A DNA stretch of 64,000 nt, from assembly GCA_035559535.1 (NCBI GenBank), contig DATMBG010000015.1, forward strand, positions 23,677 through 87,676. The letters run 5' to 3'. Below the pieces are notes generated by a model. It was not told the origin of the DNA, searched no databases, and saw nothing but the letters and a program-made list of their open reading frames with translations. Position numbers and translations under genes: made by a program. Of the stretch, positions 1 to 64,000 are shown piece by piece; the first letter of the stretch is position 1, and each line of letters opens with the position of its first letter. This stretch comes from Candidatus Limnocylindrales bacterium. GTDB taxonomy: Bacteria > Moduliflexota > Moduliflexia > Moduliflexales > JAUQPW01.

Positions 1-918
1 GAGGCCCAGTCCATAAAAACTGGCCGTGTAAACGATCATCAGAAAGTAGCGTAAAAAAATGGGAAATTGATCCCAATATCGACCGACCAAAACTATGGAG
101 GAAATTACGATCCCTAAAGCACCTAAAACCCCGAGCCATTTTATATTCTTTTCATCCAAAAATGCCTGCACTAAATGGACCCAACCCGATTCCTGCTGAA
201 TCCGACGATCTACCCCTGATAAGGGTTCTTGGACAGGGATGACTAAAGGGGATGGACCCGGATTTAGTATCAAGTCGGTCAACTGATTTCCGGTGCCAGG
301 AGTCGGAAACTCCAGCTCGACCTCAAGCGAAGCCTCAGGGGTTTTTGAATCCCGATTCGGTTGCCTGGGGGTAGTTTTGGTTTGTGGGGAAGGCCCGGTT
401 CTCTGTATGGGTTGAATGATGGCCAGAATCTCATCTTTTCTTGCGCTATATCTCCGTTTTAAAGTAAAAAAAAGATCCTGCTGGATAAATCCCTGGTTAA
501 ACCATTTTTCCAGTTCCTGGAGGAGATAATGAAGATGATCCAGTTCTTTGAGTAATGGGAAATTCAAAATAGAATTACAACCCGGGCAGGTCTTCTGAGA
601 AGCGAAGACCTCTATCTCACACAAGGGACATTTCTGTACCGTTATTTTTTTCGCAGGAGAGGAAAGAGAAGTAGTTTCAACGGATTTTCTGAATAGGAAT
701 CCGAATAAAATCCCAAGAATCAAGCTTAACGGAAACAGATTAATCCTCAACATCGAACCCAAAACGATCCCCAACAAACAGGTCATCATCAGGGCCCGCA
801 GGTTAAAAATAGATCGTGAGGGTAGGGGCATTGTCTTGCTATTACTTAAGGGGGTTCCACAAGAGGTACACTGAAGAATCGGATCGGGGTAGATTTCTCT
901 GCAAGTGGGACATTCCAT
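1..918 (-). CDS. zinc-ribbon membrane protein, partial (C-terminal part lies beyond the left window edge)
   Basis: Not in the ORF track because it is open at nt 1. Hand translation from ATG 918-916 gives MECPTCREIYPDPILQCTSCGTPL...KCPLCEIEVFASQKTCPGCNS..., with two CxxC-x(n)-CxxC pairs, hydrophobic helices and no stop down to nt 1. GGAGG lies 7 nt upstream of the ATG. Confidence 0.6.
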   Translation of the reverse strand, partial: MECPTCREIYPDPILQCTSCGTPLSNSKTMPLPSRSIFNLRALMMTCLLGIVLGSMLRINLFPLSLILGILFGFLFRKSVETTSLSSPAKKITVQKCPLCEIEVFASQKTCPGCNSILNFPLLKELDHLHYLLQELEKWFNQGFIQQDLFFTLKRRYSARKDEILAIIQPIQRTGPSPQTKTTPRQPNRDSKTPEASLEVELEFPTPGTGNQLTDLILNPGPSPLVIPVQEPLSGVDRRIQQESGWVHLVQAFLDEKNIKWLGVLGALGIVISSIVLVGRYWDQFPIFLRYFLMIVYTASFYGLGL

Positions 919-1237
919 AAGATCGCCTCCTCTCTTTACCAACCATTTTCTATGGGAGGATATTCAAAGTTTTTGCCACAGGTGATTTTCCTGGATTGGA
1001 GAGGTTTTTCTTCTGACTCAGTGCGAAGTACATTTTGCAGATAACCGATTTGAAGAATCGACTCTTCTCTAACTTCCCTAAATCTCATCACTTATTTGCC
1101 TCTACAAAAAATTTTTTTAAGAGTTTCTATTTTACCCTTGACTTTTCGCCCAATCTTCACCACCCTATAGGAAATGAGGCAAATAAAAAGCGAAACTAAC
1201 CTTGAACTTTTGTCTCCCCTTGCAGAAGGAGTGGAAT

Positions 1238-3154
1238 ATGGTTGGCATATTTAAAAACAAAAGAGCAGTAAGCCGAAAGAAAACACTTCCTAAAACAGGT
1301 TTTCAACAAAAAGTCAATCCAAAGTCCAAGTCTAATGGGAAGCGTTATCAGAGAATCTCTACAAAAACTTCAGGAAAAGTCATCGGATTCGGATTTATTG
1401 CCCTGGCTATATTTATCTTCGTCAGCCTTTTAACTTATCCGTCGCAGTACTGGTCGGATAGCAGAGCCTCTTACTACAGTAGTAGTGCGTTAGATATTTT
1501 TCCGGGTACGGCAGGCAACCTGACCGGTATAATGGGAATCCTGGTAGCGGGAATTATCTTTACTCTGTTTGGTACTGCCGGGTATTTGCTTCCTTTGATG
1601 GCTTTGCAAACCGGAATCCAGAGACTAAAGGGACCATCCTCTCGACAGAAGGCCCCTCGATGGAGTATGTTTTTGTTTCTCATCCTGCTTTCAGCTTTGT
1701 TTTTTCTCTTATCTGGGGAAGATCCCACTCGGGGTGGCATTTCCGGAGGACTTCTGGCAGGAGTTTTATTCGGTTTTTTCAATAAAGTCGGGGCCGGATT
1801 AATTATAAGCGTAGGCCTGCTTATTTCTCTCATGAAAATGACCAATTCTTCTCTGTTTTATCTGTTTTCCTGGTGGGGAACAGCTATCAAAGAACAGTTA
1901 AAAAAAAATACCAAAAAGCCTCTCATCGTCGCCGACTCGAAAAAACCGTCCGCAGAAGTTTTTCTAAAGAATGAAGAGACTTCCCAACCTGGTCTACCCC
2001 CCCTTTCCCTGCTGAAGGCGCCGGACCCCAGGGACCAAGAGGAGATTCAACAGGACCTGTTGATAAAGGCCCATATTTTGGAGGAGCGATTGAAAGGATT
2101 TGGGGTAGAAGGAAAAGTAACGGGCATCCATCATGGGCCGGTGATCACCCGATATGAATTTGAGTTAGCACCGGGGATTCGGGTTACTCGAATGGTAAAC
2201 CTGGCAGATGATCTGGCCCTTTGTCTAAAAGCGAGCTCTCTTCGGGTTGTTGCACCGGTACCGGGTGAATCGGTAGTAGGTATTGAGGTTCCTAACGAAA
2301 TCAGACAAATCGTTTACTTAAGAGAAATTATTGGTTCTGCAGAATTTCGTAAACAACGTTCCAGGTTAACTCTGGCTTTAGGCAAAGATATCAGAGGACG
2401 ACCGTTTATAGCGGATTTAACCTGGATGCCCCATTTACTCATTGCCGGGGCAACAGGTTCTGGGAAAAGTGTTTGCCTCAATGCCATCATATGCAGTCTT
2501 CTCTTTAAAGCCACTGCCGAGGAGGTTAAATTTATCTTTATTGATCCGAAAAGGCTGGAACTTGGAATCTACGCCGGACTTCCGCATCTTCTAAGGCCGA
2601 TTGTGACAGAGCCTGAGGAGGCTCTGGAAGCTCTCAATTGGGTCATTCTGGAAATGGAGAGACGATACAAACTCCTGGCTCCCTGGGGAGTGAGAAACCT
2701 TGCCCAATATAATGTTCTGTTACAAAGGAACGCAAAGCGAGAGGAAAAACCCTTACCGTATATTGTGATTATGGTAGATGAGCTTGCAGATCTTATGTTG
2801 GTTTCATCCAGGCGGGTAGAAAAACCTATGGTTCGAATTGCACAAATGGCCAGAGCTGTTGGAATTCACATGTTGGTAGCCACCCAGCGCCCTTCTGTAA
2901 ATGTTATTACCGGTCTTATCAAAGCCAATTTCCCGGCCAGAATAGCTTTCAGAACAGCTTCCCAAATCGATTCCAGAACCATCCTGGATTCTAAAGGAGC
3001 AGAATCCCTCATTGGAAATGGAGATATGCTGTTCTTGACTCCCGGGGCAATCAGACCGGAGAGGATTCATGGAGCTTTTGTCAGTGAGGAGGAAATCCAC
3101 GATCTCATCGCTTATTTGAAAAAACAGAAGGGTTTAAAACTTTTTAAGGGATGA
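1238..3154 (+). CDS. ftsK: DNA translocase FtsK (N-terminal TM region plus alpha/beta motor; no gamma domain)
   Basis: ORF 1202-3154. Multi-TM N-terminus, FtsK alpha-like segment (LPPLSLL...GPVITRYEFELAPGIRV), Walker A GATGSGKS, Walker B IVIMVDELADL. Start moved to ATG 1238 (MVGIFKNK) behind GAAGGAG. The protein ends ...HGAFVSEEEIHDLIAYLKKQKGLKLFKG, where a gamma winged helix normally follows. Confidence 0.88.
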   Translation: MVGIFKNKRAVSRKKTLPKTGFQQKVNPKSKSNGKRYQRISTKTSGKVIGFGFIALAIFIFVSLLTYPSQYWSDSRASYYSSSALDIFPGTAGNLTGIMGILVAGIIFTLFGTAGYLLPLMALQTGIQRLKGPSSRQKAPRWSMFLFLILLSALFFLLSGEDPTRGGISGGLLAGVLFGFFNKVGAGLIISVGLLISLMKMTNSSLFYLFSWWGTAIKEQLKKNTKKPLIVADSKKPSAEVFLKNEETSQPGLPPLSLLKAPDPRDQEEIQQDLLIKAHILEERLKGFGVEGKVTGIHHGPVITRYEFELAPGIRVTRMVNLADDLALCLKASSLRVVAPVPGESVVGIEVPNEIRQIVYLREIIGSAEFRKQRSRLTLALGKDIRGRPFIADLTWMPHLLIAGATGSGKSVCLNAIICSLLFKATAEEVKFIFIDPKRLELGIYAGLPHLLRPIVTEPEEALEALNWVILEMERRYKLLAPWGVRNLAQYNVLLQRNAKREEKPLPYIVIMVDELADLMLVSSRRVEKPMVRIAQMARAVGIHMLVATQRPSVNVITGLIKANFPARIAFRTASQIDSRTILDSKGAESLIGNGDMLFLTPGAIRPERIHGAFVSEEEIHDLIAYLKKQKGLKLFKG

Positions 3155-3225
3155 GCCGCCCAGGATTCGAACCTGGCACCCTCTGCTTAAAAGGCAGATG
3201 CTCTAACCTACTGAGCTAGCGGCCC
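3152..3225 (-). tRNA. tRNA-Lys (anticodon UUU), CCA not encoded
   Basis: Reverse complement folds as a 74-nt cloverleaf: GGGCCGC TA GCTC AGTAGGTTA GAGC A TCTGC CTTTTAA GCAGA GGGTG CCAGG TTCGAAT CCTGG GCGGCTC A. It has a 7-bp acceptor stem (one G-U), a T-loop TTCGAAT and anticodon TTT. Confidence 0.9.
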
Positions 3226-3259
3226 TTATTTAGATAAATTGGAGAACAGGTTACAAGGA

Positions 3260-3289
3260 AATATAGAGTAGGAAGTAGGGTTTTGTCAA
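3260..3289 (-). promoter_or_regulatory. putative sigma70-type promoter for tRNA-Lys
   Basis: The minus strand reads TTGACA (3289-3284), an 18-nt spacer, then TATATT (3265-3260), about 35 nt upstream of the tRNA 5' end. Confidence 0.35.
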
Positions 3290-3457
3290 GGGGAAAGATA
3301 GAATTGTATCTGGATACCCTGAGGGGTTTTTGTAGGAGATATCAGACTGAAACGGAGGATAAAGAGATGCAAGAATAGTCGGGACAGGGGGACGGGAGGA
3401 GCCTTGTTCGGCTCCTCACTTCTATGCTCCTATATCTCCGCACCCCCCGAGTCTCCT

Positions 3458-5041
3458 TTATCTGGAGGGTCGCTCGACCCCAGGTCTCGGCATATAATTC
3501 TCCTCTTCCAGAACCTCCAATAACTTAAAATAATCCCTTCGTCGTACAACCAGATAGGTAGGGGATATCTCATCTACAATAAACTTATGGATCCGCTTCG
3601 ACTCTTTAAGCTCTTTAGCAAGGGCTTCATTATCACATCTCAGCAAAAAAGCATCGACAAAACCGATCCGTCCATAGGCACTTGTCCAATCCAAGACGGT
3701 TTGATGAACTTTTTCAGGTAACGGTTTTTCCGAGCATTTCCAGAGAAATTCAAGGATTTTATCTGGAGTTTCCCCTTCTTGTAAAGCTTTATAGATGGCA
3801 TGTCGGGACAATTTATAGGTTAAAGTATCGGCAACCTTAAGTAATTCGGTGATTCTGGTTAAGTACCAACGAATAGAGAGGTCCAGATTTCTGGGAATGA
3901 TAATTTCAAAATTAGGTTGAACGGAGAAGGTTTTCTCGCTGTGGTAGGGGAATAAACTTTCATCGTTCATGAGAACAGCATACCCCAAGGGGCTCAATTT
4001 AATTCCTACAAGGTTCTCACCGCCAGATTTTTGAATTATACCTTGTTCAATACAGCCTATGTAGAGCAAGAGGGAGAGAAAATGATCACTCCGATCTTCG
4101 GCAGGGGATCGGGACGAAAAATTTTTGGGTATAATGAGATCGAGGACCTTTTTCAAGGAAGCTTGTGAAATCCATGTATTGGAAGGAGCCAGCTGAAGAA
4201 GCTTTAAAATAAGGTGAGCTTCGGAAGAAGAAGATAGGTAGGCTTGCTGCCAGAATTTAAAAATTTCCTTGACCTTTTCAAAATCTGACTTTGCCAACCA
4301 GTTTGTAACTTTGCCTGTAAGGGTCAGGTGATTCCCGGTTATTTGAATAAATTGCTTCTCAGTACAAAATTTATAAATAAAATCGAATCGCTCCGGATAA
4401 CCACCCTTCGTTGATTTTTCATCGTCATCTAGAGGTTGCTCCGGGAGTTCAAAGGTATCGAAAATTCGGAGCTGGGTCCTCTTAAAGATCAGATTTTCCT
4501 GGGTAAGTTTAACCTGATCCTTTTTTAAAAAGGCAAGGAAAGTGAAAATATCTCGAACCAGGGCCAGGTGATCTGAACGGATTATGTGAGGCTCTCCAGG
4601 CCATACCTCCAATTCTTTAACCATTTTCTGGGCGATAATTTCGATCAATGAATCCCTCAGATCCATGGAAACGGAATAAGCTTTACGTTTACTCGGTAAG
4701 ACTAAAACAAGTCCATACTCCACCAGAGAGTTCATGAGTTCTTCGGCCCTATCCCCTGGAAATAGTTCTGTCAACAACGTATGACATTCCGGTATGGGAA
4801 TACCGTCCTCATCTTTATAAAAAAGGACCAGCCTAAGCCCGGTACCTTGTGCCTCAGTGAGTTTATTGAATAAGTCAGCAAGAAACTTTTTATCTCTAAA
4901 CTTAACGCTTAATAACTCAATGAGTCGGGCTTTAGAGTAAAGGTTACAGGCCAGGTTATTCTTTAAGGTAATGGTCTGAGCAAGCTCTATAGGGATCTGA
5001 GATAAATATTCCTGAAATCGTACCTTACTCTCTAAACTCAA
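3458..5041 (-). CDS. helicase-associated domain protein (XPB N-terminal / DRD-like, Helicase_C_3-type C-terminus); no helicase domain
   Basis: 527-aa ORF with a TTG start behind GGGAGGG. The C-terminal ~150 aa (FSVQPNFEIIIPRN...TYKLSRHAIYKALQEGETPDKILEFLWKCSEKPLP...RIGFVDAFLLRCDNEALAKEL...YLVVRRRDYFKLLEVLEEENYMP) parallel the damage-recognition N-terminus of bacterial XPB and its partner proteins, from memory. It lies 26 nt downstream of the mltD-like gene. Confidence 0.5.
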   Translation of the reverse strand: MSLESKVRFQEYLSQIPIELAQTITLKNNLACNLYSKARLIELLSVKFRDKKFLADLFNKLTEAQGTGLRLVLFYKDEDGIPIPECHTLLTELFPGDRAEELMNSLVEYGLVLVLPSKRKAYSVSMDLRDSLIEIIAQKMVKELEVWPGEPHIIRSDHLALVRDIFTFLAFLKKDQVKLTQENLIFKRTQLRIFDTFELPEQPLDDDEKSTKGGYPERFDFIYKFCTEKQFIQITGNHLTLTGKVTNWLAKSDFEKVKEIFKFWQQAYLSSSSEAHLILKLLQLAPSNTWISQASLKKVLDLIIPKNFSSRSPAEDRSDHFLSLLLYIGCIEQGIIQKSGGENLVGIKLSPLGYAVLMNDESLFPYHSEKTFSVQPNFEIIIPRNLDLSIRWYLTRITELLKVADTLTYKLSRHAIYKALQEGETPDKILEFLWKCSEKPLPEKVHQTVLDWTSAYGRIGFVDAFLLRCDNEALAKELKESKRIHKFIVDEISPTYLVVRRRDYFKLLEVLEEENYMPRPGVERPSR

Positions 5042-5066
5042 AGCTATGTCCCTCCCCTCGTAAAGT

Positions 5067-6842
5067 TTAGTTGATTGGTTGGTTACGATGAATGATCAAT
5101 TTATCTCCGGGCATTAACTGTTCTCCGGGACCCAATTTGTTCCACTTTCTAAGAAGATTTAGATCGACATTAAAGTTTTGGGAAACTTCCCAGAGGTTAT
5201 CTCCTTTTTTAACGGAATAAATAATTTTCGCTTTCTTAGGAGGTTGAGATCGAGTAGAGACGGTCTTTTTAGCTGGATAATAAGGAGATTTATAAAGTTT
5301 ACGCGTCCCTTTAATCCAGGTTCTTTTGGAGCCGGAAGACGCTCGTCCTTCAGAGGGTTTACTTAATTTATCATACCATATCTTCAATTCCTCATTGGGA
5401 GTTAAATTAGCCGTATTCAGTTTATTCCATACGATAAGCTGCGTCATAGTGACTTTAAACTTGGCTGCAACTTTACGTAAATCATCTCCCTTTTGGATCT
5501 GGTAAGTTACAAACTCCCGTTTTCTACCGGAGGGTCGGATGGGTTTTTCGTAACCGAATTCATCTGTTCCTGGCTGAGAGATAGTGGTAAGGGTTTGAGC
5601 CGACCCAGACTTAGAGGTAGCAGTTAATTCGTTTTCATCTGAGAAATGAATGGTAGCCAGAAGTTCCTTATCTGATGAGGATTTTAACCTGGAGGTTGCA
5701 GCGGTAAGGGTCCTTACAGGGGGATTTTTTTCCGGTAAGGAGGGTTCATTATACACCAGGGGAGATTCATAAACGGGATTAAGTCCGTACTTACCTGGAT
5801 CACTGGCGATGATGATGGCAGCCTTCAGCATAGGAACATAATTTTGAGTTTCTGCTCCCAAATAGCCTGTACTGGAGAGTTCTTCAAAATCACGGGTTCG
5901 ATATCGACCGATTGCGTTATGGATTTTATATTCTCCACTATTGTAGGCGGCAATAACCAAATCCCAGGAGCCCAACATCCGATAGAGGTCTTTCAGATAC
6001 CTGGCTGCGGCATGGGTAGATTTTACCGGATCTTTCCGTTCATCAACCCTTTTATCAACCCGCAATCCATAGTTCCTGGCAGTCGAACGCACAAACTGCC
6101 ACATACCCACGGCCCCACTGGGGGATACAGCTTCTGTTGAGAAACTGCTCTCTATCAAGGGAATATAGGCCAAATCTGCCGGAAGACCATAGGAACTAAA
6201 AATTTTTCTAATCATGGGTAAATATCTTGTAGATCGCTCGAGGCCTCTCAAAAAATTGGAATCCTCCTTTTTACGGGAATAAATATTAATCCACTCTTGA
6301 ATCTTTTCATCTATTTCTATGGGAGTATTAAAAATCAAAGGAGGATTCTGATTGACCGTAGAAGGAGAGGAATTAGAACTTAAGGAAGCAGAGCTTTGGG
6401 TATTCGGCTTTGAATTATTATTTTCCAATCCATTGGGGGTAGGTGTCTGGGCGGATTTAGAATTATTTGCCTGGTCCTGAATGAGGTGAATTTTCAGTGA
6501 AAGCTCTTCATAGGTATCTTCAAGTTTCTTGTGGGATTCTGGATTGTTGTCTGCATCCAAAAGAGCTTTCAAAGAAAGTTCAAACTCCTTAGAGGCTAAA
6601 TCCCAACGCTGATTACGATAATGTTCAAGACCGGCCTGATAGTGGCTCTGAGCTTGTTGGATGGCTTCCTCTACTTTGGATAGAGGAGGAGTTTCCGGAA
6701 GGGGTTGAGACTTAGGGGTTTCTGCTGTCTTCTCAGGAAGGGTACTCTTTTTTTGATGAGATCCACAGCCATAAAGAAGGAAAATAGAAATTAAAAAAAT
6801 CCATAGATATGAACCGTTTAATCTAACATTTATCCTAAACAT
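5067..6842 (-). CDS. membrane-bound lytic murein transglycosylase D-like lipoprotein (SLT domain plus 2 LysM)
   Basis: SLT catalytic region (IPLIESSFSTEAVSPSGAVGMWQF...AAYNSG). Two C-terminal LysM repeats (YQIQKGDDLRKVAAKF..., YSVKKGDNLWEVSQNF...). Start moved to ATG 6842 (MFRINVRLNGSYLWIFLISIFLLYGC, lipobox) behind AGGAGA. Confidence 0.85.
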   Translation of the reverse strand: MFRINVRLNGSYLWIFLISIFLLYGCGSHQKKSTLPEKTAETPKSQPLPETPPLSKVEEAIQQAQSHYQAGLEHYRNQRWDLASKEFELSLKALLDADNNPESHKKLEDTYEELSLKIHLIQDQANNSKSAQTPTPNGLENNNSKPNTQSSASLSSNSSPSTVNQNPPLIFNTPIEIDEKIQEWINIYSRKKEDSNFLRGLERSTRYLPMIRKIFSSYGLPADLAYIPLIESSFSTEAVSPSGAVGMWQFVRSTARNYGLRVDKRVDERKDPVKSTHAAARYLKDLYRMLGSWDLVIAAYNSGEYKIHNAIGRYRTRDFEELSSTGYLGAETQNYVPMLKAAIIIASDPGKYGLNPVYESPLVYNEPSLPEKNPPVRTLTAATSRLKSSSDKELLATIHFSDENELTATSKSGSAQTLTTISQPGTDEFGYEKPIRPSGRKREFVTYQIQKGDDLRKVAAKFKVTMTQLIVWNKLNTANLTPNEELKIWYDKLSKPSEGRASSGSKRTWIKGTRKLYKSPYYPAKKTVSTRSQPPKKAKIIYSVKKGDNLWEVSQNFNVDLNLLRKWNKLGPGEQLMPGDKLIIHRNQPIN

Positions 6843-7082
6843 AGAGACTATCTCCTGTGAGTAAGTTAGATCAAGTTGGATACCTATTACTTTATTCTTC
6901 AAACGGTGCTAACAAAACCAACGTGGTGGTGATAACACACTCTTGAAATGTTGTCAATACCTAATTTTATTTGGATTGCAACTTGAGAAGAGATTTAGGG
7001 GGAAAAATAAAATTAAAAGAAAGGAAGGTAAGATAAATAAAGGATTTAAACTTCTGGAGAAGAATATCCGGCATAAAGAAGA

Positions 7083-7106
7083 ATACCAGGCATTTCAGCC
7101 TGGTAT
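7083..7106 (-). terminator. hairpin downstream of the DUF507-like gene pair
   Basis: ATACCAGGC-atttca-GCCTGGTAT, a perfect 9-bp stem 10 nt past the stop at 7116. A T-rich tract (TCTTCTTTAT) follows on the minus strand. Confidence 0.45.
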
Positions 7107-7115
7107 CCGGGTTCA

Positions 7116-7397
7116 TTAAAAATATCTGCCGCGTTTTTTCAAAAAATCGTTAAAGGCCTTCTGGTACAAAATGTCCCATTCCCGGGATCCTTCTTCAATC
7201 TTCCGGCTGTAGGAGCTTAATACCCTTCGAGCTTCCCGGTCTGCATCTTCTTCTACTTTAAGTTCATCGGTGATAATTCGGATAATGGCGGATCTTAACC
7301 TGTTTTTATCAACCCGCAACTTTGCAAGGGTAGGATCCTGGAGGACCTTTACCACCAAATTCGATAAGTGTACAATTTTATCTTGACTTAATCGCAT
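7116..7397 (-). CDS. DUF507-like small protein (paralog 1)
   Basis: 93-aa ORF. Same length and pattern as the neighbouring ORF (xKLxQExIxxxxNLxV...ITxxLKVExxxDxEx RxxLxxY). Family name is from memory. Confidence 0.55.
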   Translation of the reverse strand: MRLSQDKIVHLSNLVVKVLQDPTLAKLRVDKNRLRSAIIRIITDELKVEEDADREARRVLSSYSRKIEEGSREWDILYQKAFNDFLKKRGRYF

Positions 7398-7465
7398 GGG
7401 AATTCCCCTTCTCAGAGAGCATCAAGAATCTTTCAAAGGCTGTAGACCTTTGAAAGGTTAATTTA

Positions 7466-7747
7466 TTACAAAATAAGGTTTCGTTCTTTAACCAATTTCT
7501 GCTTGACCTTCCGGAACATCTCGTGATAGGGAATATTTTCCTTCCTCATTATGTCGGTATAATTTTCCAGAATATTTCTAACTTCTTCATCCAGCCTGTC
7601 CTCTACTTTGAGATCTTCTGTAATAGTTCGACTAACCTGGGCTTTGATTGTTTTAGAATCCTCCACCGGCTCAAGGTATCCTTCCTCTATGAGCTTATCA
7701 ACCAAAAGGTTGGCAATAAAATCGATATATTCTTGACGTAATTTCAT
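7466..7747 (-). CDS. DUF507-like small protein (paralog 2)
   Basis: 93-aa ORF paralogous to 7116-7397 (MKLRQEYIDFIANLLVDKL...TEDLKVEDRLDEEVRNILENY). Confidence 0.55.
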   Translation of the reverse strand: MKLRQEYIDFIANLLVDKLIEEGYLEPVEDSKTIKAQVSRTITEDLKVEDRLDEEVRNILENYTDIMRKENIPYHEMFRKVKQKLVKERNLIL

Positions 7748-7948
7748 GGAAACTCCTGTTTAGTTTTTTTACCACTAAAATGATAAACCTTTACGTTTTA
7801 CCATTACTTTTTTTAATTATCCATTAAGAAGGAGGAATTGTCAATCGGGATTTAACCTTTGAGAAGCTTAAATTTCTCTTTGGACTCCTGGAGGAGACCA
7901 ATCCGTAGAACCCTTGACAATTCTTTAACCAAGGCGGAATGTATAAAC

Positions 7949-9061
7949 ATGAGAGAAAGTCTTTTAGATGTAGAGGAATCTTCCCTAAGAGAAACTTTTC
8001 AATCCATAGGCGAGCCCGGATACCGCGTTGCCCAGGTTTTAGACTGGATCTATCAGAAAAAAGTGCCCACTTTTGCAGAAATGACCAATCTCCCCATTCA
8101 CCTGCGGGATTTTCTAGACAACCACTACAAAATAGATCCTTTAACCCTCCTAAATTATCAAGAATCAGCAGATGGAACCCTTAAGTTTTTATTCGGTTTA
8201 GGGGATAATGAAAAAATCGAATCGGTTTTAATTCCCATGAATCAGAACCTGACCTTATGTATCTCTACCCAGGTGGGATGCCCACTGGACTGCAAATTCT
8301 GCTTGACCGGGGTGATGGGTTATACCCGAAATTTAACTGCGGGAGAAATTCTGGGTCAGGTTCTCTTTATTCAAAGGTGGTTAGGACCTAGAAACAGGAT
8401 TTCCAATATAGTCTTTATGGGAATGGGAGAACCGCTGGCGAACTATCAGAATACCATCAAAGCAATCCGGGTCATGCTTTCGGAGAAAGGACTTAATTTA
8501 TCTAATCGAAAGATTACGGTATCTACCTCTGGAATCGTGCCGGGGATAAAGAAATTGGGACAGGAGGATTTTATCGTCAACCTGGCCGTCTCTCTCCATG
8601 CCCCCTCCAATGACCTTCGGAGCCAATTGATGCCTATTAATCGGAAATATCCTTTAGAAATGCTCCTGGAGGCCTGTCGAGAGTATCCACTTCCCAAACG
8701 GCGTCGGATTACTTTTGAATATGTTCTATTAAAGGGTGTGAACGATAGACCTGACCATGCGAAGGAGCTGGCTAAAATTCTTAAGGGTTTTCGATGCAAG
8801 ATTAATCTGCTCCCCTTTAATGAAGCTCCAGAGCTTCCCTATGAGCGACCTTCAGATGCGGAAGTACTCCGATTTCAAAAAATTTTAATCGAACAAGGTT
8901 ATTCGGTGTTCATTAGAACCAGTCGCGGAAGAGACATTTTAGCGGCCTGTGGTCAATTGGCCATACGTTCCTCTAATAGGGGATGTTCTGGTTTTAAACT
9001 GCGTCCCATGAGTTCGGCTACAGCATCTGCAGGATTCTTTCCCTCAAAGAGCATGGCATAA
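7949..9061 (+). CDS. rlmN: 23S rRNA/tRNA (adenine-C2)-methyltransferase RlmN (radical SAM)
   Basis: GYRVAQVLDWIYQK N-terminus, radical-SAM CPLDCKFCLTG, GMGEPL, C-terminal ACGQL. Start moved to ATG 7949 (MRESLLDV). About 35 residues after ACGQL overlap gpsA on the opposite strand. Confidence 0.88.
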   Translation: MRESLLDVEESSLRETFQSIGEPGYRVAQVLDWIYQKKVPTFAEMTNLPIHLRDFLDNHYKIDPLTLLNYQESADGTLKFLFGLGDNEKIESVLIPMNQNLTLCISTQVGCPLDCKFCLTGVMGYTRNLTAGEILGQVLFIQRWLGPRNRISNIVFMGMGEPLANYQNTIKAIRVMLSEKGLNLSNRKITVSTSGIVPGIKKLGQEDFIVNLAVSLHAPSNDLRSQLMPINRKYPLEMLLEACREYPLPKRRRITFEYVLLKGVNDRPDHAKELAKILKGFRCKINLLPFNEAPELPYERPSDAEVLRFQKILIEQGYSVFIRTSRGRDILAACGQLAIRSSNRGCSGFKLRPMSSATASAGFFPSKSMA

Positions 9062-9978
9062 ACTTGCTCGGTAATAGGCATTTCTACGGCATGGCGTTTG
9101 GCAAGGCGAACGGCAGCCTGGGTGGTTTTAATCCCCTCTGCAACCATTTGCATCTGAGCGATAATTTCATTAAGCTTTTGCCCTCTACCAATAGCTAACC
9201 CAACCTGTCGATTTCTACTTAACTCCCCAGTGCAGGTTAAAACAAGATCTCCTATACCGGCCAGCCCGGCAAAAGTCAAGGGTTGTGCGCCCATAGCGAT
9301 ACCCAGTCGTGTAATCTCGGCCAACCCTCGGGTAATGAGAGCTGCCCGGGAGTTGGTTCCATACCCCAATCCATCGGAAATGCCCGCCGCCAGTGCAATG
9401 ACGTTCTTCAAAGCTCCTGCCAATTCAACACCTATAACATCCAGGTTGGTATAAACCCGAAAATAGGAGGTTGTAAAAAGATTTTGGATAAACTCTGCCA
9501 CCTCTCTGTGAAAGGAGGCGGCTACAACAGCCGTTGGAAGATGCTGACAAACCTCTCTAGCAAAACTGGGACCGGAAAGAACTCCGATACCGGCTGCCTG
9601 AGGCAGCACGGCGGTCAGAACTTCTGACATGCAAAGAAGTGTTTCGACTTCGATTCCTTTTGTCGCACTGACTACGATGGCTTGTGGGCTAAGATAGGGG
9701 GCATATGACTGGCTAATCAGTCGGGTTACATGGGAAGGAACGGCCGAGATAATCAAAGTTTGTCCTTTCACAGCTTCCTTCAAGGAATGACTCAAAATAA
9801 CCGACTCCGGAATTTTAAAACCGGGGAGGTAAACCGAATTTTCTCGAGTTTCTTTCATTTTTTGGAGAAGTTCCTCCCTACGAACCCATAGAGTTATCCT
9901 GTAGCCTTTCTCCCCTAACAGAATGGCCAGGGTTGTTCCCCAACTTCCGGCTCCTATGATACCAATCGAGTCTATCAT
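8953..9978 (-). CDS. gpsA: NAD(P)H-dependent glycerol-3-phosphate dehydrogenase
   Basis: 341 aa. Rossmann motif IGIIGAGSWGTTLA plus the conserved LKNVIALAAGISDGLGYGTNSRAALITRGLAE block. Confidence 0.92.
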   Translation of the reverse strand: MIDSIGIIGAGSWGTTLAILLGEKGYRITLWVRREELLQKMKETRENSVYLPGFKIPESVILSHSLKEAVKGQTLIISAVPSHVTRLISQSYAPYLSPQAIVVSATKGIEVETLLCMSEVLTAVLPQAAGIGVLSGPSFAREVCQHLPTAVVAASFHREVAEFIQNLFTTSYFRVYTNLDVIGVELAGALKNVIALAAGISDGLGYGTNSRAALITRGLAEITRLGIAMGAQPLTFAGLAGIGDLVLTCTGELSRNRQVGLAIGRGQKLNEIIAQMQMVAEGIKTTQAAVRLAKRHAVEMPITEQVYAMLFEGKNPADAVAELMGRSLKPEHPLLEERMAN

Positions 9979-10123
9979 AATACCTTAATAAATTCGACAC
10001 GAATTCTAAGCTGTCAATGCCAAAATACCCCAAAGTTTTCTTTCTTTCTTAACCTTCCGAATCACTCTATTTGAAAATCCGGTAAGTAAAAGAAAATTTA
10101 TCTGGTTTGAAAGAGCTTTTCTC

Positions 10124-10152
10124 TTGACAATCCCTCTTTTGTTTAATTTAAT
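10124..10152 (+). promoter_or_regulatory. putative sigma70-type promoter of the REC-PAS-GGDEF-EAL gene
   Basis: TTGACA (10124-10129), 17 nt, TTTAAT (10147-10152), about 30 nt upstream of the start codon. Confidence 0.4.
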
Positions 10153-10183
10153 GTTGTGTTTCGTTTAAAAGGGAGATAGAGCT

Positions 10184-12505
10184 ATGAAAGATATCAAAGA
10201 AGCGCTTAAAAATACCAGAGAAGAAATAGAAATTCTCATCGTCGAGGATAGTCCGCTACAGGCTGAGATATTAAAATCCATCCTTGAACAGCACCACTAC
10301 GGGCGTATCTTAGTGGCCAATGACGGTAAGGAAGCTCTTGCCTTAATAAGCAGGCATAAACCAACCCTACTTATCAGTGATATTATCATGCCGGAAATGG
10401 ACGGTTACCAGTTATGCCAGCATATTAAGGCCGATGAGAATCTTAAAGATATACCGGTTATTCTTTTGACAACTCTTTCCAATCCTAAAGATGTGATAAA
10501 AGCTTTGGAATGTGGGGCCAACCGGTTTATCACCAAGCCTTATGATGAAGAGTATCTTCTCTCGAGTATTCAGTCCATTCTTGCGAACCGTCAGTTACAG
10601 AAGACCGAAAAAATACCCATGGGGGTGAATATCTTTTTTTCTAGTGAGAATTATTCTATCACGGCAGATCCTCAGCAGATCCTTGACCTGCTTTTATCAA
10701 CCTATGAAGCCGCCGTTCGAAAGAATCTTGAACTGATTGAGGCGCAAGCAGAATTGGAAGTGGTGAATGAGCGTTTAGAGGAAAAAGTAAAAGAGCGGAC
10801 CACCGCGCTTATTGCGGAAATTGCCGAACGCAAGAAAGTGGAAGAACAATTGCGTAAGCTATCTCAGGCCATCGAACAGAGCCCCAGTATTGTTGTGATT
10901 ATAGACACAGAGGGCCGTATTGAATATGTCAATCCTAAATTCTCTCAAATAACGGGGTATGTCCCTGAAGAGGTCATGGGGTTAAACTTACGCGATTTGA
11001 GTGAACAATCTTCCAAGGAATATCAGCAAATGTGGAAGACCATTACATCGGGGGAAGAATGGCGAGGCGAACTTCGTAGTAAGAAGAAGAATGGAGAATT
11101 ATACTGGGAATTGACGTCGGCCTCGCCTATCAGGAACCCGGAGGGAGTCATAACCCACTTTCTGGTGGTTAAAGAGGATATTACGCAGCGCAAACGAGAT
11201 GAGGAAACCATCCTTCATATGGCTTACCATGATGCTTTAACAGATCTACCTAATCGCTCCCTGCTCAATGATCGCCTGACCCAGGCACTGGCCCATGCGC
11301 GTCGCAACAAGCAGATGCTGGCCGTGATGTTTATCGATCTGGATCGGTTTAAGACCATCAATGATACCTTGGGGCATGCTATAGGAGATCGGCTCTTGCA
11401 AAGTGTCGCCAAACGTCTCGTAAATCTTTTACGGGAAGGGGATACCGTCGCCCGAATGGGGGGAGATGAATTTATTTTGTTATTGCCCGGAATAACCCAG
11501 GCTGAAAGCGCCGCTAAGATTGCCTATAAAATCCTCGAAGCCTTCAAACCATCGTTTTATTTTAACGGTCATGAACTTCATGTGACTTCCAGTATTGGAA
11601 TTGCTCTTTATCCTACTGACGGTGAAGATGCTGAAACGTTATTAAAGAATGCAGATACCGCCATGTACCGTGCTAAAGAACAGGGTCGAAACAATTATCA
11701 GTTCTACACCCCGGCTATGAATGCCACAGCCTTTGAACGATTGATCCTGGAAAATAATCTACGTCGTGCCCTGGAGCGTAAGGAATTTGTGATCTATTAT
11801 CAACCCAAAATCCGTCTCAGCACCGGACAGATCGCCGGAATGGAGGCTTTGGTACGCTGGCAACATCCTGAATTGGGTCTGATTTCCCCGGCAAAGTTTA
11901 TTCCCTTGGCCGAAGAAACCGGCCTCATTGTATCCTTAGGTGAATGGGTACTCTATACCGCGTGTACCCAATGTAAAGCTTGGCAAGATGCAGGTTTACC
12001 TCCTCTGGATCTGGCGGTAAATCTTTCAGCACGCCAATTTCAACAACCCGGCCTGGTCGAAATGATTGCCCAAGTATTGGAGGAAACAGGTCTGGCTCCT
12101 TATTATCTGGAGTTGGAAATCACGGAAAGTATTGCCATGCAAAATGTGGAATTTACAGTTAAAATGCTCCGTAAATTGAAAGAGATGGGAATTCGGATTT
12201 TATTGGATGATTTTGGAATAGATTATTCTTCGCTTGGCTATTTGAAACGTTTCCCCTTACACGCTTTAAAAATTGACCAGTCCTTTCTGCATGATATCAC
12301 TACCAACTCTTATAGCGCCATGATTATCACCATGATTATCACCTTAGCGCATAGCTTAAAGCTTAATGTTATTGCCGAAGGCGTAGAAACCAAAGAACAA
12401 CTGGATTTCCTTAGGCAGCTACAATGTGATGAGGCCCAGGGATATTATTTTGGCCCTCCTATCTCTGCAGAGGAATTTACCCGACTCCTTCAAAAGGAGA
12501 GGTAA
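10184..12505 (+). CDS. response regulator with PAS, GGDEF and EAL domains (c-di-GMP turnover)
   Basis: REC domain (ILIVEDSP...DIIMPEMDG), coiled linker, PAS (SPSIVVIIDTEGRIEYVNPKF), GGDEF (RMGGDEFILLL), EAL (MEALVRWQHP...DDFG...KIDQSF). Confidence 0.92.
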   Translation: MKDIKEALKNTREEIEILIVEDSPLQAEILKSILEQHHYGRILVANDGKEALALISRHKPTLLISDIIMPEMDGYQLCQHIKADENLKDIPVILLTTLSNPKDVIKALECGANRFITKPYDEEYLLSSIQSILANRQLQKTEKIPMGVNIFFSSENYSITADPQQILDLLLSTYEAAVRKNLELIEAQAELEVVNERLEEKVKERTTALIAEIAERKKVEEQLRKLSQAIEQSPSIVVIIDTEGRIEYVNPKFSQITGYVPEEVMGLNLRDLSEQSSKEYQQMWKTITSGEEWRGELRSKKKNGELYWELTSASPIRNPEGVITHFLVVKEDITQRKRDEETILHMAYHDALTDLPNRSLLNDRLTQALAHARRNKQMLAVMFIDLDRFKTINDTLGHAIGDRLLQSVAKRLVNLLREGDTVARMGGDEFILLLPGITQAESAAKIAYKILEAFKPSFYFNGHELHVTSSIGIALYPTDGEDAETLLKNADTAMYRAKEQGRNNYQFYTPAMNATAFERLILENNLRRALERKEFVIYYQPKIRLSTGQIAGMEALVRWQHPELGLISPAKFIPLAEETGLIVSLGEWVLYTACTQCKAWQDAGLPPLDLAVNLSARQFQQPGLVEMIAQVLEETGLAPYYLELEITESIAMQNVEFTVKMLRKLKEMGIRILLDDFGIDYSSLGYLKRFPLHALKIDQSFLHDITTNSYSAMIITMIITLAHSLKLNVIAEGVETKEQLDFLRQLQCDEAQGYYFGPPISAEEFTRLLQKER

Positions 12506-12768
12506 GGTTTATCCCCCCTAACGCCTCATATTTCGCTTCCCTATCCGTCAACAAATTAGACGTTCTGCCCCAGTCATTGACTTTGTCTTTCCCTAAAGAA
12601 ACGCTTGGCATTATTTATGCTATAAAATGGGGTATTCCGAGAGAAGGAGAATGTCTATGGGTCGGAAAAGGGTTACCTGAAAGGTGGATAACCCTGCGAA
12701 GGGGCCTTTAATTCCTATCTTCCACTCTGCAAACGGGAGGAAGGATCAGGAAAAAATGGAACTCGTTC

Positions 12769-12796
12769 TTGACATTCTGAAAATTTTAATTAAAAT
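12769..12796 (+). promoter_or_regulatory. putative promoter upstream of glmS
   Basis: TTGACA (12769-12774), 16 nt, TAAAAT (12791-12796). This implies a ~120-nt leader. Confidence 0.35.
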
Positions 12797-12883
12797 ACGA
12801 CGCTATGAATGACCTGTAAGTCTTTATTCAACTCAACTTATGATTTTAATTGCTAAGTTGTAAAGAATAATAAAAGTATACTT

Positions 12884-12906
12884 CCTTGTATAAAATTTAT
12901 ACAAGG
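12884..12906. promoter_or_regulatory. 23-bp perfect palindrome in the glmS leader
   Basis: CCTTGTATAAA-A-TTTATACAAGG (11-bp arms, 1-nt centre), ending 18 nt before the glmS ATG. Confidence 0.4.
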
Positions 12907-12924
12907 CTTCATGGGGGTAATATC

Positions 12925-14736
12925 ATGTGTGGAATAGCTGGTATTGTCAGTGTCCGAAATATCTCGGATCGACTGTTGCGAAGTATCAAGAACTTAGAAT
13001 ACCGTGGATATGACTCTTGCGGAGTAGCGATTTTAACAAGGGATCGAATTGAAATTCGAAAAGAAGTCGGGACGGTGGAAGAAGTAGATCGAAAAGAAAA
13101 ACTCGCAGAACCCCAAGGTTTTCTTGGCATTTCGCACACCCGATGGGCGACCCACGGTAAAGTCACTCAGGTCAATTCCCACCCTCATCTAAGTTGTGAT
13201 GGTACCATAGCCGTAGTCCATAATGGGATTATATCTAACTACCGGGCTCTCAAAGACGAATTAATCCAAATCGGGCATCATTTTGTTTCTGAAACCGACA
13301 CCGAAGTTATCAGCCACCTTATTGAAGAATATTACAAAGTGGAAGGGGACATTGAAAAATCCCTTATCAAAGCTTTTCAACTCTTAGAAGGAACCTATGC
13401 CTTTGCGCTCATTTCTACCAGAGAGCCAGATAAAATTTTCTGTGCCCGACGGGAGAGTCCTTTGGTTTTAGGGGTTGGTTCGGATAGCATGTTTGTGGGG
13501 TCGGATATTAATGCTTTCGTAGAATTTACCAAAGACATTGTTATTTTAGAGGATGGAGAATACGCCATTATCACCGCAAACAGTTACTCTATTAAGGATG
13601 GAAGCACGGGAAGCCAAATACAACGGAAAGTTCAGACCATTAACTGGAGTGCTGAAGTAGCCCAGAAAGGAGGCTATCCCCACTTTATGCTCAAGGAAAT
13701 CCATGAGCAGCCAGATGTGGTCAAAACGGTTTTGAATTTAGATACCCGGGATATTCAAAAACTGGCCGAGATGATCCTTGAGAGTGAGCGTACCTATTTA
13801 GTCGGCGTGGGAACTACCTATTATGTATCTCTGGCCGGGCAGTATTACTTTTCAAAAATAGCAGGATGCTATTTACCGGCCGTTAGTTCCGATGAGTTTG
13901 AATATGTGGCCGAGGTAAATCCAAATACCTTATTTCTTTGTGCCTCCCAATCGGGAGAGACTTATGACACCTTAAAGGCCCTACGGTACGCCAAGAAAAA
14001 AGGTTCTAAAACCGCTGCCATTGTTAATGTTATAGGCTCCTCGGTGGCACGAGAGGTTAATCATGCCATTATGCAAGGTTCAGGACCGGAAATTTGCGTT
14101 TTAAGCACCAAAGCCGCTCTGGCACAGATTGTTATTTTACTGAGAACCGCTTTAGAACTTGCTCGCTTGAAGGGTTGTGCCTCAGAGCAAACCTTTTCGG
14201 AATACATGAAACAATTAGAACTCCTCCCTCAGATGATTCGACAAATTTTAGATGAGAAAACGGGTAATATTCGAAATATTGCCTATCGCCGGGCACAGAT
14301 CAAAAACTGGTTGTTCTTAGGAAGGGGTATTTACATGGCCGTGGCTATGGAAGCTGCCTTAAAAATGAAAGAGGTAACCTATCAACACGCCGAGGGAATG
14401 CCGGGGGGCTTTATGAAACATGGAACGATAGCTTTAATCGATGATGATACCTATACCCTGGTATTGGTACCTCCCCGTGAAGAAGACGATCTGTATCATC
14501 AGACCATGAGCAATGTGGAAGAAATCAAAGCCCGGAAAGGTTTTATCGTGGGATTCCACCATGGAAAGAGCGATCCTATTTTCGATGAGGAAGTCGTTTT
14601 ACCCGATGCACCTCCTTTGATAGCCCCACTCTTGCAATTAGTTGTAGGCCAGCTATTTGCGTATTTCTCGGCTGTAGCTCTAAAAAGGAATGTCGATAAA
14701 CCCAGATCTTTGGCAAAATCGGTCACGGTAGCTTAA
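12925..14736 (+). CDS. glmS: glutamine--fructose-6-phosphate aminotransferase (isomerizing)
   Basis: Begins MCGIAG (catalytic Cys2). GATase-2 domain, two SIS domains (QSGETYDT) and a C-terminal ...KPRSLAKSVTVA. Start set at ATG 12925. Confidence 0.95.
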   Translation: MCGIAGIVSVRNISDRLLRSIKNLEYRGYDSCGVAILTRDRIEIRKEVGTVEEVDRKEKLAEPQGFLGISHTRWATHGKVTQVNSHPHLSCDGTIAVVHNGIISNYRALKDELIQIGHHFVSETDTEVISHLIEEYYKVEGDIEKSLIKAFQLLEGTYAFALISTREPDKIFCARRESPLVLGVGSDSMFVGSDINAFVEFTKDIVILEDGEYAIITANSYSIKDGSTGSQIQRKVQTINWSAEVAQKGGYPHFMLKEIHEQPDVVKTVLNLDTRDIQKLAEMILESERTYLVGVGTTYYVSLAGQYYFSKIAGCYLPAVSSDEFEYVAEVNPNTLFLCASQSGETYDTLKALRYAKKKGSKTAAIVNVIGSSVAREVNHAIMQGSGPEICVLSTKAALAQIVILLRTALELARLKGCASEQTFSEYMKQLELLPQMIRQILDEKTGNIRNIAYRRAQIKNWLFLGRGIYMAVAMEAALKMKEVTYQHAEGMPGGFMKHGTIALIDDDTYTLVLVPPREEDDLYHQTMSNVEEIKARKGFIVGFHHGKSDPIFDEEVVLPDAPPLIAPLLQLVVGQLFAYFSAVALKRNVDKPRSLAKSVTVA

Positions 14737-14797
14737 TGAGGGTGGGGGTAGGTAAAACGAACAACGTTCCATTCTACCTGTAAGGTAAATAAAACTT

Positions 14798-15562
14798 TTA
14801 AACCTTCCTGGCATATAATACAATAAATGGAGAGAAATTTAACTCATCTTTCCACGGTCGGGAGGGATCATCTGGAAAGGGGGGAATATTTTTATCGGCT
14901 AAAGGATATTCCACCGCGGGGTTTTTAAACCCTGCTTCTTCTGCAAACTGAACGAGGATTTCTCGGGACCAATGGCGTTCCCTTTCCCAAATAAGGTCGG
15001 AAACCAACGACTTACACTTTCGTATATTATCCTTCTCTGCTCTATTCTCTAGAAAAGGTGCATAGGTAAAGGCAGTAAAATCTTCACAGGTCAGTTTATC
15101 GCTTGAGTTGATAACAACAAAATGTCCTCCGGGTTTTGTAATTCTCCCCATCTCACGAAAAGCGTTTTGAAGTTGTTCTTCGGTTTGGATTTCCACTAAA
15201 ACAAGAGTCGTTATAACAGCATCGGCAACTTCATTATCCAAAGGTATCTTTTCCATGCCGTTTTTAGTCACAATTTTTTTATAATGAAATTTAACTTGGG
15301 GAAGCCGATCTTTCAGGTTTTTATTCAAAATTCTGGCTTCCCTTAACATATCCCCGGATATATCTACTCCAACGACCGTACCTCCCTCGTTAACACAATT
15401 CGAGGCCGCTCTGGTCGACTTTCCAGCTCCACAGCCAAAATCAACCAGGTAATGAATCTCCCTTTTAAAGGGCATTAATTTCTCCCGGACTATATGGGCA
15501 GCCAAAAGGTATTGACCCACGAGTCCTACTTTAGCATATTCTTTAGCATAATTCCTGTTCAT
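14798..15562 (-). CDS. class I SAM-dependent methyltransferase
   Basis: 254 aa with motif I VDFGCGAGKST and a downstream acidic loop (VVGVDISGDM). Confidence 0.75.
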   Translation of the reverse strand: MNRNYAKEYAKVGLVGQYLLAAHIVREKLMPFKREIHYLVDFGCGAGKSTRAASNCVNEGGTVVGVDISGDMLREARILNKNLKDRLPQVKFHYKKIVTKNGMEKIPLDNEVADAVITTLVLVEIQTEEQLQNAFREMGRITKPGGHFVVINSSDKLTCEDFTAFTYAPFLENRAEKDNIRKCKSLVSDLIWERERHWSREILVQFAEEAGFKNPAVEYPLADKNIPPFPDDPSRPWKDELNFSPFIVLYARKV

Positions 15563-15904
15563 ACTTGACTGGATCTCTTTATACCGGCTCCTGCCTCTGT
15601 AAGCATCTGATTTTTCAACCTCTAATAAGGGTTTAAGCTCCCGGGAGTTCCTCCCCTGCTGACCGAGAAAGCAAGGAAAAAAACCTCATACTTGATACCT
15701 TTGTGGGAACAGGAAAAATGGGACGAAGGGATAGGTATGAGCATCTGGTGGTACAGGGGCTTACCCTGAAAGGTGTATTGGATGCACGGGAAGCAGGTTA
15801 TTCCGGTTTAAGTTCTGACAATCCCCGAGTTGATCTCTTGGATTTATAGTTACTTTGATTGGGAACCTGCTGCGTAGCTTCCACACAGGTTTTACGAACT
15901 TGCA

Positions 15905-17059
15905 TCAGGTTACCACAAGCCAATATGTCTTTACTTCTTTCGCTCCAAGTTGCCTTTTAAATCTATCCAGATCTTCGACCTCAGACCCACCCAAATCAAC
16001 GTATCTTATACCGTTTTTACGCAAAAGATCGAAAATTCTTAAATAAGAATATTGTGAAATAGCAGTAAAGCCGGTAGGATCATATTTGTGGGAAATAATC
16101 TGATCATCTCTAAGGGCAAACGTGGCATATAAAGCAACCGTGTCTGAATTAACCCTCTCCCCGATAAACAGCATGATGGGAATACGGTCGTTTTCATTTC
16201 TAAGATGTCCCATGTAGGCAAAAAAATCCCTATTTCCTTGATCAAAGCTAGGTAAGTGGTAGATCAAATTAAAATAATCCTCAGGAGAAGACCCCACTGC
16301 GTTTTTTAATGTTTTAAAATGCCTTATGATCAGGTCTTTGGCCTCCTGTTTTTGCTTATCAGGATGGTAGGGTTCTATACAAAACTCCACGTGATTACGA
16401 TGGAGAAAATTTTTAAATCGGTTATAGGCCAGTTTTGCCTTTCTTCTAAAATCCCGACTCTCTTTGCCTTCTAACATTTTGATCACTAAGCTACCCGTAT
16501 TATCATACGTAATAACCTCATCTAAAAGGATGAGACGATGATGGTAGGTTTCGTCTTCACTGTGGGCAAAGGGATGCCATGGGTCGTCTTTTATTTCCGA
16601 GAAACCACTCCTGATGTCCATCAGTTGCCTGTATTTTGTTTCTGAGAGGTGACGGATATAGATAGATGTTTTAGGGATCTCAGGGATTTGACGTACCTGT
16701 TTGATAAAATTATTCACAACTGTAATCCAGGTTTTTCCCCGTGGAGCGATAATGTGAAGATGACCCTTTTCTTCCTCAAAGGTTTTTTTGAAGAAACCGA
16801 GTCCAAAAATATTTTCACCGTCATAGTAGAGCAGGCCCTGAGGGTATCTACTGCTTTCACCTCTTAAATTATAGCCATTGGCATACAGCATTAATCCTAA
16901 AAAGCTGAACCCAAAGGATCCATCTTTAAATTGGTTGATAATTTCCATATCCCGAAAGGTTAAGGGCCTTACAATATCCGGAAAATGATCCATCAAGGCT
17001 TTTTCAACTAGATCTCTCTGTTTTTTTCCTTCAATCAGGTGATTCGTCGATATTTTCAT
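15905..17059 (-). CDS. DUF2156-like protein (homolog of the MprF/LysX C-terminal aminoacyl-PG synthase domain, GNAT-like fold)
   Basis: 384 aa. The C-terminal ...RYVDLGGSEVEDLDRFKRQLGAKEVKTYWLVV resembles the conserved NLGG...L..FK..F tail of this family. Assignment is from memory. Confidence 0.45.
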   Translation of the reverse strand: MKISTNHLIEGKKQRDLVEKALMDHFPDIVRPLTFRDMEIINQFKDGSFGFSFLGLMLYANGYNLRGESSRYPQGLLYYDGENIFGLGFFKKTFEEEKGHLHIIAPRGKTWITVVNNFIKQVRQIPEIPKTSIYIRHLSETKYRQLMDIRSGFSEIKDDPWHPFAHSEDETYHHRLILLDEVITYDNTGSLVIKMLEGKESRDFRRKAKLAYNRFKNFLHRNHVEFCIEPYHPDKQKQEAKDLIIRHFKTLKNAVGSSPEDYFNLIYHLPSFDQGNRDFFAYMGHLRNENDRIPIMLFIGERVNSDTVALYATFALRDDQIISHKYDPTGFTAISQYSYLRIFDLLRKNGIRYVDLGGSEVEDLDRFKRQLGAKEVKTYWLVVT

Positions 17060-17591
17060 AAACGAGAACCTCTTCTCTTTTCACTTAGAAACCGTCTCAA
17101 AATTCAAAAAACAGGGTAGAGAAGCTTCGAGGAAATCCCTTTTGAACTACTTTTGTCCTTGGAAATTCGATTTTTGAGATAATTTCCTAATCTGCAAGTT
17201 TAGCTATGAGGGATCCTGATAGGCTATTAAATCGATTATTCTAAGGAAATATCTGGTTTGTAGGCTGGCTCCCGAGAAAATTAGAAAGCTCGTGGGAAGA
17301 GTAAGAAGAAGGAACAAAGAGAAGAGAAATGGGAGGAATCCCTTGATTATTTCCTTCGGCAACCCTTCTACCATGGTGCAGTGAGCACGTTAGGTACTGG
17401 CTTTCCGTTTCACCCTTTCGAGTGATTTGGCTTTATCGGGAAATAAGCTCTACAAAATAAAATCTCAGCTGTTATTTACAGCAATTCTTTTGCCAAAGCC
17501 TTTTTCTCACCTTGAGGAGAGTTTTTAAGAAGACCTCTGGTCTTACCTGCCCTATTCAGAGACTTAAAGGGAGTGATAATATTTTAATTAT

Positions 17592-17618
17592 AAAAACGTC
17601 TAATTTTTAGACGTTTTT
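17592..17618 (-). terminator. A/T-flanked hairpin downstream of the MCP gene (could act in both directions)
   Basis: AAAAACGTCTAA-ttt-TTAGACGTTTTT, 46 nt past the MCP stop (17664). Confidence 0.45.
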
Positions 17619-17663
17619 AAGGCAAAGGTTTTGAAACCTGGGCTTGTGTCTTCTGTGCTTTCC

Positions 17664-19991
17664 TCAGGGTTTTTCCTTGATCCGTTGTTCTCCCACCGCA
17701 TCCTGCCGACTCCCACTTAGTTTGAACTTCTCCACCAACTTCTGGAGGCTTCCAGATAGATTGGCTAAATTTTGACTGATCGAGGCTGTTTGATTGATCG
17801 ATACCGATGTTTGCTTCGACCCTTCCGCTATTTCTTTCAATGCAATCACTACCTGATCGCTGGCCGTCTTCTGCTGCTGTGTGGATAATGAAATCTGCTT
17901 GGCCGCATCCGTAGTTGATTGGGCTCCGGCCAGTATATCCTCCAGTAACTTAGCCGTCTGAAACGATGTTTCCATCCCTTCTTGGATCTCCTTAGAACTC
18001 TTCTCTGATGCGATTACCAATCGATTAATAGCCTCTTGAATTTCATTAATCCTGCCCTCAATCTCCTCTGTAGATTCCATCACACTGTCTGCCAAGCGCC
18101 TTATCTCGGCAGCTACCACCCCAAATCTTTTTCCAAACTCTCCAGCACTGGCCGCCTCGATGGCCGCATTAAAGGCTATCAATTTGGTCTGATCCGCAAT
18201 GTTGTTAATGATCTCCATTACCCGGGTAATCTCCTTAGATCTTTTTCCTAAAGCCACAATCTCGGTTATACTCCTTTGACTATCCTGATTGATTTCTTCC
18301 ATCTTCTTTACCACTGACGCGACAGCCTCTGCCCCCTTCTCTGCAGCTCGTAAGGCTCGTGTTGAGGCTTCCAAAACCGATTGAGAGTGGTCTGCTATGT
18401 ATTTAGAAGAGGCCGACAGCTCTTCCATGGTTGAAGTAATCTCGGAAACCGAACTAGATTGCTGGGATACAATACTGGCTTGTTGGGTTACCGCCTCCAA
18501 AATCTCCCGGCTCGCTACATTGACCTCCCGGGTGGTATTGACAACCAGGGTTATAATCTCGTGAAGTTTATCCATAAAAGCATTGAACCACCTGGCCAAC
18601 TCTCCTATCTCTCCGGTTCGATTGACGTCCAGTCGCCGGGTCAGGTCTCCCTCTCCTTCGGCAATGTCCTGTAAAACCGCAGAGGTCTCCCGTAAGGATC
18701 TTAGCTCGTTAATCATGTTTTGAAAAGCAATACCTAAAACATCTTTCTCCGATTTGGGATGAACTGTCTGGGTAAGGTTACCCCTGGCCAGGTTATTGGC
18801 CACTGTTGCCAGTTCTTTAAGGTAAAGGGTCATTTGGGCAAAAGCGTTACCCAGAATATCTTGCCTGGATTTGGGTTCTACCTGAAGGCTAAGATCTCCC
18901 TGGGAGATTCGATTGGCTACGGCAGCCATGTTTCGGATATGGTCCATGAGAGCTTGCATGGAGACGGCCAGGATGGAGATCTCATCTTCCCTTTGGGTAT
19001 TGATATCCTGGATCGTACTTCCCACAAAGGCCTGAACTTCCCGGGTCATAGCAACTATAGGTCTGGATATGGAACGGGCTCCAAAAAACACCAAGAGGAT
19101 AGTAAATACAAGGAAGATCAGGGTCAAAACCAGGGCTTCAGTTTTGAGTTTATCGACGTCTATCAGAGCTTCCTTGAGGGGAATTGCAACGAGGACCGAC
19201 CAGTTATTAACTCCGACCTGCGTGTATCCGGCTATTTGGGTCTGTCCTTGATAGGTATATCGTAAGACCCCGGCCTTCTTCTCCATAATAGCCTTCCAAA
19301 GTGCGATTAGAGAAGAAGTGCCTGTTTCCAGCTCTGTGATTTTCTTCTGCATGACGAAGGTAGGATCAGGATGGGCTAAAATAAGCCCATTCGGGTCTAG
19401 CACCATGGCAAGACCACTTTGCTCGAGATGCAAGTTTACGACAGGACCAAAGAGGGTTTCTAATTTCAGGGTTCCACAGAGAAGTCCAAAAAACTCCGAC
19501 TTTTCTGAACCCAGATCAAAAAAGATAGGAACGGCAATTACAATAGCCTGATAACCAAAAAAAACCGTTTGAGGTTCCGAAACGAAGGCCTTTTGTTCCT
19601 TTCTTACATAGGAAACATAATCGGTTTTAGACAAATCTGCCCCCCTTAGCTTATAATCAAAAGGACTCAGGTTTGTCAGTATTCCCTCCTTGTCGACTAT
19701 AAAAATATGCCCAAACTCGGTGAGTACTTTGTGTTGCTCGGCTAGAGCATCATCCACATTGGTGACTGTCTGAATCATTTTAGAAAGACCCCGCAAAATA
19801 TGAGTATTCGTTTCGATGGATTTAAAGATCTGTTGACTTACCTGATTTGCGAGATTTAAGGTTTCTTTTTCAACTCTGTGCCCCACCGCTTCTGAAGCTG
19901 TATGGTAAATAAAAAAACTTAGAAGGCTTAAAGAAATGGCTACAATAAGCGCTACAATAAAAATTAACCTGCTCTGAATGGATTTGAACAT
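17664..19991 (-). CDS. methyl-accepting chemotaxis protein (Cache-type periplasmic sensor, tandem HAMP-like repeats, MA signalling domain)
   Basis: 775 aa. N-terminal TM, ~270-aa extracytoplasmic region, second TM. Repeated G(D/N)L(S/T)..V.PKS..D(I/V)LG.AF..M HAMP-like units. Conserved hairpin tip DQTKLIAFNAAIEAASAGEFGKRFGVVAAEIRRLA. Confidence 0.9.
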   Translation of the reverse strand: MFKSIQSRLIFIVALIVAISLSLLSFFIYHTASEAVGHRVEKETLNLANQVSQQIFKSIETNTHILRGLSKMIQTVTNVDDALAEQHKVLTEFGHIFIVDKEGILTNLSPFDYKLRGADLSKTDYVSYVRKEQKAFVSEPQTVFFGYQAIVIAVPIFFDLGSEKSEFFGLLCGTLKLETLFGPVVNLHLEQSGLAMVLDPNGLILAHPDPTFVMQKKITELETGTSSLIALWKAIMEKKAGVLRYTYQGQTQIAGYTQVGVNNWSVLVAIPLKEALIDVDKLKTEALVLTLIFLVFTILLVFFGARSISRPIVAMTREVQAFVGSTIQDINTQREDEISILAVSMQALMDHIRNMAAVANRISQGDLSLQVEPKSRQDILGNAFAQMTLYLKELATVANNLARGNLTQTVHPKSEKDVLGIAFQNMINELRSLRETSAVLQDIAEGEGDLTRRLDVNRTGEIGELARWFNAFMDKLHEIITLVVNTTREVNVASREILEAVTQQASIVSQQSSSVSEITSTMEELSASSKYIADHSQSVLEASTRALRAAEKGAEAVASVVKKMEEINQDSQRSITEIVALGKRSKEITRVMEIINNIADQTKLIAFNAAIEAASAGEFGKRFGVVAAEIRRLADSVMESTEEIEGRINEIQEAINRLVIASEKSSKEIQEGMETSFQTAKLLEDILAGAQSTTDAAKQISLSTQQQKTASDQVVIALKEIAEGSKQTSVSINQTASISQNLANLSGSLQKLVEKFKLSGSRQDAVGEQRIKEKP

Positions 19992-20131
19992 AATTTCTTC
20001 CTAATTAAGTTTTCAGCTTTGAATTGACTCAAAGCCGATACCTGCCTGAAAAGGGAGTTCATTTTATCTCCAAGGGCATGATACGATCCATCATAAACTA
20101 ACAAGAAAATAGCCTTTAAGATTTAATCAGG

Positions 20132-20890
20132 TTATTTAAACCATTGAGCATAAATGCGATCGTAGGTTCCGTCTGCTTTTATTTCCGAGAGGGCCTGGTT
20201 AAATTTCTTTAAAAATTCAGCCTTTGTTCCCTTTAACACGGCTAAACCCTGAAGCGTTTGGCCAAATTCTTCTCCTACATTTTTAAGTTTACCTGGAAAA
20301 TTCTTCTTAATAAGGTACAGGCCCACCTGTTTGTCGACTACACAGGCAGCAGCTCTCCCACGGAGAACACTCTCTATAGCCTTCAGAGGGTCTTGAGTTA
20401 GATAAACCTGAATACCTGGGTAATTCTGACGAACATAGTTTATTTCAAAACTGTCCCTTTGACCGGCGATGATCTTTCCCTCTAAATCTTTTAAACTTTG
20501 AATACTCTTATCTTCTGTTTTTACAAATAAGGCTGAAACAAAGCTTCCATAACTTTCTGAAAAATCATAACTTTTCTTTCGATCTTCCTGGATTTCAGCG
20601 GATTGTATCGCATCTGCTTTCCCCACCTTAACGGATATCAATACATTAGCCCATGCATCGGGCTTAAATTCAACCTTTAACCCCATCCTCTCAATAACGG
20701 CTTTAACTAAATCCACATCAAATCCCATAGATTTTCCATTTTCTGCCCATTCATAAGGGGGATAGGAATCATCATGGGCTATGATGACCACACCCGGTTT
20801 TAAAAGATCTAACTCAGCCCCATAAACCCGGTTCAAGAGAGTGAAAAATGCGATCATAAAAGTAAAACTTATCAAAAAGATTTTTTTCAT
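20132..20890 (-). CDS. periplasmic solute-binding protein, family 3 (amino-acid ABC-type SBP)
   Basis: 252 aa. Signal peptide MKKIFLISFTFMIAFFTLLNRVYGA and a family-3 SBP pattern (YPPYEW...GFDVDL...DAIQS). No permease or ATPase gene is adjacent. Confidence 0.8.
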   Translation of the reverse strand: MKKIFLISFTFMIAFFTLLNRVYGAELDLLKPGVVIIAHDDSYPPYEWAENGKSMGFDVDLVKAVIERMGLKVEFKPDAWANVLISVKVGKADAIQSAEIQEDRKKSYDFSESYGSFVSALFVKTEDKSIQSLKDLEGKIIAGQRDSFEINYVRQNYPGIQVYLTQDPLKAIESVLRGRAAACVVDKQVGLYLIKKNFPGKLKNVGEEFGQTLQGLAVLKGTKAEFLKKFNQALSEIKADGTYDRIYAQWFK

Positions 20891-21033
20891 GAATTTCTCC
20901 TCTCAGTCTGGCATACAACTTCATCAACCTAAACTAAATGAAGTTATATTGGAAAAATCGATATGAGGGGTTAATGGCCTACTCTAAATTTCACATTCCC
21001 TAACTTCTGGCAAGAATAGAGGAATGGTTCCTT

Positions 21034-21243
21034 TTATATCCCGTCCTGAATCCGGTTCAGAAAGGAGGTGACGCGAGATTCTGAAGTAGGAAGCGAAGCC
21101 AGGAGTTGGTTATAGGCCCCGCAGAATTTGACTTTGGGGCTTACCTTGTAACCCCAGGGATCAATCGGGATTGACTTGCTTTCACAACCTTCCCAGAGCC
21201 TAACTCTCTCAAAATTCCCGTGGCAACATTTAGGATACCTCAT
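21034..21243 (-). CDS. small Cys-rich hypothetical protein
   Basis: 69-aa ORF (MRYPKCCHGNFERVRLWEGC...FCG...) with GGAGGA 11 nt upstream of the ATG. No family recognised. Confidence 0.4.
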   Translation of the reverse strand: MRYPKCCHGNFERVRLWEGCESKSIPIDPWGYKVSPKVKFCGAYNQLLASLPTSESRVTSFLNRIQDGI

Positions 21244-21628
21244 TATAATCTTTCCTCCTCGAAGTCGCTACTCCAGAGATGATCTTGAAAAGCTTTCCGG
21301 AATCCTCTAGCTATCAGCAAGCTGGTTTAAGGGAGAACGATGAAACCATAGGAGGCTCTATGGAAAGTAGAGTTACTTAAGTTTATCTCCCTTAGATTCT
21401 AGATCACATTAGACTATATAAGGACTGGAGTATTTTATCTCTCCTCTGGAGGAGATGTCAATAAAAATAAAAATGTAAGGGAAGAAGTACCGATATCAAA
21501 GTTAACATGAAAATATCTTTATCTTTGCTCCCAGACTATACCTGGAGATCGTCTTATTTTTGTTTCACCCTCTAAAGCCCAAATCCTTTCCAGGTTAAAG
21601 GGATACCATAACGTTCTTTTAGATTTCC

Positions 21629-21657
21629 TTGACAACAAGAAAATTTTTTGATGGAAT
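21629..21657 (+). promoter_or_regulatory. putative promoter of the che operon
   Basis: TTGACA (21629-21634), 17 nt, TGGAAT (21652-21657), 60 nt upstream of the cheW start. Confidence 0.4.
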
Positions 21658-21716
21658 AAACCATTAACTGGAAACAAACCTGTTCTTTAAAGGCAAGAAC
21701 CTAAAGGAAGGGAACC

Positions 21717-22238
21717 GTGTCTCCAGAAATTGATAAGAATAAGAGTGATTTTATCCTGGCTGAAGTAAAAAAACTAAAGAGTCAAGAAAAAATCCTCGAT
21801 CCAGAGGAAGAAAAAGTTAAACTGGTCATTTTTACTTTAGCGGGAGATTATTATGCTTTTCAAGGTGAGGAAGTTAAAGAGATCTTACCGGTTGGAAAAA
21901 TTACCTATGTTCCAGGCTCACCAGAAGTAATCCTTGGAATCCTTAATGTTCGTGGAGATATTGAGTCTGTGCTTGATATTCACAAATTGATGGAACTTCC
22001 AAGTTCAAAGATCACTCCAGCCAGTCGGATCATTATCGCTGCAAAGGGGGATATCCGCTCTGGAATTCAAGTTGATTCTGTTGAAGATGTTGTGGATATT
22101 CCTAAAAGCTCTATTCAACCTCCCCTTGCAACCCTCCACCACTCTATTCGAGAATTTGCCATAGGACAAACAATCTATCGGGATAGAACGACTGTTTTCT
22201 TGAGTGTTGGAAAAATATTTGAGAAATTAACCTCATGA
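21717..22238 (+). CDS. cheW: chemotaxis coupling protein CheW
   Basis: 173 aa, GTG start behind AAGGAAGGG. CheW fold pattern (LVIFTLAGDYYAF...VKEIL...VPGSPEVILGILNVRGDI). Confidence 0.85.
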   Translation: MSPEIDKNKSDFILAEVKKLKSQEKILDPEEEKVKLVIFTLAGDYYAFQGEEVKEILPVGKITYVPGSPEVILGILNVRGDIESVLDIHKLMELPSSKITPASRIIIAAKGDIRSGIQVDSVEDVVDIPKSSIQPPLATLHHSIREFAIGQTIYRDRTTVFLSVGKIFEKLTS

Positions 22239-22681
22239 TCGATTTCTCGGAACAGGGAAACAAGAATTTTAAAGAAATCCAGCTTTTAATTTTTGACATC
22301 ATAGGAATAAAGTTTGGTGTGGATATCGAACAGGTTTCGGAGATTTATGAACTTATCGATTTAGGACAGATGAAAGGAGCAAAGTATGGAGCTTCCTGGT
22401 TTCATGAGAAAATCCCTTTTCGACAAGGTCCTGTGGTCTACAAGTCCCCCCGGCTTCTTATCTTAAGAGATCAGGAGACCACGCTCGGTATCATTATAGA
22501 TCAGCCAGAAGATATTCTTTCCATTACCCTGGACGATATTCATCCCCTTCCTTCTTTACTTGAAGCTCTTAATAGGCCGGCAGCTATTTGGGGGATAGCT
22601 TTAAAAGATGAGAAGATGATTCTACTCGTTGATTTTTATAAGCTGTTTGTCAACAAAGAGGATAAAGAGTATGAAAATTAA
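22235..22681 (+). CDS. second CheW-like coupling protein
   Basis: 148 aa. ATGA overlap with the preceding cheW. Divergent CheW-like sequence (LLIFDIIGIKFGVDIEQVSEIYEL...GIIIDQPEDI). Confidence 0.7.
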   Translation: MIDFSEQGNKNFKEIQLLIFDIIGIKFGVDIEQVSEIYELIDLGQMKGAKYGASWFHEKIPFRQGPVVYKSPRLLILRDQETTLGIIIDQPEDILSITLDDIHPLPSLLEALNRPAAIWGIALKDEKMILLVDFYKLFVNKEDKEYEN

Positions 22682-23744
22682 GACTCAACACGATCCTCAA
22701 ATCAAAGTGTTAGTAGCCGATAATAACTCCCTGGTCAGGAAACTCCTTATAGATATTTTGTCTACAGACGATAAGATCAAAGTTATTGGTGAGGCTATAA
22801 ATGGTCAGGATGCTTTGAAGAAGGTTCAAAAGCTTCAACCCGATGTGGTCATCATGGACATCGAAATGCCGGAAATGAATGGTCTGGAAGCTACAGAACG
22901 TATTATGGCATCTAAAGCCGTTCCGATACTGATTGTTACAACCCGAGGGAATGTTCGTATGGCTTATGCTGCTATCTCCAAAGGGGCTTTAGATCTTCTG
23001 GAGAAGTCGGATATTCGATTAGAAAATGCTGGAGAACTTATCCAGAGAGTTAAGCTTCTATCTAAAGTCAAAGTTATTACCCATCCAGCCGGAAAATATA
23101 CCGAAAGGAAAATGACCGGAAGATTAATGATTGAAGACAGAAAATCAGGATCAGACTCCAGAAAGCAAGTGATCGCCATCGCTGCTTCAACAGGAGGACC
23201 TAAAGCCCTGGCCGTCCTTTTATCTGAATTGCCAGAAGATTTTCCCTGCCCCATTGTTATCGCCCAACACATGGGGGACGGTTTTATTCCGGGTCTGGCC
23301 GGATGGTTAAACAGCATTTCAAAACTGACCGTTAAAGAAGGTATAGACCGTGAAATAATCACGTCAGGAACTGTCTATCTTTCCCCTTCAGAACGACATA
23401 TGAAAATCAGCCAGAGTGGGAGAATTATTTTAATAGAAAGGCAGCCCGGAGATATTTATCATCCCTCCTGCGACCTGCTTTTAGCCTCCGTAGCCAGTAC
23501 TTATGGTACAGACAGTATTGGTGTTATACTAACTGGTATGGGAGATGATGGGGTATTGGGAATGAAAAAAATCAAAGGGGTCGGCGGAATTACCCTGGCT
23601 CAGGATGAGAAATCTTCACTCATTTTTGGAATGCCTAAAATGGCCATTGAGAGTGGTTGTGTTGATAAAGTACTCCCTCTCCATGAAATAGCAACAGAAC
23701 TTGTACGTCTCACTTTAGGAGTGGGAGTGGAACGTAAAGCGTAA
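22671..23744 (+). CDS. cheB: protein-glutamate methylesterase/deamidase CheB (REC plus CheB_methylest)
   Basis: REC (VLVADNNS...DIEMPEMNG) and esterase motifs AASTGGPKAL, AQHMGDGF, GMGDDG. Start set at ATG 22671 (MKIKTQ), overlapping the upstream stop. Confidence 0.9.
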   Translation: MKIKTQHDPQIKVLVADNNSLVRKLLIDILSTDDKIKVIGEAINGQDALKKVQKLQPDVVIMDIEMPEMNGLEATERIMASKAVPILIVTTRGNVRMAYAAISKGALDLLEKSDIRLENAGELIQRVKLLSKVKVITHPAGKYTERKMTGRLMIEDRKSGSDSRKQVIAIAASTGGPKALAVLLSELPEDFPCPIVIAQHMGDGFIPGLAGWLNSISKLTVKEGIDREIITSGTVYLSPSERHMKISQSGRIILIERQPGDIYHPSCDLLLASVASTYGTDSIGVILTGMGDDGVLGMKKIKGVGGITLAQDEKSSLIFGMPKMAIESGCVDKVLPLHEIATELVRLTLGVGVERKA

Positions 23745-23751
23745 AATCTAC

Positions 23752-25326
23752 ATGGATCTAACCTGCTTTAAAACCCTCATTAAAGAACACTGCGGCCTTC
23801 TCCTTGAAAATGAAAAGTTGGGGACCCTGGAATTAGCCATACACACCAGAATGTCACAGATGGGATTGAAATCCTCAACTGACTACTTCAACTGCCTCCT
23901 TCAAAACAAAGACGAATTTCTTCAACTGGTAAATCTCTTGATGATCAATGAAACTTATTTTTTCCGGGAACCTATCCACCTTAAAATACTTTCCGAACAG
24001 TTAATTCCTGAACTTCTTGAAAAGAAAAAATCCAGAACGAAAATAAGGATTTTAAGCGCCGGATGTTCAACGGGAGAAGAACCCTATTCCATTGCGATAA
24101 CTCTTATGGAAAAGTATGGAGAATTAACCCGGGATCTCTTTTCTATAATAGCCTTAGATATCGACCGGGAGGCTGTTTGTATCGCAAAGGAAGGGGTTTA
24201 TAGCCTGAGCTCCTTTCGAAATTTTAATAATTTTAATGAAGAGTTAAAGAAAAAGTATTTTAGAAAGATCGGGGACCACCGATATCAGATCCTGGAATCT
24301 GTCAAAGAAAAGGTCCATTTCCAGGCTACCAATCTTTTAAGCGATTTCTATTTACATGGAATAGTGGAAATGGATATTATTTTCTATCGAAATGTGGCCA
24401 TTTATTTTGAGTCCATAGCCCAAAAGAAGATATTTCAAAAGTTGGCTGAGATCTTAACAGAGGGAGGTTACCTTTTCACCAGCTCAACAGAAACTTTCCT
24501 TCACAATATAGGAATTCTTTCTTTAATTGAAATAAACGGGGCATTTTTATATCAGAAAAAAATTATTCTCCAGGTTGATGAAAGAAGAAAATCCCCTCCG
24601 ACTATTCCCGAAATCTCGATGCCCTCATCCCTAAAGTCCCCCCTTGATCCTCTAAAAGGTATTCCGAAACCGGAAAAACCAGATAACGCTTCCACCCTTT
24701 CCCAAAAATCTACTCAGAAATCCGTCCCCTTTGAAAAAAGAAAAAACTCCCATGTGCTTTTTGATACGGCCTTATTCCTGGCTAAAAACAAACAATACCA
24801 GGAAGCTTTAGATACCATCAATAAGTTTCTGGAAGAGCAGACCTCTCGGCTAGAGGCAAAGGCGGAACAAACCCTGATGCCCCGGGATACAACCCTTGCC
24901 AAGGCAAACACTTTAAAAGCCAGTATTTTAATCAATCTTCAGCAAATGGACGAGGCCACAGTAACCTGCCTGAAAACCCTTGAAATAGATCCCTGGTACC
25001 TGGAAAGCTATCTCCTCCTAGGAATTATAGCTAAAATTCAGAGTAACGATGAAGAGGCTAAAAAAAGGTTCAAGGAGGCTTTGTATATTCAACCTACCTG
25101 CTGGCTGGCCCATTTTTATCTCGCAGAGATTTATCATTCCCAGGGTAAATTGGATCAGGCTTATAAGGAGTACGGAATTGTAATAAAACTATTACAAAAA
25201 GGGAACCTCTTAGAACATGGTCTTACTTTTTTCCCTCTTTCGTTTTCGGCAAAACAAATCGTACATCTTTGTCATCATAACCGAAATAAATTGCAGGAAC
25301 GTCTGGAGGAAAACCATGCCCATTGA
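23752..25326 (+). CDS. cheR: chemotaxis methyltransferase CheR with C-terminal TPR domain
   Basis: CheR N-domain and SAM motif RILSAGCSTGEEPYSIA. A ~200-aa C-terminal extension carries TPR-like repeats (EALDTINKFLEE..., YLESYLLLGIIAK..., AHFYLAEIYHSQGKLDQA). Confidence 0.88.
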   Translation: MDLTCFKTLIKEHCGLLLENEKLGTLELAIHTRMSQMGLKSSTDYFNCLLQNKDEFLQLVNLLMINETYFFREPIHLKILSEQLIPELLEKKKSRTKIRILSAGCSTGEEPYSIAITLMEKYGELTRDLFSIIALDIDREAVCIAKEGVYSLSSFRNFNNFNEELKKKYFRKIGDHRYQILESVKEKVHFQATNLLSDFYLHGIVEMDIIFYRNVAIYFESIAQKKIFQKLAEILTEGGYLFTSSTETFLHNIGILSLIEINGAFLYQKKIILQVDERRKSPPTIPEISMPSSLKSPLDPLKGIPKPEKPDNASTLSQKSTQKSVPFEKRKNSHVLFDTALFLAKNKQYQEALDTINKFLEEQTSRLEAKAEQTLMPRDTTLAKANTLKASILINLQQMDEATVTCLKTLEIDPWYLESYLLLGIIAKIQSNDEEAKKRFKEALYIQPTCWLAHFYLAEIYHSQGKLDQAYKEYGIVIKLLQKGNLLEHGLTFFPLSFSAKQIVHLCHHNRNKLQERLEENHAH

Positions 25327-27688
25327 TCAGGCAAAATTTAGGGCCAGGTTTGTAGAAGAGGCCAGGGAACACATTCAAAAACTCAACGAAAGTCTCCTCA
25401 ATTTGGAGAAAAATCCAGAAGATTCAGAGGCGGTGAATGCCATTTTTCGTTCAGCCCATACCATCAAAGGTTCCTCCAAGATGTTAAAATTAAACGCCAT
25501 CAACGAAGTTGCCCATAAGTTAGAAGATGCACTGGTTGCTTTAAGGGAGAAAAAGATCCAGCTTTCAAAAAAGCTTTTAGATTTATTTTTTAAAGCTGTT
25601 GATACCATTTCCGATCTGGTGGACAAAATCGTTACCGGACAGGAAATTACAGCACATCACCGCCAAATTTGTGAAGCGTTGGAAAAGGTTTCCCAGGGGC
25701 TGGAAGTAGAAATCCAAGAAACAAAAACTGAGGAGGCAAAAAAGACCGACATTGAAGTGGAAAAAGGAGAAAGGGAGAAAGTAGAAGAAGCCCTTGAAAA
25801 GAAAAAGGAAGAGACAGGAGAAAAGGAGAAGATCTTTAAAGAAGAATCCTCAAAACCTCTGTTAGACTCTAAGTCTGAGATCTTGGATTCAAAAGAGGAA
25901 CCTCAAATTCCAGATATAGCCAAACTTATAAAGAAAGGTACAAAGTCAAAAGTCGATGAGACGATTCGGATCCCGGCAGCCAGATTGGATGAACTGATAA
26001 AACTCATGGGAGAAATGGTCTTTAACCAGAGCCGGCTAAAACAAAGATTAACCGACATCCGAGAGATACAAAGGCTGGCAAAGAAAAACCTGGAACTACT
26101 CTCTCAGCTTGAAATCAAAAGTAGCTCTGCAGAAGCAGGTTTTAAGCCTGCCTTGAATGAGGAGATAAATCAAACTGCCCAGACTATTTATCAAAAACTG
26201 ACCCAACTGGTTTTAAATATTCGAGATGATACCAACCTTCAAGAGTTATTAACCGCGGATTTACAGGAAAAAGCGCTTAGAATGAGGATGCTCCCCCTTT
26301 CCACTATTTTTGATTCATTTCCCCGGGTGGTCCGAGATATTTCAAGATCCCTGGGAAAGGAGGTTAATCTGATTATTCAAGGAGGGGAAACGGAACTGGA
26401 CAAAAAAATCATAGAAAAACTTGGAGATCCTTTTCTCCATATGATTCGAAACGCCATCGATCACGGGATAGAAAAACCCGAAGATCGGCGAAAGCTTGGC
26501 AAACCGGAAACAGGTACCCTCATGATCTCTGCCCATTATGAAGGAGGAAGTGTATTAATTGAACTAAGCGATGATGGAAGCGGTATTTCTTTACAAAAAA
26601 TAAAAGAAAAGGCCCTGCGTAAAAATTTATTTGACGAAGCTACACTGAACACCCTGTCTGAATCCGAACTTATCGATCTGATCTTCTACTCAGGTTTTAG
26701 TACCAGTACCCTTATTACAGATGTATCCGGTAGGGGGGTAGGTATGGATGTGGTAAAGAAAAATATCGTCGAAGACTTAAAAGGTACTATTCGCATTATA
26801 ACAAAGGAAGGACGCGGTACTACCTTTTATATTCGGCTTCCACTCATCCTGGCTATTACCCATGTTTTACTCATCCGCACTTCGGATAAGATCTTTGCTA
26901 TTCCGACCAGTTCGGTTCGAGAGATCCTGAGGGTTCCTAAAACAGAAATGATCGAGATCTTAGATAAACAGGCTATCCGACTCCATGAGCAACTTATTCC
27001 CGTCATGGAATTGAATATGCTTCTAAATCTTCCGGTGAGTAAAGCCCCAGAGGAAATAGATACAGAGAATTTATTGATTGTAATCGTTCATAGGGAGAAC
27101 GAGCAACTAGGATTGATCATCGATTCGCTACTAGATGAAGAAGATATGGTCATAAAATCCTTACCCCCTCACATGAAAAATAATCGATGGGTGTCTGGGG
27201 TTATTATAACCGGCAATAACGAGACAGTTAATGTATTAAATGTTGCCACGATATTAGAGGCAGCGAAGGAAATGAAAGGTCTAAAACGTGACCGGAAAAA
27301 AACTCCAGAGGAAGAAAAGCGGGTAATAAACATCCTGGTGGTCGATGATTCTATTAACACTCGGGAAATAGAGAAAAGCATCCTGGAAGCCTACGGATAT
27401 AGAGTTACTTTGGCGGATGACGGGTTGGAAGCACTTGAAAAAGCCCAAAAGTTTAAATATGATCTTATCATTACCGATATTGAGATGCCAAATCTCGACG
27501 GATTTTCGTTAACCGAAAAATTAAGAAAAGATAATCAATATAAAAATACCCCCATTATCATCGTAACCTCCCGAGAAAAAGAAGAAGACAAAAGAAAAGG
27601 GATTCAGGTTGGGGCCGACGCTTATATTATTAAAGGGGCCTTCGATCAATCCAATCTGTTAGAAACGGTTCAGAGCCTGATAGGTTAA
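25316..27688 (+). CDS. cheA: hybrid chemotaxis histidine kinase CheA with C-terminal receiver domain
   Basis: Hpt (FRSAHTIKGSS), K/E-rich linker, dimerisation domain, HATPase (HMIRNAIDHGIE, DDGSGI, GRGVGMDVV), CheW-like domain, REC (ILVVDDS...DIEMPNLDG). Start set at ATG 25316 (MPIDQAKF), overlapping the cheR stop. Confidence 0.92.
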   Translation: MPIDQAKFRARFVEEAREHIQKLNESLLNLEKNPEDSEAVNAIFRSAHTIKGSSKMLKLNAINEVAHKLEDALVALREKKIQLSKKLLDLFFKAVDTISDLVDKIVTGQEITAHHRQICEALEKVSQGLEVEIQETKTEEAKKTDIEVEKGEREKVEEALEKKKEETGEKEKIFKEESSKPLLDSKSEILDSKEEPQIPDIAKLIKKGTKSKVDETIRIPAARLDELIKLMGEMVFNQSRLKQRLTDIREIQRLAKKNLELLSQLEIKSSSAEAGFKPALNEEINQTAQTIYQKLTQLVLNIRDDTNLQELLTADLQEKALRMRMLPLSTIFDSFPRVVRDISRSLGKEVNLIIQGGETELDKKIIEKLGDPFLHMIRNAIDHGIEKPEDRRKLGKPETGTLMISAHYEGGSVLIELSDDGSGISLQKIKEKALRKNLFDEATLNTLSESELIDLIFYSGFSTSTLITDVSGRGVGMDVVKKNIVEDLKGTIRIITKEGRGTTFYIRLPLILAITHVLLIRTSDKIFAIPTSSVREILRVPKTEMIEILDKQAIRLHEQLIPVMELNMLLNLPVSKAPEEIDTENLLIVIVHRENEQLGLIIDSLLDEEDMVIKSLPPHMKNNRWVSGVIITGNNETVNVLNVATILEAAKEMKGLKRDRKKTPEEEKRVINILVVDDSINTREIEKSILEAYGYRVTLADDGLEALEKAQKFKYDLIITDIEMPNLDGFSLTEKLRKDNQYKNTPIIIVTSREKEEDKRKGIQVGADAYIIKGAFDQSNLLETVQSLIG

Positions 27689-27749
27689 GTTTCCTGGAGT
27701 TATTAAATAAAACATCTCCTCAAAGAGTTCATCATACCCTTTAGTTCCT

Positions 27750-27778
27750 CCTACCCTTTGTTTTAAGGGTAGGTTTTG
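27750..27778 (+). terminator. rho-independent terminator of the che operon
   Basis: CCTACCCTT-tgtttt-AAGGGTAGG followed by TTTTG, 62 nt after the cheA stop. Confidence 0.7.
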
Positions 27779-28049
27779 TGGACCTAATCCCTCCGAACTT
27801 CCCTGGGAGGGAAGAAAGGAATCGGGCACAGGCGCCAGGTTAAGGCGCCTCCACCCGGTCCCCTCCCCCGTTTCATAGGGGAAGAAAGTTCGTTTCAAAG
27901 TTCCTTCCCCTGCAAAGCGAGGGAAGGTTAGCAGGGTAAACGTCTCGTTTGACATTAAGGAGACCCTCCTCAGATATCTTACGCTTATTCTAGCGCCTAT
28001 GCTCCCGCCTCCCCCCAATATCTTTCTAAGAATAGAGCCATAACTCCAA

Positions 28050-28210
28050 GTAACTGTAACCATTTAGTAGGGGCCACTTTTTTCTGTCTGAACACCTCCT
28101 GGCCCCCCCTCCAGGGGGGACTTCAGCAGTGGTCACCCCACGTCAATCCCCCCTGGAGGGGGAGGGCCAGGAGGTGTTTCTTTTTCCACCTACTAAATTG
28201 ATACGGATAC
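28050..28210. repeat. ~160-bp long-hairpin (MITE/REP-like) element, copy A
   Basis: GTAACTGTAACCATTTAGTAGG...GAACACCTCCTGGCCCCCCCTCCAGGGGG [29-nt loop 28119-28147] CCCCCCTGGAGGGGGAGGGCCAGGAGGTGTTTC...CCACCTACTAAATTGATACGGATAC. A second copy is at 61466-61624. No coding capacity. Confidence 0.85.
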
Positions 28211-28228
28211 TAACTCCGACAATTTCCC

Positions 28229-28257
28229 TTGACATAACCTAGTTTACCTATTAGAAT
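28229..28257 (+). promoter_or_regulatory. putative sigma70-type promoter of the 28363-32089(+) gene string
   Basis: TTGACA (28229-28234), 17 nt, TAGAAT (28252-28257). Confidence 0.5.
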
Positions 28258-28362
28258 CCACAGGGTAGACAGGCCCGATTGTCCTGGCTTTTTCTTTATT
28301 TATTTTTTTATTATAAAAAATTCTAAAACAACCTCCCGGCTTCATAAAGCGGTACTCTGAAT

Positions 28363-28575
28363 ATGAAATTTAAAGCCCTGGAGTTAACATGTCCTATCTG
28401 CAAGCGAGAGATGGGTCGCAACTGTGAAATAGTTTTACCGAAGTTGGAACGTTGGTTAATTCGCGTGATTAACAAAGATCATCCTGATTGGATTGAAGAA
28501 AAAGGGATATGTTCCAGATGTACGGAGTTTTATAGAGCCCGCTACGCGTATTGGATTAAACAAAACGACGCATGA
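28363..28575 (+). CDS. small zinc-ribbon-like protein (CxxC ... CxxC)
   Basis: 70 aa with CPIC at residues 10-13 and CSRC near residue 50. ATGA overlap with the downstream hydrolase gene. Confidence 0.55.
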   Translation: MKFKALELTCPICKREMGRNCEIVLPKLERWLIRVINKDHPDWIEEKGICSRCTEFYRARYAYWIKQNDA

Positions 28576-29654
28576 CTCCTGTTTTATTAAAAATTCTGAC
28601 CCGATCTATAGACCGGATCAAACTGACTCTATCCTCAAAAAAACGAAGCTCTATTCGCCACCAACCCTATACAAGGGATTATTCTCATTTAACCCGCCGA
28701 GAATACCTGGAGCATCCTGAATTATTTTACCGTAAACCCCCTCCGATTAATCAGGTGAGAATTTTAAGAACAGAGTTCATAAGAGGATTTAAGCGCTCGT
28801 ATCTTACCTTTCAGAGCCCTTATCAAACACCCTATTTAGAAAATAATACCGTTTATGGAATTTATACCACGGTCGACAGACCCGGTACAGCCGATTGGGT
28901 TTTAATTGTACTCCATGGATGGGGACGACCCCATTTCAGAATAGAAAAGAAAATGTGCCTTACCCTTGCCAGGCATGGGATTTCCTCCCTGTTACTTACC
29001 ATGCCCTATCATCAGGAGCGAGCTCCTGCCGGAAGTTGGAGTGGGGAATATATGATCAGTGGGGATGTAGTTCGAACGGCCGAATCCTTTCAACAAACCA
29101 TTGCCGAGGTTCAGGCCATTATCCCCTGGTTAAGACAAAAATTTCACCGGATAGGTATTTTCGGTATGAGTTTAGGTGGAATCATTGCCCATCTGGCCAT
29201 GGCGGTAGAGCCCTTTGATGCGGGAATTACTTTACTGGCCGGTGGAAATAGTGCAAAAATCGTCTGGGAGGGACAAATGACCCAGTATGTGCGTGAAGAT
29301 ATAGAACGGGCCGGAATTACATTGGAACAACTTGAGCTTATCTGGCTGGCTACAAATCCCACAAACTTAGCCCCTAAGAACCGGGTCAAAAATCTCCTCA
29401 TGATTAACGGGCAATTCGATGAGATTATACCGGTCTCCTATACCCTGGAACTCTGGGAGGCCCTGGGAAAACCCCCTATCAAATGGTACCCCTGCGCACA
29501 TTATAGCAGTTACTTCTTCTTAAAACGAATTCTCCGGGATGTCGTTGAATTTATCGCAACGATCCAGGAATCCGGGGTTAGAAGTCCATATACTCTGACC
29601 TTAAGTCCCTCCCGTGACAATAAAATAACTAATCCCTTGACACCGGAAATTTAG
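28572..29654 (+). CDS. alpha/beta hydrolase fold protein
   Basis: 360 aa. Nucleophile elbow GMSLGG, upstream HGWG oxyanion-type motif, later D and H candidates (NGQFDEIIP, CAHY). Confidence 0.7.
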   Translation: MTPVLLKILTRSIDRIKLTLSSKKRSSIRHQPYTRDYSHLTRREYLEHPELFYRKPPPINQVRILRTEFIRGFKRSYLTFQSPYQTPYLENNTVYGIYTTVDRPGTADWVLIVLHGWGRPHFRIEKKMCLTLARHGISSLLLTMPYHQERAPAGSWSGEYMISGDVVRTAESFQQTIAEVQAIIPWLRQKFHRIGIFGMSLGGIIAHLAMAVEPFDAGITLLAGGNSAKIVWEGQMTQYVREDIERAGITLEQLELIWLATNPTNLAPKNRVKNLLMINGQFDEIIPVSYTLELWEALGKPPIKWYPCAHYSSYFFLKRILRDVVEFIATIQESGVRSPYTLTLSPSRDNKITNPLTPEI

Positions 29655-29724
29655 ATAACCTAGTTTAATCAATAAAGATTTTCATGGTCGATTCGACTAA
29701 AGTTTGAAAAAAGGAGAGTTTTTC

Positions 29725-31110
29725 ATGTCTAAAAATGAAGATACCTTGAAGGAAGTAAGTTCCGTACGGGAGACAACGTCGTTAGAACTCGGATTGCAAG
29801 AATTAAAAAAGCAAATAACCAAAGAGTTGATGAAAATAACCGATATTGATGAAGAAAAACTGTCCGGATATATAAAATTTCTCGAAAATTTAGATGATAC
29901 CACTCTGGATAACTGGATCAAGGGATTAGTGACGGAATTAGAGGAAAGGGCTTTACCCTTTCTGGGTCTTCTGGGACGAAGCTCCCATATCCTACTCTCT
30001 CAAAAAGCTTTAAAATACCTGGGCTCTCTTCAATCCCAAAAATCTGTGGATATTCTTACACAAATTGCGGAAACCCACCCCGATAAAAAAGTTCGAAAAT
30101 CTGCCCGTACCAATTTATACCGACTTCAATCTGCCGGATTAGCCGTGAAAAGACCTCTAGACCCGGAAGTGGCCAAGAGCCGGGAGCGAAAGGTTAAGCA
30201 CAAACCTTATCAAGCCCTGATGAGTAACGTGGATGGAAGCGGTTCCCAGCTTATCATTGTGGCCCGGGAGATGTTTGCCGGGGATTTACATCTCTTACAG
30301 AGCGTAATCAACGAAGAAGAAGGTCTCAAAGAGTGTCATGCGATGCGGGGACTCACCAAGAAAAGTTTTGCTCGATTAATAGAGGGAATGATAGAAAGGA
30401 TGCGGCAAGAAGGTGCGCCGAACCTCACTCTGGTGGAAATAGATTATAATTATGGCATGCGCCTTATAGCGGAAGCGGAGAAACTTAATCAAACTCTGGG
30501 TACCGAAATATCCCCGGCTTATCTTTCGGTTAAAGAGCTCTTCCTGGAATCTGCAGATCTCACGGTACCTCCTCCTATTTATCAAAAACTCGATGCGGAA
30601 AAAATTAAATCTCAACCTCACCTGTTGCGTGGCTCTGCGGAACTTATTTCACATCCTCTCCTGGAGAGTTGGATTTTTGATATAGAGAAGATCAAAAGTT
30701 ATGTAGACGAATTGAAAAAACAAGAAGAAACGGTTTTAGAGCTAAGCCCCCAATTTATAAAAGAACGAGAGGAAGCCATCTTCGATCAGGCACTTTCGGC
30801 ATTGTTTGATGAGAAACACAAGCTCCTTTACAAAGAGAGATTGGAAAAGACGGCGTATATTCTCTTTACAAAGGGGGAAATCGAGGAAGCTAAAAAAGCC
30901 CTGGCTGCAGCCCTGGCGCTTGATCCTCAAAGCAGAGTTCCGGTTAAGAATCATCCCCTCATCGTCGAATTAGTCCACAGAAACATAACTTTTCTCAAAG
31001 AAGCCGAAGCCGGTGAGCTAACGGAAGAGGGTATAGAAAAATATTATGAAGAGAGGAAAAAAGCAAGAGAACAGAGTTCTTTGATCATCACGGATCTAGG
31101 TTTTCGATAA
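29725..31110 (+). CDS. hypothetical protein with HEAT-like and TPR-like helical repeats
   Basis: ATG 29725 behind AAAGGAGAG. HEAT-like LGSLQSQKSVDILTQIAETHPDKKVRKSARTNLYRL and a C-terminal TPR-like YILFTKGEIEEAKKALAAALALDP. No family recognised. Confidence 0.55.
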   Translation: MSKNEDTLKEVSSVRETTSLELGLQELKKQITKELMKITDIDEEKLSGYIKFLENLDDTTLDNWIKGLVTELEERALPFLGLLGRSSHILLSQKALKYLGSLQSQKSVDILTQIAETHPDKKVRKSARTNLYRLQSAGLAVKRPLDPEVAKSRERKVKHKPYQALMSNVDGSGSQLIIVAREMFAGDLHLLQSVINEEEGLKECHAMRGLTKKSFARLIEGMIERMRQEGAPNLTLVEIDYNYGMRLIAEAEKLNQTLGTEISPAYLSVKELFLESADLTVPPPIYQKLDAEKIKSQPHLLRGSAELISHPLLESWIFDIEKIKSYVDELKKQEETVLELSPQFIKEREEAIFDQALSALFDEKHKLLYKERLEKTAYILFTKGEIEEAKKALAAALALDPQSRVPVKNHPLIVELVHRNITFLKEAEAGELTEEGIEKYYEERKKAREQSSLIITDLGFR

Positions 31111-31135
31111 GTTCGAACAAATTTCTCAAGCCTTC

Positions 31136-32089
31136 ATGATTGAAAAACTTAAAGAAAAAATCATTACTTCAATTGTATTCGGGGCCTGTGTTTTCCTCAT
31201 CTTATCCTTATACGCCGATCTGGGTCAGATTAAGCTGGCAATCCCCCAGTTTAACTGGATTTATCTTCCGGCCATTATGATCCTGGCTTCTTCCAATTAC
31301 CTCATTCGGTTCATAAAATGGGATTATTATCTAAAGTTGATTCAAATAGATCTTTCCAAAAAGGAAAGTTTAATGATTTTTCTATCCGGATTAGTCATGT
31401 CAATTACGCCGGGTAAATTCGGGGAGGTTCTGAAATCCTACCTGCTTAAAGAAGTCCGGCGGATTCCAATCAGTTCCTCGGCACCTGTTGTTCTTGCCGA
31501 AAGGCTTACCGATCTTATCGCCCTTGTGCTTCTTTCCACCTTTGGGGTATTTACATTTCATTACGGAGGCTCCTTACTCCTCAGTTCGGCCCTTGTAATC
31601 TTTGGGTCGGTTATGATAATTAGCTCTCGAGCCTTATCTATGCGGATGATCCGGCTCTTTGATAAGATTCCATTTTTCTCTAAGCATACCCAGAAGGTCT
31701 ATAATTCCTACCAAAGGATGTACCAACTGGTAACTCTTAAGCCTCTTTTAATTGCAATTCCTTTGAGCCTTTTAGCCTGGCTGTCAGAAAGTATAGGGTT
31801 TTCTTTAATTTTAAAAGGATTTTCTTTTCCTTTACCCTTGAAGCAGTCGATCTTTATCTACGCCTTTTCAATTATAGCAGGAGCTGTAACTATGTTACCT
31901 GGAGGGATTGGGGTAACTGAAGGAAGTATGGCAGGTTTGCTGATTTTGGTTGCTAAAATACCCAAATCCATTGCCGTGGTTGCCACTTTGATTTTGAGGA
32001 TATGTACACTCTGGTTTGCTGTTATGATAGGTGCTTTAAGCCTTCGCTACCTGCAGGGTAAGTTCCTTGTTCCCCCAATTGAAACATGA
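31136..32089 (+). CDS. UPF0104 / lysyl-PG synthase TM-region (flippase-like) family membrane protein
   Basis: 317 aa, about 8 hydrophobic helices. Family-typical RFIKWDYYL and ITPGKFGEVLKSYLLK motifs. ATGA overlap with hom. Confidence 0.6.
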   Translation: MIEKLKEKIITSIVFGACVFLILSLYADLGQIKLAIPQFNWIYLPAIMILASSNYLIRFIKWDYYLKLIQIDLSKKESLMIFLSGLVMSITPGKFGEVLKSYLLKEVRRIPISSSAPVVLAERLTDLIALVLLSTFGVFTFHYGGSLLLSSALVIFGSVMIISSRALSMRMIRLFDKIPFFSKHTQKVYNSYQRMYQLVTLKPLLIAIPLSLLAWLSESIGFSLILKGFSFPLPLKQSIFIYAFSIIAGAVTMLPGGIGVTEGSMAGLLILVAKIPKSIAVVATLILRICTLWFAVMIGALSLRYLQGKFLVPPIET

Positions 32090-33426
32090 GAGAGATTAAA
32101 GTTGGATTAATCGGTCTGGGAACCGTAGGTGCCGGAGTGGTTAAGGTTTTACAGGAGAATAGCGATCTTATAGCCTGTCGGCTTGGGGCCAGGATTAAGC
32201 TGGGTAAAATTGCCGTGCGTGATCTTTCAGCCCCTCGACGGGTTAAAGTAGATCCTTCCCTTTTAACCCAAAATGTTCGGGATATCCTGGAGGACCCGGA
32301 GATACAGATCGTGATCGAACTCATAGGTGGCTATGAACCGGCTAAAAGTTTTATCCTCTCTGCCGTGAAAGCAGGTAAACATATCGTGACTGCCAACAAA
32401 GCCCTCCTTGCCGAAAGTGGGGGGGAGATTTTTCGCATGGCGGAAGAAATGGGAGTTGATATTGGATTTGAAGCGAGTGTAGGAGGTGGAATCCCGATCA
32501 TACGCTCCCTCCGAGAAGGTTTCAGTGCCAACCATATTGAAGAAATCTTCGGGATTATAAACGGAACAGCGAATTATATTCTTACCGAGATGACCGAAAA
32601 GAAGGAAGATTTCCAGGTGGTTTTGAGAAAAGCTCAAGAAATGGGTTTGGCGGAAGCAGACCCTACGCTGGATATCGAGGGAATTGATGCGGCCAGCAAA
32701 ATAGCCATTCTAACTTATCTGGCCTTTGGCGTAGAGGTTAAGCTGGATCAGATTTATACAGAGGGAATCTCCGGGATAACTCCGATGGATATCGACTATG
32801 CCGCAAACTTTGGTTACAAGATCAAGTTACTGGCCATTGCCAAAAGGGTTCAGGATGCCCTGGAAGTTCGGGTTCACCCGACGATGCTTTCCTACGATAA
32901 TCCTCTGGCCAAAGTAGAGGGTGCTTTCAACGCCATCTATGTAAAAGGCGATGCCGTGGGGCCTTCCTTGCTTTACGGAAAGGGGGCCGGTATGATGCCA
33001 ACCGCCAGTGCCGTAGTAGGAGATATTATCGAAATCGGTCGAAATATTCTAAAAGGTATTCATAATCGGGTTCCACTTTGGATGGATCGGGAATCGGGTA
33101 CGGGAGATTGTAAATTCATGAAATATCCAATCCGACAACCCGACGAGTTTTCGTCCCGCTATTACCTTCGATTCACTGTGGTAGACCGCCCGGGGGTTCT
33201 CTCCAAGATTTCAGGGGTTTTAGGAAACTACGGAATCAGTATTGCATCGGTCCTTCAAAAAGAGCGCCACCCAGTAGACAGTGTCCCGGTGGTTATACTG
33301 ACCCATACGGCTTTTGAGCGAGATGTAAAAAAAGCTTTATCGGAGATTGATAATCTCCCGGTTGTTAGGGGGAAAACCGTTTTAATTCGTGTTGAACAAG
33401 AGGATGAGACGGGGACTGGAAATTAG
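32086..33426 (+). CDS. hom: homoserine dehydrogenase (with C-terminal ACT domain)
   Basis: [16 protein letters not shown] motif, the conserved [11 protein letters not shown] and NGTANYILT blocks, and an ACT-like tail. Confidence 0.93.
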
Positions 33427-33461
33427 AGGTTGATAAGAAGTTTCCGGTCTCCATCAGGGAT

Positions 33462-34520
33462 ATGGCCTGGAAAGGTATCATCCATAAATACCGAGAGTTT
33501 TTACCGATTACCGATAAAACCCCTATTATAACCCTTCTGGAAGGGAATACTCCCTTGATCCGGGCGGAGAATCTCAAGGACGTTTTCGGTCAAGACATAG
33601 AAGTTTATCTGAAGTATGAGGGGCTTAATCCTACCGGATCCTTTAAAGATCGAGGTATGACCGTAGCGATCAGTAAAGCAAGAGAAGAAGGGGCCCGAGC
33701 GGTGATCTGTGCTTCGACCGGTAATACCTCTGCTTCGGCTGCGGCCTATGCTGCACGGGCCGGGATCCCGGCCTATGTACTCATTCCCAAGGGAGCCATC
33801 GCTCTGGGCAAACTTTCCCAGGCCATGATGCATGGGGCTAAGGTTCTGGCCGTAGACGGAAACTTTGATCAGGCCCTGAGTATGGTCCGGTATATTGCCG
33901 AAAATTATCCGGTCAACCTGGTGAATTCCATTAACCCCCTGCGACTTGAAGGACAGAAAACCGGTGCCTTTGAGATCTGTGAACAGCTGGGTGGAAGGGC
34001 TCCGGATTATCAGGCTATACCGGTAGGCAATGCCGGGAATATTACCGCCTACTGGCAAGGGTACAAGGAGTACAAGGCCCAGAACCTGATTTCGGAAACT
34101 CCCCGTATGATTGGATTTCAAGCCGAAGGGGCGGCTCCTATCGTGAGAGGCCATGTAATCGAGGATCCCCATACCATTGCAACTGCTATAAAAATAGGGA
34201 ATCCCGCAAGCTGGAAAAAAGCCGAGAATGCCGTTCGAGAATCTCAGGGGACTATCGATATGGTCAGCGACGAGGAAATACTCCAGGCCTATAAACTCCT
34301 GGCCCAGAGGGAGGGGATTTTTGTAGAACCTGCCTCCGCCGCATCGGTCGCCGGAGTTATTAAATTTAGCAAACAAGGAAAGTTCAAAAAAGGTGATGTT
34401 ATTGTCTGTATTTTAACCGGACACGGCCTCAAGGACCCGGATAGGGCCATCCAAATGGCACCCGAACCTATTACCGTCCCACCCGATGAAAAGGAAGTGG
34501 CTAAATGCCTGGGATTTTGA
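33462..34520 (+). CDS. thrC: threonine synthase
   Basis: 352 aa. PLP lysine motif [10 protein letters not shown] plus the [12 protein letters not shown] and GNAGN blocks. Confidence 0.93.
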
Positions 34521-34530
34521 AAAATCAGGA

Positions 34531-35355
34531 ATGGATTCGGTTATTCAATTCTATCATACCCATCCCATCAATGAAGACCAGATCCTCCAAACCCTGCAGG
34601 AAAAAGGGATTAACCTGGATAACTTAACCGAAGAGACGCTGAAGGACTATGATCAGGACCATTATGGTGGCGTGGAAGCCGTAGATATTCTGGCTCAGAA
34701 GGCCGGTATCCACTCATCCAGCTATGTTCTGGATGTTTGCAGCGGTATGGGTGGTCCTGCACGGTATCTGGCTCATCGATATGGATGTCGCGTGGTCGGT
34801 TTAGACCTTACCGAAAGTCGTTACCAGGGAGCTATTCGATTAACAAAACTCGTTAAATTAGATCATCTGGTTGAATTTAGATTAGGAAACGCCCTGGAAA
34901 TGCCGTTTCCAGAGGATACTTTCCATGTAGTCATCGGTCAGGAAGCCTGGTTCCATGTTCCCAATAAGCCCAAATTAATCCAAGAATGCGCACGGGTTTT
35001 AAAGAAAGGGGGTACGATTGCCTTTACAGACATTTTACAGGTAAGTTCCCGGTATGAATCTGAGTTGGAAAAACTTCAACAGCAAATGCCCTTTCCCTAC
35101 CTGGAAACCCTGGAAGGATACGCACAACTCCTGGAAAAAAATAAATTCTTGATCCTGGAAAAGGAAAACCTCAGCCAGCTCTGGACGAACCTCCTGCAAA
35201 ATCGGCTGGAAATGTATCGGAACCTGAAAGATAAAACCATCCAAAAGTTCGGAGAGGAACATTACCGAAAATGGGATGAAACTTATAACCTCTTTGTATC
35301 TTTATTTAAAGAAGGAAAACTGGGAGGAGGAAGATTTATCGCGAAGAAGATTTAA
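34531..35355 (+). CDS. class I SAM-dependent methyltransferase
   Basis: Motif I LDVCSGMGGPARYLA and post-I VVGLDLT. Start moved to ATG 34531 (MDSVIQF) to remove the overlap with thrC. Confidence 0.75.
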   Translation: MDSVIQFYHTHPINEDQILQTLQEKGINLDNLTEETLKDYDQDHYGGVEAVDILAQKAGIHSSSYVLDVCSGMGGPARYLAHRYGCRVVGLDLTESRYQGAIRLTKLVKLDHLVEFRLGNALEMPFPEDTFHVVIGQEAWFHVPNKPKLIQECARVLKKGGTIAFTDILQVSSRYESELEKLQQQMPFPYLETLEGYAQLLEKNKFLILEKENLSQLWTNLLQNRLEMYRNLKDKTIQKFGEEHYRKWDETYNLFVSLFKEGKLGGGRFIAKKI

Positions 35356-35442
35356 GAAAGAAAATACAGGCCGGTACCTTAATCCCTGGGTCCAGGAATC
35401 AAATAACTTGTCAGAAAGTTCCCAACCTCCTACCTTATAAGT

Positions 35443-36309
35443 ATGGCAGATATAAAAAAGCGACTACCCGGGAATGTACCCGGTGAATTTTTTGTAGACT
35501 CTACCTGTATTGATTGCGATACCTGCCGACAGTTAGCTCCTGAAACCTTTGAGGATTCGGGAGATTACTCGGTGGTTTATGCGCAGCCGGAGACAGAAGC
35601 AGCAAGACGAAAGGCTATCCGGGCCTTACTCGCCTGTCCGACAGGCTCCATTGGAACTCTCCACGAAATCCATACCCGAGAAGTCAGAGAGGATTTTCCC
35701 CTTCCCCTGGAAGACGGAGTTTATTATACCGGATTTAACTCTCCGAAATCCTATGGAGGGAACAGTTATTTTGTCCAGCATTCTCAAGGAAACTGGCTGA
35801 TAGACTCTCCCAAGTATCTTCCCCATTTGATCAAGAAATTCGAAGCGTTGGGTGGAATCAAGTATATTTTTTTGACCCACCGGGATGATGTCGCCGAAGC
35901 AGACCGATATGCTAAAAAATTCAATAGCCGTCGGATTATCCACCGGGCGGATTTATCTGCACAGCCGGATGCCGAGATCATCATCGAAGGCTATGAAGCG
36001 ATAGAATTTTCTCCAGAGTTTTGGATCATTCCAACCCCAGGTCATACCCGGGGTCATTCTGTGATGTTGTATAAGAATCGGTTTTTATTCACCGGGGACC
36101 ATCTCTGGTGGAGTCGAAACTCCCAACGGTTACATGCTTCTAAAGGAGTCTGCTGGTATTCCTGGACCGAACAGACCAAGTCCATGGCAAAATTACAAAA
36201 TTTTACTTTTGAGTGGGTACTGCCGGGTCACGGTCAGCAAATCAAGCTGGCTAAGGATGTGATGAAGCAAGAGTTGGAAGCCCTGGTGAAACGGATGCAG
36301 GTTTTCTAG
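35443..36309 (+). CDS. MBL-fold metallo-hydrolase with N-terminal ferredoxin-like Cys cluster
   Basis: N-terminal CIDCDTCRQLAP (4Fe-4S-type spacing). MBL-like THRDDV, PGHTRGH and GDH motifs. Confidence 0.7.
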   Translation: MADIKKRLPGNVPGEFFVDSTCIDCDTCRQLAPETFEDSGDYSVVYAQPETEAARRKAIRALLACPTGSIGTLHEIHTREVREDFPLPLEDGVYYTGFNSPKSYGGNSYFVQHSQGNWLIDSPKYLPHLIKKFEALGGIKYIFLTHRDDVAEADRYAKKFNSRRIIHRADLSAQPDAEIIIEGYEAIEFSPEFWIIPTPGHTRGHSVMLYKNRFLFTGDHLWWSRNSQRLHASKGVCWYSWTEQTKSMAKLQNFTFEWVLPGHGQQIKLAKDVMKQELEALVKRMQVF

Positions 36310-36332
36310 AATAAGGAAAGATAAAAAAGAAG

Positions 36333-36355
36333 GGGAGGTGGATACCTCCCTTTTT
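36333..36355. terminator. bidirectional hairpin terminator between convergent genes
   Basis: GGGAGGT-ggat-ACCTCCC followed by TTTTT on the plus strand and by a T-rich tract on the minus strand. It lies between the MBL gene stop (36309) and the reductase stop (36355). Confidence 0.65.
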
Positions 36356-37281
36356 CACCAGTATTCTTCAAAGTGAATGTTCCCCTTCACCTTTTTATAA
36401 TCGGCCTGGAATCCTCGCTTCTCAAGGACTTCGATAACGCCTCGAGGCTCCGGATAGATTTTTTTCCCATTTTCATATTTAGGAATTCCGATCATAGCCG
36501 GATTCCCACAAAGAAAAACGTGGGTTCTTTGAGGATCCAGAGGTTTACCGAGATGTTCTTCCAATTCACCGGAATCTATAAAATCTTGAATATAAACTTT
36601 CTTGCCTTTGTTTTTGGGTTCCCGGGTCGTTAAAGTAATATAGTGATAATTTTTGTATTTTTGAGCCAATTTCTCATGAATGGCTTTGTAGGCGTGATCC
36701 CTTTCATAACGATTACAGACGATAGAAGTGATGGTGCCCTTATGCCCTCTTCTCAGGAGCTCCCAAATCATGGGGTTATGGGGAGCCTCTCCGGTGCCGG
36801 TAGCTCCAAAAATCACATCATCTTCCTCCTTTATGGGATCTAATACGTAGTTTCCCGTTACCTTATCGCCTATAAAGAGGCGATCTCCCGGCTTTAAGAG
36901 AAAAAGGCGAGGGGTCAAAGCAGGGGCTTCCTCGCTGCCCGGTCTCTCTTTGACAAGAACCACATAGAATTCATTGAAGTTAACCTTTTCGGGCTCTATC
37001 AAATTTTCACCGGATTCATCCACGACAGGATGTGAAAAGGAGAGGGCACGCCGGATCAGCTTCGACTCCATTCCCGGTTTTAAGATTTCTTTTTGAGTTC
37101 CCTCTCGTCTCGGTTCCCAGTAACCCAGTCCCAAGGTGGTATACTGCCCTGGTTTAAAATGTAAAACACCTTTATCCGGCCTGATCCGAATGACCCAAAG
37201 CTCTGGATGTTCTTCTCGAATATGCACGATAGTCCCATTGTAGTACTGTGCTCGTAAGGCATCCAGGTCAAGTTTTGCCAT
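36355..37281 (-). CDS. ferredoxin--NADP(+) reductase (plant-type FNR family)
   Basis: 308 aa. FAD-binding RALSFS-type motif, NADP-binding GATGTGEAP, C-terminal ...HFEEYW. Confidence 0.8.
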   Translation of the reverse strand: MAKLDLDALRAQYYNGTIVHIREEHPELWVIRIRPDKGVLHFKPGQYTTLGLGYWEPRREGTQKEILKPGMESKLIRRALSFSHPVVDESGENLIEPEKVNFNEFYVVLVKERPGSEEAPALTPRLFLLKPGDRLFIGDKVTGNYVLDPIKEEDDVIFGATGTGEAPHNPMIWELLRRGHKGTITSIVCNRYERDHAYKAIHEKLAQKYKNYHYITLTTREPKNKGKKVYIQDFIDSGELEEHLGKPLDPQRTHVFLCGNPAMIGIPKYENGKKIYPEPRGVIEVLEKRGFQADYKKVKGNIHFEEYW

Positions 37282-37313
37282 GGTACTCTCCTCTTGGTTC
37301 GAAAGTTCCTTCA

Positions 37314-37375
37314 GAAACCCATTTTCGTTGATCGAATCGAATAGAAAGTAGACGAGATCGGAGAAAATGGGTTTC
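37314..37375 (-). promoter_or_regulatory. 13-bp perfect inverted repeat between rarA and the reductase gene
   Basis: GAAACCCATTTTC (37314-37326) and GAAAATGGGTTTC (37363-37375), separated by 36 nt. It lies downstream of the rarA stop and upstream of the reductase start. Confidence 0.35.
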
Positions 37376-37389
37376 TTACTCTGTGGGCT

Positions 37390-38712
37390 TTAATTAACTT
37401 TCCGCAATCGGTTCAACTGCTCTTGGATCTTTTGTTCATAACCATTCTCTGAGGGATGATAATATCTACGGTCTTTAAGCTCTTCTGGTAAGTATTGTTG
37501 TTCCACGTAGTTTCCCTGGAAATCGTGGGCATAGAGATAGTCTTTCCCATAACCCAAATCCTTCATCAAAGGAGTTGGTGCATTACGAAGATGAAGTGGG
37601 ACCGGGAGGGCCCCTGTTCGTTTTACATCGGCCTGGGCTTCTTTAAGAGCCCTATAGGAGGCATTACTTTTCGGTGCCGTAGCCAGGTAAGTAGCTGCCT
37701 GGGCTAAATTAAGCTGAGCCTCCGGAAGGCCTACAAACTGAACGGCCTCCATAGCGGCCACGGCTATCAACAAAGCTTGAGGGTCCGCGTTACCGATATC
37801 TTCTGAGGCCAGAATAACCATACGGCGGGCAATAAAAAGGGGATCTTCTCCCGCTGCCAGCATACGAGCCAGGTAATAGATGGCCGCATCCGGGTCACTC
37901 CCCCGAAGGCTTTTAATAAAAGCCGAAATAACATTGTAGTGCTCTTCACCACTCTTATCATAAACCAGGGCTTTATGTCCTAAAACCTCTTCTAGCCTAT
38001 TCAAAGTCAGGACCCGAATACCTTCAGGATTTGGTTCGGTATTTAAAACGGCCGCTTCTAAATTATTTAAGGCAATTCGAGCATCCCCGTTAGCCATATG
38101 GGCTATCCAGTTTAAAGCCGATTCTTCTAATTGAACCGGGTATTTCCCCAATCCCCGGTGTGGGTCTCTAAGCGCCCGTTCCAGAATAGTGCGAATATTT
38201 TCCTCTGAGAGAGGGTTCAGAATATATATCTGACATCTAGATAGCAGGGCTTTAATTACTTCAAAGGATGGATTCTCCGTGGTCGCTCCGATTAATATGA
38301 AAGAACCTTCTTCTACATGGGGTAAGAAGGCGTCCTGCTGGGTTTTATTAAGACGGTGAATCTCATCGACAAATAAAATCGTTCGTTTTTTATGAAATTT
38401 CAACTGATCCTGGGCCTCTTGGATTACTTGCCGAAGTTCTGGAATCCCGGAGGTTACCGCACGGAAGAAGACAAAATGGGCCCGGGTTTTGCCTGCAATA
38501 ATTCTGGCCAGCGTGGTCTTACCCGATCCGGGAGGACCCCAGAATATCATGGAATGGAGATGGTCACTTTCAATGGCCTGGCGTAGAGGTTTACCCGGAG
38601 CAATAAGATGTTCCTGACCTACAAATTCTTCAAAAGATCTCGGTCTCACCCGATCTGCCAGAGGCGCTAAGCTTTTTAAATTTTTTTCATACTCCTGGTG
38701 AAACAGGTCCAT
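37390..38712 (-). CDS. rarA: replication-associated recombination protein A (AAA+ ATPase RarA/MgsA)
   Basis: 440 aa. Walker [10 protein letters not shown], Walker [10 protein letters not shown], and the MgsA C-terminal block ([17 protein letters not shown]). Confidence 0.93.
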
Positions 38713-38765
38713 AGTTCCATGATATTCTTTTTTTTTATTTGGTCAAGGAGATTCAACTTATCAAG

Positions 38766-38874
38766 TGGGAGTGTGGGGGTATGGGAGTGTGGGAGTGTCG
38801 AGGTGTGGAAGTATGGGGGTGGGGAAGAATATACTTCCATCCCCCCATACCCCCACACTCCCATACCCCCATAC
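38766..38874. repeat. G-rich/C-rich imperfect palindrome (GTATGGGAG / CTCCCATAC family), probable aceA terminator
   Basis: The left arm is built from GTGTGGG/GTATGGG units (…GGAAGTATGGGGGTGGGGAAG), the loop is aatata, and the right arm is CTTCCATCCCCCCATACCCCCACACTCCCATACCCCCATAC. It sits between the aceA stop and the rarA start. Confidence 0.75.
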
Positions 38875-38895
38875 TTTAGGATTAAATACAGAAAA

Positions 38896-40164
38896 TTAAT
38901 GAAACTGTTCCATCTCCGTTGAGCCAACCAGGGCTTGCGTGGAGGCGGTACCCTGAGAAATAATCTGGGTAATAAGGTCAAAGTAACCGGTCCCGACTTC
39001 CCGCTGATGTTTGGTTGCCGTATAGCCATGGATTTCACTGTCGAATTCGGCCTGTTGTAAATCGGAGTAGGCCAGCATGCCTCGTTTTTTGTAATCCAGG
39101 GCAAGGGTGAACATGCTATAGTTGAGGGCATGGAATCCGGCCAGGGTAATAAACTGGAACTTGTATCCCATGGCTCCAAGCTCTTTCTGGAATTTCGCGA
39201 GGGTATGAGCGTCTAACTTTCTCGCCCAATTGAAAGAGGGGGAGCAATTATAGGCCAGGAGTTTTTCTGGAAACTCACCATGGATGGCCTCTGCAAAGGT
39301 TTTGGCCTCTTCCAGATCCGGTGTAGATGTTTCACACCAGATCATATCAGCATAGGGAGCATAGGCCAGGCCTCTCGTAATGGCTGCATCGAGTCCCCCA
39401 CGGAATTTAAAAAAACCCTCCGGGGTACGCTCTCCGGTTAAGAATCCATGGTCTCTGGGATCAATATCACTGGTAATTAGTCGGGCACTCTGGGCATCTG
39501 TTCGGGCTATAAGAATCGTTGGTACATCCATGACGTCGGCTGCCAGTCGGGCGGCTAACAGGGTACGGATAAATTGACTGACGGGAACCAGGACCTTTCC
39601 TCCCATATGGCCGCATTTTTTTTCGGAAGCCAGTTGATCTTCAAAATGAACCCCTGCTGCTCCTGCTTCAATCATTGCCTTCATTAACTCATAAACATTT
39701 AAAAGGCCTCCAAATCCGGCTTCTGCATCGGCTACGATAGGGGCCAACCAGTAAATTTCCTTTTTTCCTTCGGCGTGATGGATTTGATCGGCCCGCAATA
39801 AGGCCTGGTTAATTCTTTTAACCAGTTGCGGGACGCTATTGGAGGGGTATAGGCTTTGATCCGGGTAAGTTTGTCCGGCAAGATTGGCATCGGCAGCCAC
39901 CTGCCATCCGCTCACATAAATAGCCTTTAATCCGGCTTTTACCTGTTGCACGGCCTGGTTACCGGTTAAAGCTCCCAAGGCCGGTACATACGCTTCGGTT
40001 TGGAGAAGATACCAAAGTCGCTTAGCCCCTAATTCGGCAAGGGTATATTTGATTTCAAAGGAACCCCGAAGTTTAAGGATCTCTTCGACGGTGTAGGAAC
40101 GAACGATTCCCTTCCAGCGCTCCGTGTTATTCCAACTTTTTAAAACCTGCCAACCCTCCTTCAT
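38896..40164 (-). CDS. aceA: isocitrate lyase
   Basis: 422 aa with the ICL signature KKCGHMGGK and conserved blocks ([27 protein letters not shown]). Confidence 0.95.
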
Positions 40165-40278
40165 AGAAAATCCTCCTTGTTTTTTAAATGGTTAGATAAT
40201 TAAAGTAGAAAAACTTTTATGGAAACGCTCCGTGTTGAACCCTGCCCTTCTAATTTGGGGACTTTTTTTTCAGATGTC

Positions 40279-40313
40279 AAGCGAAATTTCGCTTAAAAAT
40301 ATTATTTCGCTTA
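40279..40313. promoter_or_regulatory. candidate operator in the aceA / RamB-like divergent spacer
   Basis: Perfect 16-bp palindrome AAGCGAAATTTCGCTT (40279-40294). The half-site TTTCGCTTA recurs at 40305-40313. Confidence 0.4.
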
Positions 40314-40457
40314 TAGAGAAAAAACTTCTTTAGCTAAAGAACAAAATTTTTTCGCAGCTAGTGAAGGATGCCTGGTTTAATTTCAAACCTCCACTTATAT
40401 TAACTATAAAAAGGAGAGGAACGTATCAAAACTCACAACCACCTGAGGAGGGGAGTC

Positions 40458-41960
40458 ATGAACTTACCTGGTGAAAACCTGCGGTTTATTCTGGGAATTA
40501 AATTGAAGCAATTCCGTCACCAGAAGGGCTATTCCTTAAAGGAACTGGCCGAGAAAACCAACCTATCTCTTTCTTATTTGAGTGAAATCGAGAAAGGGAA
40601 AAAATATCCTAAACCCGAAAAGATCCTTCAGCTTGCCAGAGCCTTGAATATCTCCTTCGATGAATTGGTTTCCCTCAAGGTAAATGAAGAGCTTGATTCA
40701 CTCAAAGCCATTCTTAATTCCCCCTTTATTCAAGAGTTCCCGTTTCACCTGTTTGGAATTGAACCTCAAGAAATCGTGGATCTCGTCACCAACTCCCCCA
40801 GCAAAGCAGGGGCTCTTATCCGCACCTTACTGGAAATCGGTCAATCTTATGGAATGCAGGTAGAGCATTTCTTGTTTGCGGCTCTGCGTTCCTATCAACA
40901 ACTCCACCAAAATTATTTTGAAGATATCGAGAAAGCCGTATCAACCTTTGTTGCTCAACACCAATGGAAAGTCGATCCTCCCATTTACGGTGAGCAGCTC
41001 CGGAAAGTACTTATAGAAGAATACGGTTACATCTTGGATGAAACGACCCTTGCCCATTATCCAGAACTCCAGGGATTTCGCTCCGTTTGGATTAACAGAA
41101 ATCCACCCAAGTTGTTAATTAATCGAAAGCTCCTACCTTCCCAAAAAGCTTTTATCCTGGGTCGTGAAATCGGTTACTGTTTCCTTGGTTTGAAAGAACG
41201 TGCCACGACCTCTTCCTGGTTAAAGGTGGAATCGTTCGAGCAGGTACTCAATAACTTTAAAGCCTCTTATTTTTCAGGAGCTTTATTAATCAATAAAGAT
41301 TTGCTTTGCCGGGATCTGGAGAAATTTTTCCAGAAAGAACAATGGGAGGGAAAGGGTTTCTTAGCCCTCATGAGACGTTACGAAGCAACCCCGGAGATGT
41401 TTCTCTATCGGCTGACCGAGCTTGTCCCCAGATTCTTCGGACTCCACGAGATCCACTTTTTAAGATTTAACCATGAAGTGGGGAGTAATAACTACTCATT
41501 GACCAAATTATTTAACATGTCTCAGGTATTTGTTCCACATGGTTTGGGATTGAATGAGCATCACTGTCGGCGTTGGCTTTCCATTCGCCTGCTTAAAGAA
41601 TTAGCCGAAAGGCAAAAGCGTGGAGAGCGGGACACGACCCTTATTGCAGTCCAACGATCCAGATACCTCAACATTAACGCCGAATTTTTTACCATTACCC
41701 TGGCACGACCCCTTGCTTTAAGCAAAGGAACTAACTCCAGTGTTACGTTGAGTTTTTTAATCAATGATCAATTTAAGAAAACCGTCCGATTTTGGAACGA
41801 CCCCCATGTTCCTACCATAGAGGTAAATGAAACCTGCGAGCGGTGTGGTTTATCGGAAGCCCTATGCCGGGATCGTGTGGCCCCCCCTACGATCTATCAG
41901 AAAGAACAGACTCAAAAAATCCGAGAAAAAGCCCTACAGCAACTTCTACAGGAAGTATAA
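40458..41960 (+). CDS. RamB/ScfR-like transcriptional regulator (XRE HTH plus ImmA/IrrE-like and C-terminal Cys-containing domain)
   Basis: 500 aa. HTH LKQFRHQKGYSLKELAEKTNLSLSYLSEIEKGKKYP, a long effector region, and C-terminal CERCGLSEALC. Divergent from aceA, as RamB is in actinobacteria. Confidence 0.7.
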   Translation: MNLPGENLRFILGIKLKQFRHQKGYSLKELAEKTNLSLSYLSEIEKGKKYPKPEKILQLARALNISFDELVSLKVNEELDSLKAILNSPFIQEFPFHLFGIEPQEIVDLVTNSPSKAGALIRTLLEIGQSYGMQVEHFLFAALRSYQQLHQNYFEDIEKAVSTFVAQHQWKVDPPIYGEQLRKVLIEEYGYILDETTLAHYPELQGFRSVWINRNPPKLLINRKLLPSQKAFILGREIGYCFLGLKERATTSSWLKVESFEQVLNNFKASYFSGALLINKDLLCRDLEKFFQKEQWEGKGFLALMRRYEATPEMFLYRLTELVPRFFGLHEIHFLRFNHEVGSNNYSLTKLFNMSQVFVPHGLGLNEHHCRRWLSIRLLKELAERQKRGERDTTLIAVQRSRYLNINAEFFTITLARPLALSKGTNSSVTLSFLINDQFKKTVRFWNDPHVPTIEVNETCERCGLSEALCRDRVAPPTIYQKEQTQKIREKALQQLLQEV

Positions 41961-41970
41961 TCCCCATCTA

Positions 41971-42058
41971 AATGGGAGTACCGGCTTGTAGGTGTCGGAG
42001 AGAGTGCTTGTAAATAGGTCCCTTCCCCGCCCCTTTCCCTACTCCCTTACTCCCAAGC
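41971..42058. repeat. G-rich then C-rich skewed imperfect palindrome between convergent genes
   Basis: GGGAGTA (41974-41980) pairs with TACTCCC (42048-42054). A G-rich half (GGTGTCGGAGAGAGTG) is followed by a C-rich half (CCCTTCCCCGCCCCTTTCCCTACTCCC). Confidence 0.5.
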
Positions 42059-42119
42059 TTCTACCATAACCTTCTACAGCTCTTCAGGGATAACTTTTAA
42101 AATATTTGGCCGGGAATAC

Positions 42120-45100
42120 CTATTTTCCAGAAGCCGAGACCGGAAGATCTCCAGGTTGACCCCAAAGGGTGGTTATCGTATGTTTAAATCCAGAGGAAGA
42201 TGTGAGGATAGACCATTGTCCGACTCCAGAGGAGGTACTAAAGATTCCCAGATCTGTTTTTCCGTCTCCATCGAAATCTGCCGGTACGGGAAGATCTCCT
42301 TGCTTGCCGAAGGCTTTTTTAATGATCGTACCATCTTTAAGTCGAAGGATCCAGGTACCCTTATCGGGCCTCCAGACAGCTATATTCGCCTTCTTATCTC
42401 CATCATAATCCCCGGGTACGGGGAAATCTTCATTCTGTCCGAGAAGGAAGCTATGAGGACCCCCCTGAGAGTTAAAGATAAACCAAAAAGCCTGCTCCGA
42501 GCTGGATTGAGGAGGTCTAAAGACCGCCACATCATCCCTTCCATCCCCATCGTAATCTGCAGGAACGGGCCTATCTCCGGTCTGACCCCAGACTAAATAG
42601 GAAGAATTACCTCCTGATGGAAGGATAAACCACTCTCCAGTAGAGGGTCGCCAGACAGCCCGATCTGTTTTCTTATCCCCGTCATAATCTCCCGGGACAG
42701 GAATATCCCCTGGAATTCCCCAGGCCTGAACTTCAATGGAGAAATCCAGCAGATCGAGGGTATGGAACAAAGTCCTCCTACCATACTTCCCTACCCCCAG
42801 AGGGTCATCCTTCAGAAGGTACCATTCTCCGGTAGAAGGCCGCCAGAAGGCAAGATCTGTTATTCTATCTCCGTCGTAATCCCCGGGAGTTGGAATATCT
42901 TCTGAAGATCCGAAAGAGGGAGAATTGGAGAGACCCTGTACCAGCCATTCTCCCGTAGAAGGTCGGTAAACAGAGATATCAGTTCTACCATCTCCACTGT
43001 AATCTGCTGTAGCTGTTAGAGGAACCGGCAAAGGAGGGGCAGTACCTACGATTTTAGCAAGGAAAGCATCTGTGAGACCACCGGAAACCAGCTGCAGAGG
43101 ACGGACCGTTGGAAAATTGATCGAAGCCGTCTGCCCAGATACATAGACATTACCCAGGTTATCCAGGGCAATACCTCGTCCAGTTTCCCCCTGATTACCC
43201 CCCAGATAACTGGAGTAAACCAAAGCAGAACCCGCAGCATTCAGTTTTGCTACGAAGGCATCTAAAGAACCTCCATAAAAAGGTTGGAAGGGATTTACAG
43301 TTGGGAATTGGGTTGAGCCAGTAGCTCCCACCACATATGCATTCCCCGCCATATCGACTGCAATACCCCGACCGACATCATAGGCTTTGCCACCCAGGTA
43401 GGTAGAATAGATTAGCGCGGATCCAGCAGGATTCAACTTAGCTATGAAGGCATCCTTATCCAGAAAACTACCTTGCTTTCGCTGTAAAGGATTTTTAGTT
43501 GGAAAGTCGGCTGAAGAAGTCTCTCCGGTTATATAAACACTTCCGAAAATATCAACTGCAATACCCCGACCGACATCTTCCCCGTTACCGCCGAGATAAG
43601 TGGAGTAGATGAGGGCAGAGCCTGCCGGGTTCAACTTAGTCACAAAGGCATCACCAAAGGAGCTACCGCCTCCAAACGCGGATTGGATAGGAGCCACCGT
43701 TGGGAAGTTGACCGAGGTGGTAAAACCGGTTACATAGGCATGACCCAAGGCATCTACAGCAATACTCCGGCCAGAATCTTCGCCCCTGCCACCCAGGTAA
43801 GTAGAATAAACAGCAGAACCGTTAGGATTCAACTTGGTTATAAAAGCATCCCCGAAAGAACCTTTTCCCCCACCGAAAACCGGTTGAAAAGGATTCAGGA
43901 CGGGAAAGTTAGTCGACAGGGTATTACCGGTTATGTAGGCATTACCTTCCAGGTCTACCGCAATAGCTTTTCCCTCATCAGGGTTATCTCCCCCTACATA
44001 GGTAGAATAGATAAGGGTGGAACCGGTCGGATCTAATTTTGCCACGAACGCATCTCCAAAAGAACTACCTCCGCCAAAAATAGGCTGGAATGGGTTTGCG
44101 GTTGGAAAGTCCATGGAATTGGTATTACCTACTATATAAGCATTCCCCCTTGGATCTACCGCTACACCGCGACCAAAATCGTTGTGACTGCCGCCTAAAT
44201 AGGTAACGTAAATAAGCGTGGAACCTGTAGGATCTACCTTTGCTACAAAACTATCACTATCGAAGAAATCGCCCTTTGAAGGTTGTACAGGATTGACCGT
44301 TGGAAAGTCAAGGGAAAAGGTATTTCCTATTACATAGGCATTACCCCCGGAATCCACGGCGATCCCACGGCTGAAATCCTCACTACTACCTCCAAGATAA
44401 GTAGAATAGGTTAATACCGGATCAATGAAAAGAGGTTTCTGAGTATCATAGGAATCTATTTGAAAACCGAGGATAGGTCTGGATTCGTTGTTGGAAGTCT
44501 TTTGTCTATGGTCCAGGCTCTCAAAATCAAGGAACACATAATGGGCGGGTACCATCCGTTTACTACCGTTAACCTCCTGATAGACCTCAGGTTTATGTAA
44601 GTAAACATACGCGTTAGTAACACGCAGAATAAGAGCTCCCTCGGGGTTTATTTTAAGGTCGTCGGCGCCTTCCACGGTAAATCGAATGGCTTTAGGGTCT
44701 GCACCCGGAGCTACCACAAAGTCATATTCCAATTGGTGTTGATTACCATGGTAGATCAGATCCACGCCAGGGTATATATCTTTGTATTTAACACGGGCAT
44801 AGGTGGGAATGCGGGTATACCATTTTTTTGGATCTTGACCGATGAAATAATTACTCTGACCGGGCCGTTGATCTAAACCGACTACTTCAGGCTCGGAGTT
44901 AGCCTTTATCCACTTTATATGCAAAACAGGGGTTTTACCGGGTAGGGATTGCCCCCTATCAAAAGATTCAAGGTCTTGGGCCTGGGATTTAGTTAGAAAG
45001 TAGGCAGCTCCTGTTAAAGTCAGGAAAAGGATATAACCCGGACCTCGGGATAAAAACTTTACCTGAGGGTCGGTCTGTCCCTGGTTAGCTTCGAAACTTA

Positions 45101-45326
45101 ACGGAAACCGGACAAAGGTTGAAACTGAGGGCTTTGGGGATAGCCTTTCTATTTGCTTGACTTGATTAACCTGGGAAAGAAATTCAGGGGTTTGCAAATT
45201 TAAATCAGCAAATACAGAAAGGGAGGCAGGGGTTGATACCTGCATATCTCCCCCTAAAATCCCCCAACATATCATTCCGATCATCAGGCTGAGTAAATAC
45301 CTTACCCGACCGGTGGAAGATCCCAT
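42120..45326 (-). CDS. large secreted SBBP beta-propeller repeat protein with C-terminal FG-GAP/VCBS repeats
   Basis: 1068 aa. N-terminal signal/TM and the typical [14 protein letters not shown] head. At least 8 repeats of YSTYLGG...D.G.GIAVD..GNAYVTG.T.S..FPT.NP.Q. The C-terminus carries repeats of [15 protein letters not shown]...WRPSTGEW. Confidence 0.85.
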
Positions 45327-45438
45327 ACTTCTCGACCTTTCAAAATTTTAAACAAAAGGAGGAGGAGATGCTGTGTTGATTTAAAAATACCATGTCCAGG
45401 TTCTTTCTCTTTTTGGATTTCAGGAAAATTTAACTTTT

Positions 45439-47478
45439 TTACTGGGGTATATAATTAAGGTCATTGGTCACCACCAATTTATCCAATCGGGTCCCATCTT
45501 CTCTTCCGGAAATCGTAAAGGTATGGGTTCCTGCAGAGAGGTTGAAAGAGACCGGATTTGGCCCTCCTACGTTACTAACCCTGACCCAAACCGGACTATT
45601 GCCTACTGGAATATCCCAGGTATATCGGGTACCACTATCCATTTGAGCATAGAAGCTGTTCGACGCTGAATCTGGCCCCATCACACGACCCCAAATCACA
45701 TGGCTTCCCGTAACCGAAATAGAAAAGGTAAATGCAGCAGCTCCTTTATTGTTATTTAACCCAAATGTTGTGTTAGGCACTTCGATATAATAACCTCCAG
45801 AGGCCAGAGAGTTTGCTACTGTCCTCATGGGAGAGGTCAGAAGTCCCGACTCGGCTTCTATATGGAGATAGGTATTTGGGTTCGGAGTTGGTGTAGGCGT
45901 CGGGGTCGGCGTCGGGGTCGGGGTGGCTGTAGAGATCGGCGTAGGCGTCGGGGTCGGCGTCGGGGTTGAGGTGGGTGTTGGACTGGGAATAGGGGTTGGC
46001 GTTGGGGTGGCTGTAGAGATCGGTGTAGGCGTCGGGGTCGGCGTACTTGCCTGAGCAGCCAGTTTAGCAATAAAAATATCTGTAAGACCGAAAGTTGTAA
46101 GGGTGGTGGTATCAAATGTTGCCGTGTTTTCAAACCATCCCGTAACCAGACTATTACCCGAGCTATCCACAGCAACAGCAAATCCCACGTCGGTTCCTGT
46201 TCCACCGGCTTGTTTGGCCCACAACAGTTTACCAGTGGTATCGTATCTGGCAATAAAGATATCATCCTGACCGGCGCTGGTCAATGTAACCGGACCGGAT
46301 TCCCCACTACCAAAGGTTGCTGTGGCATTAAAATGTCCACTGATCGTACTGTTACCCGAACTATCCAAAAAAAGATTTTTGGGTCTATCCAAACCTGCTC
46401 CACCGGCTTGTCTGACCCATAACAGATTACCGGAGGTATCATATTTGGCAAGAAAAATATCCTCATTACCGGCACTGGTTAAGGTAGTGGTGTCAAATTT
46501 TACGGTACCGGTAAATGTTCCGGTAAGGTATAGGTTGGCAGATGTGTCCACATCGATACCCCGTCCAATATCATCTGTTGAACCGCCTATTTGCTTGATC
46601 CACAACAAATTACCTGATGGGTCATATTTCGCAAGGAAGATATCCCGGCCGCCAGTACTCCTTAACGTTGTTGTATCAAAAGTTGCTGTACCTTGAAAAT
46701 GACCGGTGAGATAGATGTTACCAAGCGCATCTACTACGACCTCACGTCCCCAATCCTCACCTGTTCCGCCAGATCGTTTGGCCCAGAGCAACTTGCCAGA
46801 AGCCTCATACTTGGCCAGGAAGATGTCGGGTTGACCCGCACTGGTCAGGATAGTCTCGTTAGACTCCCCTTTCCCGAAAATAGCTGTGCCATTAAAATAT
46901 CCTGTTACAAGGCTATTACCGGAGCCGTCTACAAAAACATCAACACCAACATCTTCACCTGCTCCACCGGCTTGTTTAGCCCAGAGAAAATTCCCAGATA
47001 CATCATACTTAGCCATGAAGATATCCGCCTGCCCGGCACTGGTTAAGGTGGTTTGATTGGGTTCACCGGCTGCGAAGGTTAAAGTACCGTTGGTTACTTT
47101 ATCACTAAAATATCCTGTGATAACACTACTACCTGAGCTATCTATGGCAATACTAAATCCGGCATCATCCCCCGGTCCATCCACCTGTCGACTCCAGATT
47201 AAATTGCCCGATGGGTTATATCTGGCGAGGAATATACCCCTGCCTGCAACCCCATTAAACCATCCGGTAACATAACTGTTACCCGTCCCATCGACATCAA
47301 TACCATGCCCACTATCCGCACCTACTCCACCACCCTGGATAACCCAAAGAAAACTCGGTACCTGGGCATATATCCCATGACTGACAAAAATAAGAGCCAG
47401 CAGAAATATAAATAGAAGAAATCCTAAAATAGATTTTTTAGATTTTTCCTTAGATTTTAAGTTATCTAAGTTTTTCAT
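45439..47478 (-). CDS. secreted SBBP-like beta-propeller repeat protein with Pro/Thr linker and C-terminal carbohydrate-binding-like domain
   Basis: 679 aa. Signal/TM and repeats of GG.G.D.G..V.VD.SGNS.VTG.F.G...F.....LTSAG..DIF.AKYD.SGNLLW. A (TP)n linker, then a ~150-aa beta-rich tail (YLHIEAESG...[10 protein letters not shown]). Confidence 0.8.
45885..46046. repeat. tandem low-complexity DNA encoding the Pro/Thr linker, including a 41-nt direct repeat
   Basis: GGGGTGGCTGTAGAGATCGG(C/T)GTAGGCGTCGGGGTCGGCGT occurs at 45920-45960 and 46004-46044 (1 mismatch), embedded in GGCGTCGGGGTC repeats. Confidence 0.8.
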
Positions 47479-47992
47479 TTTTTTTCTCCTGATTTTCTCC
47501 TGGATTATTCCTTTTATTAAGTTATTAAGCTTAATCGGAACTACAAAATTTTAGACTAAAATTATAAGGTTTTAGATTAATAGATCACTCATTTATTTTT
47601 TGAAATATGGTATCAACGACTCCTATCCCTCCTCTATTGCCTGTGAGCCTGCCGGGGGAGGATACTTGATATCTGTTTCCTGACCGGTCTGAATAAGTAT
47701 CTGGTGGGTCCAGTCCAGGGTGAACGGCTTTAGACCTATCCTTTCCGATGGCTCATTACCCTGGCAAAAAGAGTAGATTCCTGGATGAATGCCAGATCCC
47801 TTGAGGTTTCTTTCCATTGAACCTTTCTAAAGGCAATTTTTATACCTTATCAATGAGGAAAAGGTTTTCTCTTTCGAAAAGCCTTATAGACGGACTTTTT
47901 TAAAGTGGTTGAAAAGCCAAGCTGGTTCGCTTTGTTTCCGGGTCAGAGACAAAAATCTTTTCTGTTTGATTAAATCTATAAATACCAATAAA

Positions 47993-48347
47993 TTAATTTG
48001 TCTCTCTTAAGGAGAATTCTTTTTCTGAAAAAGAGACAAAAGAGGAATAAGATAAGGAAGATCTTCTGTTGGAGGGCTTCCATGAGGATGAAAGAATACG
48101 GTAGGCTGCAACGGACCAATTCTGGGGGTCAGCTATCCCATTAATCCAAGATCCCATACTTACCATAAAGCTGCCGTTTTGCAAGACAGTTTCGTTGTTC
48201 ATTTCCTGCTCCTGGAGAGAGAATTTCAATGATCAGATCTGGTGCACCTGTTAGATGGTCTCCAGAAGCAATCTCGTGACGTCATTCGTGGCGGATAAAA
48301 ACGCAGTTGTTGCCATCATCGGGCATGGCATCGAGATCTGCTATGGC
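47993..48347 (-). pseudogene. decayed Uma2-family (DUF820) PD-(D/E)XK endonuclease gene
   Basis: Minus-strand frames give ...VFIRHE*RHEIASGDHLTGAPDLIIEILSPGAGNEQRNCLAKRQLYGKYGILD*, then in another frame WINGIADPQNWSVAAYR. This matches the family core (PDL.IEILSP...K...Y...GI.EYWIVDP....V.VYR) but has an in-frame stop, at least one frameshift and no N-terminal third. Confidence 0.55.
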
Positions 48348-48419
48348 TTTATTAGAGACTCAATGCATATTACCCTATAAACCCCTTTTCATTCACTGAA
48401 AAACATGAAACAGGATCTT

Positions 48420-48857
48420 CTATTCTAAATTCTCTAAATCCGCCAAATCTCGCAGACGACCGGTCGCTTTTTTATTCTTCTTGAGGTTTTCCAGATCAAT
48501 AAAATTTACAGTTACTTCATCAATTTTAACCTGAACCTTTGAGGCGTAACAACTTTCAAAATCCACACCTTTCAACCCGAGTAACAGGTCTATCCGATTG
48601 GGAGGATACCCTAATTGAATGATATGGTTGGGATCAAGAAAGTCCTCTACCTGCAAACCTAACGAACCAAAACCAAATTGAGCTAAGGCTTTAACCACCT
48701 TAGCCGCATTTTCCGGGCTCAATTCAAGCCATACGTCTAAATCTCTGGTGTAACGGGGGTATCCATGAACTGCAAGGGCATATCCCCCCACAATCAGATA
48801 ACGCACTTCGTTATCGTTTAACGATTGTATAAACTCTTTGAAGTCTGGGTTCAGCAT
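48420..48857 (-). CDS. minimal nucleotidyltransferase-fold protein (MNT/DUF6036-like, toxin-antitoxin-type cassette)
   Basis: 145 aa. NTase signature [23 protein letters not shown] (G[GS]-x(n)-D.D). The start overlaps the preceding reading frame by 47 nt. Confidence 0.65.
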
Positions 48858-48959
48858 GATATTTCCAACGATGATACTCTTGCCGGATTTGCTCTAGGGT
48901 GGCCAGGCGAGTTTGATAAGATTGGGTTTGCCAATAAGCGAAATCATTTTTTTGCTCAT
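48811..48959 (-). other. small partner ORF of the nucleotidyltransferase cassette, currently frame-fused to mnmG
   Basis: ATG at 48959-48957 behind AAGG/GGGG. It reads MSKK, then an A7 run (plus-strand T7 at 48947-48953). With 8 A the ORF would read [49 protein letters not shown]. With 7 A this peptide is in the mnmG frame instead. Confidence 0.45.
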
Positions 48960-50886
48960 CCCCTTTTACCTTAGTGTAGATTTTTTTTATACCTCTAGTC
49001 AGACTGCCGCCTTGACGGTTCCCAGATAACCGATCCAACCAAACCAGCAAGATGGAAATAGCTGCTGGGGTAACTCCCGATATCCGGGCAGCCTGACCGA
49101 TGGAAATAGGCCGGATCTGTTTGAGTTTTTGCCGAACCTCGGTGGATAAGCCGGGGATGGTATCATAGTCAAAATCCTCGGGGATTGAACGACTTTCCAA
49201 TTTTTTGAACCGTTCGACCTGTTCATTCTGCCGCTGGATATATCCCTCATATTTGACCTGCAACTCGAGCTGTTCGGCCACTTCACGAGGTAAGCCAGGA
49301 GATTCCGGATCGATTTCCCGGATATCGGCATAAGTAATTCCAGGACGTTTTAAAATTTGAATCAAAGGGGCAGGTTCCGAGATAGGATTGGTTCCGCGGC
49401 GCTCCAGCACGGTATTTACAACCACACTGGGTTTAACCCAGGTCTTTTCAAGCCGGGCGATTTCCTCGGCCATGATTCGTTTCTTTTCTTGAAATCGGGC
49501 GTATTGTTCCTTGGAGATCAATCCCAGTTGATAACCTTTATCCATGAGTCGCAGATCGGCATTATCCTGTCGGAGCAGGAGTCGGTATTCGGAACGGGAG
49601 GTAAACATCCGATAGGGTTCCGTAACCCCTTTGGTGACCAAGTCATCGATCAAAACCCCGATATGAGCTTCAGATCGGTCTAAAATGAAAGGTGCCCGAC
49701 CCTGAACCTTCAAAGCAGCATTGATCCCTCCAATTAATCCCTGAGCCGCTGCTTCCTCATATCCTGTAGTTCCGTTAATTTGACCGGCCAGAAAAAGACC
49801 TTCGACCAGTTTGGTCTCCAGGGTCGGTTTAAGCTGGGTTGGGAAAACAAAATCATATTCGATGGCGTAGCCGGGGCGCATGATTTCGGCTTTTTCCAAT
49901 CCTCGGATGGTTCGAATGAACTGGATCTGAACTTCCAGGGGAAGACTGGTAGATACTCCGTTGGTGTAAATTTCCCGAGTTGTTCGTCCTTCAGGCTCCA
50001 GGAAAATTTGATGCCGGGTTTTATCGGGAAATTTAACGATCTTATCCTCAATGGAAGGACAATAGCGTACCCCGGTGCCTTTAATAGCTCCCCCGTACAT
50101 GGCTGACTTTGAAAGATTGTTTCGGATGATCTGATGGGTCTCTGGGTTGGTATATCCCAAATAACAGGGGATTTGGGGTTGGGTAATCTTCTCCGTCGAG
50201 AAGGAAAACGGTCGCGGATCCTCATCGCCGGGTTGAATTTCCAGAACCGAGAAATCGATGGTTTTGGCATCCAGACGAGGATTGGTACCGGTTTTGAGCC
50301 GACCCATTTCAAATCCCAACTTCCTGAGACAGGCTGAAAGCCCTATGGAGGGGGCCTCGCCGGCCCGCCCCGCTGCGTGATTTTTCATGCCCACATGGAC
50401 TAATCCGTTGAGAAAAGTCCCCGTGGTGATTACAACGGCCTTGGCCCGATAAGCCATTCCGAGATTGGTCTCAACCCCAATAACTTTTCCGTTTTCCACC
50501 AGAAGTTTTTCCACAGAAGCCTGTTTGATATCCAGTCCTTCCTGATTCTCTAAAACCCATTTCATTTCCAGCCGATATTGCTGTTTATCAGCCTGGGCAC
50601 GGGAAGCCCAAACGGCAGGACCTTTACTGGTATTCAGAAGACGGAATTGAATGCCGGTTTTATCAATATTCTTGGCCATTTCACCGCCGAGGGCATCAAT
50701 TTCACGGACCAGATGGGCTTTAGCAGTTCCACCGATGGAAGGATTACAGGGCATCAGGGCAATGGTGTCCAGATTGATGGTCAGCACCAAGGTCTCGCAA
50801 CCCATTCGGGCTGCAGCCAGTGCGGCCTCACAACCGGCATGACCGGCTCCTATCACGATCACATCGTAGGCTTTATCGTAAAACAT
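48811..50886 (-). CDS. mnmG: tRNA uridine-5-carboxymethylaminomethyl synthesis enzyme MnmG (GidA), with ~70-aa non-MnmG C-terminal tail
   Basis: 691-aa ORF. FAD motif [15 protein letters not shown], conserved body, and the usual C-terminal helix ...[19 protein letters not shown] near aa 615. Residues after about nt 49023 are unrelated to MnmG. Confidence 0.9.
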
Positions 50887-50914
50887 AGGTAATTATTCCA
50901 TCCCAAAGACCCAA

Positions 50915-50993
50915 AGGGGAAAGAAGTATGAAAGTATAGGGGTGTGGAACTATAGGGCCTGGGAGCTCTCTCTACCCTCCCATACTTTCCTCT
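50915..50993. repeat. G-rich/C-rich imperfect palindrome (same family as 38766-38874)
   Basis: GGGGAAAGAAGTATGAAAGTATAGGGGTGTGG ... CTCTACCCTCCCATACTTTCCTC. It shares GAAGTATG and CTCCCATAC/CCCATACTTT with the 38.8-kb copy and lies between the mnmG start and the mnmE stop. Confidence 0.6.
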
Positions 50994-51024
50994 ATTACCT
51001 TTGTGTCTTCGGAGTGAAGCCATA

Positions 51025-52404
51025 TTACTTCCCGATACAAAAAGTGGAGAAGATTTCCGTCAAAATATCTTCGGTCGTAGTCTCCCCTATAATCTCCCCT
51101 AAACTATCTAGAGCAGCTCGAAGATCCACGGCAATGAATTCACCAGACATTCTTTGTGCTATAGATTCCCGGGCTTTCAACAGACTCTGCTGAGCTTTGA
51201 TCAAAGCGTTTTTATGACGAATGTTGGTGACCCAGACACTTTCCACCGGAGTTTTCACGACCATCTCAAAAATCAGGTCTTTCAATGTTTCAATTCCGCT
51301 TTTTTCTTTAGCTGAAATCTTAACCCAGGGAATTCCGGCCAATAGCTGACCGGCTTCTTCTCCAATTTTAGAGGGAAGATCGATTTTATTCAAAACTCCT
51401 AAAACCTTTTTCTCTTTAACCAGCTCCAAAATGTCCCGGTCTTCCTGAGTCAGGGGACTGGAACTATCGAGAACCCAAAGAACCAGATCTGCTTTTTCTA
51501 ACAAATTTTTGCTTCGTAGTACACCCTGGACTTCCACAGGATCTTCGGTATTTCGGATTCCGGCTGTATCCAGCAGTCTCACGGGAACCCCCTTGAGATT
51601 TAACGATTCTTCGATGACATCCCGGGTTGTTCCCGGAATGGGGGTTACGATAGCCCTTTCTTCTTCCAGAAGTACATTCAACAAGCTCGATTTTCCGACA
51701 TTGGGTTTACCCACAATAACCAGAGATAGACCTTCTCGGAGGATCTGACCTTCCTCTGCCGTCTCGATGAGAAAATCAATGGATTCAAGGGCCTCGCCGA
51801 TTCCAGAATCCAATGCTTCAGGGGAAATCACCTCAATATCTTCTTCAGAGAAATCAATCGACGCTTCAACCAGGGCCGTCAGGTGTTTCAGGGTATCTCG
51901 AATAGCACGAACCTTTTGGGATAACCGTCCTTCCAACTGTCGTACGGCCACCTTGTGGCTTAACTCGGTTCTGGATTGAATAATATCGATGACTGCCTCG
52001 GCCTGGGATAGATCTATACGTCCGTTCAGAAAAGCTCTTTTTGTGAATTCCCCCGGCTCTGCCAATCTCGCTCCGCCCTTGAGAACCAGATCCAGGATTC
52101 GTTTCAAGGAGATAAAACCCCCATGACTGCTAATCTCCACTACATCCTCTCGCGTATAGGATTTGGGGGCTCGCATCAAGGTTACCAGCACTTCATCCAC
52201 AGGTTCCTGGGTTCCTGGATCGTAAATATGTCCGTAGTGAACGGTATGGGAGGGAAGATCTTTGAGTTTTTTACCTTTAGAAGGAGACACAAAGAGCGCA
52301 TCTGCAATGGCGATAGCAGCCTTGCCGCTTATGCGAATAACTCCTATTCCGCCTTCTCCCAACGGAGTTGAAATGGCAGCAATGGTATCCTCCTGGAAAA
52401 ACAC
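51025..52404 (-). CDS. mnmE: tRNA modification GTPase MnmE (TrmE)
   Basis: 459 aa. N-terminal DTIAAISTP, G-domain GKPNVGKSSLLN / DTAGIR / NKIDL, C-terminal CIGK. Confidence 0.95.
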   Translation of the reverse strand: MFFQEDTIAAISTPLGEGGIGVIRISGKAAIAIADALFVSPSKGKKLKDLPSHTVHYGHIYDPGTQEPVDEVLVTLMRAPKSYTREDVVEISSHGGFISLKRILDLVLKGGARLAEPGEFTKRAFLNGRIDLSQAEAVIDIIQSRTELSHKVAVRQLEGRLSQKVRAIRDTLKHLTALVEASIDFSEEDIEVISPEALDSGIGEALESIDFLIETAEEGQILREGLSLVIVGKPNVGKSSLLNVLLEEERAIVTPIPGTTRDVIEESLNLKGVPVRLLDTAGIRNTEDPVEVQGVLRSKNLLEKADLVLWVLDSSSPLTQEDRDILELVKEKKVLGVLNKIDLPSKIGEEAGQLLAGIPWVKISAKEKSGIETLKDLIFEMVVKTPVESVWVTNIRHKNALIKAQQSLLKARESIAQRMSGEFIAVDLRAALDSLGEIIGETTTEDILTEIFSTFCIGK

Positions 52405-52427
52405 GGATAATCAAGAAAGGGATGAAA

Positions 52428-52490
52428 GTCTGAGGGTCCAGGAGCCGGGGAAAGGGATCCCTTCTGCACCCATAACCCTCAAACTCCCAG
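52428..52490. repeat. nested palindrome between jag and mnmE
   Basis: TGAGGGT (52431-52437) pairs with ACCCTCA (52475-52481), and the centre is the perfect palindrome AAGGGATCCCTT (52452-52463). Same G-rich-then-C-rich layout as the other elements. Confidence 0.5.
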
Positions 52491-52503
52491 ATTCTACCTT
52501 CAA

Positions 52504-53211
52504 TTAAGGCTCTAGATTTTTTCGATGATTATTTTGATTATTCTTGGATATAACAATCTTTCGAAAAAATCCGTTTCCACGGCTTAAAGTTCGAATAGCC
52601 GGATCATCTTTGAGCGTCATATGGATAATTTTTCTATCATGGGGACTTAAAGGAGCCACCACAATGGGTTTTCCTGTATTCTTAACCTTACGAGAGAGTT
52701 TCAAAGCCAGGTTTCTAAGGGTCTGCCGTCGCTGGAGCCTGTAGTTGGAAGTATCCAGGGTAACCTCTAGTTTATCCCCCAGGTGTTTATGGATCATCAG
52801 ATCAACAAGATACTGGAGAGCATCCAGGGTCTTACCCTTTTTCCCTATCAGGAGTTTATCATCCTCACACTTGATGTTAAAAATAATTTCTTCATTCTTG
52901 GTTTTCATGTCAATAACGGCGCTTAAACCCATTTTAGTCAGAAGCCCATCCAGTATTTCTTTGACTTTGATAATTTGATGGTCGAGTTCTGTTTTTCCAT
53001 TTCCAGGGACCTCTTTGGATTCAGGTTTTTCTACGAGTTCTTTTACTGTTATTTTAACTTTGGCTGGTTTACCTCCGATGAGCCCAAAAAAACCTTTACT
53101 TCCTTCCTCTAACACCTGAATATCTACTTCTTCTCGACGTACCTGAAGTTTAACAAGGGCACTGTTGATAGCTTCCTCTACCGTTTTTCCTTCTTCCTCA
53201 AAGGTTCTCAT
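52504..53211 (-). CDS. jag: RNA-binding protein Jag/KhpB (Jag_N, KH, R3H)
   Basis: MRTFEEEGKTVEEAINSAL Jag_N start, KH-like GKKGKTLDALQYL, R3H-like ...SPHDRKIIHMTLKD. Start moved to ATG 53211 behind GGAGGAG. Confidence 0.88.
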   Translation of the reverse strand: MRTFEEEGKTVEEAINSALVKLQVRREEVDIQVLEEGSKGFFGLIGGKPAKVKITVKELVEKPESKEVPGNGKTELDHQIIKVKEILDGLLTKMGLSAVIDMKTKNEEIIFNIKCEDDKLLIGKKGKTLDALQYLVDLMIHKHLGDKLEVTLDTSNYRLQRRQTLRNLALKLSRKVKNTGKPIVVAPLSPHDRKIIHMTLKDDPAIRTLSRGNGFFRKIVISKNNQNNHRKNLEP

Positions 53212-53281
53212 CCTAATTCTCCTCCTTTGTATTCTCAACTTAAAGTTTGTAGCCTCTTCTTAGGCTTGGAGATGCTTAGGG

Positions 53282-54961
53282 TTATCCTTTATTAACTTTC
53301 CTTTTTTTGTCAGATACAGCTTTTTTTCCAGTGGCATCTCCCCGGTTGATGAGGTATTGCTGACCGATACTTAATACATTATTGACAAGCCAATATAGAA
53401 CCAATCCAGATGGGAAATTCCAGAACATGGCCGTAAAGATAACTGGCATAAACTTAAACATCTGGGCTTGTTTGGGGTCTCCTGTAGTTGGCGTCATGGA
53501 TTGTTGGATAAACATGCTGACCCCCATAAGCAAGACAAGAATTTTGATGGCATAGGGTTCCGGAGCTGAGAGATCCGGGATCCAAAGAAAAGAAGCTCCT
53601 CTTAACTCGATGGAGACCAGCAGAGCCTGATATAAGGCAAAAAATACAGGAATCTGGAGCAACATGGGCAGACAACCCCCCATGGGATTAACCCCCTCCT
53701 TTTTGTAAAGTTCCATCAGCTTTTGGTTCATAACTTTAGGATCTTTTCGATACTTTTCCCGAATCTCCAGCACTTTAGGCTGCAGGGACTGCATGCTCTT
53801 CATGGACTTAAAGCTGGCATAGGTTAAAGGATAAAAAATTAATTTAACGAGAACGGTGAGGGATATGATGGCAAGCCCATAACTATGGGTATAGGTATAG
53901 ACGACGTGCATGAACAAAACCATCCCTTTGACTAACCACCCCAGATAATATCCATAGTCAATCAGTTGCTCCAAACCTACTTTAAGGGCACTGAGTTTAT
54001 CATGCTCTTTAGGGCCTGCGTAAATACGATACCTTACGCCCTCAAGGCCTGTCTGACCAACTTTGAGGATCACATGGTCCACAGAAATAGCCTTTTTCTC
54101 CTCGGTATCTGACGGGAGAAGTTCCACGGCAACGGTGTTAATAGAAGAAGCCGGGAGCAGGGCCGCTGCAAAATACTTTCGATCTATCGCAGCCCAGTTT
54201 ACATCTTCAGCCTGTACAACCCCTTTTAATTTATCCACAGGCTGCTTTAAGAGCTGGCCTCGTACAGAGGATACAATCTGATTACTGTAAGTTGTCTGAT
54301 CATCCAATAAATTTCCAAGTCCGGGACCCCAGGTTAGAAATAAAGCGCCGGTCTCTAAACGAGGGTGATGGAGAGTCAGTTCTACATCAACCTGGTAATT
54401 ATCTTGATAAAAAGTCAATTTTTTCGTAAAAGAGATCCCGTTCTCATTCTTGTAAGTGAATTCTATAGAATCCACTTTGTTGGCTTCGGTTAATCGGAGT
54501 ACGGGTTTTGAAGCTGTAAAAAGTCCAAAATTTAATTCGTTATTAAGGGACATATCCCCCGTCAACACCTCCAGGGGATAACGGTTTACCTTCCTTGAAA
54601 GTTCTGGAATCAATTCTACCGGATTCCCTTCTGAATTTTTATGGTTGAGGATTTGCCAGCTTTTTATGCGAGCTCCTTCGGTAGTCAGAAGAACCTTCAT
54701 AAGTTTGCTTTCAACAAGAACCTCTTGAGCCTCCGGGTTGGCAGGTTGAGATATCACTTGAGATTGCATGGCCTGCTGAGAAAGGGAAGAAGCAGTTTCT
54801 TGCTGACCTGAACTCTCCGGAACCGGCGAAGGTTTTACCATCTCTTGTTGTATCCTTTGCTGCCGCTTCCAGGCTTCCTGACGGGGAGTTATATAAAATT
54901 TCTGCCACAAAACTAAGACAAGTAAAGATAAAATAACAGCTAATAAAGCACGTTTTTCCAT
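53282..54961 (-). CDS. yidC: membrane protein insertase YidC
   Basis: 559 aa. N-terminal TM, large periplasmic domain, and the conserved C-terminal 5-TM core (GLAIISLTVLVKLIFYPL, MNPMGGCLPMLLQIPVFFALY, VLYWLVNNVLSIGQQ). Confidence 0.95.
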   Translation of the reverse strand: MEKRALLAVILSLLVLVLWQKFYITPRQEAWKRQQRIQQEMVKPSPVPESSGQQETASSLSQQAMQSQVISQPANPEAQEVLVESKLMKVLLTTEGARIKSWQILNHKNSEGNPVELIPELSRKVNRYPLEVLTGDMSLNNELNFGLFTASKPVLRLTEANKVDSIEFTYKNENGISFTKKLTFYQDNYQVDVELTLHHPRLETGALFLTWGPGLGNLLDDQTTYSNQIVSSVRGQLLKQPVDKLKGVVQAEDVNWAAIDRKYFAAALLPASSINTVAVELLPSDTEEKKAISVDHVILKVGQTGLEGVRYRIYAGPKEHDKLSALKVGLEQLIDYGYYLGWLVKGMVLFMHVVYTYTHSYGLAIISLTVLVKLIFYPLTYASFKSMKSMQSLQPKVLEIREKYRKDPKVMNQKLMELYKKEGVNPMGGCLPMLLQIPVFFALYQALLVSIELRGASFLWIPDLSAPEPYAIKILVLLMGVSMFIQQSMTPTTGDPKQAQMFKFMPVIFTAMFWNFPSGLVLYWLVNNVLSIGQQYLINRGDATGKKAVSDKKRKVNKG

Positions 54962-55022
54962 TTCTTCTTTTTTATAAATAACAACCTTTCAGAGGGTCCA
55001 AAACCTTTGAAGGGTTCAATGT

Positions 55023-55232
55023 TTAATCAACCGGATCATACCCACCTTCCCACATAGGATTGCATCGGAAAATCCTTTTAAGTGTCAGCCAACTTCCTTT
55101 TAAAGGACCATACTTCTTTATAGCTTCGATACTATAGTCCGAGCAGGAAGGAAAAAATCGACACGAGGGGGGGAGAAGAGGTGATATAAATAGTTGATAA
55201 CCTTTTATAATACTGACTAAAACAAACTTCAT
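55023..55232 (-). CDS. yidD: membrane protein insertion efficiency factor YidD
   Basis: 69 aa with the family pattern [31 protein letters not shown]...RCNP...GGYDPV. Confidence 0.93.
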
Positions 55233-55295
55233 AGATTCCCATCTGATATGAAGACCTTGAAGAAATCATCAAAAGGAGGGTGTGAATTTAAAGAT

Positions 55296-55667
55296 CTACT
55301 TATTTATATTTTGATCACTACTAATTTCAAGGGATTGAAGTCCGTCGTGTAGCTCTTTTTCTAACTCTGAATAACTTTTTTCAACTAAACCATGCCGGGC
55401 TACCATGACTACCTCTGCATGTTCGGGAAACAGGAATTTATTTTTTCTAAATAGCTCTCTTAATAATCTCTTAGCTCGGTTTCGGACTACGGATTTTCCC
55501 ATCTTTTTACTGACCGTAACCCCTAATCGCCGTCCTGGAACTCGAGAATCAACATAGATATACACTATTAAAGAAGGTAAAACTAACTTTTTCCCCCTTG
55601 AATAAAGGAACTTAAAACGGTTACCCTCTGTAATCTTTTCAAACTTCTTAAGGGTTTGTGAACACAT
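55296..55667 (-). CDS. rnpA: ribonuclease P protein component
   Basis: 123 aa, basic, with the RNR-type motif AVVRNRAKRLLRE. Located between rpmH and yidD. Confidence 0.9.
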   Translation of the reverse strand: MCSQTLKKFEKITEGNRFKFLYSRGKKLVLPSLIVYIYVDSRVPGRRLGVTVSKKMGKSVVRNRAKRLLRELFRKNKFLFPEHAEVVMVARHGLVEKSYSELEKELHDGLQSLEISSDQNINK

Positions 55668-55679
55668 CAGATAAAAGGA

Positions 55680-55814
55680 TCAAACCGTAAGCCTTTTTCT
55701 ACCTTTGGCCCGTCGACGTTTAAGCACATTTCTTCCAGATTTGGTACGCATTCTTTTTAAAAATCCATGCGTCCTTTGCCGCTTTCGATTCTTAGGTTGA
55801 TACGTCCGCTTCAA
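55680..55814 (-). CDS. rpmH: 50S ribosomal protein L34
   Basis: Below the ORF-track size cutoff. Hand translation from the TTG start gives (M)[48 protein letters not shown] lies 7 nt upstream. Confidence 0.93.
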
Positions 55815-56356
55815 AGTTTACCTCCTATCTCATTTTGATTTAATTTTCCGGTTTATTACTCAAAATTCTTATCCCTTAAAGCTTAATTTTTCTCCTCTTC
55901 TTTATCACTTAAAGCAGGTTATCAAACTCAGGATTGCACACACAGTATAATTGACTTTTATCCATTCTGTCAAGAAGTAAATTATACCTGTTGACATATC
56001 CTGGTTAAAAAAAATACTTGAAAACTTTTTGAAATTGTGTTCTATAAAACTCTATAAGCACGTTGATACTACTTCATTAACATACAGTTATGCTTTTGAA
56101 AGGGTTTTAATATTTTACCCGATTTAATGTATGTTAACTTATTATATAGTTTACACTTATTAAGTTATCCACAAATGTGGATAAACCTGTGTGTAACTTT
56201 TTTCTCTTTTTTAGAGAGCAATCTGTGGAGAGTTTTGTCAAGATTCCTATCAAATTTTTCTCGGTGGCAGGAGTAACCAGAAAAGATTCCCCGGTCTGTT
56301 CAAAATTTAGTTCCTATTAGAAGAAGGAAAAGGATTTCAAGAACCGCATAAGAGCC
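55815..56356. other. probable oriC / dnaA control region
   Basis: 542-bp AT-rich rpmH-dnaA spacer with two perfect DnaA boxes, several 2-mismatch boxes (TTATCCATT near 55956, TCTCCACAG complement near 56222) and an A/T tract (GGTTAAAAAAAATACTTGAAAACTTTTTGAAATT). Gene orientation switches here. Confidence 0.7.
56165..56184. promoter_or_regulatory. two perfect head-to-head DnaA boxes
   Basis: TTATCCACA (56165-56173) aa TGTGGATAA (56176-56184), which together form a 20-bp perfect palindrome. Confidence 0.85.
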
Positions 56357-57754
56357 ATGGATATATGGGAAAAGGTTCTTAGAGAGCTACAAAATCAGAT
56401 CAACCCATCCAGCTTTGAGATGTGGTTTAAGCCTACCCGACTGAGGTCTTTTAACAACCAGGAACTCCAGGTGGTTGTACCCGATGAACACTTTGTAAGC
56501 TGGCTTAGGGAGCACTACCTGGAGTCTATAACCAGAGTATTAAGAACCTTTGTGGATAAGATGCCTGAAATCCATTTCGTGGTAGATGATACCTTTAAAG
56601 CAAAAGTAGAAGAAAAGCCGACTCAATTGGAATTACCTATTCAACGGGTTTACTATCCAAGACAACGTCCTCGTAAGATGACCCCGGTTCGAAATCCGTG
56701 GAAAAAGCCCTCTCCATTTCTTCTGGACACTGAAGAACCTAACTTGAATCCTCGATATACCTTTGAAACTTATGTAGTAGGCACGAGTAACCAGTTTGCC
56801 CATGCAGCATCCAGAGCCGTTGCTGAACAGTTATCCACAGCCTATAATCCACTTTTTATCTATGGGGGGGTAGGACTCGGTAAAACTCACCTTATGCATG
56901 CGATCGGACATGCCGTCAGAAAAACGCTGCGCTCGATTAGACTCTTCTATGCATCCTCCGAACGCTTCATGAATGAGTTGATCCATGCCATTCGATATGA
57001 TGCCATGCCTGAATTCCGAAGGAAATATCGTAACATTGATTTACTTCTCATCGATGATATTCAATTTATTGCAGGTAAAGAACGGACCCAGGAGGAATTT
57101 TTCCATACTTTTAATGCCTTATATGATGCTCGAAAACAGATCGTTATTTCCAGTGATTGTCCCCCGAAACAAATACCAACCCTTGAAGAACGGTTAAGAT
57201 CTCGATTTGAGTGGGGTCTCATTGCAGATATACAACCTCCAGATCTGGAAACAAAAATAGCTATTCTCAAAAAGAAAGCCGAGTTGGAAAAGGTGGGATT
57301 ACCCGATGACGTAGCCCTATTTATCGCCAGCAAAATAAAATCAAATATTCGGGAGTTAGAAGGCTCTCTAATCAAAGTTGCCGCTTATTCTTCTTTGACT
57401 GGACAAGAAATTACCCTGGAGCTTGCTCAACAGGTCTTGAAGGATCTTCTAAGTCCCAAGGAAAAAAATATAAACATTGACTTAATTCAAAAAGTAGTAT
57501 CCGATTATTATAATGTAAGCTCTCAAGAGATGAAATCCCAGTCAAGGGCCAGAGCTATTGCCTTTCCTCGGCAGGTAGCCATGTATCTCTCTAAAGAGTT
57601 GACCAGGTCCTCATTGCCCGAGATAGGTAAAAATTTCGGAGGTAAAGATCACACAACTGTGATCCATGCCTGTCAAAAAATTAAAGAAAAAATAGCTAAG
57701 GATCCAAATTTTAAACAAGTTATAGAGAAATTAAAAGGGCTTGTAACCGCATGA
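56357..57754 (+). CDS. dnaA: chromosomal replication initiator protein DnaA
   Basis: 465 aa. Domain I start MDIWEKVLRELQ, AAA+ GGVGLGKTHLMHAIG, Walker B LLLIDDIQF, and the domain IV DnaA signature (FGGKDHTTVIHACQKI). Confidence 0.97.
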   Translation: MDIWEKVLRELQNQINPSSFEMWFKPTRLRSFNNQELQVVVPDEHFVSWLREHYLESITRVLRTFVDKMPEIHFVVDDTFKAKVEEKPTQLELPIQRVYYPRQRPRKMTPVRNPWKKPSPFLLDTEEPNLNPRYTFETYVVGTSNQFAHAASRAVAEQLSTAYNPLFIYGGVGLGKTHLMHAIGHAVRKTLRSIRLFYASSERFMNELIHAIRYDAMPEFRRKYRNIDLLLIDDIQFIAGKERTQEEFFHTFNALYDARKQIVISSDCPPKQIPTLEERLRSRFEWGLIADIQPPDLETKIAILKKKAELEKVGLPDDVALFIASKIKSNIRELEGSLIKVAAYSSLTGQEITLELAQQVLKDLLSPKEKNINIDLIQKVVSDYYNVSSQEMKSQSRARAIAFPRQVAMYLSKELTRSSLPEIGKNFGGKDHTTVIHACQKIKEKIAKDPNFKQVIEKLKGLVTA

Positions 57755-57761
57755 GGGGTTG

Positions 57762-57770
57762 GTGGATAAG
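57762..57770 (-). promoter_or_regulatory. near-consensus DnaA box in the dnaA-dnaN spacer
   Basis: The plus strand GTGGATAAG is the reverse complement of CTTATCCAC, and the extended minus-strand site reads TTATCCACC (1 mismatch from TTATCCACA). Confidence 0.45.
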
Positions 57771-57995
57771 TTATGTGAATAAGGCTGGTGATTTACCGTC
57801 CGGAACTCTTATTAAGAAACCTAACATGTTAATAACCCAGAAACCATTCACAGGGTACTCACAGGTTCCCTGCAGGAATAACCATTTAAATTTTCAAGGA
57901 ATCTGGAAACAATCCAGGGTTTTGCACAGACTTTATAAATTCTACTAAATTAATTCTATAAGGATTTGTAAAACTTAAACAGGAGAAGATCTGTT

Positions 57996-59141
57996 ATGGA
58001 AATCCACATCGAACGAAAAACCTTTTTAGAAGGAATTCAACAGGTTCAGAGCGTTGTCGAAAGAAAAAGTACTTCCCCTATACTCTCCCATGTCCTGTTG
58101 GAGACAAAGAATACCATGCTCTCTTTAACGGCCACAGATCGTGAAATTAGTATAGAAACTCTCTTGCCAGCTTCCATTACCAAACCGGGGAGTATCACAT
58201 TATCTGCCCAAAAACTTTTTGAAATCTTGAAAGAACTTCCTGAAAGTTCCGTTCATCTGAGTACGCAAGAAAATCACTGGGTCGTACTAAAATGTCAGAA
58301 CTCTACTTTCCGTCTTGCAGGACTTCCCAAAATCGAATTTCCCGAACTTCCCTCTGTAAAAAGCGATGAATCCTTTGATCTGGAAAGTCCAATACTTCGG
58401 GAGATGATTACCAAAACCTCCTTTGCAATCTCCCATGATCCCAATCGAAATGCTCTGACTGGTTCATTATTCCATACAGATAATGACAGATTATCCATGG
58501 TTTCTACAGATGGTCATAGACTGGCCGTCATCACAAAGGAAATCCCAAAAGATTCGGCCCTAAAAAATTTTGAAGTGATTATACCCTTTAAGACCGTCAT
58601 GGAGGTTAAAAAACTTTGTGATTCCTCCCCATCTACAGGGAAGCAGGAGGGGGCAGAGGCACAGCGCCATGTACCTGTACTAAATATCGGATTTGGAAAT
58701 AATCAAATTATTTTCTCCAAAGAAAACACAACCCTTATTTCGCGTCTTATTGATGCGCAATTTCCAGATTATAAACAGGTTATCCCTAGAACTTCCCTTT
58801 ATCATATCAGTATGAATAAAGAAGCCTTTCACAGAGCGGTTCGAAGGGTTTCCCTTCTTTCTAATGAAAAATCTCGGCTGATCAAGTTTACCATCAGCCC
58901 GGGATTATTACACTTAACTTCCTTCGATCCTGAATTGGGAGAAGCCAGAGAAGAATTATCTGTAGAATACAGCGGAGATGAGGTCGTTATTGGCTTTAAT
59001 GCAAAATACATCAGCGAGTTTCTCTCGGTCATAGAGGGTGAAACTCTCCATATGGAGTTTAACGATCCCCTTAGTCCGGGCTTATTTACCTCTCCAGAAG
59101 AAAAAGACTTCCAGTGTGTAATCATGCCCATGCGGGTTTAA
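57996..59141 (+). CDS. dnaN: DNA polymerase III beta sliding clamp
   Basis: 381 aa with three-domain clamp pattern (MEIHIERKTFLEGIQQVQSVVERKSTSPILSHVLLE..., TDGHRLA, C-terminal MPMRV). Confidence 0.95.
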   Translation: MEIHIERKTFLEGIQQVQSVVERKSTSPILSHVLLETKNTMLSLTATDREISIETLLPASITKPGSITLSAQKLFEILKELPESSVHLSTQENHWVVLKCQNSTFRLAGLPKIEFPELPSVKSDESFDLESPILREMITKTSFAISHDPNRNALTGSLFHTDNDRLSMVSTDGHRLAVITKEIPKDSALKNFEVIIPFKTVMEVKKLCDSSPSTGKQEGAEAQRHVPVLNIGFGNNQIIFSKENTTLISRLIDAQFPDYKQVIPRTSLYHISMNKEAFHRAVRRVSLLSNEKSRLIKFTISPGLLHLTSFDPELGEAREELSVEYSGDEVVIGFNAKYISEFLSVIEGETLHMEFNDPLSPGLFTSPEEKDFQCVIMPMRV

Positions 59142-59198
59142 CCGGGGTCTAAAGTCTAGGGTCGCCTGCCTTGAGACTTTGGATTTTGGATTTCTGTT

Positions 59199-60305
59199 TT
59201 GTATCTTAAAAACCTTAAGTTGATCCATTTCCGTAGCTTTAGTTTTCTGGAGATGGAATTTATCAACGGCATCAACCTGATATATGGACCCAATGCCGCA
59301 GGTAAAACCAATCTGCTGGAAGGTATCCATATTTTATCCAACCTCAGGTCTTTTAGAACTTCAGGGATCTCCGAGCTGATTCAATGGGAGGCAGTCTCTG
59401 CCAGCATATCGGGAGAGGTGACCACGCAGGAGGGTATTCAGAAATCTTTAACCGTCCTGTTAGAATCTAATAGACGAATGGCTCTGGTTCAGGGAAAAAG
59501 ATCTTCACCCAAAGATTACTTAAGCTTATTTCCCACCGTTACTTTCTCCCCAGATGATCTAGGCATCGTCAAGGGCCCTCCGTCCGAACGTCGCAGTTTT
59601 ATGGATAAAGGAATCTTTCAACTGTCTCCCACCTACTGGGCAGATCTATCAGATTACAATCAGATCCTTAAACAAAAAAATGCTCTTCTCAAGCATGAGA
59701 GCCTCGAACAGAGCTCGGGGAAATCGGATTTAGAGATCTTACAGGTTTTAAATGAGCAGATGCAGAGGGTAGGGAGTCGAATTATCTATGCCCGGCGGGA
59801 GTATCTCAAAAAACTCCAGGAAGCTCTCCAAAGAGTTTATAAGCACTGGTTGTCCGATCATGAGGATATCCAAATAATATATAAATCAACTCTGGGAAAG
59901 GACTTTTTGGAATTAAATCTGGACGGAATCCAGGGGTTATATCAGACGGTCCTACAAAAGATGGAGGAAAAAGAGTTACGTTATCAGGCCTCCCTGGTAG
60001 GCCCCCATCGCGACGATATGGAAATTTTCCTGAATGGACGTCCTATCCATGCCTTCGGTTCCCAGGGCCAACAGCGCACCGCCGTTCTTGCCCTCAAGCT
60101 GGCATCTTCGGAAGTTTATGTCCATCATCACGGGGAATATCCGGCTCTTATCCTGGACGATGTAACCTCGGAGTTGGATCCTTCTCGAAACGAAAGGCTC
60201 CTGGAGTATTTAAAAAATAATTTTCAGGTCTTTCTAAGCTCCACCGTAAAGCTTCCCTACTTGGAAAACATGAGTTCCTGCACATCTTTTGAACTCTCTC
60301 CCTAA
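59199..60305 (+). CDS. recF: DNA replication and repair protein RecF
   Basis: 368 aa, TTG start. Walker A GPNAAGKTNLLE, signature FGSQGQQRT, Walker B LILDDVTSELD. Confidence 0.93.
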   Translation: MYLKNLKLIHFRSFSFLEMEFINGINLIYGPNAAGKTNLLEGIHILSNLRSFRTSGISELIQWEAVSASISGEVTTQEGIQKSLTVLLESNRRMALVQGKRSSPKDYLSLFPTVTFSPDDLGIVKGPPSERRSFMDKGIFQLSPTYWADLSDYNQILKQKNALLKHESLEQSSGKSDLEILQVLNEQMQRVGSRIIYARREYLKKLQEALQRVYKHWLSDHEDIQIIYKSTLGKDFLELNLDGIQGLYQTVLQKMEEKELRYQASLVGPHRDDMEIFLNGRPIHAFGSQGQQRTAVLALKLASSEVYVHHHGEYPALILDDVTSELDPSRNERLLEYLKNNFQVFLSSTVKLPYLENMSSCTSFELSP

Positions 60306-60310
60306 GTGCT

Positions 60311-60595
60311 ATGTACCTGCATATCGGGATGAATATCTACATCTGGACCCACCGGATTGTTGGAATCTTTAACTCAGAGCTTTATAAAAAGAGCCCGGCA
60401 TTTCGAACCTTTTTGGAAGAAGCCAAAGTGGTCGATAACGGATTAACCCTCGATCAGGTTAAGTCATTTATATTAACGGATTCCAATGTTGTTTACTGGT
60501 CTAATGTTCATAGCCGAACCCTTCGACAGCGCTGTAGAAGAGGATTAATAGATAACCTTGGCTTACAAGAACCCCCAGCGCTTCCCTCACACTAA
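60311..60595 (+). CDS. DUF370 (RemB/YaaB-like) protein
   Basis: 94 aa. MYLHIGMNIYIWTHRIVGIFN...KSFILTDSNVVYWSNVHSRTLRQR parallels B. subtilis YaaB/RemB (MYIHLG...IVGIFD...SP.SS.TLKKR, from memory). It holds the same recF-gyrB position as in Firmicutes. Confidence 0.7.
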   Translation: MYLHIGMNIYIWTHRIVGIFNSELYKKSPAFRTFLEEAKVVDNGLTLDQVKSFILTDSNVVYWSNVHSRTLRQRCRRGLIDNLGLQEPPALPSH

Positions 60596-61336
60596 CTTCC
60601 CGTATGAAAAAACCAGCCGAATACCGGCATTTCGTATAGCTTGCTGTACTTCAGGTCGGGCCCGGTAGCAAAAGCATACAGGGAATATCTCGCCTACCAG
60701 ATGATTTCGTGCACGTCTTACCTGTTCAATGAACCTTTCTACCTCCCTTAAAGTCAGGTTATGTTTTGCCTCTCCAACTATCCAGATCTTCCTGTCTGGT
60801 CTTACCGGGTCGGTAGCGGTTCCAAATATATTTACCTCCTCTGGCTCGCCATTCCATGTTTGCCAGGATCGCTCCAGCACATTTACTTGCCAGCCAAATT
60901 CACGTTTCAACACCTCGTGTAGGACAATATAGGCTATATCCTCGATATCTCCACCCACCGTTTCACTCAATCCACCAACCTGTTTATGGAGGGCATCAAC
61001 AGCAATAACCAGCCGTTCTACAGCCAACTCCAGTCTTTCCACGGCCGACTCCAATCTGCTGACCCGTTCCTCAACCCCACTGAGTCTTTCTTCACTGCGA
61101 CGTTGGGCTTCGGCCAGTTCTGAGATCTGTTCTTCGACTCTATGTTGGGCTTCTGCCAACTCCGTTACAATCTGCTTCAGTTCTCGAAAATCCTCTCGTG
61201 TTACCCCGGCCTGATATATCTGTAGGGCTACCTTGTCTAGTACACTCAGGAGAACATTTGCAGTCCGTTCATCAAAGGTTTGACGTAACTCGGTTAGCAA
61301 AGCCTCTCGGTTGATGAGTATGAGTGTATCACTCAC
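60587..61336 (-). CDS. coiled-coil protein with C-terminal PD-(D/E)XK-like nuclease fold
   Basis: 249 aa. Central repeats ELAEAQHRVEEQISELAEAQRRSEERLSGVEERVSRLESAVERLELAVERL. The C-terminal EVNIFGTATD...KIWIVGEAKHNL gives a D...ExK pattern. It resembles the multi-copy cyanobacterial/Chloroflexi family often mis-annotated as a chordopoxvirus fusion protein (from memory). Confidence 0.6.
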   Translation of the reverse strand: MSDTLILINREALLTELRQTFDERTANVLLSVLDKVALQIYQAGVTREDFRELKQIVTELAEAQHRVEEQISELAEAQRRSEERLSGVEERVSRLESAVERLELAVERLVIAVDALHKQVGGLSETVGGDIEDIAYIVLHEVLKREFGWQVNVLERSWQTWNGEPEEVNIFGTATDPVRPDRKIWIVGEAKHNLTLREVERFIEQVRRARNHLVGEIFPVCFCYRARPEVQQAIRNAGIRLVFSYGKLV

Positions 61337-61465
61337 AGTTCCACCCTCTGTTTGGAATTTAAGAATCTTACCATGTTGTTAAAAATTTACTTCCCTAATC
61401 CTTCTTCTTCAATAGTTTTGCAAAGTTTGTTTCCAGGTGTAAATTCTCGTAATGCAGATTTGATG

Positions 61466-61624
61466 GTAACTGTAACCATTTAGTAGGGGTCACCTTTTTC
61501 TGTCTGAACACCCCCCTGGCCCCCCTCCAGGGGGATTGACGTGGGGTGGCCGCTGCTGAAGTCTCCCCTGGAGGGGGGCCAGGGGGGTGTTTCTTTTTCC
61601 ACCTACTAAAATGGATACGGATAC
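61466..61624. repeat. ~160-bp long-hairpin (MITE/REP-like) element, copy B
   Basis: Same outer and inner arms as copy A in the same orientation. The 29-nt loop 61535-61563, ATTGACGTGGGGTGGCCGCTGCTGAAGTC, matches the reverse complement of the copy A loop at 27/29 positions. Confidence 0.85.
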
Positions 61625-61641
61625 AAAACTGCACTTAACGC

Positions 61642-61670
61642 TTGACAAGCCCAAATAAGTTTGTCATAAT
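61642..61670 (+). promoter_or_regulatory. putative sigma70-type promoter of gyrB
   Basis: TTGACA (61642-61647), 17 nt, CATAAT (61665-61670). This implies a ~170-nt leader. Confidence 0.5.
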
Positions 61671-61807
61671 AAGCAAAGAAAAGGTGAAAGTAGACGAAAA
61701 ATTAAAATAAACGTATTCTGAGGATAAGAATTTATATCAGGTAGAAGTTTGAAGACTCAAGTTAGTGAATTCCAAGGTTATGGCTTGTGGGAATTGAGGG
61801 GCCATAA

Positions 61808-64000
<2,193 letters not shown>

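Follow-up and report, generated by a model that had tools for sequence, protein, structure and literature searches.

The window (the whole 64-kb stretch of DNA analysed) comes from the origin region of a bacterial chromosome. The genes rnpA-yidC-jag-trmE-gidA lie on the minus strand and dnaA-dnaN-recF-remA-like-gyrB on the plus strand, and a cluster of perfect DnaA boxes is found at 56165-56839. The origin was placed from this gene order and the DnaA boxes; GC skew does not resolve it. Two copies of a short hairpin element are present, A (161 bp) and B (159 bp). Copy A has a cheA-like hybrid kinase gene on one side and a 70-aa ORF/hydrolase operon on the other. Copy B separates a DUF8196-like gene (minus strand) from gyrB, which starts at ~61840. 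A 22-mer from the left end of the element occurs exactly twice in the window (0.00 occurrences expected from shuffles), and neither the repeat finder nor further window scans found a third copy there. The positions of the two copies, their parts and the neighbouring promoters are collected in Table 1.

Table 1. Coordinates of the hairpin element copies and adjacent features in the window
Feature	Position	Strand	Remarks
Left target-site duplication of A, TAACTCCAA	28041..28049		matches 28211-28219 at 8/9
Copy A, A-type loop	28050..28210	+	global alignment, repeat finder, folding
Left terminal inverted repeat of A, GTAACTGTAACCATTTAGTAGG	28050..28071	+	identical in A, B, L002, L003 and L004
Asymmetric bulge of A, left arm only, CCACTTTTTTCTGTCT	28074..28089	+	fixes arm orientation
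Left G/C-rich inner stem of A	28090..28118	+	
29-nt loop of A, GACTTCAGCAGTGGTCACCCCACGTCAAT	28119..28147	+	L003 loop has the same orientation
Right G/C-rich inner stem of A	28148..28180	+	2-nt bulge relative to the left stem, then TTTTT
Right terminal inverted repeat of A, CCTACTAAATTGATACGGATAC	28189..28210	+	
Right target-site duplication of A, TAACTCCGA	28211..28219		host sequence according to orthologous loci
Host sigma-70-type promoter, TTGACA-17-TAGAAT, 11/12	28229..28257	+	starts 18 nt past the right end of A
Copy B, loop flipped	61466..61624	+	absent at the orthologous site in L015-17 and L019
Left inner stem of B	61506..61534	+	61507-61533 (27 nt) perfectly complementary to 61565-61591
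29-nt loop of B, ATTGACGTGGGGTGGCCGCTGCTGAAGTC	61535..61563	+	reverse complement of loop A, 27/29
Right inner stem of B	61564..61593	+	followed by TTTTT
Host gyrB promoter, TTGACA-17-CATAAT, 11/12	61642..61670	+	starts 17 nt past the right end of B

The element is bounded by imperfect terminal inverted repeats of 22 nt (GTAACTGTAACCATTTAGTAGG versus GTATCCGTATCAATTTAGTAGG, the reverse complement of the right end, 18/22), which are conserved in A, B and L003, a complete copy in a related genome. Its outer termini read GTAACTGTAAC...GATACGGATAC. Inside the terminal repeats there is an asymmetric spacer and a G/C-rich palindrome of 27-30 bp closed by the 29-nt loop, and a long hairpin can thus form from either strand. 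The differences between the left and right ends are conserved in every copy seen, and the orientation of the arms is therefore unambiguous. On the plus strand only, the inner palindrome is followed by TTTCTTTTT, so that the element resembles a one-directional intrinsic terminator.

Both copies fold into a single long hairpin (RNA z of about -8.4). The RNA fold of copy A has an energy of -94.8 kcal/mol (z = -8.35) and its DNA fold -48.8 kcal/mol (z = -7.7). For copy B the RNA fold reaches -101.2 kcal/mol (z = -8.38). Not one of 200 shuffles gave an equally stable RNA fold for either copy.

The element is non-coding, as had been predicted. Its six-frame translations yield only short G/P-rich peptides, and no homologues of these were found in 5.8 billion proteins. 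No element-derived protein was detected with a single frame or with a six-frame pseudo-protein (the latter search was saturated by G/P-rich candidates). No Rfam family matched at gathering thresholds, and a permissive Rfam scan returned only sub-threshold matches resembling microRNA precursors on both strands, which represent generic hairpin noise. Pfam scans of the main ORFs (at least 145 aa) and of two shorter element-adjacent ORFs detected no recombinase, transposase, invertase or HUH enzyme in the window, in line with the earlier statement that no recombinase gene is present there. In ~150 kb of related loci, no genes for an invertase, an HUH enzyme or a hairpin-resolving nuclease were found either.

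The global alignment of A and B shows collinearity for the left arm with its 16-nt bulge (CACTTTTTTCTGTCTG), for both inner stems, for the T-run and for the right arm. For the centre an alignment is obtained only with the reverse complement of B, and in that case the asymmetric outer parts fail to align. Compared directly, the two loops agree at 6/29 positions; as reverse complements they agree at 27/29, and both remaining mismatches are transitions. The repeat finder arrived at the same picture: the direct families D7 and D10 represent the arms and the inverted pair I1 (28091-28162 with 61520-61591, 72 nt, 85%) represents the centre. A perfect inverted repeat of 27 nt (I6) bounds the loop in the flipped copy B. 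The original prediction, two ~160-bp copies with asymmetric arms in the same orientation (including a bulge present in the left arm only) and with only the centre inverted, loop B agreeing with the reverse-complemented loop A at 27/29, is thus borne out. It had also called for an alignment to see if the arms are reverse-complemented as well, as in a simple insertion of the whole element in the opposite orientation. They are not.

The inner stems are palindromic and consequently the inversion breakpoints cannot be placed, so that only limits on the length of the inverted tract are given. The minimum is ~31 nt, made up of the 29-nt loop and the adjacent stem position (GGGGAG/CTCCCC in B). The maximum is ~85 nt, bounded by the unswapped GAACACC on the left versus GAAACACC (reverse complement) on the right. 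Where the inner stems of A and B differ (T:A versus C:G, and an additional C:G pair), a change in one arm has its mirror image in the other. The presumed pre-flip centre of B differs from that of A by three transitions and one C.

Overall, A and B share ~90% identity. They therefore have separate source copies, and the loop may have been inverted before B was inserted. Three complete copies were recovered (A, B and L003); two of these have the A-type loop and one has the flipped loop. The L003 loop has diverged, yet it retains the same CTTCAGCAG...CCCC...TCA order as A. Since the A-type loop is common to A and to the congener's L003, the state found in B is the derived one.

When one genome per species was scanned with a 20-mer, the element family was detected only in the MAG GCA_030550175.1 (JAUQPW01), a congener at ~92% nucleotide identity. 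This genome contains L003, two copies cut by contig ends (L002 and L004) and a truncated copy, L004b. The latter lies in the opposite orientation, has a variant terminal repeat and ceases to match the family shortly within the left inner stem. It was considered as the end of an autonomous insertion sequence and rejected, as no transposase ORF follows it. No transposase was found in the window or in any locus examined, nor was an autonomous insertion sequence with these terminal repeats. A metagenome scan with the left-end 20-mer returned three unrelated contigs only (chance matches), a pattern scan of viral contigs for paired hairpin arms returned none, and there was no match among the PLSDB plasmids.

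Over the two segments compared (17.5 kb in all), a Logan contig of the run SRR7882662 agrees with the window at 100% identity. In this k=31 assembly the contig starts inside the right arm of copy A, i.e. the assembly breaks at the element. Further copies in the genome are therefore probable.

Orthologous loci of relatives, reached through 90%-identity protein clusters, were compared with the two insertion sites. The B site is empty in L015-17 and L019 (lineages at ~95% and 86-89% nucleotide identity), and the right junction of B is exact when compared with these empty sites. Copy B is without a target duplication because at least 23 nt appear to have been lost at its left junction relative to the empty site; this presumed deletion is an extra assumption needed for the missing duplication. 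The A site is empty in L012-14 (the 86% lineage). In L009-11 and L026 it contains only a decayed remnant consisting of the left arm in the opposite orientation, with a length of 63 nt in the 95% lineage and ~21 nt in the 92% lineage. Judging from these comparisons, both window copies are lineage-specific insertions and the element was active after the lineage of the window split from the 95% relative. A further ~44 kb of the syntenic contig of this relative (L030, L033) contained no additional copies.

The A site was apparently hit twice, once by the window copy and once by the older element that left the reversed remnant, or else underwent a more complex replacement. An in-situ flip of the whole element through its terminal repeats was considered as a source of the remnant and rejected, because the outermost diagnostic repeat positions are swapped as well. 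A homology between the left flanks of A and of the contig-end copy L004 was likewise rejected: over ~100 nt the local alignment score of 20 is not above the null (mean 19.8) and the two flanks share a 12-mer only.

In the congeneric MAG, L003 interrupts a DUF433 gene and is flanked by a perfect 8-bp target duplication (TTATGATA/TTATGATA, 8/8). When the element, one of the duplicates and a separate upstream 1-nt frameshift were removed, a DUF433 match extending across the insertion point was restored. This match is full-length (Pfam profile positions 1-55 of 56, E = 1e-18). In total, at least six insertion sites are known across the two genomes.

The size of 159-161 bp is within the limit of ~400 bp or less given for bacterial MITEs in the summary of Delihas 2011 (PMC3184786). 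The element lacks a transposase gene, and terminal repeats, target duplications, mobility and a stable stem-loop were all found. It is a non-autonomous MITE-like unit, a new family within a known class, and agrees with this class in every feature tested. The one small palindrome-mediated inversion that it carries is likewise a mutation of a familiar type.

Strong promoters are located next to both window copies (Table 1). The promoter beside A is conserved in relatives without the full element, and the gyrB promoter is unchanged at the relatives' empty sites. Only nine sites with an 11/12 match to the consensus occur on both strands of the window. The near-equal distance of both copies to a sigma-70 promoter was absent from the original prediction, as were the MITE-like terminal repeats and the target duplications.

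All insertions with a readable flank have an outward TTGACA-type hexamer 16-18 nt past one end. In A, B and L003 it follows the right end (at +18, +17 and +18, respectively), and the hexamer beside L003 is inside the DUF433 coding sequence. In L002, in the reversed A-site remnant of relatives and in L004b it is found at the left end (at +16 in each), with L004b carrying TTGACC (5/6) and all others TTGACA. Beside A and B the hexamer forms the -35 box of the 11/12 promoters in Table 1. The hexamer background is 2.4e-4 per position per strand, which corresponds to ~1.5e-3 per insertion when offsets of 16-18 are allowed on both sides. The spacers between the element end and the hexamer have unrelated sequences. 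At the empty sites and in the DUF433 gene the hexamer belongs to the host sequence, and is hence not derived from the element.

This pattern suggests that targets are selected beside -35-like hexamers, with the element inserting in either orientation. Homing at a fixed distance upstream of -35 hexamers would, if true, be a target preference rarely met with among bacterial transposons, and would bring insulators made of a strong hairpin and a T-run next to promoters, including the gyrB promoter near oriC.

The original prediction had offered three mechanisms for the inverted centre. Inverted-repeat recombination and hairpin-templated strand switching are both viable, while the analogy with parvoviral hairpin transfer is not supported, as the element is internal to the chromosome near oriC, has target duplications and is missing from empty sites in relatives. 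The implied flip/flop system with two mirror-image classes is not supported either: the complete copies number only three, two A-type and one flipped.

The element is best explained, with some confidence, as a MITE-like unit that underwent a passive, palindrome-mediated inversion of its loop, most likely by template switching and with no dedicated switch. In such a scenario a transposase encoded elsewhere would act in trans to move the element, generating the 8-9-bp target duplications. During replication the nascent strand would switch template within one inner stem, copy the loop from the opposite strand and switch back in the other stem. The centre would thereby be replaced by its own reverse complement and the asymmetric arms would remain untouched. 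A single flip would have occurred on the line leading to B or to its source copy, and would now be a fixed difference between diverged paralogues. As A and L003 share their loop orientation and only B is flipped, one inversion in the ancestry of B is the simplest history.

Several observations argue for this mechanism. The inverted segment is its own reverse complement between paired arms and the flanks are unchanged, which is the pattern by which template switches are recognised. The mirrored stem differences and the perfect 27-nt inverted repeat in B fit palindrome-templated copying. Perfectly paired hairpins with loops inverted by template switching have been described in bacterial rRNA and at a microRNA locus (Monttinen and Loytynoja 2022, PMC8794818). 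The documented loop inversions are mostly 4-8 nt long (PMC8794818), and the present case is larger, with a 29-nt loop and ~28-bp arms. Template switching between the arms of inverted repeats is established in bacteria, where it homogenises the arms (PMC5941160).

Template switching would rank first, ahead of recombination between the arms and conversion from an opposite copy. An assembly artefact, a dedicated switch and nested insertion would follow as minor possibilities.

The inverted repeats of plastid genomes and the terminal repeats of insertion sequences recombine and flip the interior between them. Intramolecular recombination between the inner inverted-repeat arms (RecA-dependent or not) could likewise have flipped the loop, and its product would be the same as the observed arrangement. 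The arms are 27-30 bp long and nearly perfect. However, the persistence length of DNA limits the synapsis of closely spaced arms, and the 29-31 bp of duplex between these arms are far below it. Synapsis would thus be sterically implausible unless a cruciform was extruded, and 27-bp arms are about as short as RecA-type homology allows. Recombination between the arms is for these reasons unlikely, even though it ranks second.

The family inserts in both orientations, and a copy in the opposite orientation could also have donated its centre by ectopic gene conversion. The palindromic stems would provide homology on both sides and the arms of the recipient would be kept. The two substitutions between the loops of B and A imply a donor other than A itself, and the probable existence of further copies in the genome could supply one. 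Against this, no donor was seen, the flanking homology amounts to only ~28 bp per side and the arms contain no mosaic tracts. Such a conversion has a low probability.

A bolder interpretation would combine target choice and inversion. A and B are on opposite sides of the inferred origin. On the sequence their arms point the same way; with respect to the movement of the forks, therefore, it is the arms that are opposed and the loops that agree. With n=2 this co-orientation of the loops is a coin flip and a lead only. It could be read as part of an undescribed family that homes 16-18 bp upstream of sigma-70 -35 hexamers and whose loop flips recurrently by hairpin-templated switching linked to the direction of replication. 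The -35 region would then be a safe-haven target read by a putative transposase. We regard this combination as improbable.

An artefact, in which the loop of B was threaded the wrong way between the perfect 27-nt inverted repeats during assembly, is very improbable. It is true that the element interrupts the k=31 assembly made from the same sample, that no independent contig spans copy B and that the window itself matches contigs of a metagenomic run. However, any k above ~28 or reads of at least 100 nt would span arm, loop and arm and so fix the orientation, and related metagenome assemblies (e.g. ENA k141 contigs) have a much larger final k. Copy B has its own substitutions and indels throughout, and is therefore not a chimera of A.

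A programmed flip/flop, with a dedicated invertase, HUH enzyme or hairpin-resolving nuclease repeatedly inverting the loop and possibly regulating a promoter, appears equally remote. Both copies adjoin strong promoters and the loop sequence is conserved between two genomes, but neither the 64-kb window nor ~150 kb of related loci contain a gene of this kind, and the element does not form the end of a DNA molecule. The loop is ~90 nt upstream of the -35 box and has no promoter-like hexamers in either orientation. At 29-31 bp the segment is also far shorter than known invertons.

In a nested arrangement, the inner G/C-rich palindrome would be an independent small mobile unit inserted into the outer element in either orientation. 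This might explain why the match of the truncated L004b to the family ends shortly within the left inner stem, but is highly unlikely: in 3/3 full copies the inner palindrome has an identical position and identical GAACACC/GGTGTTTC junctions, and it was not found on its own in the window or at any locus examined.

The preferred explanation, a passive inversion within a MITE-like unit, can be compared with several known systems. Invertons have a nearby serine or tyrosine recombinase, and none was detected by Pfam in the window; the segment here is also only 29-31 bp long and without promoter-like hexamers. REP/REPIN-RAYT elements and palindromes derived from IS200/IS605 are alike in being G/C-rich, extragenic, dispersed and mobile. 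Elements of this type have no target duplications or long terminal inverted repeats and insert beside a fixed tetra- or pentanucleotide. An assignment to them was rejected, because a target duplication is present, there is no flanking tetranucleotide and no RAYT/TnpA is found in the window.

The termini of parvoviruses and AAV also exist in two states that differ by a reverse-complemented hairpin tip. There, flip and flop belong to the terminal hairpins of linear single-stranded genomes and are regenerated in each round by the Rep nickase. In contrast, the hairpin element is internal to the chromosome, has target duplications and has no Rep/HUH gene in the window. Neither copy is at the end of a linear replicon; both are flanked by chromosomal genes.

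Small hairpin-associated inversions occur in plastid non-coding DNA, and Wolbachia IS elements are reported to undergo inversion by recombination between their own terminal inverted repeats. The Wolbachia case is similar in that the interior is flipped relative to the ends through the inverted repeats of the element. It differs in its kilobase interiors and its use of terminal repeats, whereas here an internal 28-bp palindrome with a 29-nt spacer is involved.

Among MITEs, the Correia elements (CREE) of Neisseria, Chunjie of Geobacter and ERIC/IRU of enterobacteria are the closest counterparts. They share with the hairpin element a length of <200 bp, terminal repeats, a target duplication, the lack of a transposase gene, several mostly intergenic copies and a very stable long stem-loop. 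The Chunjie fold has an energy of ~-98 to -130 kcal/mol (PMC3184786), compared with -95 to -101 kcal/mol here. Correia elements duplicate a TA target, in contrast to the 8-9 bp duplicated by the hairpin element. The latter further differs in its apparent tie to a TTGACA 16-18 nt away and in having a sequence unrelated to the Rfam and plasmid collections.

Template-switch hairpins (PMC8794818) resemble the element in the inverted segment between perfectly paired stems, the unchanged flanks and the mirrored arm differences. The published rRNA loops are mostly 4-8 nt and were compared between orthologues, whereas the present loop has 29 nt and the comparison is between paralogues of a mobile element. 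Centres that are reverse-complemented between copies call for caution in repeat annotation, alignment and assembly. The two copies provide a clean natural example of a large loop inversion within a mobile hairpin.

Past one end of the element, at a distance of 16-18 nt, every insertion with a readable flank is accompanied by an outward-pointing TTGACA (TTGACC in one case). Beside copies A and B this hexamer serves as -35 box in a promoter that matches the consensus at 11/12 positions. The pattern suggests that the element homes to -35-like hexamers. In relatives, the locus corresponding to copy A contains a decayed left-arm remnant in reverse orientation, and its end is 2 nt nearer than copy A to the same promoter. 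The remnant represents either a second independent hit at one hotspot or a more complex replacement.

Positions of the hexamers, remnants and other features in the window and in element-bearing (L002-L004) or copy A-orthologous (L009-L011, L026) loci of relatives
Feature	Sequence	Position	Strand	Remark
Outward hexamer near copy A	window	28229-28234		
Outward hexamer near copy B	window	61642-61647		
Outward hexamer near L003 copy	L003	about 5436		
Outward hexamer near L002 copy	L002	about 530		
Outward hexamer near reversed remnant	L009	about 2659		
Outward hexamer near remnant	L026	about 3669		
Outward hexamer	L004	about 2830	minus	
Left-arm remnant	L009	2582-2642		identical sequence in L010, L011
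Left-arm remnant	L026	about 3632-3652		
12-mer AAG[A/G]ATAGAGCC	window; L004	28027-28038; 5899-5910		
Loops of A, B	window	28119-28147, 61535-61563		inferred oriC at about 55.9-57.9 kb
G-rich hairpin	window	38766-38875		between mgsA-like and isocitrate lyase genes
Small hairpin + T-run	window	28258-28300		
c-di-GMP-I riboswitch	window	17355-17441	minus	65.6 bits
Extra right-arm segment of L003 copy	L003	5344-5403		
DUF8196-like protein gene	window	60587-61336	minus	
DUF8196-like paralogue	L003	5836-6753		

In both copy A and the contig-end copy of L004, the 12-mer precedes the left end by exactly 10 nt; similarity between the rest of these two left flanks was not significant. The 12-mer may belong to the target or may be where another repeat ends. 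The right arm of the congener's complete copy (L003) is longer by ~60 nt, which lie between CCTACTAAA and TTGATACGGATAC and include two small hairpins. Either this segment was inserted, or copies A and B stem from a deleted subfamily. The inferred origin lies between copies A and B, and their loops, not their arms, are therefore co-oriented with fork movement, which with n=2 could be chance.

The promoter downstream of copy A is followed, immediately 3' of its -10 box, by a small hairpin with a T-run (CAGGCCCGATTGTCCTGGCTTTTTC). This hairpin is conserved, recurring in L009 and, in a form with substitutions, in L026. It could be a leader or attenuator for the 70-aa ORF/hydrolase operon. A separate long G-rich hairpin, with ~45-nt arms of GGGAGTGT/GGGGTAT-like repeats, is kept at the orthologous site of the 95% relative, where loop and arm length differ. 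The riboswitch lies upstream of a 384-aa ORF (15905-17059) for which no Pfam match was found.

A gene for a DUF8196-like coiled-coil protein, whose C-terminal domain contains GEAK, is situated 130 nt from copy B, and a paralogue (58% identical) is 420 nt away from the element in L003. In three separate samples (L001, L020/L021, L023), contigs break off within this gene, which may therefore be present in several copies.
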